In this document: positions 1 through 37,018 of the stretch, piece after piece
Position numbering within the stretch: the stretch's first letter is position 1
Layout of the letters: each line of letters starts with the position of its first letter
Origin: a virus
Taxonomy: Duplodnaviria > Caudoviricetes
DNA length: 37,018 bases
Strand: one strand, 5' to 3'
Virus record (IMG/VR): IMGVR_UViG_3300005713_000010
Span: 1 to 37,018 of that record
The notes under the pieces: generated by a model
The model's database searches: none
What the model was told of the DNA's origin: nothing
The model's input: only the letters and a program-made list of their open reading frames with translations
Translations under genes and position numbers: made by a program

Positions 1-1
1 G

Positions 2-1471
2 TACGCCGCGCTTATCCTTCGTCGGACGTTTCAAGACTTATCGAAGCCAGGCGCTTTGCTCGACCGCGCGCGCGAGTGGTTGACCGGATCGGGGGCCAGA
101 TGGAATGAGCAGAAGAAGCAATGGAGATTCCCCTCCGGCTCTGTCCTGGCTTTCGGCTATTTGGAGCAGGACCCGGACGTTTATCAGTACGCCTCCGCGG
201 AGTATCAATACATTGCCTTCGATGAGCTGACCCAATTCTCAGAGCGGCAATATACGTTCTTGTTCTCTCGCCTCCGTCGCCTTGTAGACGCCGACGTTCC
301 GCTACGGATGAGGAGCGCCAGTAATCCGGGCGGCATTGGCGCAGAATGGGTGCAAGAGCGCTTTATTCCCGAGGATTGGACGCCTGATATGGGCAGGGAA
401 CTAAAGGCGCACGAGAAAGCCGGCCGCATCTTCGTGCCTGCGCGCTTGGTTGATAACCCATACCTTGACCAGGCCACCTACACGCAATCGCTCGCCGAGC
501 TTGATGATGTGACGCGCGCGCAGCTACTAGAAGGCGACTGGGAAGTAAGGGAGCGCGGTAACATCTTCCCGATGTTCGAGGATGGCCTGCGATCACGGCA
601 CGTCATCACCTGGGGCGAATTCGCGAGGGTCTACAAACAACGGCGCGTTCCGGAGCATTGGCGACGGGCCTGCGGTCATGATTGGGGATCTACTGATGGC
701 CATCCTGCGGTTGTCAGCTTGATCGCCAGGTCCGCCGCCAATTCAGGCCTGCCGGGTCTATATTTCCTGTACTGGGGCAGGACCTTCAAGCAAGCGCTCG
801 TCGACCACGTGGCGGAGACCATACAGGCGGAGACCAGGCCTTACCACGGCGCGATTGAGCTATGGCGAATGAGCCATGAGGCTAAGTCGGAGAGCGACAC
901 ATACAAGGTCAAGTTTGGGCTTCCGTTCCAGCCGATGCGCTCAGGGAAGACGGAGGGGATCGCGCAGATTCGCCACATGCTCCGGATCAGGGAGACCGAC
1001 AAGCCGCACCCATTCAAGCCAAATTTGCTGGGCCGTCCGTTGCTGTATTTGGTTGTTGATGATGCAGAGATAGTCAACCCAAAGACAGACGCCGGCCTGG
1101 CTCGTCACCGGGGCGAGTTTTCGGCGTACCGCTTCGCCGACACTCCGCCGACGCAGCAGCGAGGCCAGACAATACCAGTACCTTACAAGTGGTACGACGA
1201 CGCGATGGATAGCCTGCGCGGGATCTTCGCGGAGTGGGGGCCGAGCATTAAGCCAATGACCCTCGATGAGCAGATCACGGAGCGCCTGCCCGAGACGTGG
1301 CGTGACGAATACCTGTTAACATTGCCGCCGCCAATCGCGCAGGGATATTATGACGCGCGGCGTGATACGGTGGAGGAGATCAAGCAAGAATTGATAGGTA
1401 GGCGACGGCCGAAGACGCGTGATAGCGAGTTGACCGAAGACGTTGAAGGATCAGTTGAGGACGTTTTTTAG
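2..1471 (+). CDS. terL: Terminase large subunit, 5'-truncated by the window edge
   Basis: Frame is open from position 2 (YAALILRRTFQDL...). Walker B YIAFDELTQF, coupling motif SASNPGG, DNPYL...QLLEGDW, RNase H-like nuclease start GHDWG and C-terminal DDAMDSLR. Confidence 0.93.
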   Translation, partial: YAALILRRTFQDLSKPGALLDRAREWLTGSGARWNEQKKQWRFPSGSVLAFGYLEQDPDVYQYASAEYQYIAFDELTQFSERQYTFLFSRLRRLVDADVPLRMRSASNPGGIGAEWVQERFIPEDWTPDMGRELKAHEKAGRIFVPARLVDNPYLDQATYTQSLAELDDVTRAQLLEGDWEVRERGNIFPMFEDGLRSRHVITWGEFARVYKQRRVPEHWRRACGHDWGSTDGHPAVVSLIARSAANSGLPGLYFLYWGRTFKQALVDHVAETIQAETRPYHGAIELWRMSHEAKSESDTYKVKFGLPFQPMRSGKTEGIAQIRHMLRIRETDKPHPFKPNLLGRPLLYLVVDDAEIVNPKTDAGLARHRGEFSAYRFADTPPTQQRGQTIPVPYKWYDDAMDSLRGIFAEWGPSIKPMTLDEQITERLPETWRDEYLLTLPPPIAQGYYDARRDTVEEIKQELIGRRRPKTRDSELTEDVEGSVEDVF

Positions 1472-1479
1472 GGGGAATT

Positions 1480-1767
1480 ATGGCAGTACGAACACTAACC
1501 ATTGACGAGTATATCGAACTGGCAAAGAAGGCGATCGGGCGCGAGGACGGCGCGGCTGCGGCTGAATGCCGGCAGGTTCACCGGCTGTTGTGCGAAGGGC
1601 GCGAACCGGATGATCTGACGCCGTTAGAGCAGATATACGCGGTCGTTTTTAAGGGCGCCACGCTCTCGCAGATCGCGAATGACTACGGGTGGGAGCCTGG
1701 GGTAGATGTGCCGGAGACGAAGCCTGCGCAGCCGAAAGGTCCGAAGAGCAGGAAAGAAGAGGAATAG
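1480..1767 (+). CDS. Hypothetical protein (95 aa)
   Basis: G-rich RBS (agggggaattATG); tightly packed after terL. Confidence 0.7.
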   Translation: MAVRTLTIDEYIELAKKAIGREDGAAAAECRQVHRLLCEGREPDDLTPLEQIYAVVFKGATLSQIANDYGWEPGVDVPETKPAQPKGPKSRKEEE

Positions 1768-1769
1768 CT

Positions 1770-1964
1770 ATGCCAGCAGCTTATGAAGCGATGCGCGATA
1801 AATTTGCGCAATCAATGGGTTATGACGCCGCGCAGGGGAAGGCCGCACGGATTTACAACGCGAAACATCCTGGAGCGCCTGTAACGGGCAAGCATCACAG
1901 CGGCAACAAGGCGCACAAGAAGAAGACCACGGCAAAAATCTTGAGTTACGGGCGCAAAAAATAA
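1770..1964 (+). CDS. Small basic protein (64 aa, Lys/His-rich C-terminus)
   Basis: ATG at 1770 after gagga, preferred over the track start 1689; MPAAYEAMRDKF...KKKTTAKILSYGRKK. Confidence 0.7.
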   Translation: MPAAYEAMRDKFAQSMGYDAAQGKAARIYNAKHPGAPVTGKHHSGNKAHKKKTTAKILSYGRKK

Positions 1965-1973
1965 GGGGGAAAT

Positions 1974-2312
1974 ATGGCGTTAGCGCATGAAGAATTCAGA
2001 AACCACATCGGGCGAGGCCTGAGTGAGGCGAATCAGTTAATCAATTACACCGGTTCTGGCACGTATCAGGCCGCAAACACCACGATTCAGCAATGGAAGG
2101 ACAGCAACCGCGCTCAATTCGCATTGCCGAGCATCCATGAGACCGACAAGGCGCTTGCGGAGATCGCGAACCGGCACGTCGACAACCTCAACGCGATGGG
2201 GATCTACGGGCCGACGGAGGTGGCCGCGTCGAACACGACCGCCACATGGGAAGCGCAGTTTACGGCTCAAGATCCGACCTTCCCAGCCACCTATAATGGC
2301 AGCCGAGGGTAG
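1974..2312 (+). CDS. Hypothetical protein (112 aa)
   Basis: RBS aagggggaaatATG; abuts the next gene. Confidence 0.7.
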   Translation: MALAHEEFRNHIGRGLSEANQLINYTGSGTYQAANTTIQQWKDSNRAQFALPSIHETDKALAEIANRHVDNLNAMGIYGPTEVAASNTTATWEAQFTAQDPTFPATYNGSRG

Positions 2313-2738
2313 ATGCCTCTAGTTCTGTTGATTGCCCTGCTATTGGCTGGCATGGCTGCTTTCTGCTTCTGCTGTTGGCTACTGATCAAAGATAGGAAGT
2401 ATTGGCGAGATCAGTACCAGCAGCGGGACCAGGAAGCGAGAGCGAGAGAGCAACATCTATTTGACCAGCTTTTACGCCTGAAAGGCTTCAGAGCCACGAT
2501 TGAGCCGAACATGCCTCAGTCTGCCATAGCTCACGCGCCCGCGCTCGACGCTGAAGACCTGGCCATCATTGACGATCGGATCAACGAAAGGGTAGAGGCG
2601 GGGGTTTTAACTGCCTCTGAGGGGCATTTGTGGGCCAACCAGCTACGCCAGGGAAGCCTTACGCCGTCGCAGATCGAGCGCATGCTATTCAGCAGGCAAA
2701 GAAACGAATTCCCTGGCAGTGTCGCCGACATTGATTAG
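2313..2738 (+). CDS. Membrane-anchored hypothetical protein with coiled-coil segment
   Basis: N-terminal hydrophobic helix (LVLLIALLLAGMAAFCFCCWLLI) then Q/R/E-rich helix; stop overlaps the portal start. Confidence 0.65.
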   Translation: MPLVLLIALLLAGMAAFCFCCWLLIKDRKYWRDQYQQRDQEARAREQHLFDQLLRLKGFRATIEPNMPQSAIAHAPALDAEDLAIIDDRINERVEAGVLTASEGHLWANQLRQGSLTPSQIERMLFSRQRNEFPGSVADID

Positions 2739-5137
2739 TGGACAATACGCCGAACCTCGCACCGCTGCCGGAACTAGAACAACAGAAGCAGCAACCGCGC
2801 TATCTCAAGAAGGACCCGGTTGACTTCTTCAACGCGCAGCGGCAGGAGATGCGCCGCGAGGGCGAGACCGAGGAATGGATCAAGCGCATCATGGCCTCGC
2901 AGAAGAACGAATTCTACTATCGAGGCTATCAGCGACTCAGAAAAGCCGATCTCAGCAATACATGGCGGGTGGACGATCCGAAACCCGTTCACTTCATCCT
3001 CAACGAGTTTCAATTTTGGACCAACGTGAATGTCGCGAAGTGGATCGCGAGCCGCGTTGATTACCGCTTTTCAGGCCTCGGCGATACGCCAGATCAGGAG
3101 ATGGCGGCGGCCAAGCTAAGGAATATCGCAGCCAGCTACGACGCCAGGTACTGGAACCGGAGCCAGGTGATTAACGCCAGCAAAGCCGCGCAATTCACGG
3201 GCTCGTTGGTCGCATATGTCTTTTACGATCCGGAGGCGGAGGCAGGGAAGGCATACCGCCCCGTCACTGATCGCCGACCGGTAAAACTCGGTAACGACGC
3301 CTACCGCTGCGCGGATTGCGGGGGCGTCGGCGAACTCGAACCGGGGGCGGAGCCGGTCTGCGCTAATTGCCAGTCTCCCAACCTCGATGTGATCGCCGTT
3401 CCAGAGGTCGAAATGGAGGTCCAGACCGGGCAGGAGGAATACGAGACCGGGGATGTTTGCTGCGAGCTGATCAGCCTCTACAACATCAGGTGGAATGCGA
3501 AACTAGGGCTTGAAAACTCGCCAGTAGTGCTATGGGAAGAGGAGCATGACAAAGACGACCTGGAGGCCACCTATGAAGGTCTGGAAATACCGCAATCAAA
3601 GAATGACGACGTAGGATTGAGGGCGAAAGCGCAGCTCGAACACATCAACGAGCGGGATAGTACGCATGCTCGGCGCGTCACGCTCTCCCGGATGTGGATC
3701 GAGCCGAGGCGATACCAGCGAATCGAACTGGAAAAGCCAATAAAAACGTATGCGGGGGTTGAATTCCCGGCCGGCGTGAAGCTGATCGAGATTTTTCCCG
3801 ATGGAATCCACGTTATCATGATGGGAAATCTGATCGTGGACCTGTACGCCGCGGTCAAAAATGACGATCTGGTGTGGATGGGGTACCACACTAACGCCTC
3901 CGGCGGCTTACCACAGGGCGTCGACGCGATGTGCGAGCCTCAGCGGATGTCAAATACGGGACACAGCCTCTGGAATTTGTGGATGCGACACCACGCGTCG
4001 CCTCCGAAACGCTACAACCCCGAGTTAATTGACGCCGGGGACATGTCGGGCGATCCGCTGCGGCCGATTCCGATCAATTCTGCGAATCTGGGGCTCCGCG
4101 AAGGCGCCACAATGGAGAATGCGATCGTCGCCGACCTGCCTACGCCGTTCCCGCAAGGGATCTGGCAAGGGCTGGAGGCGATGAGAAACCTCATCCAGTT
4201 CGCGGCGAACGCCACGGAGTTCACCGAAGGCCTTCCGAACGTCAATAACGAGACTTTGGGCGGGGCCAGGATAGCTCAATCCCTGGCGCAGTCCATTTCC
4301 AGCACGGTTTTAGCTCAATTCGCCGATTTTCGCGTCGGCGTGATCAAGCGGACGCTCAAGAAGTTTCGGCAATACTGCTGGGATCAGCGGTATATCGAGT
4401 ATGCCGGGACTTACGGGCAGATTGAGGGCGAATATCTCTCATCAGTAGACATTCCGAACGAATTCGAGGTGGAAACGGTCCAGAATTCGTGGTTGCCGCG
4501 CACGGCGGAGCAGCGCCAGACCAATCTACAGGGCTTTCTAGCGGCGGTCGGCGGCCCACTCGGCATGATGCAGATGCCGCCAAAGCTACTCAGCGAATTT
4601 AGCGACATATATGACATTAAGTTTGGAGATGACATCTTCCCGATCGCGGTGAGGACCGCCAGATGGCGGATTAAGCAGATGGGCGCGCTCGTGCCACAGA
4701 TGCAGGCCTTACAACAGGTCACGGCGCCGCTCGGGATAGTCGAGGCCGAGCCGCAGATGGATCAGGCGACCGGAGAAATGGGGCTCGCGCCTGTTTCCGT
4801 CGGTCAGCAACTATTCAGCGCCTTACAACCACCATTCAACCCGCGAGAACGGGGACATATGGAGGTCGCGGAATATCTCTCAACCTGGCTAACCACAGAC
4901 GAGGGGCTGAACGCGCCTCCTGAACTGATAGAGGCGGTCGGAGTGTATCAGGACGCCTCTTTGCAGGCTCAGGCAATGCAACAAATGGCGTTGGGGGCGG
5001 TCTCGATGGCGGGTCAGCCGGCGCCGGTGGAAGGGGGCGGCGGTCCTTCTGGGTCTTCTGGGCCTCCTCAGAAGGCCAAACCATCGGGCCAGGGACCACA
5101 GGCGCAGGGCGGGGCATTGTCCGCCGGCGCAGGCTAA
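2738..5137 (+). CDS. Portal protein (podovirus/P22-like) with CxxC...CxxC insertion
   Basis: 799 aa between terminase and scaffold/capsid; NEFYYRGYQ near N-terminus, helical body, Q/M/P/G-rich tail; CADC...CANC at 3308-3370. Confidence 0.82.
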   Translation: MDNTPNLAPLPELEQQKQQPRYLKKDPVDFFNAQRQEMRREGETEEWIKRIMASQKNEFYYRGYQRLRKADLSNTWRVDDPKPVHFILNEFQFWTNVNVAKWIASRVDYRFSGLGDTPDQEMAAAKLRNIAASYDARYWNRSQVINASKAAQFTGSLVAYVFYDPEAEAGKAYRPVTDRRPVKLGNDAYRCADCGGVGELEPGAEPVCANCQSPNLDVIAVPEVEMEVQTGQEEYETGDVCCELISLYNIRWNAKLGLENSPVVLWEEEHDKDDLEATYEGLEIPQSKNDDVGLRAKAQLEHINERDSTHARRVTLSRMWIEPRRYQRIELEKPIKTYAGVEFPAGVKLIEIFPDGIHVIMMGNLIVDLYAAVKNDDLVWMGYHTNASGGLPQGVDAMCEPQRMSNTGHSLWNLWMRHHASPPKRYNPELIDAGDMSGDPLRPIPINSANLGLREGATMENAIVADLPTPFPQGIWQGLEAMRNLIQFAANATEFTEGLPNVNNETLGGARIAQSLAQSISSTVLAQFADFRVGVIKRTLKKFRQYCWDQRYIEYAGTYGQIEGEYLSSVDIPNEFEVETVQNSWLPRTAEQRQTNLQGFLAAVGGPLGMMQMPPKLLSEFSDIYDIKFGDDIFPIAVRTARWRIKQMGALVPQMQALQQVTAPLGIVEAEPQMDQATGEMGLAPVSVGQQLFSALQPPFNPRERGHMEVAEYLSTWLTTDEGLNAPPELIEAVGVYQDASLQAQAMQQMALGAVSMAGQPAPVEGGGGPSGSSGPPQKAKPSGQGPQAQGGALSAGAG

Positions 5138-5148
5138 GTTTTTAGATT

Positions 5149-6378
5149 ATGCCAGACGACAGCACAGGTGTGACCGCAGGCGCTCCGACTGCGCCCGGAT
5201 CTGGTCTGGATTCGGGTTCCGCTGACACCGGCGGACCAGGAGCAAGCGACCCAAATGCGCAGGGGACCGATCCCGGCGCGCCGGTAGCGGTAGAGGACGT
5301 GAACGGCGCCGACGCCGGCGTCGGGGGCTTCGGTATTTCCGAGGAGGAACTATCGCAAGCCCCGGAACAGTGGCGTGATAAGTTCAAATCGTTACTCAGC
5401 GGCTACAAATCACTCGAATCGGATCACAAACCGCTCAAAACCTGGGTGGATCAACGTGGGGGTCTTCAATATGTCCAGCCGGACATAGAGGCGTTCGACG
5501 GCCTGTTTTCAGAGAATATCGAGAGCAGGCAGCAAGCCTACGCCCACGTATACAACCAGGATGCGGGCGCCTTTGAGCGCATTATTACGGATTTCGCGAC
5601 CGACCCAATGGTGCAGCGGCGGGCGATAGAAAACATCTCGCCGCAGGCGCTATTACAGTATGTCCAGGAACTCGGACTTTTACCCGAACAATACTCGTCG
5701 AACATAGACGAGACTGTCTTACAGGCCATTCCGGCCGAGCTTCAGCAGGTTTTTAGACAACTGCCGGCCGAGGTTCGGGACGAATACATGCTGATGCAAC
5801 CGGGGGTCCGCAATTGGAATCTCCGGCGTGACGCCCAACTGCAAAACATCCAGTATGAGCAGAGCCGGACGGCGAATCAGCAGCGGGAACAGGCCCAATA
5901 CGAGCAAAAATCCAAGGTCTATAGCGATGTCCGCTCAATCATTCAGCAATCACTAGCCGAGAAGATCCCCGGCAACGATCAGGCGACACAGTTTGTACTA
6001 CAAGCGACCGAGACCGCGCTTTACCAAAGCCCGGAGGGCGCCGCGCTGTGGAACGAACTCGAAGCCCACATTGAGCGTGGGGAAGCCAGGGCGGTTCGTG
6101 AAAAACTGCCGCTGCTCGTCACCAAGGCGAAGGCCATAGCGACACAGCAAGCGGTCTGGCTGAATGAGCGAGAGAGTAAGGCGCGACAATTCGACGAATT
6201 GATGAGACTGAGCAACTACGATGACATCATCAGACACGTCAACCAGTTGCGCGGCGGTATGAAACAGCCGGGCCAGGGAGTAACACCCCAGCCCACTAAC
6301 GGCCATATACCTAAGCCGGAGATGGCCGGACAGTACGATACCGCTAACGTTCTCAGTTACTTTCCAGGACGCTCTTAA
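5149..6378 (+). CDS. Probable capsid scaffolding protein
   Basis: Acidic G/A/P/D low-complexity N-terminus, Q/E-rich helical body; lies between portal and capsid genes. Confidence 0.65.
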   Translation: MPDDSTGVTAGAPTAPGSGLDSGSADTGGPGASDPNAQGTDPGAPVAVEDVNGADAGVGGFGISEEELSQAPEQWRDKFKSLLSGYKSLESDHKPLKTWVDQRGGLQYVQPDIEAFDGLFSENIESRQQAYAHVYNQDAGAFERIITDFATDPMVQRRAIENISPQALLQYVQELGLLPEQYSSNIDETVLQAIPAELQQVFRQLPAEVRDEYMLMQPGVRNWNLRRDAQLQNIQYEQSRTANQQREQAQYEQKSKVYSDVRSIIQQSLAEKIPGNDQATQFVLQATETALYQSPEGAALWNELEAHIERGEARAVREKLPLLVTKAKAIATQQAVWLNERESKARQFDELMRLSNYDDIIRHVNQLRGGMKQPGQGVTPQPTNGHIPKPEMAGQYDTANVLSYFPGRS

Positions 6379-6381
6379 CCT

Positions 6382-6402
6382 CGCTATTACTTTCCAATAG
6401 CG
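6382..6402 (+). promoter_or_regulatory. Short stem-loop before the capsid RBS (possible 5' stabiliser/processing site)
   Basis: CGCTATT-acttt cc-AATAGCG inverted repeat, followed by gggggacaactATG. Confidence 0.3.
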
Positions 6403-6418
6403 CATTTGGGGGACAACT

Positions 6419-7711
6419 ATGCCTACAACACAGTATTCAAATACTGAAGTGTTCTTGCTACAGATGCAGGACAAGGAGGTTGCCCAGCAGTACCAGGACG
6501 AGGCGGTCTTTATTAATGAGGTCGCCGCGAGCATTCCCGGTCGTTGGGTCAACCAGAAAGGTTACGAGATAACCTCGGAATTCTCGCCCGACCCCTCACA
6601 CGGCTACATCACGGCGGGCGGGTCGGAGCCGACGGGCGGATCGAACGAGTACGCCAAAATGTACGTCGGCTATGCCCGATACCGAAAAACTCTCGAAATC
6701 ACGAACGACGACTACGATGACATGAACGGCGGCAATGAGGCGACTTTGGTCTCATACGCCGACAAGGTGGCCAGGATCAACGCGAGCGGCATGCGCGAGT
6801 GTGAGGAAGCCGCGATGGGCAACGGGACCGGCATTAAAGCAGTCGTCGGCACGGGTTCGACCACAACTAACATTGTTCTCACCACCACCCCGACGCTTAC
6901 GCCATTCACGAGTAAGGGCGCGCAGTTTCTCTACAAAAACCACCGTTACGCTCTGTACGACTCAAGCAACAACTTGCGCGAAGCCAACATTGTGGCGGCG
7001 GCGGTCGGCAAGCAGGGGACCACGCCATTTCTGACGCCGGTGACGACCCTCAGCGTCACGCCGGCGTCGACGGATTTCCTGGTCCTCTACGATCCCGGCT
7101 CAGGCTCGTCAATCAACCGCGTTCATCGCGGAGTACGCTACCTGGTTAATAACACGACGACGTTGTTTCAGGGACTCTTGCCGTCGCAGTACACAGAGCT
7201 GAAATCGCCGATGGAAGACCTCAACGGCGCCCCGCTCCAGCCGAGTACCGTCATGCGTCTCAAGAACAAAATCAAATACCGCAGGGGCATCAAGGCGGGC
7301 CAGGTGGCGGTGTTGATCCTCGGCGCATTGGCGCAGTTAGAAGCATACGCCCGCACCGGAATCAACTTTCTGCAATTGCAGGTCGGCCAGACCTGGGACG
7401 GGACCATCAACCAGGTTCGCATGGGCGATTCCAAGATCATGGAGACAACGACGCTCGATGAGGATTGCCTCTACTTCCTGAGCAAGCCGGACCTGAAGAA
7501 GATCGAGAAGCGCCCGTGGGGCTTTCTGAAGGACGGGACCGGGCACATTCTCAAGCAGAAGCAGGGCACGAACGGCGTTGGCGCCGATTCCGTGTACGGA
7601 AACATGGGGACCGATCTGAATTTCTACGTTAAGCAGAGATCGGCTCATGGGGCGATCGTCAGGGCCGCGCTAACCGACCTTTCAACGGAAGCTACCGCGT
7701 GGGCGGCGTAA
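6419..7711 (+). CDS. Major capsid protein (HK97 fold inferred)
   Basis: 430 aa after scaffold; strong codon bias; EEAAMGNGTG segment and C-terminal RSAHGAIV typical of capsid proteins; beta-rich insertion. Confidence 0.82.
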   Translation: MPTTQYSNTEVFLLQMQDKEVAQQYQDEAVFINEVAASIPGRWVNQKGYEITSEFSPDPSHGYITAGGSEPTGGSNEYAKMYVGYARYRKTLEITNDDYDDMNGGNEATLVSYADKVARINASGMRECEEAAMGNGTGIKAVVGTGSTTTNIVLTTTPTLTPFTSKGAQFLYKNHRYALYDSSNNLREANIVAAAVGKQGTTPFLTPVTTLSVTPASTDFLVLYDPGSGSSINRVHRGVRYLVNNTTTLFQGLLPSQYTELKSPMEDLNGAPLQPSTVMRLKNKIKYRRGIKAGQVAVLILGALAQLEAYARTGINFLQLQVGQTWDGTINQVRMGDSKIMETTTLDEDCLYFLSKPDLKKIEKRPWGFLKDGTGHILKQKQGTNGVGADSVYGNMGTDLNFYVKQRSAHGAIVRAALTDLSTEATAWAA

Positions 7712-7721
7712 GGAGAAAATC

Positions 7722-8012
7722 ATGGCAATTACATTTCGCAGAATAGACAATCCGGGGATGTTTGCAGACCTGGGATTTCGTGGCTTTGAGTCTCTTCAAA
7801 TGACCGGTGACGGCGCGGCGACAACTATATTAGTAACTCTTCCGGCCGATTCAGGGATAAAGACAATCAAAGGTTGTCTTGCCGGTTACGGCTTAGCCTC
7901 AAACAACATCCCAATTGCGGGGGTATCGTCATCGACAGGATTTACCATCACTTTCGCCGCCGCGCCCGCCGCCGTTACCTGGCAGGCGATTATCTGGGGA
8001 GATGGGAGGTAA
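7722..8012 (+). CDS. Small beta-rich virion protein, possible capsid decoration
   Basis: RBS aggag; immediately after capsid; similar to next gene. Confidence 0.55.
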   Translation: MAITFRRIDNPGMFADLGFRGFESLQMTGDGAATTILVTLPADSGIKTIKGCLAGYGLASNNIPIAGVSSSTGFTITFAAAPAAVTWQAIIWGDGR

Positions 8013-8015
8013 CTC

Positions 8016-8297
8016 ATGGCAATCACAGCAGTACGTCTATGGCCCAAAAGCCCGGAGATCATGCCTGACTATGGCGGACTCCTGGAGGAAATCTGGCAAG
8101 TGACTTTCGATGGCTCCGCCGGTTCCGTGACAATCCAGGCCCAGACCATGCGCTATGTCGTCGCCGCGAACTGCGCCGGGTCATCCAATAACATCACCTC
8201 CGCGCTCGCCACCGATACCGTGATCTTCACCTTTACCACAGGCCAGACGCCTGTGAACGGGGCGACCGCCCAGGCCTTCATCTACGGTCGAGAATGA
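8016..8297 (+). CDS. Small beta-rich virion protein, likely paralog of 7722-8012
   Basis: RBS ggagg; MAIT start, (G/F)DG motif, FTF...QA(I/F)I(W/Y)G end shared with previous gene. Confidence 0.55.
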   Translation: MAITAVRLWPKSPEIMPDYGGLLEEIWQVTFDGSAGSVTIQAQTMRYVVAANCAGSSNNITSALATDTVIFTFTTGQTPVNGATAQAFIYGRE

Positions 8298-9271
8298 AGC
8301 CAATAATCGAAAACCGAGTGGGGACTTCTCACCCACTTAACCGACAACCTTTCAAGGAAATCCAGCCCCAACCGTGTGATCTAAAGAACTTCCAAAGGGG
8401 GCTGACCCGCATGCTGGGCGTCGAGGCTCAGACCCGTAGGCCCTGGCTGCGCTGCATCTGGGCGCAGTCGCAGGATCACGACGAATGGGGCTGGATCGCC
8501 AAAGATTGGGATGATTATGGCGCCGCCGGCGCGGGCGAATGGCGCGCCCGCTATCTGTATTCGTCAGAACGAAAGTTCATTACTTCCGTAGACCCTACTT
8601 CCGGGGTTTCAACTCGACGCGAGGTGTGGGAAGACATTCCCCCGCCTCGCTTTGTTCTGGAACGCCTGATCCCTCCCGAGGTGGCGTGTCTCGGCTGGGA
8701 CACGCCGACGAGTCAAGAGGCCTGGATTCACCGCGCATTGACCGGGGAATACCTGGACCAGAACGGCGACCGATACAGCCCTAGAAAGCCATCCGGGGGC
8801 TATTACGTGCCCCTGGAATTCGATCACCCTGGCCGGATCGCCGGCGGAATGATCGCCGATCACGATAGCAAATGTTGTTTGAACGCCAAAAAAGACGATC
8901 TGATCTGTTACGGGTGGTACGCCGAGCCGGGCGCCGAGCATCTTTCGATGCTCGCCGCGGCGGTCTATCAGATCAAGAAACGGCGTGAACAAAAGCCGGG
9001 CATTATCACACATGAAGAACAGGCGAGAGCTATAAAGGCCTCGCGCGCGGGCGGAGAGCAATATTGGGGCGCGCTGCGCCGCCGATTGTCCCGAATCGTC
9101 CTGGAATCCCTGCGGACTCACGCCGGGATGCTCTCTCGAGATCCGACACGCCAGCAATGGGGAAAATACTCATTCACCGGCGGCCACAGTAAATCTGGCG
9201 CTACTCTGGAACAAATCAACAAATGGAGGAAAGAGAAACAACATGGACCCGATGGCAAGGGCGGCGTCTGA
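8294..9271 (+). CDS. Hypothetical protein (325 aa)
   Basis: ATGA overlap with upstream stop; Trp-rich; no recognised motif. Confidence 0.7.
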   Translation: MKPIIENRVGTSHPLNRQPFKEIQPQPCDLKNFQRGLTRMLGVEAQTRRPWLRCIWAQSQDHDEWGWIAKDWDDYGAAGAGEWRARYLYSSERKFITSVDPTSGVSTRREVWEDIPPPRFVLERLIPPEVACLGWDTPTSQEAWIHRALTGEYLDQNGDRYSPRKPSGGYYVPLEFDHPGRIAGGMIADHDSKCCLNAKKDDLICYGWYAEPGAEHLSMLAAAVYQIKKRREQKPGIITHEEQARAIKASRAGGEQYWGALRRRLSRIVLESLRTHAGMLSRDPTRQQWGKYSFTGGHSKSGATLEQINKWRKEKQHGPDGKGGV

Positions 9272-10151
9272 ACACTTCCACACTCCCCAACCGATCGTTG
9301 AAACCCTGACTTTCGAGGATGAACGCGTTAATCGCTATGTCTGGTATCCGGGCGAGGATCTACCCTGGCCGGAGATCCTGGGCGGCTGGATTCGGCGCTG
9401 CCGCGTAACTCCGATCGTCCCATTTCTGATCTGGGAGAGGATTAACGATGTCCCGGAGGACATGCGCAAAGCCGTCCGCCGGGACTGGATGGATCGCGAT
9501 CACCAGGAAGCCCAATACGAGGTCCGGCCGGCGGGCATCTTCGACGCCGTGATGGGGCAATACCATATATGGGGCTGCCGGGAATTGACCGCGCTCAAGG
9601 GGATGAGAACTGAAGAGGTCGCCACGCTCAATCTTGACGCCACATTCTGTCCCTGGCCGAGCAATGAAATTCCAAAGGCCTATTCCAAGATTGAAGCGCA
9701 TATCCGCGACGCCTGTCGCAATCTCAACGGAAATCAGCTTTTACAGAGCGTCGGCCGTGAGATGCTGGGATCAATATTCGCATCCCGCGCCTACGATCAG
9801 AAGATTGTGGACGAACTCGAAGCCCAGAAGGAGCCGAAATACAGCAATCCTATTTTTCGCGCTCTCGACCGGCTCGAACGTCGCCGGCGCGACCAGGCTC
9901 TAAACGACCTCGCGGCGGCTCAGAATAAGGTCTTCGATAAGGTGCCCGAGATTCTATCGGCGAAGGGCGCCGGTATGGACCCGGCGATTACAGAACTGCT
10001 CAAGGGACAGCAACAGCAAATAGACCTGTTGACACGCATGCTCGCCGATAGAAAAGTATCCAAACCACAGCTAAGGCGGCGCCGCCGCCTTCAGACTGAA
10101 ACCGTAGATGCCAAACACCTACCGCGAACTGATCAGCCAGATCAGACTTAA
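9243..10151 (+). CDS. Hypothetical protein (302 aa)
   Basis: ggagga upstream; helical C-terminus; no recognised motif. Confidence 0.7.
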   Translation: MDPMARAASEHFHTPQPIVETLTFEDERVNRYVWYPGEDLPWPEILGGWIRRCRVTPIVPFLIWERINDVPEDMRKAVRRDWMDRDHQEAQYEVRPAGIFDAVMGQYHIWGCRELTALKGMRTEEVATLNLDATFCPWPSNEIPKAYSKIEAHIRDACRNLNGNQLLQSVGREMLGSIFASRAYDQKIVDELEAQKEPKYSNPIFRALDRLERRRRDQALNDLAAAQNKVFDKVPEILSAKGAGMDPAITELLKGQQQQIDLLTRMLADRKVSKPQLRRRRRLQTETVDAKHLPRTDQPDQT

Positions 10152-10869
10152 TTTACTCGAACCGCATCCGGCGAAACCGTCTGAGCCGGTGATCTGGAAC
10201 GCGTTAAAGCAGAATGCCCGCCTACTGTTCAACATGGCGCTTAATACGCCGGTCAGTTGGGCCACAGAATCCCATATACTCGATGTCAATGAGAATGACG
10301 ATACTTACCTGCTGCCGGCGGCGAATTTCGGCAAAGACATACTTGTCGAGACCATAGACCCCGCCGATCCGAACCATGTGCCCCGTCCGGTTCGGCGAAT
10401 GTCATTACAGTCATCGCTGCTCGGCGGCAATTCGCCATACATCCAGAATTGGGACCATACCTATCAGATGCTCGGCGAAAAGCATTCGGCTCAGACCTTC
10501 GTGTTTACCCGTGACTCGGCGATTGGCAATGTCTCGATCAGAGTTCTGCCCGTTCCCCACACCTCGGCGCAATACAAAATCTGGTACGAGACGGCGGAGC
10601 CGAATACCACGGCGCTCGATAACTATTTTCCGATTCTGGCCGGGCAGGATCTGTTATGTCTGCGGGTCTCCTTGAGCTGCCTACCCGGCGCCGAGTGGTC
10701 GGAGATGACGCCGGAACAATGCGCCGAAAAGCGTCAGGAATTGGGCATGACGCTTGGCGCGGACGTGAAGGCCCACACCGACGCCTATCGCCAATACATA
10801 GCGACTGACCGTCAGGCGGGCCTCACGGCCATGCGGGGGTTTCAAGATTCGGAATATTGGGAGGATTAA
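10108..10869 (+). CDS. Head-tail adaptor/connector-like protein
   Basis: N-terminal TYRELISQIRLNL helix, DTYLLP and IRVLPVP...YKIWY motifs as in podoviral adaptor proteins. Confidence 0.6.
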   Translation: MPNTYRELISQIRLNLLEPHPAKPSEPVIWNALKQNARLLFNMALNTPVSWATESHILDVNENDDTYLLPAANFGKDILVETIDPADPNHVPRPVRRMSLQSSLLGGNSPYIQNWDHTYQMLGEKHSAQTFVFTRDSAIGNVSIRVLPVPHTSAQYKIWYETAEPNTTALDNYFPILAGQDLLCLRVSLSCLPGAEWSEMTPEQCAEKRQELGMTLGADVKAHTDAYRQYIATDRQAGLTAMRGFQDSEYWED

Positions 10870-10871
10870 GT

Positions 10872-11153
10872 ATGGCTGTCAGGTACCACGGGATTCAACT
10901 GACCGCGCCTACCGGCGGCGCGGCTTTTACCGCTGACACGACGATATATGGCTTCGATGTCATCGTCACGAATACCAGCGGCGCCGCGACGATCACCGGG
11001 GCGAATAGCGTGGTTATGGCCGCGATTACCGCCGGCGTCCCATTTCATATGGGCGGAACCGATCCGGTAACGGGCGAGCCACTGCAACTTTCACTCTACA
11101 GCGCGACGGCCGCCGCGGGGAATGTCCATATCGCCTACGCGACCAGAGTTTAA
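10872..11153 (+). CDS. Small beta-rich virion protein
   Basis: ATG at 10872 after ggagga; T/A/G-rich. Confidence 0.55.
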   Translation: MAVRYHGIQLTAPTGGAAFTADTTIYGFDVIVTNTSGAATITGANSVVMAAITAGVPFHMGGTDPVTGEPLQLSLYSATAAAGNVHIAYATRV

Positions 11154-11167
11154 AGGGGGTGATTGCT

Positions 11168-11422
11168 GTGGCTGTTCTATCTGAAGCCGACCGCGTAGTC
11201 TGCTGGGAAAACTGGATGCGAGACAATAAGGCCGCGATCATCGGGGCCATGACGAGGCAGGAATTGAGGGCGGCCGTTGATGCGCTCGACACCTGGTTGA
11301 ACGACAACGCCGCGGCAGCCAATAACGCGCTTCCATTACCCGCACGCACCGTATTGACCCAATCGCAGAAGGCGGCGCTACTAACAATCATCGTCTATCG
11401 CCGATACGGAGCCGGCGCCTGA
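11168..11422 (+). CDS. Small helical hypothetical virion protein
   Basis: GTG at 11168 is suitably spaced from the ggggg RBS (11159 is the alternative); stop overlaps next ATG. Confidence 0.6.
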   Translation: MAVLSEADRVVCWENWMRDNKAAIIGAMTRQELRAAVDALDTWLNDNAAAANNALPLPARTVLTQSQKAALLTIIVYRRYGAGA

Positions 11423-11931
11423 TGGCCACTATCTATCAAACCTTTGCGCCTGAAGAAGCCGTTTTCATGTCCTCGAATTTCCCTCAGTACGTCAGGTTTC
11501 TGGGGACCAATTTTCCGGTGACGGGCTTGGCCTTCGACGGCGGCGCCATTGATGAGGACTCTTTCTTTAAATTCTCGGCGACGAATTACGGCTCCGGCAA
11601 CCTGACGCTGACGGTCTATTGGTACGCCGACACGGCGGCGAGCGGGAATGTCGTGTGGGGCTCCAGGCTCGCCGCTATTACGGCCAATACTGACACTCAA
11701 GATGTCGAGACGAAATCCTTTGCGACCGCGCAGACGCAGCAAGATACGCACCTGGGGACCACTAATCAGCGGCTACACTCTGTCGACCTGACGATCAGCA
11801 ATCTTGACTCGATGGCCAACGGGGACGTGTGCTGGCTACATGTTTATCGTGACGCCTCCGATACAACAAATGATACGCTGACGGGCGACGCGATCATCAT
11901 TTTGTTACGGCTGAGTTATAGCGATACATAA
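11422..11931 (+). CDS. Beta-sandwich virion/fibre-associated protein
   Basis: LAFD...LTVYWY...GNVVW...LHVYRDASDTTNDT pattern; in the structural operon. Confidence 0.55.
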   Translation: MATIYQTFAPEEAVFMSSNFPQYVRFLGTNFPVTGLAFDGGAIDEDSFFKFSATNYGSGNLTLTVYWYADTAASGNVVWGSRLAAITANTDTQDVETKSFATAQTQQDTHLGTTNQRLHSVDLTISNLDSMANGDVCWLHVYRDASDTTNDTLTGDAIIILLRLSYSDT

Positions 11932-12786
11932 ATGGCGGTCCGATTTGACGCAGACACGGAAGATTACACAAACACTACCGGGACTTATAACATCGGTACC
12001 TGCACGATCACGTGTTGGGTTCGGATCGATGTCGACCGCAATGCCGTTTCAAGCGCCTGGTGCATTGATGACGGGGCTTCGATCGCCATTCTGTTGCAGA
12101 CCCTCTCCGATGGCGTCACCTGGCAGATGGCGGACACGGCCACCGGCAACAGCACACTGTTCGCCGCGACGGTCGGGGTTTGGTACTACATAGCCGCAGT
12201 TAAAGCCACGGGCGCCGGCGCGACCGTTGTCTACTGGGCCGCCGCGGATACGTTGCCGCTCAGCAGCGCCAGTTCCAGCCATCTTGAAAGTAGCACTGTG
12301 TCCGTGTTGCGGATAGGGGCTTCTGTAAATTCCGGCGAATGGCTCAACGGAAGTATAGCCGCCTTAAAAGTTTGGGATGGAGTCAACCTCACTCAAGCCG
12401 AAATCGAGAGAGAGCGATTCCAATATTTACCACACAGGACAACGAACCTAATAGCGTTTTACCCGCTTCTTGAGGGCGGGAACACGGTGGGGGCCAAACA
12501 GGATTTTAGCGGAGCAGGCAACGTCCTGTCAGGCGGCGCAGGGAGCGTAACGACGGACGGGCCGCCGATCACCTGGCGGCAGTATAAGAGACAGTATCCA
12601 TTTGTATTTTCAGCCGCAGCGCCAGCATTCATCCCTGAACCGGGAGGCTACATTCTGAATGAGGACGGGACAAAGATCATGCTCGAAGACGGCTCCGGCT
12701 TTCTGATTCTGGAAGAGACTGTGGGCGATGTTCATTACCCCTCCGGCTATGGCAGGAGTTTTCAGAATACCCTGATTCGTTTGTGA
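11932..12786 (+). CDS. LamG/concanavalin A-like lectin-domain virion protein
   Basis: TITCWVR, VGVWYYIAAV, LRIGAS...WLNGSIAALKVWD..LTQAEI, NLIAFYPLLEG...DFSGAGN. Confidence 0.75.
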   Translation: MAVRFDADTEDYTNTTGTYNIGTCTITCWVRIDVDRNAVSSAWCIDDGASIAILLQTLSDGVTWQMADTATGNSTLFAATVGVWYYIAAVKATGAGATVVYWAAADTLPLSSASSSHLESSTVSVLRIGASVNSGEWLNGSIAALKVWDGVNLTQAEIERERFQYLPHRTTNLIAFYPLLEGGNTVGAKQDFSGAGNVLSGGAGSVTTDGPPITWRQYKRQYPFVFSAAAPAFIPEPGGYILNEDGTKIMLEDGSGFLILEETVGDVHYPSGYGRSFQNTLIRL

Positions 12787-12787
12787 T

Positions 12788-13567
12788 ATGCCTGACAAAA
12801 AGATCAGCGAATTGACCGCGGCGGGCGCCGCGGCGGGGACCAATGAACTGCCCATCAACGAGGCCGGGACTACTAAGAAACTGACCGTCGATCAGAGCAA
12901 AACTTTCACATCCAACGCCACAGTATTCGCCGCCGGGTCCGCCTCCGCCAACACCTGGCCGAAGTTCACCAGCGGGACAGTGTTGACCACTCCCGAAGTC
13001 GGGGCCATAGAACTAGACGGTAACTGCTTCTACGGCACCACGGATGCAGGCAATCGTGGCTATATCCCGATCAAGCATTTTATCCGGGCGGACGCGACGC
13101 GCACATTTACCAGTAATACCAGCGCACAGGCCATTTTTACCAGTCCGACGAACGGAACAATTACGCTTGAGACTGGACTATACAGGGTCGAGGGTGTGCT
13201 TGCATTTACGGCTATGGACGCCGCAGCGACCTCAAACCGCAACATCAACCTGTTAGGGGCCGGGACGGCTACCGTGGGAGCGTGGCTGTGGCAGGCCTTT
13301 GGACAAGACGCCGCAGTGACGACCGCCGGCGCCGTGGGCGGGTCGTGGAATACGACCTCAACATCTCCGGCCAGCATTATCACCGGCGTCGCCAGCGGCA
13401 CTATGAACGTCTGCATATTGGGGACATTTGAAGTTACCGGCGCCGGGACAATGATCCCGACTACCACAATGGCCGTAGCGGCGGCCTCTGTGCTTTCGAT
13501 CGGGTCTTACATAATGCTCGAACGGATGGGTTCTACATCTGTCGTCAGCATAGGGCAGTGGACATAA
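12788..13567 (+). CDS. Fibre/spike-like virion protein
   Basis: N-terminal DKKISEL...TKKLTV fibre motif; T/A/G/S-rich beta C-terminal domain. Confidence 0.6.
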   Translation: MPDKKISELTAAGAAAGTNELPINEAGTTKKLTVDQSKTFTSNATVFAAGSASANTWPKFTSGTVLTTPEVGAIELDGNCFYGTTDAGNRGYIPIKHFIRADATRTFTSNTSAQAIFTSPTNGTITLETGLYRVEGVLAFTAMDAAATSNRNINLLGAGTATVGAWLWQAFGQDAAVTTAGAVGGSWNTTSTSPASIITGVASGTMNVCILGTFEVTGAGTMIPTTTMAVAAASVLSIGSYIMLERMGSTSVVSIGQWT

Positions 13568-13568
13568 A

Positions 13569-14069
13569 ATGGGACGAGTCTTTAACGTTCACGGCGAAAA
13601 CCTGACGCTTGGCACTGGCTCCGTCCTGCTTGCCCTGCAAACGGCCTCCGGCGTCAGCGCTGCGGCATTCTTGCAGGTGATAAGGGTTGAAGTCACTCAA
13701 TCAGGCACGGGCATTTCAGCGCAGGTCAGGCTGTTATTCTCGACCAGAGACACGGCCGGGACACTTACAACTACGACCGTCACGCCAACTAACACCGCAT
13801 TGGGCGGCCCGGCTTCGGGATTGGCCGGCAATACCAGCGTTATCGGCGGCGCGGGCAGGATTGGGATCAACTCTTCGGCGGATTCAGGCGGAACCTATAC
13901 TAATCATTTCCCCAATTCGCCCAATCAGCTCAATGGCTACTTATGGTTGCCGGTCCCGGAAGAACGGCTGTTGATTCCGCCTTCTACCGTATGGTGTGTC
14001 CGCTTCGCCACGGCGCCGACCTCAACGTCTGGATGGAATGTACATTGCGCATATGAAGAGTTGATCTAA
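13569..14069 (+). CDS. Beta-rich virion protein
   Basis: Tight packing; NGYLWLPVPEER motif; composition like neighbouring structural genes. Confidence 0.55.
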   Translation: MGRVFNVHGENLTLGTGSVLLALQTASGVSAAAFLQVIRVEVTQSGTGISAQVRLLFSTRDTAGTLTTTTVTPTNTALGGPASGLAGNTSVIGGAGRIGINSSADSGGTYTNHFPNSPNQLNGYLWLPVPEERLLIPPSTVWCVRFATAPTSTSGWNVHCAYEELI

Positions 14070-15518
14070 ATGCCGGTCTATCGCCCGCTACCGCAGCCGT
14101 ATCAGGGAATCAAAAACGCGCCGCTGCTGATTCCCAGTGGGGCGACCTTCACCATCACCCCGAGCGGTTCAATCACCCCAGCGGGCGCGCTAGTCAAGCA
14201 GGCGAATAAGGCCTTATCGGGTCAAGTCACGCCTAGCGGGGCGCTCTCGAAGCTGGTCAGTAAGTTTCTAAGCAGTTCGATTACGCCCGCCGGCGCGCTC
14301 GCAAAACAAACGGCAAAGTTCTTTAGCGGTCAGATTACCCCTGCCGGCGCCCTCGTCAGGCAGGCGCAGAAAGTCTTATCAGGCGCGATCACGCCAGCGG
14401 GCGCCCTCTCTAAGTTCGTATCGAAGAATCTCAGCGGCGGCCTGACGCCTACAGGCGCGCTCGCAAAGCTTGTATCGAAGCTCCTCAGTGGCTCGATTAC
14501 GCCCACGGGCGCTCTGACGACGGTCAAAGTCGTTTTGCGGACTTTTACGGGCTCGATCACGCCCGCCGGAGCGCTCTCGAACCTGGCGCAGAAGACTCTT
14601 TCCGGCGCCCTGACGCCCGCTGGAGCGCTCTCGAAGCTGGTAGCCAAGGTTCTGAGTGGTTCAATCACTCCGGCGGGCGCCTTAGCCAAACTAGTCGCGA
14701 AACTGCTTAGCGGTCAGGTCACGCCCGCCGGAGCCCTGACCAATGTAAAAGTCGTTTTGCGGACTTTTACAGGCTCGATCACGCCCGCCGGGGCGTTGGT
14801 TAAGAGCGTCGTCAAATCGCTTGCCGGCTCAATCACGCCGGCCGGCGCGATAGTTAAAGCAGTCTCTAAACTGCTCAATGGCTCCATCACGCCGGCCGGC
14901 GCCCTTACCTTAGTAAGGGTCTTACTCCGGACTTTTACGGGCTCGATCACGCCCACCGGGGCGTTGGTTAAGAGCGACCTCAAGACACTATCAGGCTCGA
15001 CCACGACCGCCGGCGCGCTTACTCGACAAGTCGCCAAATCGCTTGCCGGCTCAATCACGCCGGCCGGCGCGATAGTTAAAGCAGTCTCCAAACTGCTCGC
15101 CGGTCAGATCACGCCGGCCGGCGCCCTTACCTTAGTAAGGGTCTTACTCCGGACTTTTACGGGCTCGATTACGCCCGCCGGAGCGCTACTGAAGCAGGCC
15201 GGCAAGACGCTCTCAGGCTCGATTACGCCCGCCGGCGATCTCCTCAAGCAGATAGCGAAGTTCCTCGCCGGGCTGCTCACGCCTGGGGGCGCGCTCACAA
15301 ATCTAAAAATCTTCGGCGCGGCGGAAGAGATCGGCATGTCGATCTCCTTCAGTTTCGTGACTGAGGCGTCGGTCTCAAGCGGTTCAATAATGGATGCCGG
15401 CGTTTCTCAAAGCGTCGTCATGCAGGGCGTTGTAACTCAAGGGCTGATTATGCGGATCGGAGTCGTCGCCACAATGGAAATGGACGCGCCGATCACGGTT
15501 GAAATCATCGGAGGCTAA
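14070..15518 (+). CDS. Basic tandem-repeat protein (about 21 x 18-20 aa), probable fibre/shaft
   Basis: Repeats of (S/T/A)GSITPAGALxKxxxKxL; acidic C-terminal segment. Confidence 0.75.
   Translation: MPVYRPLPQPYQGIKNAPLLIPSGATFTITPSGSITPAGALVKQANKALSGQVTPSGALSKLVSKFLSSSITPAGALAKQTAKFFSGQITPAGALVRQAQKVLSGAITPAGALSKFVSKNLSGGLTPTGALAKLVSKLLSGSITPTGALTTVKVVLRTFTGSITPAGALSNLAQKTLSGALTPAGALSKLVAKVLSGSITPAGALAKLVAKLLSGQVTPAGALTNVKVVLRTFTGSITPAGALVKSVVKSLAGSITPAGAIVKAVSKLLNGSITPAGALTLVRVLLRTFTGSITPTGALVKSDLKTLSGSTTTAGALTRQVAKSLAGSITPAGAIVKAVSKLLAGQITPAGALTLVRVLLRTFTGSITPAGALLKQAGKTLSGSITPAGDLLKQIAKFLAGLLTPGGALTNLKIFGAAEEIGMSISFSFVTEASVSSGSIMDAGVSQSVVMQGVVTQGLIMRIGVVATMEMDAPITVEIIGG
14163..15315 (+). 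repeat. Coding tandem repeat of 54/60-bp units with 222-bp higher-order period
   Basis: ggacttttac at 14539, 14761, 14929, 15151; near-identical blocks at 14814/15036 and 14898/15120 (offset 222). Confidence 0.9.
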
Positions 15519-15520
15519 CA

Positions 15521-16198
15521 ATGTACGGTGGAAGTCTGGCGCCGTCTGGCGCTTTGAAGCTAAAAAAATTGAGCCGCAGCCGCTCGCTCTGGAGCCTTCT
15601 TCGATGCGGTCTCCCGTGGCCAGGGAACTGCCGTGAAGTCAATGTATGGCGATTGAAAAACTTTCCGAATCTCGCGCGCGGCCTGTGGCGCGTGCTGATG
15701 GCCAGACTCTTTCGGATGCCCATCCATTACGGCGTGCTGTCTCTAACTGTGATTCGCGGGAACGGACGCGTTATTGATTATGGCGTGGCTAGTCTGCGCT
15801 CTGTTACTACTGTCGGCGTTGGTTTTATTGTGGATGCTTTCCAAAATACTACCGAACTTGAAAACATGAAGTTTCATGGCTTCGGGACCGGAACGACGGC
15901 TGAAGCGGTAGGCGATACGGCGCTCGTGACCGAGGAAACGACCCAATACAATCCGGACAATACTCGGCCGACCGGAACGACTACTGAAGGCGCTTCCGCG
16001 AACATTTATCGAACTGTCGCCACTTATTCGCCGGATTCCGGCGGTACGCGGGCCATCACGGAACATGGAGTATTCAGCCAGGCGGCCACCGGCGGCGGGG
16101 TATTGCTTGATCGCTCCGTCTTCTCAGCGGTCAACCTCGTGGCCGCCAGTGATTCGCTCCAAAGCACATACGAAATGACTTTTACCTCGGGGGGCTGA
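15521..16198 (+). CDS. Virion structural protein (fibre-associated)
   Basis: RBS ggagg; HGFGTGTTAEAVGDTAL...AITEHGVF...GVLLDRSVFSAVNL...DSLQ pattern common in phage fibre-attachment proteins. Confidence 0.65.
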   Translation: MYGGSLAPSGALKLKKLSRSRSLWSLLRCGLPWPGNCREVNVWRLKNFPNLARGLWRVLMARLFRMPIHYGVLSLTVIRGNGRVIDYGVASLRSVTTVGVGFIVDAFQNTTELENMKFHGFGTGTTAEAVGDTALVTEETTQYNPDNTRPTGTTTEGASANIYRTVATYSPDSGGTRAITEHGVFSQAATGGGVLLDRSVFSAVNLVAASDSLQSTYEMTFTSGG

Positions 16199-16208
16199 AA
16201 GTTCTTAC

Positions 16209-16532
16209 GTGGCAACGGTCGCATTGAATAACCGCTGCGAGATCGCCGTGCGGTTTATACGAGTTTCTGATGGCTCGCTTGTAGATCCGAGCACTGTTCG
16301 GCTGAAGGTTCGCGATCCGGGGATGTCCATCACAACCTACACACACCCGAACGCCCAGATCACCAAAGACGGGACCGGTCTATATCATTCGAGCATTCTC
16401 TTTGACCGCCCTGGTCGCTGGCTCATCCGCTGGGAAGGCCTCTCTACTAACGAAGTCTCCGAAGAAACAATGATTCAGGTTCAGGGCTCAGAGTTTTATG
16501 ACCCGGACGGCGATGAACTGCCAGACTCATAA
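16209..16532 (+). CDS. Small Ig-like virion protein
   Basis: LVDPSTVRLKVRDP...GTGLY...PGRWLIRWEG. Confidence 0.6.
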   Translation: MATVALNNRCEIAVRFIRVSDGSLVDPSTVRLKVRDPGMSITTYTHPNAQITKDGTGLYHSSILFDRPGRWLIRWEGLSTNEVSEETMIQVQGSEFYDPDGDELPDS

Positions 16533-17239
16533 TGTCTATCACGTTTGAGAAAGTCATTCAGCAGACGCTGAATCGCCTGGGCGCCGTCCTGGGCTCAACT
16601 GCGGTTACGGCTGATTCTAATTACACCGCCACGCCCAGCACTGCGACTGTCATTGGCCCGGACTTCGTTCCTAGCCAGGTCAATGACGCCGTGGCTTCTA
16701 CGATCGGCGAGATCGTGGAGGCCATCGCCTCGACCCCGAAGCATCCCGAGCGGCAGCGCTTCGCCGACGTGACGGCGAGTCTAGCGAACCTGGCCACCAT
16801 CCCGCAGACCAACGCCGCCGGCACTGCCCGCATAATCGGCCTTCCAGGCTTCGTCAGGGACGCGGCCGATAACCGGGCTTGTCTGCCGATGTCGTTAGAC
16901 GCTGTACGCAGTTTCAAACAATACCCGGCGATCTACAATTTTAATCCCTATTGGTACGCGATCAATGGTGGCAGGATCGAACACACCCGAAGCAATGTCG
17001 TGATCGAGGTTTGCGTTTACACCCGCCCAACCTCATTCACAGGCAATATCGCTTTGGAAGACTGGCACGAAGGCGGGCTTGTGGCGGGAGCGGTCGCCAA
17101 ACTGGCGTTGAAGGAAAGCGTCTTCGTGGACTTGTACCAGGGCGCGAACGCCGAATGGATGACGCACCTGGCCGAGATCCGAAATTACATTCAATCTGAT
17201 CTCTACGGCAAGGCGCAGGCGGCGCCGTCATCCACATGA
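16532..17239 (+). CDS. Adaptor/neck-like protein
   Basis: ITFEKVIQQTLNRL N-terminal helix; C-terminal WHEGGLVAGAVAKL helix. Confidence 0.5.
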   Translation: MSITFEKVIQQTLNRLGAVLGSTAVTADSNYTATPSTATVIGPDFVPSQVNDAVASTIGEIVEAIASTPKHPERQRFADVTASLANLATIPQTNAAGTARIIGLPGFVRDAADNRACLPMSLDAVRSFKQYPAIYNFNPYWYAINGGRIEHTRSNVVIEVCVYTRPTSFTGNIALEDWHEGGLVAGAVAKLALKESVFVDLYQGANAEWMTHLAEIRNYIQSDLYGKAQAAPSST

Positions 17240-17814
17240 CTTTCGATGAACTCGTGGAAAGGGCCAAGCGCCAGTTGAACGCAGGACAATCTCAGCCCCA
17301 CGTCTGGCCAGACTCCGAATTAGACATCGCCGCCTGTGTGATGCAAGCCTCGGGCAAACTCGGTCAGAAGGTCATGAAGGATGACGCGTTGCGGGCGCTG
17401 CTCCAGCAGGAATACAGCGTCAGTCTCAACACCCAGGGTGAAGGGGATTTGCTCACCGCTGTAGGCAGCGTTACGGCAGTCGCGGGTGAAATTTTGCTTG
17501 AGGGCGCGAACTTCGGCGCCGTCATAGACAACGACAGTAATGTTCTGGCGCCTCTGCGCCATTACATCCAGTTCATCGCGCCGCAGTCCACTCTCTATGG
17601 CTATTACACGATGAAAGACAAAGGGACGATCTTGACGCGCGCGATCAATGTAGCGGTCAACGGGCCGTTGGATATTGTGGGCGCGCCGGGGCCGCTCAGC
17701 ATTACCGCCAGTTACACGCCCGAAGCCGTCGAGGACTTTCCGCCCGAGCTTGAGGACATGCTAGTTCACGAACTCGTTAATATTGTCTCCGTTAAGGTTT
17801 CAGCCGATGCCTAG
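17236..17814 (+). CDS. Adaptor/neck-like protein
   Basis: MTFDELVERAKRQL N-terminus; FPPELEDMLV C-terminal helix; directly before the nozzle-like gene. Confidence 0.5.
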   Translation: MTFDELVERAKRQLNAGQSQPHVWPDSELDIAACVMQASGKLGQKVMKDDALRALLQQEYSVSLNTQGEGDLLTAVGSVTAVAGEILLEGANFGAVIDNDSNVLAPLRHYIQFIAPQSTLYGYYTMKDKGTILTRAINVAVNGPLDIVGAPGPLSITASYTPEAVEDFPPELEDMLVHELVNIVSVKVSADA

Positions 17815-19768
17815 ACCGAAAAACCTTCAAGACTTCGAGATAATTCTAAAAGGCGGCTATCACCCAAGCGCGCCGGCGCTCGCGCCTGAAGAATTGCAAC
17901 AGACGATCAGGCGTGGCAGCAACATATGGATGCGACCTGGCGGCAAGATCGAGACGGCTAAGGGGATTTCTCAGGTATCATCCCAAAACGTCGGCGCAAG
18001 AATCTTTGGCGTTGATATTGTGCGGGTGACTGTTGATGGTGGCCTGACAAGTTCGCGCCTGCCCTATGTCGGCTTCCTTCGCCACGATAACGGCTGTTAT
18101 TTTTTCACCGGCGAAAACACGTCATCACAGGTTTATTTCAACGAGTCTTCTGTGTCCGGCATGACAACAGCGTCTTCAGCCGGCTTGTTGCGCGTCTCGA
18201 TACCGACCGGCGGCGGCGCCTTTACGACTACTAACGCGGGTTTTGATAAACCCGTGCTGCCTTCCGCCAACGTCGCAATCGCCACAAGCGTTGACACCAA
18301 CCGCAATATGAACGGCCGCATAGGCGTCGCCCTGGCGCCCTGGCGGACGAAGACGAACGCGATCGGGCCGCCATCAGATCCCGTTTATACCAATCCGACA
18401 GCGGGTAGCGGGTCGGTTATCCGCGTCACTCTGCCATCACCTGTTTCCGGCCAGGATGGCTGGATTTACTGCGGGACGCGGTGGAACGACCAGGGCGGGG
18501 AATTACGGGTAGTTCGATATATCTATTTGACGGTTCGCGGGACTTTTACGGCGACGAATGGTAGCGCAAATATTACGGCGGGCGTCAATACGAAGTTCAC
18601 TCAGGATCTTTACAGGTCTGATCAGCTCACGATTGACGGGGCTAATTACAATATCCTGACAGTTACCAGTGATTCTACGTGTACGATCAATCCGGTATTC
18701 GGCGGCGTCACGGGCTCCGGCAAGACGGCCACGGTCAATATCGTGGACGGTTCATGGGTAGATCAGGAACTCGGTGACATTGTTTCAAAAAACGTGCAGC
18801 GTCCGCCGCGCTGCGCCGGCGTCCTCAAATATTCCGGCCGCGTCTTCGTGTGGGGCTGTCTCAGCGCGGCGTCCACAGATCCAACCGGTCCGGTGATTTT
18901 CCCGACTATTCAGGACAATCCCGAACATGTGCCGATTCTCGGACTCAGCACGGCGAGCGGCAGCGATCTTGTAAACGTTTTAGGTGGTGACGGGCCATTA
19001 TATCTGATGACAACCACGTCATTAGAGGTCGTCAGTTTTACTGGCGATCCTAGCCGGCCGTTCAATATTCGCATCGTCGCTTACCCCGGATTTGTGGCCG
19101 CCACCAACGGGGTATTGGTTACTGACGCTTTCTATGGATACAACGGCCGCCCCATCCGAACTAGAGCGCGAGAAAACGTTGACACCGAATTCGCGGCGCC
19201 GGTCTGGTCGGATATGACCGGTTGGAATCCCGTTCGGGTTATGGTGGCCTACGATCCGAAGAATCAGGCCGTTTTGTACGCTTATGACGACGGCGCCGCG
19301 ACAATAGTTATTCCGTTCATGGTTCAACAGGAGCAATGGTCAGCGCCTATCAACCTGGCCGCGCGGGCGATTGATTGGGCGGTTGTGTCTGGTGAGCTGT
19401 ATTTGACTTACCTTTCTGGCGGAAATTACAGAGTCAATAAATGGGAAGGCGGAGCGGGTGTTTCCGGTTACGGCTCGACTCAATACCTCGACCCACATTT
19501 GATGACTCGCGATCGGCTGAAGATTCTGGAGGCGACCGGGAAGATTCAGACGCTCCGGGTATACGCCGCGCTTCCTGATACGACCGTACCCGATGTTAGC
19601 AGTTCGGGCGCCGCGACGGCGAGTTTTACGCTTTCGGACGTGGACAAGGTTGAACCGATGATCAAGACAAACATTGCCGGCGCCGCCTTCGCGTTTAGGG
19701 TAGACCTCAACACGGATGGCAGTTTTCAGAAGTTGATCGCGGGCGGATTGCCGAGGGGTGAACGGTGA
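17807..19768 (+). CDS. Tail nozzle/tubular protein B-like (beta-propeller-type) protein
   Basis: ATG at 17807; about 650 aa; beta-rich with YSGRVFVW and VAYDPKNQAVLY; position after adaptors and before ejection genes. Confidence 0.6.
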   Translation: MPRPKNLQDFEIILKGGYHPSAPALAPEELQQTIRRGSNIWMRPGGKIETAKGISQVSSQNVGARIFGVDIVRVTVDGGLTSSRLPYVGFLRHDNGCYFFTGENTSSQVYFNESSVSGMTTASSAGLLRVSIPTGGGAFTTTNAGFDKPVLPSANVAIATSVDTNRNMNGRIGVALAPWRTKTNAIGPPSDPVYTNPTAGSGSVIRVTLPSPVSGQDGWIYCGTRWNDQGGELRVVRYIYLTVRGTFTATNGSANITAGVNTKFTQDLYRSDQLTIDGANYNILTVTSDSTCTINPVFGGVTGSGKTATVNIVDGSWVDQELGDIVSKNVQRPPRCAGVLKYSGRVFVWGCLSAASTDPTGPVIFPTIQDNPEHVPILGLSTASGSDLVNVLGGDGPLYLMTTTSLEVVSFTGDPSRPFNIRIVAYPGFVAATNGVLVTDAFYGYNGRPIRTRARENVDTEFAAPVWSDMTGWNPVRVMVAYDPKNQAVLYAYDDGAATIVIPFMVQQEQWSAPINLAARAIDWAVVSGELYLTYLSGGNYRVNKWEGGAGVSGYGSTQYLDPHLMTRDRLKILEATGKIQTLRVYAALPDTTVPDVSSSGAATASFTLSDVDKVEPMIKTNIAGAAFAFRVDLNTDGSFQKLIAGGLPRGER

Positions 19769-20190
19769 GATATGGCGAAGAGGCCCGCTACGCTGATGAT
19801 GATTTTGTTGGCGCAAAGGGGACAGGTCTTAGTTCTGATGAAACGCGGCAGGTTCAAGACATTCTGCGGACAAGCGACATTAACCAGAGTTTCTATCCGC
19901 AGATTACCGCCGATCAGAATGATTATCCACTGCTTGATTCCGTCACGCACCTGTTCACGACCGACGCGAGCCATACAATCACCGGCTTTGCCAACGTCGG
20001 GGCCGGCCTTCGATTGGTCGCCAACGTCGGGGCTCAAGACCTGGTTTTGGCCAATAATAATGGGTCGAGCGCGGGGGCGAACCGGATTTTTACCCATACG
20101 GGCGCAAACCTTACGATCAACGCAGCCGAATCACTTCTGATCTACTACGATTATACCAATATCTGTGTCCGAACGGTGGGGGGCGTCTGA
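19765..20190 (+). CDS. Virion protein with fibre-tip-like small beta domain
   Basis: GTGA overlap; TITGF...VANVGAQDLVL...SAGANR...LIYYD. Confidence 0.55.
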   Translation: MRYGEEARYADDDFVGAKGTGLSSDETRQVQDILRTSDINQSFYPQITADQNDYPLLDSVTHLFTTDASHTITGFANVGAGLRLVANVGAQDLVLANNNGSSAGANRIFTHTGANLTINAAESLLIYYDYTNICVRTVGGV

Positions 20191-20627
20191 TGCTCACGCT
20201 TGAGCCTTTGCGAGAAGATCAGTACCGCCAGGTCGCGGAATGGGAATATGGCCCACAACCAGGCGGTACGGACTGGCGGCGCTACGCGGTCGAAATGAAT
20301 GCGCCGCAATGGACGCATTTTGGCTTATATGATGGCGCCGATTTCGTTGGCTGCCTATCGCTGGAAATGATTGCCCACAATATGGCCGCCTACCACGTCG
20401 TTACCGCCAGGAGGAAAATCCACCCCGATGCGCTGGCTCAAGTTTTACTCAAAACTGCGGAGGGGTTGTTTGATAGAGGATTCACGGCATTGTCGGCGCG
20501 AATCCCGATTGAGAAGCGCGCGGCCGCGCTACTGGCGCGCAGATGTCACATGGTTGAGTGGGGACACACGCCGGCGATTCGCTACTTCATATTGACAAAA
20601 GCGAGGTTTGGAAATGGGGAGCAGTAA
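20190..20627 (+). CDS. GNAT-fold acetyltransferase-like protein
   Basis: LTLEPLRE start, HFGLYDGADFVGCLSL, ARIPIEKRAAALLARRCHM; sits where podoviruses often carry a GNAT-like gene before the ejection genes. Confidence 0.6.
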   Translation: MLTLEPLREDQYRQVAEWEYGPQPGGTDWRRYAVEMNAPQWTHFGLYDGADFVGCLSLEMIAHNMAAYHVVTARRKIHPDALAQVLLKTAEGLFDRGFTALSARIPIEKRAAALLARRCHMVEWGHTPAIRYFILTKARFGNGEQ

Positions 20628-21096
20628 GCCAAAACCGATACAAGCGCCCTATGCAGGACAGCAACAGCAGACCAATACCTATGGTGGGTATTCAATCGCC
20701 GATACGCCGGAGGCGCAATCATATCTCGGCGTTCCCCTAGATGTTGATCCCGGCGTGGGGCGCCGTACCGACCTGGCCGAACAAGCCGCATACAACCGCT
20801 ACAACGCCAATTATAGCCCCGGCATATCGCCGGAATACCGCATGTCTCTGCGCGACGCCGAGATCCGCGACATTCGCTCTCAAGGCGCGGCCGAGGCGCA
20901 GCAAGCGAATTACGCGCGTAATTCGCTTGAGCTTGCGCGACGCGAGCGGCTGTTACCTCAGATACTGCAAACCGGCGGCAGCGGTTCGGCTTCTGGCTAC
21001 AATACACAGATCGTTCAACCGCAACCGGGATTCTGGCAAAGGGCTGCGCTCGGCGCGATTCAGGGCGCATCTTCAGGCTTAAGATTCGGAACATAA
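20614..21096 (+). CDS. Small internal virion (ejection/pilot) protein
   Basis: ATG 20614 after gagg; MGSSKPKP start, Q/A-rich, C-terminal G/A amphipathic segment. Confidence 0.55.
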   Translation: MGSSKPKPIQAPYAGQQQQTNTYGGYSIADTPEAQSYLGVPLDVDPGVGRRTDLAEQAAYNRYNANYSPGISPEYRMSLRDAEIRDIRSQGAAEAQQANYARNSLELARRERLLPQILQTGGSGSASGYNTQIVQPQPGFWQRAALGAIQGASSGLRFGT

Positions 21097-23235
21097 ATGT
21101 CAAACATCACGATCGGCGCGGCCTCTATATCAGGCTTCAACTCGAAGGACGTAGGCGCGGATGTGGCCTTGACCGGGTTAGTGGTGACGGTCGGCTCCGC
21201 GACCGTCACGGGGACATTTCGATCGCAGTGGATCGGGATGGGCGGATTCAAGATCCGATTCTCAACCGGAGTAACCTATACCGTGGCGAGCGTCGAGAGC
21301 GCGACCAGCTTGACCCTGACCACGACTTACGCCGAATCGAGCGGCACGGTCACCGGGACCTGGCGCAAATACGCCGTCCTGCGCGTCTACGTCCTGACGC
21401 CGTTTACGCCGTCAGGCGAAACCTACGTAGCTCAGTCGGGAGCGCCGGGCTCGCCTACCTGGTTTCGCCGCTATGCGGTCCCGGTGATCAGCGACGGGAC
21501 ACAACTCGTGGCTTACACGCCGGAGATCGTTTTACCGGCGACGACCAATTCAAATGTCCCGACCGCCCGCTATGCGGCGTCCATCTACGGTCAGTCCGGG
21601 GCCTTCCTTCAGTCATATCCCGGATGCGTGGACCAGTTTCAGTTAAATCATTTGACGACGCCGACCAGTTGGGCCACAGTCTGCGATTTCAATCGGCCTG
21701 CGCCCGCGGACCCGCCGCTCCAGGCGGTAAACTATTACACTCAGGCCCAGATAGACGCCCGTTTCCCGTCGGGATTGGCTGGACAACTAATCTATTTCCA
21801 GAGTACCGGCAACGTTCTAAGACCTCTCACTCCGAATCCAGCGCAATTCAGCATTTCCAGCGATATTCTGTCCATTTCATCTTCATCGAGCATAGTTAAC
21901 GGCCCAGCCACCGCGACAGACAACGCGATAGCGCGCTTCGACCTGACGACCGGGAAGTTGATTCAAAATAGCGCCGTGACCGTCGCCGATACGTCGGGAA
22001 GTTTCGCCGTGCCCGACGGATGGAGCGTCACGAATGTGGGCGGTACTTCTGTAACTCAAAACTCCACAGCGGTCGTGCTGTCAATGCCATCAACCTCGGC
22101 GAGCAGGGACGCGCTTGACATCAACGCCGTATCTCAAAATCAGGGAGTGGGGGGTCTTGGGCGCACTGTGACACTTCGAGCCACTTATAACCAGACCAGT
22201 ACCGCGAACAGTTCTGACCTGGACCTTGTTAGGACTGAAACGGCCGTAGGTTCGGGTCAACATAATTTCCTACGAGCGTTCAGAAATGGCGCGCTTCGAT
22301 TTCGAGTAGACAATCTAGGTAATCTGTATCCCGGCGTCGCCGGATGGTTTATCGGGGACGAGAACGGAAATGAAATCTTAAAATTCGTGGCCGGCTCCGT
22401 CTCCGCCGTTAATGAAATCACTCTGACCAACGCTGCTACGGGCGTTTTCCCGTCAATTTCGGCCTCCGGGGGTGATTCAAACATTGACATCACGCTTACG
22501 CCGAAAGGCACAGGTAAGATTCAGATAGGCGCGCCTGGCGGGACCCCTGCGGCAGGCGCGATAAGTGGGCCGGCCGCGACGGGGACGAATATCGCTGGCG
22601 CGGCGCTCGACCTCGCCGGTGGTTCAGGCACAGGCAACGCGGCGGCCGGACAACTCGCCGCGCGCTACCCGCTCACAGGCGCGAGCGGGTCAGCGGTTCA
22701 GTCGTTGAGCGCGAACCGGTATCCGATAGCCGCGAACATGTGGACGAACACATCGGGGACGGTTGTCGAAAACACGACGACCGAAACCACGGTGTTCGGT
22801 AACGCCTCCACCGGATCAACCCAGACGATCGAAGGAGGTATGGCGCGGGTCGGGCAGATTTACCGGGTCGAGATACGCGGAGTCTACACCACTACCGCCT
22901 CTCCGACGATGCGGATTCGGATCAAGATCGGCGGCTCCAATGTGGTGGACTTTGGCGCCGTCACGCTGGCGCCAGCGTCCGGCAGATTCGAGATCGTCGC
23001 AGATATTCACATTCAGGTGGTCGGCGCGACCGGGACCGCTTTCATTCAATACTGTTACTGGAATTTTACGAATGGGCTGTCAGGCACAGGCGCCCCCACG
23101 CATGTTTTCAGCGCCAACACCGCCACGGTAGATTTTACGACCTCGAAGCAAATTGATATAACCGCGCAGTGGAGCGCGGCGAGCGCAAGCAACACTTTTA
23201 CCTCATCCACTCAGCAAATTAATATCGTCAGGTAA
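21097..23235 (+). CDS. Tail fibre/receptor-binding protein (712 aa)
   Basis: S/T/G/A-rich; GPATATDNAIARFD..TGKLIQNS and NIDITLTPKGTG fibre motifs; C-terminal beta-sandwich. Confidence 0.72.
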   Translation: MSNITIGAASISGFNSKDVGADVALTGLVVTVGSATVTGTFRSQWIGMGGFKIRFSTGVTYTVASVESATSLTLTTTYAESSGTVTGTWRKYAVLRVYVLTPFTPSGETYVAQSGAPGSPTWFRRYAVPVISDGTQLVAYTPEIVLPATTNSNVPTARYAASIYGQSGAFLQSYPGCVDQFQLNHLTTPTSWATVCDFNRPAPADPPLQAVNYYTQAQIDARFPSGLAGQLIYFQSTGNVLRPLTPNPAQFSISSDILSISSSSSIVNGPATATDNAIARFDLTTGKLIQNSAVTVADTSGSFAVPDGWSVTNVGGTSVTQNSTAVVLSMPSTSASRDALDINAVSQNQGVGGLGRTVTLRATYNQTSTANSSDLDLVRTETAVGSGQHNFLRAFRNGALRFRVDNLGNLYPGVAGWFIGDENGNEILKFVAGSVSAVNEITLTNAATGVFPSISASGGDSNIDITLTPKGTGKIQIGAPGGTPAAGAISGPAATGTNIAGAALDLAGGSGTGNAAAGQLAARYPLTGASGSAVQSLSANRYPIAANMWTNTSGTVVENTTTETTVFGNASTGSTQTIEGGMARVGQIYRVEIRGVYTTTASPTMRIRIKIGGSNVVDFGAVTLAPASGRFEIVADIHIQVVGATGTAFIQYCYWNFTNGLSGTGAPTHVFSANTATVDFTTSKQIDITAQWSAASASNTFTSSTQQINIVR

Positions 23236-23239
23236 GACC

Positions 23240-24184
23240 ATGCCGATTTTCCCATACGACGAAGAGGAACGCCGCCGCCGGTCGCTTACTCCGGGGATCA
23301 ACCCCAACGCGCCGTCGCCGCCGAGACTGCCGGAAATCTCAATGCCGCGGCGCGTGTCGCCGCCTCCTATGACCAATATACCCGGCGATGTCGAAATGCC
23401 AGGCTCCACGAATCCGGCCCCGTCTATGGGAGAAGCCAGAGACGTGTATTTGAAGGGAACGCCGGGCAGGGGGAAGTCAGCATTGCTTGGCGCGCTGAGA
23501 GGCTTTGCGGGAGGGGGAGGCCTGGGCGGAGCGATAACGGGCGGGATCTACGGGGCCGCCGATCCGCGCGGACTGCGAGAGATGGAATTTAACCAGCGGG
23601 TCATGCCGAGGATCAGGGAAGAGGAGGCGTACCAGGGGCAACAACGCGCGCTCGGATTGCAAGAACAGGAACATAGAATGGCGATAGATCTAAATCGCGC
23701 GCGGATTGGCCAGATTGGCGCCGAGAACGTCGCGAGAGCTTCAGAGCTTGATTTGAGGCGTGAGAACGCCGCCAGGGAAGCGAGCCTTACTCGGAGCCAA
23801 ATTGACCTCAACGCCGCCAGGGCGGAGGCGGAGCGCGCCGGCCGTCCGGTTTATCAAGACCTTGTAGATACAGACGGTAAGATCCGGAAGTATCAGGTTT
23901 TTCCCGGCGGGAGAAAAGTCGCTGTGGGCGAATCGGGCGCCGCCGCGATCAGCCAAAAAGGCATCCAATCCCGCGAGAGGATAGCCGGGCAACGTGAAGC
24001 CGGGGTTAGCGCGCGCGCGGCCGAACGGCAAGGCGCCGCGCGGGCGAAACCGGGATCAAAAGGGGCGGCCTCGAAAGAAGATATTGATGAAGCCTTCCGC
24101 CGCGCCGGCGGACACAAAGCCGGCTGGACGCTCAAAGGGATGAAAAAACATTTCAAGGATCAAGGCTACACTGTCCCGGAATAA
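23240..24184 (+). CDS. Internal virion (ejection) protein
   Basis: Pro-rich start, Gly-rich hydrophobic ALLGALRGFAGGGGLGGAITGG, long R/E/A coiled coil. Confidence 0.55.
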   Translation: MPIFPYDEEERRRRSLTPGINPNAPSPPRLPEISMPRRVSPPPMTNIPGDVEMPGSTNPAPSMGEARDVYLKGTPGRGKSALLGALRGFAGGGGLGGAITGGIYGAADPRGLREMEFNQRVMPRIREEEAYQGQQRALGLQEQEHRMAIDLNRARIGQIGAENVARASELDLRRENAAREASLTRSQIDLNAARAEAERAGRPVYQDLVDTDGKIRKYQVFPGGRKVAVGESGAAAISQKGIQSRERIAGQREAGVSARAAERQGAARAKPGSKGAASKEDIDEAFRRAGGHKAGWTLKGMKKHFKDQGYTVPE

Positions 24185-24456
24185 TAGCCTTTGTCGCGCA
24201 GCCGCTTTCTATAGCAATAGCTTGATACCCAGGGCGGCGCAAGGACCAGCGTCGGCAGAGTAAAATACGCCCACTCGCGAGCGCTGGTATGATCACTCAG
24301 CCACGCGGCGCCGATCGCTATCGCGAAGATCATCGGGGCGATGATTGCGGCGCGTCTGCTTTTATAAAATCTCGTCGCATACAAAAATCCAATAGAGACG
24401 CCGACAGTCAAGAGCGCAATCGCTGATGTCACCACAGCCAATTCAAGCAGAAACAT
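24166..24456 (-). CDS. Antisense three-TM membrane protein (96 aa), possible superinfection-exclusion moron
   Basis: ATG at 24456 with GGAGG RBS; three hydrophobic segments; AT-richer; fills the gap between two ejection genes. Confidence 0.7.
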   Translation of the reverse strand: MFLLELAVVTSAIALLTVGVSIGFLYATRFYKSRRAAIIAPMIFAIAIGAAWLSDHTSAREWAYFTLPTLVLAPPWVSSYCYRKRLRDKGYYSGTV

Positions 24457-24478
24457 ATTTGACCTCCAATAAGGCCGG

Positions 24479-24508
24479 ATTCTAGGGCATACCATGCCAC
24501 AAGATCAA
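24479..24508 (-). promoter_or_regulatory. Putative sigma70-type promoter for the antisense membrane gene
   Basis: Minus strand TTGATC-N18-TAGAAT, overlapping the start of the giant gene. Confidence 0.45.
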
Positions 24509-27500
24509 TTTGACGTTGATAAATTTATGCGGGAGCGCCGCAAGCCTGTCGCTGAAAAGCAGCCCGCGGCCACTGAGGGGAGTTTCGATGTTGACACTTT
24601 CATGCAGGAGCGCCGCCAGCCGACACGCCCGAAGCCGCGCGCCTACATTCCACCGACCGAGCGCCAGGAGTTCGGCCGCCGGCCGCCGGCGCTCGATCAA
24701 GGAGTCTCGCGCTTTACCTTCAACCGTCCGAGTCCTGCGCCGCAGGTCTTGACGCCGGATCAGCCGGGCGCAGACTTCGCGGCGGCCGACATCGAACAGC
24801 GAAGGCGTGGGGAGGCTGAGCGCAGATACCGCGCGCAGGAGAAAAAGCCGCTGCTCACCCAATTAGGTGAGCAGGCCAGAACATATATCGCCGAAGGCGG
24901 CGGGACGCTCTCGAAGATGGCTCGCCAGACGGCCGAAGCGGGGGCGGGAGTCGCGCGGGGACTTCAAACCGGCAATTTCAGGCCTGTCCCGATTGAATCC
25001 TGGCGGCGGTTCGAGGCCGAACGCAACCCGGAACTTGAAGCCGAAGTGGCGCGCTATCGGCCGACCGCTCAACAGCAAATCGCTAGAGGAATTATCTCAA
25101 GCGCCCCGGTCGCAGGCGCCGCGGGATTGCTTACCGCGGCCACTGGCGGCAGCTTGCCCGCGGCGATGGCGGTAGGCGGCGGCCTCGGCGCGGCAGGGGC
25201 CGATTGGCAAGATCCGAGAAGGGCATTAACTCAGACGGCGATCGGGGCCGTCGCGCCGGTCCTCGGCGGCATGGCGGGGCAGAGAATCGGCGGGGCTGTC
25301 GCCAATAGATTAACTCAACCTTTGGCGCAAGCCGCGGCGAGGGCGGGCGGGGAAGTCTTGGGAGGCGGGGCAGGCAATGTGCTTGCTACAGGCGCTGAGC
25401 AATTGGCGTTCGATAGGCGATTGAATGTGCCTGAGTTGATCAAATCCGGTATTGTCGGCGGCGCATTGTCGGCGCCCGGAGCGGTCGGAGCGGCGAGCCG
25501 TAGGGCCGAAGGCGCGCGCGCGATGGCGCCACTAGTTGAAGGAGAAGTTGTACCCGAAGTCTTACCGCCTACTGAGCCTTTGGCCCGAACTCCCAGAGGC
25601 GCGATCATTGCGCAGCCTTCGACTTTATACGGCCGCAAATTATTGCCGCCTGCTTCGACTCAGCCCCTCCAGTATCCCGAAGTGCCTGTGACCCAGGAAA
25701 TGCCGGCGATCAGGCGGCGAATCACGGCTGAGAACGCGCCGACGGCGGAAATCCCCAGTACGTCTACGGAGCCAGAACAGATCCGCCCGACGGCGCGGTT
25801 TCCACGTGCGCCAATCGCGCCAGAACAGGTCCGCCAGACGGCGGAGCTTCCACGGGTAGCGCGGGGACCGGTCGCCCCTGAAACACCGCCAGAGCCCAGC
25901 CTTCAGCCAACCAGGCCCATTCCAAGACTACCTCAAGCTACCGACGAGAACATTCAGGCGCTGCGGGACAGGCGCGAAGAACTGGGCCGCATTGCTTACG
26001 ACCGCCGCGGCGACTTCACAGGTGATCTGCGCGACGAATTCGACAGGCTTAACAGCATTATCAGGGAATACGACCTCAAGCGCGCGCCGCGTGAGATAGG
26101 GGAACCACCAGGCCAACGTCCCGAAAAACCGATGACGCCGGAAGAGAGATCGCGGAGACGCGCGGCGCTCCAGCAGCGAACGGGACCGATGCCAGAAACC
26201 CTGACTGAAGGCCGGAAAATCACACAGGAATTTCAAGTGCCGGGGGGATTGAAACCGTCTGAGAGTTTCGCCTCGCGCGAAGACGCCCGCCAGGGTCATT
26301 TTGAGCAGTTCGACGATGCGGAACTGATACAGGAAATCGGCAGGCTGACAGAGGAGCGCAATAAAGGGCTCCGCGGGCAATCGAAACTGTCGCGCGCCGA
26401 ACTCGAAGCGAATAACTTCGATTTGAAAATCGCCGTAGAGATGCAGAAAGAACGCGGGTACATTCAACGGCAGATGGGCAGGGAAGCCGGGGAGAGGATC
26501 GCGACTCGCGCGCCAGGCCTTCCGCCTAAGAAGGTTCAGCCGCCACGGGCGGAAGCGGCGCCGCCAGTCGCCAAGTTCAAGGCCGAAGACATCCCGCAGG
26601 CTGGCGAGCATGGCGCCCTTGATAAGACCTCGCTTGATATTGAAACCCGATTCCGCCATTACCTGGCCGACAACTTTGACGAGGCGGTCACTCGCTACCG
26701 GGAGAAGTTCGGTAAGGAGATCAATACCGACAACGCGCGCGAGTTATCCGAAGATTACGCCAGGTCGGATGAGGCGCGCTCGCTTTATTCATCCGCGGTC
26801 CATGAGCCGTCGAGCTGGTTCGCGAAAGAGTTATATAAACTCGCGCTGAAAGAGAAGCCGAAGCCGGGCGAGGAGCCGATGGTACTGTTCACGGCCGGCG
26901 GGACAGGCGCCGGCAAGACTTCGACATTGGCGTCGTCGACGAAGATGGATACTGCGGTTCGGCGCAGCCAGATCATCATGGACGGCAATCTGAACAACCC
27001 CAAGAATGCTATCCAGAAGATAAATCAGGCGCTCGCGGCCGGCAAAAAGGTCACGGTCGCCGCCGTTTACCGTGACCCGATCGAAGCCTGGGTTAATGGC
27101 GTTTTGCCGCGGGCGGAAAAGCGAGGGAGGGCAGTCCCGGTCAATGTTCATATCGCGACGCATTCGGAAATGCGCCAATCGCTTATTGAACTAGCGGCGC
27201 ACTACGCCAATGACCCGCGAGTCGAGATCGGATTTATGGATAATACCCACGGAATGAACAATGCGCGGGACGCGAACATTGATATTTTCCGTGAAATAAG
27301 CGATACTAAGGCGCTGCGAGAGCGGCTAGTTAAAGAAACGAAGGAAGCTTATGCCAAAGGACGAATCAGTCAACGAGTCCTCGCCGGTTCTCTCGGAGGA
27401 GGAGAAGTATCGCCGGGCGCTGAAGAAGTCGGAGGAAGGCCGGCCGTTAGCGCGAGAGTTGGCCAGACAGCTAAATTACAACCTGTCCCACAAGGTAGAC

Positions 27501-30500
27501 CCAGACCGCCGGATACAGCCAGAGCCGCCGAAGACCTCAGAAGAGGCGTTCCTGAGCCGGTTGCGCCAGGCCGACGAGCTGGAGGGGACGAATCCACCCT
27601 CACCATACCCAGGGGAGAAGACCGCCCCGTCAGGTACGAAGTCAGGGAGTTAGCCGACCTCCAGCCTTCGCACGACCCGTTTACTTTTCAGAAGAATCCG
27701 AAATATCCCTACGTCAACGACCGTGACTACACGAGTCCTGCGAATCGCACGGATGTCGAGGAGAACACGAAGGCCGGCAAGTTCAAACCGCCTTTGGTTA
27801 TCAATGATGACCCGACCGCGGCCGGCGGGCCTCCCATCATCCGCGATCATGGCGCCGTTTTGGGCGGCAACAGCCGGACGATGATGATCGCCAGGATCTA
27901 CAAGAATCATCCCCAGGACGCGCAAAAGTACAAAGACTTATTGACGAAGAAAGCCGCCGGGTTCGGCATTGCCCCCGGCGAGTTGGCCAACTTCAAAGAG
28001 CCAGTGTTAGTGAGGGTAGACCAGGGCGCGGGCGACACGCAGAAGTTAATCACAGGCCTGAATATCATGCCCGGCAAGGCGATGACCTCGACCGAAGCCG
28101 CCAGCGCGCGGGCGAAATCAATGTCCGTCGAGACGCTTGACTTCCTCGCCTCCCGGCTGGCCGCGGAAGGACCGGAAGGCACGCTTGCGAACGCCCTTGA
28201 AGGGGCGAAGGGCGTCAGGGTGATAAACCGATTGATTGAGGATGGCGTTATCCCAGCGGGTGAACGCAATCGCTATCTGTCCGACCAGGGCAATCTGTCG
28301 CCGGCCGCAAAGACTGAGATCGAACAAATGCTGCTCGGCCGCGTCTTTCGCGACCAGGCCCAGATGAAAGCCACCCCGCCCGAGATGCGCAACAAACTCG
28401 TGCGCGTGGCGCCGCAGCTCGGAAAGATGGCCGGGACCGAGTGGGACATCACGGGCCTGCTACCGAACGCCATCGAGGCGGCGAGAGTCGCGAAGGAACA
28501 AAAGCTCGACCTCGAAATGCTCAATCGTCGCGGCAACCTCTTTGGCGAAGGCGTCCGGTATTCGCCCGAGGAATTGGCCATCGCCGGCCACTTGAAAGAT
28601 AAAGGTCCGGCTCAGATTGAGAAGGTATTTAAACGCTACGCGGCGGAGTTTGAAAGCGCCAGAGCAGGCCGCGGATTATTCGGCGAGCCGCCGTCACAAA
28701 AAGAGGCGTTTAAAGATGTCTTTCAGCCCGAAAATGGCGGGCACATTATGGGCGGCATCTTTGGCGGCCTGCAACCGCTATTTAAGGGAGCAAGACTGCC
28801 CGGCCGCGCGGAAGTATCTGAAACTGTTGGAGGCCTCCAGACTGCGGCGCAACTCGGCAACCCTCGATTTGTCATTCGCAACATCTTGCAGAATTTCACT
28901 TACGGCAAGCAAGAACGCGCGGCCACGCGGTTAGCGGCGTCGCTCGATTGGGCGTTTAGCAAATTCACAGGCAAGCCGCGCCAGATCACGCAGCCTGGGG
29001 GAAGCGATCTCGCGGCTTACGTCCGCAACTGGCGCAGGGCAGTCAGAGCCTACAAGGCCGGCCAACCGTTACCGGGCGGAGCGACCCCCTTGCAGCACAC
29101 TGCCAGCGCAAACAAGATAGATAAAGCCGTCACTAAGCTAATGACCTGGATTAACGAGATTCCGGACAGCGCGAACTGGCAGACGAGGTTTGATGATTCG
29201 CTTATATCAATCGTGGAGGCGTCAACAAAGTCAAAATCGAAATTGAATGTAACTGACGCCATAGATCAGGCGACGGCGGAAGCGAACCGGGCGGCGCTGA
29301 GAGATCCCAACTTCGCGTCCCGCGCGCTGCTCCTGATCAAGCAGGGGCTTAATAAGGCCAGCTCGCCAATTTTCGGAACCGACCAGTTTGGCGCCGGTGA
29401 TTTTCTCGTGAAGTACGCGCAGACGCCTGGCGCGTTGCTCAAGCGAGGGCTCGAACGCTCGCCCCTGGGGCTGTTTCAAGTCGCCAAAGAAGCCGCCACG
29501 CCAGGTCCATACCGCCGGCGTAATACGCTGCTTGCGCTCTCGCGAGTAGCTGAGGGAGCGGTTACAGGAGTCGGCCTCGGCGCCGCTCTCGGCGCCGCCG
29601 GCGTGCTGATCGGTCCGGAAGAAGAGAGCAAGACAACCAGGACTATGGAGCGTGAAGAGGGCGTCAAGGGTTATTCTCTCAACGCCTCCGCCCTTGGCCG
29701 CCTGATGACGGGCGAATCAACCGAAATGCGGACGGGCGACAATCTTTACTCGATAGACTGGCTCCAGCCGTGGGCGATGAATCTATCGGCCGGCGCGGCG
29801 CTCTCCAGTTTGTACAAGCAAGGCAAACTCGGCGTCGGGCGCTCAGCCGAGGCCGCCGGCCAGGCCGTCTATGACAGCCTGTCGAAGACGCTCGACATCA
29901 TGGGTGATCAGTCGGTTCTCAAGAATATGTCACGCTATTTGGACAAGGCGCAGGGCGAGACCTTCTCGGAAAAGTTTTTGAACTTCGCTAAAGCGGTTGG
30001 CCTCGATGTCCCGTCCAGTTTCGTGCCGTCCAGTCTGCGCGCCGCCAGGCAAGTAATGGACCCGTTCGAGCGCGACGTGCGGCCGGAAGACAGGCGAGGC
30101 GTCGGGGGCTTTGCGAAAGAAGCCGCAGGGCGAGCCCTGGCGCAAATACCGGGCATCTCTGAACGGTTCGCGACGCGGCCGAGTCTGCTGACCGGTGAGG
30201 CCAGAAAGACGGCGCTCGGGGAAATGAGCGTGCCGGCGCGGGTCGCCGCGCAGTTCTCGCCGGCGAATGAGTCAACCTATACGCCGCGACCGGTGGCCAG
30301 GGAGATCAGCCGCCTGAACCGCGCCGGCGAGAAAGTCTCTGTCGAATTCCCGCGGCCGAAAAAAGGCGAGATGACATCGGACCTTCGCGTCCGTGAGCGG
30401 CGATTCGCTCAATACTTCTCGCGGATGTCCGCTGAGTTGATTCAAGACGATTTCTACAAGGAGGCCGACAACGAAACGAAGGCCGCCGCGTTCGCTGGAC

Positions 30501-30619
30501 TCAAGCGCCATTTATCGAACCTGGGGAAAGAAGACTTCGAGGAAAAGATGATCGAAGAGATTGTGGAATCGGCGATGGAGACCGTTGAAAAGCGGAGAGA
30601 GAAGGAACAGGAGAAATAA
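24494..30619 (+). CDS. Giant polyvalent internal virion protein with zeta-toxin-like P-loop kinase and ParB-like (ddrB-ParB type) domains
   Basis: G/A-rich hydrophobic N-terminal segments; Walker A GGTGAGKT at 26897-26920 with IIMDGNL and RAEKRGRAVP; VRYEVRELADLQPSH...GPPII...VLGGNSR from about 27625; helical C-terminal third with hydrophobic G/A segments. Confidence 0.8.
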   Translation: MPQDQFDVDKFMRERRKPVAEKQPAATEGSFDVDTFMQERRQPTRPKPRAYIPPTERQEFGRRPPALDQGVSRFTFNRPSPAPQVLTPDQPGADFAAADIEQRRRGEAERRYRAQEKKPLLTQLGEQARTYIAEGGGTLSKMARQTAEAGAGVARGLQTGNFRPVPIESWRRFEAERNPELEAEVARYRPTAQQQIARGIISSAPVAGAAGLLTAATGGSLPAAMAVGGGLGAAGADWQDPRRALTQTAIGAVAPVLGGMAGQRIGGAVANRLTQPLAQAAARAGGEVLGGGAGNVLATGAEQLAFDRRLNVPELIKSGIVGGALSAPGAVGAASRRAEGARAMAPLVEGEVVPEVLPPTEPLARTPRGAIIAQPSTLYGRKLLPPASTQPLQYPEVPVTQEMPAIRRRITAENAPTAEIPSTSTEPEQIRPTARFPRAPIAPEQVRQTAELPRVARGPVAPETPPEPSLQPTRPIPRLPQATDENIQALRDRREELGRIAYDRRGDFTGDLRDEFDRLNSIIREYDLKRAPREIGEPPGQRPEKPMTPEERSRRRAALQQRTGPMPETLTEGRKITQEFQVPGGLKPSESFASREDARQGHFEQFDDAELIQEIGRLTEERNKGLRGQSKLSRAELEANNFDLKIAVEMQKERGYIQRQMGREAGERIATRAPGLPPKKVQPPRAEAAPPVAKFKAEDIPQAGEHGALDKTSLDIETRFRHYLADNFDEAVTRYREKFGKEINTDNARELSEDYARSDEARSLYSSAVHEPSSWFAKELYKLALKEKPKPGEEPMVLFTAGGTGAGKTSTLASSTKMDTAVRRSQIIMDGNLNNPKNAIQKINQALAAGKKVTVAAVYRDPIEAWVNGVLPRAEKRGRAVPVNVHIATHSEMRQSLIELAAHYANDPRVEIGFMDNTHGMNNARDANIDIFREISDTKALRERLVKETKEAYAKGRISQRVLAGSLGGGEVSPGAEEVGGRPAVSARVGQTAKLQPVPQGRPRPPDTARAAEDLRRGVPEPVAPGRRAGGDESTLTIPRGEDRPVRYEVRELADLQPSHDPFTFQKNPKYPYVNDRDYTSPANRTDVEENTKAGKFKPPLVINDDPTAAGGPPIIRDHGAVLGGNSRTMMIARIYKNHPQDAQKYKDLLTKKAAGFGIAPGELANFKEPVLVRVDQGAGDTQKLITGLNIMPGKAMTSTEAASARAKSMSVETLDFLASRLAAEGPEGTLANALEGAKGVRVINRLIEDGVIPAGERNRYLSDQGNLSPAAKTEIEQMLLGRVFRDQAQMKATPPEMRNKLVRVAPQLGKMAGTEWDITGLLPNAIEAARVAKEQKLDLEMLNRRGNLFGEGVRYSPEELAIAGHLKDKGPAQIEKVFKRYAAEFESARAGRGLFGEPPSQKEAFKDVFQPENGGHIMGGIFGGLQPLFKGARLPGRAEVSETVGGLQTAAQLGNPRFVIRNILQNFTYGKQERAATRLAASLDWAFSKFTGKPRQITQPGGSDLAAYVRNWRRAVRAYKAGQPLPGGATPLQHTASANKIDKAVTKLMTWINEIPDSANWQTRFDDSLISIVEASTKSKSKLNVTDAIDQATAEANRAALRDPNFASRALLLIKQGLNKASSPIFGTDQFGAGDFLVKYAQTPGALLKRGLERSPLGLFQVAKEAATPGPYRRRNTLLALSRVAEGAVTGVGLGAALGAAGVLIGPEEESKTTRTMEREEGVKGYSLNASALGRLMTGESTEMRTGDNLYSIDWLQPWAMNLSAGAALSSLYKQGKLGVGRSAEAAGQAVYDSLSKTLDIMGDQSVLKNMSRYLDKAQGETFSEKFLNFAKAVGLDVPSSFVPSSLRAARQVMDPFERDVRPEDRRGVGGFAKEAAGRALAQIPGISERFATRPSLLTGEARKTALGEMSVPARVAAQFSPANESTYTPRPVAREISRLNRAGEKVSVEFPRPKKGEMTSDLRVRERRFAQYFSRMSAELIQDDFYKEADNETKAAAFAGLKRHLSNLGKEDFEEKMIEEIVESAMETVEKRREKEQEK
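27279..27307 (+). promoter_or_regulatory. Putative internal sigma70-type promoter inside the giant gene
   Basis: TTGATA-N17-GATACT in a locally AT-rich patch, 43 bp before the nested ATG at 27351. Confidence 0.55.
27351..27653 (+). CDS. Nested +1-frame gene (100 aa), candidate antitoxin/immunity protein for the kinase domain
   Basis: AAGGA RBS 5 nt before ATG; hand-counted GC3 63/80 in this frame versus 33/80 in the host frame; charged helical product. Confidence 0.68.
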   Translation: MPKDESVNESSPVLSEEEKYRRALKKSEEGRPLARELARQLNYNLSHKVDPDRRIQPEPPKTSEEAFLSRLRQADELEGTNPPSPYPGEKTAPSGTKSGS

Positions 30620-30624
30620 CGAAG

Positions 30625-30657
30625 CGCGCCCACTTCTTGAAGCCGGAAGTGGGCGCG
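30625..30657. terminator. Stem-loop between convergent genes, likely terminator
   Basis: CGCGCCCACTTC-N9-GAAGTGGGCGCG perfect 12-bp stem; no long U tract. Confidence 0.65.
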
Positions 30658-30663
30658 AAAGAC

Positions 30664-30987
30664 TCAAACCTCATAACAAGAATGGCTCAATAATTGATAT
30701 TCGGTATAAAGCATAATGCCGTTACACCAGTGTTCGATGACTAAATAGTGATCCTGGCAACACAGGTTTCTGGCGTAATCACAATACGTCTCATAAACAT
30801 CATAATATTGCTCGTAGCACTGCGGAGTAGCGCTTGGGGTCGGATCGCCGCCGCCGCCCGGCCAATAGCATTTGAAGTCGGCCGGATCGGCTAGATCGAA
30901 CTGCGCCGAAGAATGGTTAACGGCGACGAGCGACAGCGTAATGAGCGTAAAAACGACAAGAATCTTTCCAGTAATATGCTTGTTCAT
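30664..30987 (-). CDS. Small secreted Cys/Tyr-rich protein (107 aa)
   Basis: Signal peptide ending SSA-Q; 7 Cys and 11 Tyr in the mature part; AGGAGG RBS; ATGA overlap. Confidence 0.75.
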   Translation of the reverse strand: MNKHITGKILVVFTLITLSLVAVNHSSAQFDLADPADFKCYWPGGGGDPTPSATPQCYEQYYDVYETYCDYARNLCCQDHYLVIEHWCNGIMLYTEYQLLSHSCYEV

Positions 30988-31787
30988 TTCGCCTCCTGTT
31001 TGAACGCTTGAAGGTTCATCTTCTGACGGGCGAAGGCCGCCTTGAAACTACCGACGCCGCCGGCCTTGTTCTGTGGCGATTTATTCAACACCATCGCGCG
31101 GATCTGCATGCCCCGGATCGTGTTCATATATCCCGCCGTCTGATTCCTATTAAAATTCGCCGGGACAGTCATTTTGAGTGAATCTAATTGTTGGGCGAAT
31201 TGTTCGGAAGACAACTGACTCTCACTGTCCAGCTTATTTATCATCTCAGTCATATTCGCCATCGCCGCCCTAACGCCGATTAATTGATCGCGCTGCGATT
31301 CCAATTTGATCTTGTCTCCTTCGCCCGTTCCGTCGGCGAATAGCGCCATCGAAATATTGGCCGGGTACGTCCGCGAACGCTCCTCGTATGTGAATTTTTT
31401 CAACGAGATCGAGACATGCGTCATTCGCAAGGCCGCGAGCGGTTGGCCGCTCGACAGGTCGGCGATGAATTTATCGCCCCTCTGAAAATCGATCTGATAG
31501 GCGATTATCGGCTTGACGCCGACGTTCCGGATTTCAATCCCCAAATATTCATTCTCGATTTTCTTCGATACGACCTCAATTGATGTGGTTTCATTGCGTA
31601 TTTCAATTCTTTCCACCGTCATCGCCTCGGCCTGATTCGCTGGCGAGCGCTTTAGATAATAATGGCGGCCGAAACCGACGCCGATGAAAACGATAGCCGC
31701 GGCAAGCAGGCCGGCGATCGCCTTGTGTAATAAATCGAAATTCGCGAACGCGGCGGCGGCGGATTTGATTTTATCGAAAGCCTTCAT
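30984..31787 (-). CDS. Membrane-anchored extracytoplasmic protein (267 aa)
   Basis: ATG at 31787 with GAGGAG RBS and ATGA overlap; one TM, then IRNVGVKPIIAY...ALFADGTGEGD beta domain and helical tail. Confidence 0.75.
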   Translation of the reverse strand: MKAFDKIKSAAAAFANFDLLHKAIAGLLAAAIVFIGVGFGRHYYLKRSPANQAEAMTVERIEIRNETTSIEVVSKKIENEYLGIEIRNVGVKPIIAYQIDFQRGDKFIADLSSGQPLAALRMTHVSISLKKFTYEERSRTYPANISMALFADGTGEGDKIKLESQRDQLIGVRAAMANMTEMINKLDSESQLSSEQFAQQLDSLKMTVPANFNRNQTAGYMNTIRGMQIRAMVLNKSPQNKAGGVGSFKAAFARQKMNLQAFKQEAK

Positions 31788-32173
31788 GTCCGCTCTCCTC
31801 TGGCGCCGCGCTCGATATAATTCTGGCCCGCCAACAGGACCGCCAACATCACCCCCAGGGCGAGGAGGACGCCCCACCAGAAAGTGTTAAACAGGATGGC
31901 GGTCAGGATTCCCAATAAACAAAAGCCGCAGAAAACGCGCCTCCGCCTCCGCCCATCAATTTTGAAAAACATAGTGTAGAAAACAATAAAAGCGCCGACC
32001 CATGCCACAGATAACGCCCACCGGATAAATTTCCATTCGCCGGTCTCTTCAAATATATCTCTCGACAAATTCTCCACGTAATGAAAGCTCAAAATAATGG
32101 CCATTCCGGTAAGGAGAAACAAAATTGTGGCGGGATACGCCTTTGGCTTACGATTTACAATTGGCTCCGGCAT
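31784..32173 (-). CDS. Four-TM membrane protein (129 aa), candidate immunity protein
   Basis: GAGGAGG RBS; four hydrophobic segments with an RRRRR loop. Confidence 0.75.
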   Translation of the reverse strand: MPEPIVNRKPKAYPATILFLLTGMAIILSFHYVENLSRDIFEETGEWKFIRWALSVAWVGAFIVFYTMFFKIDGRRRRRVFCGFCLLGILTAILFNTFWWGVLLALGVMLAVLLAGQNYIERGARGERT

Positions 32174-32243
32174 TGATTTATGTCCCTCCTCGATTTTGTT
32201 TTGAAAAATAGCGGATCGCTCCCACTCCTGGCGCCATCACGAG

Positions 32244-33824
32244 CTAGGGGATAATGCCTGCACAAACTTTCTTTGCCCTGACACTCCCTGAATACATCTT
32301 TGAGCAATTCTGAGAGACGTTATCCGAACATTTTCCGGGGATTGTACAAATACATTCCTTCAGTTCGGCATAAAGGGCGATGATAGTGGCAAAGGTCGCG
32401 ATCCAGGCGAACATCTGACAGGCGGCCAAGACTGCAAGACCCACCCCTGTCGCAGAGAGAATCCCATCACATGCTAACGCAATACCTGCCCCCCCGAAGA
32501 CGGCGGCGACCCCATAACCAATGTATTTCAATCTGCAAATCTTCAGTAATCCCGCTCCGCAAACAAAACAATCCGGGTGTGTCGGCGGAACTTGTGCGAC
32601 CTGGCTACATACTGCTCCTGATGTGGTGAAACCAGAAAATAATTTCAAGTCGGGTATCTCACTCGGCAAAATCTGACTGCCTCCCGGATCATCGAACCAT
32701 GCGCGCGACGAGGCGTCCAGGATCAGATCCAGATTCGGTTCGACGCCGCCCATATGAATTTGAATATCAGAAAAGTAATTTCCTGTTCCCGGATCTAAGG
32801 TGATGGGTGTATATGAATAGACGACATCCGGCGGAATTGGAACGTTCAAATCCCAGACTACAAATTGTTTAGTGACCGAGACATCATCAATCGTCATTTT
32901 ATAATGCCATAGCCCCTTCCAATCCTGACTCCACCAGTATCCGTTATTCCAGTTAAAGGCGCCGGCGGCGTCCGTATACCCCACGTCAAACTTGTCCCAA
33001 AAAACGCCGTTACGCCAACGCTCCACTTTGACCAATTTATTCGGCGGCGCGCCCGTGATTTGATTCACGGAGACGCCGTTAACCGGTACGACGAGAGGCG
33101 ATATGGTGTAGGTGAATAGGGGCTGAGCCAGAGCTTGAAAACCTACATTCGCAATAAAGTGATTTCCCGTTTCCTGATCATAAATATGGGCGCGCTTTAT
33201 GTAGCGAGCCGCATATTCGGGGAGGAATGGCCCCACGGTTTTTGTGAAATTCCCGTTGGCGTCTGTATATTCGCCATAGGCTTGATCATCTTCAATCAAT
33301 AATCCGTTAGTCCACTGTGACCATTTGATTAGCATATTCGGGGCCGCTCCGCTGATCGCGTAAGTGAGGTATTCACCGGGCGCGATAATTGGTTTATCCA
33401 CGGTGAGCTGTTCGGGGACGGCGCTTACTCGATATTCCATAAAGTCAAAAATCCCTGAGCCGCACCAGGATTGTTCCTGTAGCGCCACTTCCCATGTCCC
33501 CACCTCCGACGGCATAAGCGGACCGACCAATTTAACCCATTCGCCATTAGCGTCTGTAGTAATAGTTTCGGTTGGGCACATGCCGGGTGTCGGAATTCCG
33601 TTCTTAGCATATTTCAGCCAATAGGTCTTATTCGGCGGGAGGTCCGCTCCGCGAAAAAAGATATAACTGCCCACCTCAGTCACGCTTGGAGAAGCCCAGA
33701 AATGATGTGGCTCATATACGCTTTGCGCCTCGACTTTAGCCGAAGGGATTACGGAAACGGCCCAGATCATTATGAAGGAGATCGCGTGGGCGCAATACTG
33801 TCTGACAGAACGACGGGTTTTCAT
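32244..33824 (-). CDS. Secreted protein with three Ig-like repeats and a Cys-rich hydrophobic C-terminal domain
   Basis: ATG 33824 with AGGAG RBS; signal peptide to VEA-Q; three PN...NG...TDA(N/A)G repeats; 11 Cys around a hydrophobic hairpin. Confidence 0.78.
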   Translation of the reverse strand: MKTRRSVRQYCAHAISFIMIWAVSVIPSAKVEAQSVYEPHHFWASPSVTEVGSYIFFRGADLPPNKTYWLKYAKNGIPTPGMCPTETITTDANGEWVKLVGPLMPSEVGTWEVALQEQSWCGSGIFDFMEYRVSAVPEQLTVDKPIIAPGEYLTYAISGAAPNMLIKWSQWTNGLLIEDDQAYGEYTDANGNFTKTVGPFLPEYAARYIKRAHIYDQETGNHFIANVGFQALAQPLFTYTISPLVVPVNGVSVNQITGAPPNKLVKVERWRNGVFWDKFDVGYTDAAGAFNWNNGYWWSQDWKGLWHYKMTIDDVSVTKQFVVWDLNVPIPPDVVYSYTPITLDPGTGNYFSDIQIHMGGVEPNLDLILDASSRAWFDDPGGSQILPSEIPDLKLFSGFTTSGAVCSQVAQVPPTHPDCFVCGAGLLKICRLKYIGYGVAAVFGGAGIALACDGILSATGVGLAVLAACQMFAWIATFATIIALYAELKECICTIPGKCSDNVSQNCSKMYSGSVRAKKVCAGIIP

Positions 33825-33939
33825 CGCTTTAGTACTCCTGATTATGTGGGGCATACCTAGTCTGGAGAATTATGTCGCTATTACGTAAAGACGTATTACG
33901 CCGCCGCAGACGCCAAATGAATTCAGATTTAATGATTAA

Positions 33940-34049
33940 TGCCAGCGCGGGGAATCGAACCTCGCTTAAGAACGCCTGCCTTAACGCGGGCTGATTAGCC
34001 AGATTGGTAGCTACCCAACCCGTTTCAGCGCGCGCGGCGTCAGACTGGC
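33940..34049 (-). ncRNA. tRNA-like structured element (degenerate tRNA or tRNA mimic)
   Basis: GCGAGG-TTCGATT-CCCCGC T-arm, GCCAGT/GCTGGC-A acceptor-like stem, two internal hairpins; no canonical D or anticodon arm. Confidence 0.5.
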
Positions 34050-34069
34050 GATAGATATGCCGTGTAAAG

Positions 34070-34309
34070 CTATTTGGCCCTCTTCGTAAAAGTGACGCCG
34101 CCTCTTCCTGCCAAGAGATAGCCTTCCGCTGATGCGCAGTCGTCGCACAGAGCAAGAAACCCCTTGTCGTCTGGCCCATCGCTTATCCCGTTGCAACCGA
34201 AGCGAAAATTAGAGCAAAGCTTTGTCGGGTCTTCGGCTTGTTCTGAAGCGAAATTACCCGCCATGTCTCGGCAGTCTTTTAACTCACTCATATGTACTCT
34301 TGTTGTCAC
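34070..34309 (-). CDS. Small Cys-containing (possible Zn-finger) protein
   Basis: GGAGGTGAGGAA before GTG; C-x6-C...CxxC. Confidence 0.6.
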   Translation of the reverse strand: MTTRVHMSELKDCRDMAGNFASEQAEDPTKLCSNFRFGCNGISDGPDDKGFLALCDDCASAEGYLLAGRGGVTFTKRAK

Positions 34310-34354
34310 TTCCTCACCTCCAATCGTGTCGCCAGCGCTTCGAGCGCGGTGGGG

Positions 34355-34777
34355 TTATTTCTTTCCTTGATGGACAGGGCAGCGGAACTCTTGATTACGT
34401 AAGTCGGCAAGGTATTCGCCTTTGGGACTATAGAACGCGCCGCCGCCTGCGCTTTCCGTCAGATAGCCGCGAATATATCTCTTACAACCCTTCGCCGTGC
34501 AGGGTACCTTGATTATCTTTCGCTTCGGTGGCGGCGGTAAGTCGGGCTGAGTCTGCGTATCTCCTACCTCGTACTCGTATATGACAACCTTTCGCATCCC
34601 AAGCGCGATGAGAATCTTCGGCCCCGGCTCCCGCTTCCTTTTTAACAGGTCATTGATATAGCCCTGAGTGACGCCGAGTTTTTCAGCGCACTTAGCTTGC
34701 GAGCCAGTAACCTCAACCGCCATCTGCAAGGCTAGTAAAACGTCGTCTAAATCACATTGTTTTTTCATGTCCGACAT
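34355..34777 (-). CDS. Cro/XRE-type HTH protein with C-terminal Cys/His module
   Basis: SQAKCAEKLGVTQGYINDLLKRKREPG HTH; Pro linker; CTAKGC...CPVH. Confidence 0.72.
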   Translation of the reverse strand: MSDMKKQCDLDDVLLALQMAVEVTGSQAKCAEKLGVTQGYINDLLKRKREPGPKILIALGMRKVVIYEYEVGDTQTQPDLPPPPKRKIIKVPCTAKGCKRYIRGYLTESAGGGAFYSPKGEYLADLRNQEFRCPVHQGKK

Positions 34778-34827
34778 TCTAAAGGGAACTAGCTGAAGAG
34801 TTAAGACAAAACAGCGTTATAGCGGTT

Positions 34828-34855
34828 GCGTCCGATAACAGTTATTATGGTTTGG
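34828..34855 (+). other. dif/cer-like Xer recombination site
   Basis: GCGTCCGATAA-CAGTTA-TTATGGTTTGG: 11-6-11 layout with ATAA/TTAT inner arms, intergenic. Confidence 0.5.
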
Positions 34856-34885
34856 GCAGGGAATTTTCATCCGTTTCCAAAGGGT

Positions 34886-35164
34886 TTATCGCATTGGCAT
34901 TCTCAGCCAACCCCACAGACTTTTATTGCTTAGTTCTATGTCTTTTGCGTTATCGAGTAGCCACTTGCCGCGCTTATGCGAAATGCGCTTAGCCCGTCTA
35001 AACCCGTTGGCTCTAAATGGGACTCCTTTATCATCTAGGACTATATACCTATCCTCTCTCAGCATGTGAGAATAGAAGCCGACACACCAAGCGTCTTGCG
35101 GGTCGCCGTCGCTCCATTTGGTCGCCAGTACATAGTCACCCTGTGATAGTTCCGCTTTACTCAT
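34886..35164 (-). CDS. Hypothetical protein (92 aa)
   Basis: GDYVLATKWSDGDPQDAWCVGFY; beta-rich, possibly SH3-like. Confidence 0.65.
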   Translation of the reverse strand: MSKAELSQGDYVLATKWSDGDPQDAWCVGFYSHMLREDRYIVLDDKGVPFRANGFRRAKRISHKRGKWLLDNAKDIELSNKSLWGWLRMPMR

Positions 35165-35211
35165 GTTCGTCTTTCGCCATCAGCCGCCGCCACGCCCAGT
35201 CGCGCGCGGGT

Positions 35212-35367
35212 TTAATTGGCATTATCACTCCGCGCCGTCCCGTCCCCGGCGTCGCTTTCCGGCTGCTCCGACTCTTCGGCCTGTTCTTGAATGCACAAGT
35301 CAAGGTTGTGCAGAAACGCATTCAGGTCTCCCGCAATGATTGCCTCTATAAATTCTTGTTCGTTCAT
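35212..35367 (-). CDS. Small acidic protein (51 aa)
   Basis: ATG at 35367 after GAGGGGGA; MNEQEFIEAIIAGDL. Confidence 0.45.
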   Translation of the reverse strand: MNEQEFIEAIIAGDLNAFLHNLDLCIQEQAEESEQPESDAGDGTARSDNAN

Positions 35368-35425
35368 TCCCCCTCGCTTTCCGGCTGGCGCGCGTCGGGC
35401 GATAGCGCGGCTTGTGCAAAGTTTC

Positions 35426-36283
35426 CTATTCGGCGTCTTCCACAAGTTTTAGCTTAGCTTCCCCACGCATCGGGAACAACTCTTTATTTGTAGGTTCAAG
35501 ATTGGTGAGATGCTCGTTGTTTAGGAAGGCATGCAAGGCCGATTCGGTTATTCTGTAGATTTCCCTATCGAGGCTGCCCCCCCTCATTCTAAGCTGTACA
35601 AGGTAATCTCTCAGTATGATCGTTCCTTGATCTCTTTTTCTTCCACGACTCATGCCGGAATAGAGAATATCGGCGAATTGTTGGATCAAGTTTTCATCAT
35701 AGGTCTCCAAGGCCCGCGCCATCGGTGCGAGGACCGGTGACATCGTTACATGACGCTTCTTGGTAGGGAACATGTCACATATGATCTTCGCCTTTTTCTC
35801 ATGCTTCTTGTATGCATGTACGATCTCGCTCATAGTAGGCCGTCGTGGAAAAATACTGGACATCATCTGTCGAACGATGGCCACATCCCAGGGGGTGGCG
35901 TCATATCCGAGAAGTTTTAGAACGTCGTGTGGGTGGCGAGGAATGCCGGTGTCTACGACCATGCGTACTTCCGGGTCGAGGCCGAGCACAATTAATGTCT
36001 TGATTGATTGTCCGGATTGGCTGATCATCTCAAGCCTGTGTTGGCCATCCACCAATTCCCCATTCCAATCAAAGGCGACGGCTTCATGAGTGGTCAGCCA
36101 TAGATTGTTTCCTCTGTCCCTAATGTATTTTTCTATGGTGCCGATCCGTTTTTTGCGATTGACATGGTTGTGATTTTCCAACCAGAATTTGGCCTGTAAG
36201 GAAGTGACCTCAGCAAAAAAGGCATGGAGGATTTTCGTTTTAAGGACTAATCCTGCGACTGATAGAGTTTCGGTTTTCGCCAT
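35426..36283 (-). CDS. ParB/Srx N-terminal-domain-like protein (285 aa)
   Basis: NRKKR, HEAVAFDWNGELVDGQHRL and DTGIPR motifs; GAAGG RBS. Confidence 0.72.
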   Translation of the reverse strand: MAKTETLSVAGLVLKTKILHAFFAEVTSLQAKFWLENHNHVNRKKRIGTIEKYIRDRGNNLWLTTHEAVAFDWNGELVDGQHRLEMISQSGQSIKTLIVLGLDPEVRMVVDTGIPRHPHDVLKLLGYDATPWDVAIVRQMMSSIFPRRPTMSEIVHAYKKHEKKAKIICDMFPTKKRHVTMSPVLAPMARALETYDENLIQQFADILYSGMSRGRKRDQGTIILRDYLVQLRMRGGSLDREIYRITESALHAFLNNEHLTNLEPTNKELFPMRGEAKLKLVEDAE

Positions 36284-36310
36284 AATTACCTTCTTTCTTT
36301 TGTTCCAGAT

Positions 36311-36324
36311 TTGACAGTGGTCAA
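36311..36324. promoter_or_regulatory. Palindromic operator-like site upstream of the ParB-like gene
   Basis: TTGAC-AGTG-GTCAA in a short intergenic gap. Confidence 0.35.
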
Positions 36325-36332
36325 TTCCCTGC

Positions 36333-36578
36333 TCACTCGGCTATTTCGACCTCCCCCTCGGCCACACGTGGCAAATAGGCCAGGTTGTCGGCCTGTCTTT
36401 GCGTAACCTCGATGACGCTATCGATCAGTGGCAAGATCCGTGCGCAATCCCCTTCCTGGCCACGTGTGGCAAGCCACTTGATTTCGTAAAAGACGCAAGG
36501 CACATGCTCAAGCTCGAATGCCGGCCCGAAGGGCGCTCGCCGTATGGGTTTCGATGAGTTGTTTTTTGAAGCTTTCAT
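36333..36578 (-). CDS. Hypothetical protein (81 aa)
   Basis: ATG 36578 with GGGAG RBS; overlaps the upstream gene end. Confidence 0.5.
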   Translation of the reverse strand: MKASKNNSSKPIRRAPFGPAFELEHVPCVFYEIKWLATRGQEGDCARILPLIDSVIEVTQRQADNLAYLPRVAEGEVEIAE

Positions 36579-36930
36579 AATCTCCCTTTCTAATAAATTC
36601 ATAGATTTCATCAGACACGCGATCCAGATAAATCGGGGGTGTCCGCTTCCCTTTTTCGGAACGCCTGAGCCGAAAAACCCAGGTCCCTTTCGAGGCTTTT
36701 ACGGCCTCGAGATAGGGCTTTCCGCCGGCGTCCAGTGGCAAGTTTTTTCGCAATGATTTCTTGCCACGTGTGGCAAACGAATGTTGTTGCGTTTGAAGGC
36801 GCTTATCGCGTTCAGTGGCAAGATCGACCACCTTCGCTGAGTGGCTATTTTCTGTAGACACTTGTTCTGCCACTGAATCGTCATTCAGTGGCAGAACCTG
36901 TTCTGCCACTGAATGACGATTCAGTGGCAA
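36361..36930. repeat. Array of TGCCAC/GTGGCA half-sites and palindromes
   Basis: GCCAC-NN-GTGGCAA at 36361, 36459, 36761; CAGTGGCAAG at 36426, 36733, 36813; double palindrome at 36865-36930. Confidence 0.85.
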
Positions 36931-37017
36931 AGGCGCCGCCGTCGGTGGCGGCGCGGCCGCGATCTGAGTGGTCGAACTCGGCGCGGCCACTACTTCCGGT
37001 TCGACTTCGGTTTTGGG
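36508..37017 (-). CDS. 5'-truncated protein with possible Arm/AP2-like DNA-binding C-terminal domain
   Basis: Frame open to the window end (PKTEVEPEVVAAP...); low-complexity linker then YLEAVKASKGTWVFRLRRSEKGKRTPPIYL. Confidence 0.6.
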   Translation of the reverse strand, partial: PKTEVEPEVVAAPSSTTQIAAAPPPTAAPLPLNRHSVAEQVLPLNDDSVAEQVSTENSHSAKVVDLATERDKRLQTQQHSFATRGKKSLRKNLPLDAGGKPYLEAVKASKGTWVFRLRRSEKGKRTPPIYLDRVSDEIYEFIRKGDYESFKKQLIETHTASALRAGIRA

Positions 37018-37018
37018 T

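Follow-up and report, generated by a model that had tools for sequence, protein, structure and literature searches.

The gene for ng_epsilon1 lies upstream of that for ng_zeta1 in the pair of Neisseria gonorrhoeae, and AvrRxo1 has the order toxin first. Streptococcal epsilon/zeta, PezAT and AvrRxo1-ORF1/ORF2 likewise pair a small helical protein with a Zeta superfamily kinase. Pneumococcal operons begin with the antitoxin gene, which overlaps by 1–3 nt (excerpts of PMC10532202), streptococcal epsilon forms a three-helix bundle, and ng_epsilon1 is an extended, non-globular chain over the ATP site of ng_zeta1 (both from excerpts of PMC5923241). A zeta-toxin-like kinase has been named among the domains of phage polyvalent proteins by Iyer et al. 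2017 (PMC5512222); the words "overlap" and "linker" do not occur in its main text, and a partner of the kinase is not mentioned in the passages covered. Among MuF polymorphic toxins, 89.4% of 191 toxin genes are followed by a small putative immunity ORF (PMC5576092, in which the available text contains neither "promoter" nor "zeta"). Lambda Rz1, located in Rz, is an out-of-frame embedded gene, the product of which binds the product of its host gene (available parts of PMC5295617 and PMC6139136). Among titles and abstract openings of the literature, including few subscription papers, we found no description of an antitoxin gene embedded in the gene of a phage polyvalent protein, nor of the partner family described below.

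The window, which is the whole stretch of 37,018 nucleotides of viral DNA analysed here, contains the following features.

24494..30619, plus strand: giant polyvalent protein gene, 2041 aa (ORF; Pfam Zeta_toxin and ddrB-ParB)
26612..27397, plus strand: ng_zeta1-type P-loop sugar-nucleotide kinase domain, aa 707-968 (PDB profile match 6EPH, E 8.5e-25)
27279..27307, plus strand: predicted sigma-70-like promoter TTGATA-17-GATACT, within the kinase coding sequence
27341..27345, plus strand: Shine-Dalgarno-like AAGGA, 5 nt upstream of the nested ATG
27351..27653, plus strand: nested gene, likely antitoxin (+1 frame, 100 aa, ATG..TAG)
27390..27503, plus strand: partner aa 14-51, long conserved helix predicted on the kinase (AF2 helix 16-46; confident interface residues)
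27519..27584, plus strand: partner aa 57-78, second short helix (invariant columns in alignments A2/A3; helix 63-78)
27611..28018, plus strand: ddrB-like ParB domain, aa 1040-1175 (Pfam PF18763, E 6.1e-17)

The giant gene is the last one in a terminase-led gene block on the plus strand and unites the Zeta and ddrB-ParB domains in a single protein. This is similar to the phage polyvalent proteins of PMC5512222, which in the part of that text at hand are likewise large, contain a ddrB-like ParB domain and adjoin late genes. Relatives of the giant protein carry LPD38, ART-PolyVal, InPase and SLT domains, the latter in the homologues P0027, P0041 and P0112. P0027, in which the SLT domain is N-terminal, shares 71% identity with the giant protein across the 792 aligned residues that span kinase, linker and ParB. 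The position of the gene, the SLT domain of the homologues and the analogy to P1 DdrB, as cited in the available part of PMC5512222, suggest that virions likely contain the giant protein and eject it. As to the protection of the lysogen proposed in the preliminary description, a scan of 25 ORFs of the window turned up no integrase, and the contig is probably incomplete.

The preliminary description had assigned the kinase to the zeta/PezT type, which has to be corrected: it belongs to the gonococcal ng_zeta1 subfamily and not to PezT. The domain matches Pfam PF06414 (Zeta superfamily), and a Foldseek search with its AF2 model (pLDDT 96.6) returned 6EPG at the top with a TMq of 0.82, whereas streptococcal zeta, PezT and AvrRxo1, which have a different topology, reached 0.42–0.47. 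The profile is colinear with 6EPH, showing the rewired topology in which the catalytic Asp lies ahead of a late P-loop; the terminal helix of ng_zeta1 (6EPG/6EPH/6EPI) is also shared. Residues D746, K808, R873 and R879 correspond to D56, K115, R175 and R181 of ng_zeta1 and are invariant across 78 aligned sequences (alignment A7, which omits L103, L126, L132 and, for an internal stop, L112; A6 omits the first three). Unlike ng_zeta1, the window kinase is embedded as a single domain in a phage protein of 2041 aa, and no OB fold comes after it. Phosphorylation of UDP-sugars at the 4'-OH and cell lysis define ng_zeta1, and an activity on UDP-sugars would be expected for the window kinase, too. Since two substrate contacts of ng_zeta1 to the lactoyl group of UNAM are changed, one conservatively (K59 to R749) and one more clearly (N75 to S766), the substrate may be a different one. 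The clade comprises 2398 protein clusters at 50% identity. On plasmids the window kinase found no match, and the kinase of a solo pair (L086) gave four partial matches, none reaching the kinase end.

The 100-codon +1 ORF, reported earlier to lie wholly inside the giant gene, does so and covers host aa 953-1054, and the AAGGA 5 nt ahead of its ATG was found as described, with a duplex energy of -5.7 vs -2.3 under synonymous recoding of the same locus. It was said to fill the linker between kinase and ParB domain, but it is not confined to it: its first 16 codons overlap the conserved last helix of the kinase, which extends to aa 968, and at the other end 15 codons overlap the beginning of the ddrB-ParB match. 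The counts of G/C at third positions over the first 80 codons, 63/80 in the nested and 33/80 in the host frame, are exact, and GGA/AGA/CGA/GTT account for 21/80 codons of the host frame here vs 79/1961 in the rest of the gene. However, GC3 of the +1 frame equals GC1 of the host frame, which is 0.64 over the whole gene, and the true composition anomaly lies in host GC3, which over 60 codons starting at aa 945 drops to 0.35, the minimum of a gene with a mean of 0.68. The promoter sequence is likewise present as reported, but its match in the window by itself is not beyond chance (p=0.096 against synonymous recoding; six promoter-type sites in 23000-32000 vs 3.4 +/- 2.1 in shuffles), so that its weight comes only from its conserved position among relatives.

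An ORF of this kind could be an untranslated by-product of conserved kinase residues and a G/R/P-rich linker, and comparison across loci bears directly on this explanation. Between codons -10 and +20 relative to the end of the kinase, the +1 frame is free of stops in 124/125 loci and in 78/79 representatives (<70% identity; the 125 loci are 129 less L120, L128, L130 and L131, in which the kinase end was unmatched), placing two protein genes in the tight linkage typical of type II modules. The same test gave 35/125 and 22/79 for the +2 frame and fractions of 0.15–0.57 upstream within the kinase. The contrast to the +2 frame overstates the effect because recoding alone keeps the +1 frame open in most loci (36.6/50 and 22.1/29 expected, L103 counted as read-through and L032 as stopping here, in the Shine-Dalgarno classes and in the tree), and this survival in about three quarters of the loci, like the non-significant window promoter, speaks for the by-product. 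However, where the kinase gene stops and the two genes overlap, solo chromosomal pairs included, the +1 ORF persists behind the ended host frame in 63/64 loci; it is open in all 60 loci of the fully nested, read-through class and in the single locus cut by a contig end. The one locus without a long +1 ORF is L103. Starts in the +1 frame are ATG in 64/79 representatives and ATG, GTG or TTG in 77/79, compared to 4/79 and 7/79 in the +2 frame.

The start signals, which had been proposed to persist in relatives together with the ORF, do so: the promoter-like site and the Shine-Dalgarno sequence within the last codons of the kinase beat synonymous-recoding nulls. The promoter score was 8.28 vs 6.19 for recoded sequences (79 representatives), and the Shine-Dalgarno energies in the two classes were -5.4 vs -2.5 and -7.1 vs -2.9; because the representatives are interrelated, p-values are optimistic. 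The -10 box is located at -93 nt relative to the kinase end in 39/79 and at -99 in 15/79, with the window at -96, and the YN dipeptide at the promoter is encoded with AAT in 25/26 cases vs 301/737 elsewhere.

Substitutions point in the same direction, as purifying selection in the nested frame would require. In the kinase body they fall on the three host codon positions as 400/315/999; beyond the kinase this host third-position bias is lost, as expected if the +1 frame is read, with sums of 56/38/30 for the five most similar of 15 pairs. A comparison of the window with its stand-alone relative L002 yields 15/9/24 when substitutions are sorted by codon position of the nested frame. With all 15 pairs taken together, the counts beyond the kinase are nearly flat (203/200/175). 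The preliminary description, which called the small gene overprinted, has to be adjusted here: for the greater part of the small gene, its own frame is the constrained one and the linker of the giant protein is the overprint. As expected of an embedded gene, the ORF lies wholly inside another gene and has its own start signals and selection on its own frame. Protein motif, codon choice, Shine-Dalgarno sequence and the pattern of substitutions each speak for the +1 frame, and there are free-standing homologous genes in which stops interrupt the host frame; these stand-alone copies and the overlapping class largely refute the by-product explanation, which we regard as extremely improbable.

The products of the +1 ORFs have in common a helix motif ending in LN. 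A profile built on 77 other loci, without L103 and the window, ranked the nested ORF first of 742 window stretches, at only 12 bits and an E of about 0.01. No Pfam family matched more than 2/84 partner sequences, no NCBIfam or PHROGs family more than one, and none of these is an antitoxin family; against the PDB the partner profile gave nothing below an E of 0.57, and it has no sequence match to ng_epsilon1. We predict, with the modelled complex below, an antitoxin family new to Pfam, NCBIfam and PHROGs. A ubiquitin-like fold was considered and dropped, the ESM Atlas hits being only at chance level (0.80–0.82, UBact included). In viral contigs, searches with the kinase and the nested protein as single sequences and with A1 returned nothing, as did a search of genome contigs with A3, so that deeper alignments were required; the relatives used are the best 80 of 178 from the viral scan and those from 53/64 parts of the metagenome scan. 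Among the sequencing runs listed for the locus there was no RNA run, and the four DNA runs compared are uninformative on expression.

The same partner gene follows solo kinases, which confirms the expected small genes beside stand-alone kinases, and these pairs sit among ordinary chromosomal or insertion-element genes. In a quick tree, nested and overlapping arrangements switch 10 times (shuffled mean 24), at least three switches being forced by starred branches, and the window groups with the solo pairs L086-L088 on an unstarred branch (87); we therefore derive neither a donor nor a sequence of events from it. The partner is also found apart from the kinase, as seen in L002-L004, the three closest copies with DNA context (53/64 parts of the metagenome scan): each has an RBS and a TATAAT-like box of its own, and within the contigs of 1.3–1.9 kb no kinase was detected (best E 0.1). 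Such copies, and the tandem repeats of the partner unit in several family members, would fit a small early or moron gene that is independent of the kinase and hitch-hikes with it downstream without acting on it. Orphan and repeated copies are equally expected of immunity genes, and the linkage in 124/125 loci, with kinases down to 28% identity to that of the window, the signals inside kinase codons and a co-fold that passes with null controls make mere hitch-hiking quite improbable.

The predicted complex, in which the nested product was proposed to pair with the kinase, scored 0.84 vs 0.00 for the best control. The mark it passes was reached by 116/157 solved complexes and 2/215 mismatched pairs, a calibration only roughly valid with self-made alignments. 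At least 73% of contacts are shared between runs, and the partner pLDDT is at least 62. The model lays the conserved helix of the partner over the P-loop helix; host aa 807-822, comprising the Walker A lysine and the stretch behind it, are part of the interface. Since the ng_epsilon1/ng_zeta1 complex has already been solved (released 2018; its kinase is about 20% identical to that of the window), the pass may partly reflect likeness. The partner is thus predicted to bind the kinase of its own locus and, like ng_epsilon1, to be small, non-globular and placed over the ATP site; unlike ng_epsilon1, it is encoded downstream of and overlapping the toxin, with a predicted promoter within the toxin gene.

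Coupling and co-fold give an association and not its sign, and the second conserved helix (aa 57-78), which is conserved only in the close subfamily and absent from the confident interface residues, could recruit something else. The partner might hence bind the kinase as an activator, substrate adaptor, chaperone or packaging aid, which we consider improbable: the predicted contact covers the P-loop helix, like that of ng_epsilon1, a separate promoter in the toxin gene fits the need for a kinase-independent supply of the partner, and the solo two-gene chromosomal modules have no virion to package into.

The nested ORF is thus, with good probability, a real and conserved gene, the protein of which is predicted to bind the kinase, likely as its antitoxin, and would be made from a predicted internal promoter and RBS. 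The module is best read as a toxin-first type II system whose antitoxin belongs to a new family and which a probable virion gene reads through. The kinase-antitoxin pair suggested by the preliminary description is supported by coupling, signals, selection and co-fold, with the antitoxin role predicted. The mobile unit would be the kinase with the internal promoter and the overlapping partner gene. When the protein ends with the kinase, there is just an overlap of the two genes; when more domains follow, as in the window, comparison of the sequences shows that the stop-less host frame crosses the partner gene as a floppy shadow linker. The kinase would phosphorylate UDP-sugar cell-wall precursors like ng_zeta1, and the partner helix would cover its ATP site and silence it during synthesis of the giant protein in the infected cell; the giant protein would then be packaged and ejected into the next host. 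MuF toxins are similar in that a virion-associated phage toxin is followed by a small putative immunity ORF, but there, in the text available, the toxin is C-terminal and the ORF follows the stop, whereas here the toxin is internal and the ORF fully nested. Rz1/Rz, as far as described in the parts cited, is a structural lysis pair and not toxin and antidote, and the host frame of the window is mostly a shadow linker in the overlap.

A further idea, which we consider unlikely, is that the virion delivers the kinase as a poison with a DNA-encoded antidote, made only from a host-type promoter in the incoming phage gene. A cell transcribing the phage DNA would then be rescued, and a cell destroying it by restriction or CRISPR would keep the poison and lose cell-wall precursors. 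In that case, out-of-frame nesting of antidotes would be a general trick letting polyvalent virion proteins hold internal toxin domains, and the orphan and tandem copies of the partner would represent immunity that was stolen or amplified.

The predicted antitoxin family is tied to this kinase clade, and the partner may explain some of the "orphan" zeta toxins of the review PMC10532202, as far as these are covered in its available part. In the sole phage record that is annotated and contains this kinase, the partner lacks an annotation; a low-complexity linker in a polyvalent protein can thus be the shadow of a real gene. The locus also offers a possible answer to how a phage can produce a giant protein that has a cell-wall toxin in its interior and yet not kill the producer cell early: we propose that the antidote gene and its promoter travel within the domain cassette.

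The ORF, its ribosome binding site (RBS), the promoter-like hexamers and the codon counts of the preliminary description all agreed with our values. The nested ORF covers aa 953-1054 of the giant protein, in which Pfam detects a zeta-toxin domain (aa 823-905) and a ddrB-ParB domain (aa 1040-1175). It had been placed in the linker between kinase and ParB-like domain, but since the kinase reaches to about aa 968, where it ends in a conserved helix (comparison with 149 homologues), and ParB starts at aa 1040, the nested gene also runs over 16 codons at the end of the kinase and 15 at the start of ParB. The contrast in third-position G/C was counted correctly, but +1-frame GC3 equals host GC1 and is high gene-wide (0.64), so that the informative part is the fall in host GC3, to the gene minimum of 0.35 from aa 945. 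The hexamers are present, but this one match taken alone is not significant. A second +1 ORF (28617-28934, 105 codons, TTG start) lies 3' of the ParB region, with a promoter-like match at 28650-28679 and a dip of host GC3 to 0.52; its translation resembles a shadow frame, and the homologue P0027 differs in that stretch.

That the nested ORF is a real gene is close to certain. A single-sequence search with its product returned two relatives among 4 candidates, and a six-sequence profile 17 among 7995, 16 of them with E < 1e-6. The family has no match in Pfam, NCBIfam or PHROG, and the exact nested protein is absent from a 15-billion-sequence collection which does contain the giant protein. A metagenome search gave four loci, one of them the window's own; on the other three contigs the partner gene is free-standing and has a strong RBS, accompanied by TATAAT in two of the three, and the frame equivalent to the host frame contains stops.

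Kinase-free partner copies, each with its own RBS
L002: 1313-1558
L003: 1387-1623
L004: 433-1098

The broken frame of L003 still matches the linker of the giant protein (40% over 102 residues), indicating that the linker is, at the sequence level, a shadow of the nested gene. Substitutions between window and the three free copies are distributed over nested codon positions 1/2/3 as 15/9/24, 16/15/28 and 24/17/29. The relative P0014 fits the linker of the homologue P0027 in +1 register at 68/102 positions (shuffle maximum 48), and the starting residues of P0014 and P0022 are compatible with the kinase end motif.

Upstream of the L003 copy, the letters are similar to the kinase helix codons serving as RBS in the window, a hint that the orphan copies derive from a kinase cassette. 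The helix unit is present twice in L004, P0009, P0010, P0012 and P0013. A 416-nt contig from sequencing run X6 (window 27338-27586; one contig, depth 3) carries two nested-module copies in tandem, first a divergent one (20 differences), then one that is nearly identical and includes RBS and start; the 17 differences listed fall on nested third (9), first (4) and second (4) positions.

Kinase relatives form 2398 clusters. We collected 80 viral loci (the best 80 of 178 relatives), 47 genome loci, one annotated phage and the window; dropping four loci without a matched kinase end left 125, of which 79 serve as representatives at less than 70% identity. Between codons -10 and +20 relative to the kinase end, the +1 frame is free of stops in 124/125 loci and 78/79 representatives, the +2 frame in 35/125 and 22/79; further upstream in the kinase, +1 is open in 15-57%. 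Openness was found in all 60 fully nested loci, in 63/64 in which the host stops first and in the one cut by the contig end, L103 being the sole failure. ATG starts occur in +1 in 64/79 and any common start in 77/79, compared with 4 and 7 in +2. The products are mostly 40-80 aa and share a helix ending in LN. When 742 stretches of the window were scored with a profile from 77 other loci, the nested ORF came first, but with only 12 bits; the profile matched P0022 at 4e-8.

Synonymous recoding by each gene's own codon use served as null model. In the last 40-22 kinase codons of the 79 representatives, the best promoter score was 8.28 versus 6.19 for the null (nominal p 1e-12, optimistic, as are all p-values here, because the loci are related). 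The promoter-like site occupies one of two offsets in 54/79, and a YN dipeptide there uses AAT in 25/26 cases, elsewhere in 301/737. With two loci mis-sorted between classes of 50 and 29, SD energy was -5.4 versus -2.5 and -7.1 versus -2.9, and +1 was open in 49 of 50 (36.6 expected) and 29 of 29 (22.1 expected). Since the null itself expects many open frames, part of the openness is explained by host residues. Past the kinase, read-through loci lose GC3 in the host frame (0.70 to 0.42) and gain it in the +1 frame (0.63 to 0.79). Fifteen disjoint pairs were drawn from 61 read-through loci; their substitutions at host codon positions 1/2/3 numbered 400/315/999 within the kinase body and 203/200/175 past its end (56/38/30 there when summed over the five closest pairs).

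Comparison of these loci delineates a cassette in which the kinase gene contains a promoter-like site and an SD and overlaps the small gene; it exists both free and read through. Ten loci were inspected, and the solo pairs among them lie in chromosomal surroundings in Acidobacteria, Binatia and a deltaproteobacterium, or in NinB/terminase regions of phages. The bacterial modules are a candidate chromosomal toxin-antitoxin family.

Solo kinase with overlapping partner (Acidobacteria, Binatia, deltaproteobacterial genomes)
L100, L104, L106, L109-L112, L115, L116, L121, L122, L124, L086-L089

Neighbours of the inspected modules are housekeeping or insertion-element genes, and the L112 kinase has an internal stop. 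In L132 (MW202577.1), the public record names the kinase-bearing protein (CDS 2093-4729) 'thymidylate kinase' and leaves the 40-codon +1 partner ORF after it unannotated. P0028 and P0029, close kinase relatives (55% and 53%) in roughly 670-aa proteins of different architecture, again show the kinase followed by a shadow-like linker, as judged from protein sequence.

In the PDB, the only sequence matches of the kinase were to ng_zeta1 of Neisseria gonorrhoeae (E 8.5e-25), and its AF2 model (pLDDT 96.6) resembles 6EPG (TMq 0.82) more than streptococcal zeta, PezT or AvrRxo1 (0.42-0.47). Rocker et al. (PMC5923241) found that ng_zeta1 lyses E. coli and adds phosphate to the 4'-OH of UDP-sugars, and that ng_epsilon1 binds over the ATP site as an extended chain. 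D56, K115, R175 and R181 of ng_zeta1 correspond to D746, K808, R873 and R879, none of which varies among 78 sequences, whereas K59 and N75 are replaced by R749 and S766. The window kinase is likely active, and its substrate may differ from that of ng_zeta1.

Modelled alone (pTM 0.34), the partner consists of two helices, one long at 16-46 and the other short at 63-78. Co-folding with the kinase gave 0.84 versus 0.00 for the best of three controls; the mark is reached by 116/157 solved complexes and 2/215 mismatched pairs. Runs agreed in at least 73% of contacts, with partner pLDDT of at least 62, and placed partner aa 14-51 against host aa 807-822 (P-loop helix), 854-858, 897-905 and 911-930. 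With a like complex already solved and self-made alignments, this supports binding, short of proof.

The partner is thus predicted to cover the ATP site, and we consider it quite probable that it is the antitoxin of the kinase; the kinase-free copies L002-L004 speak against this, though their contigs are short. The kinase would drain cell-wall precursors and the partner would neutralise it; transcribed separately, the antidote would not depend on the late giant transcript. The giant protein is probably a virion ejection protein, given its gene position, the SLT domain in its homologues P0027, P0041 and P0112, and the precedent of DdrB in PMC5512222. Nothing in the window data shows lysogeny: no integrase was found among the 25 ORFs scanned and no terminal repeat on the contig.

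Opposite-strand ORFs flanking the giant gene
24169-24495, minus strand, small hydrophobic ORF just 5' of it
30664-33854, minus strand, ORF block after it (107, 297, 129 and 536 aa), apparently secreted or membrane-bound

Those scanned gave no confident family. Embedded genes, such as Rz1, are a known kind. Zeta kinases within polyvalent proteins (PMC5512222) and small immunity ORFs 3' of MuF toxins (PMC5576092) are already published. The literature covered, mostly open-access, contained no nested antitoxin and no report of the partner family. To these known arrangements the locus adds an identified, if predicted, target, a conserved promoter-like site inside the kinase gene and a form in which the two genes occur free.
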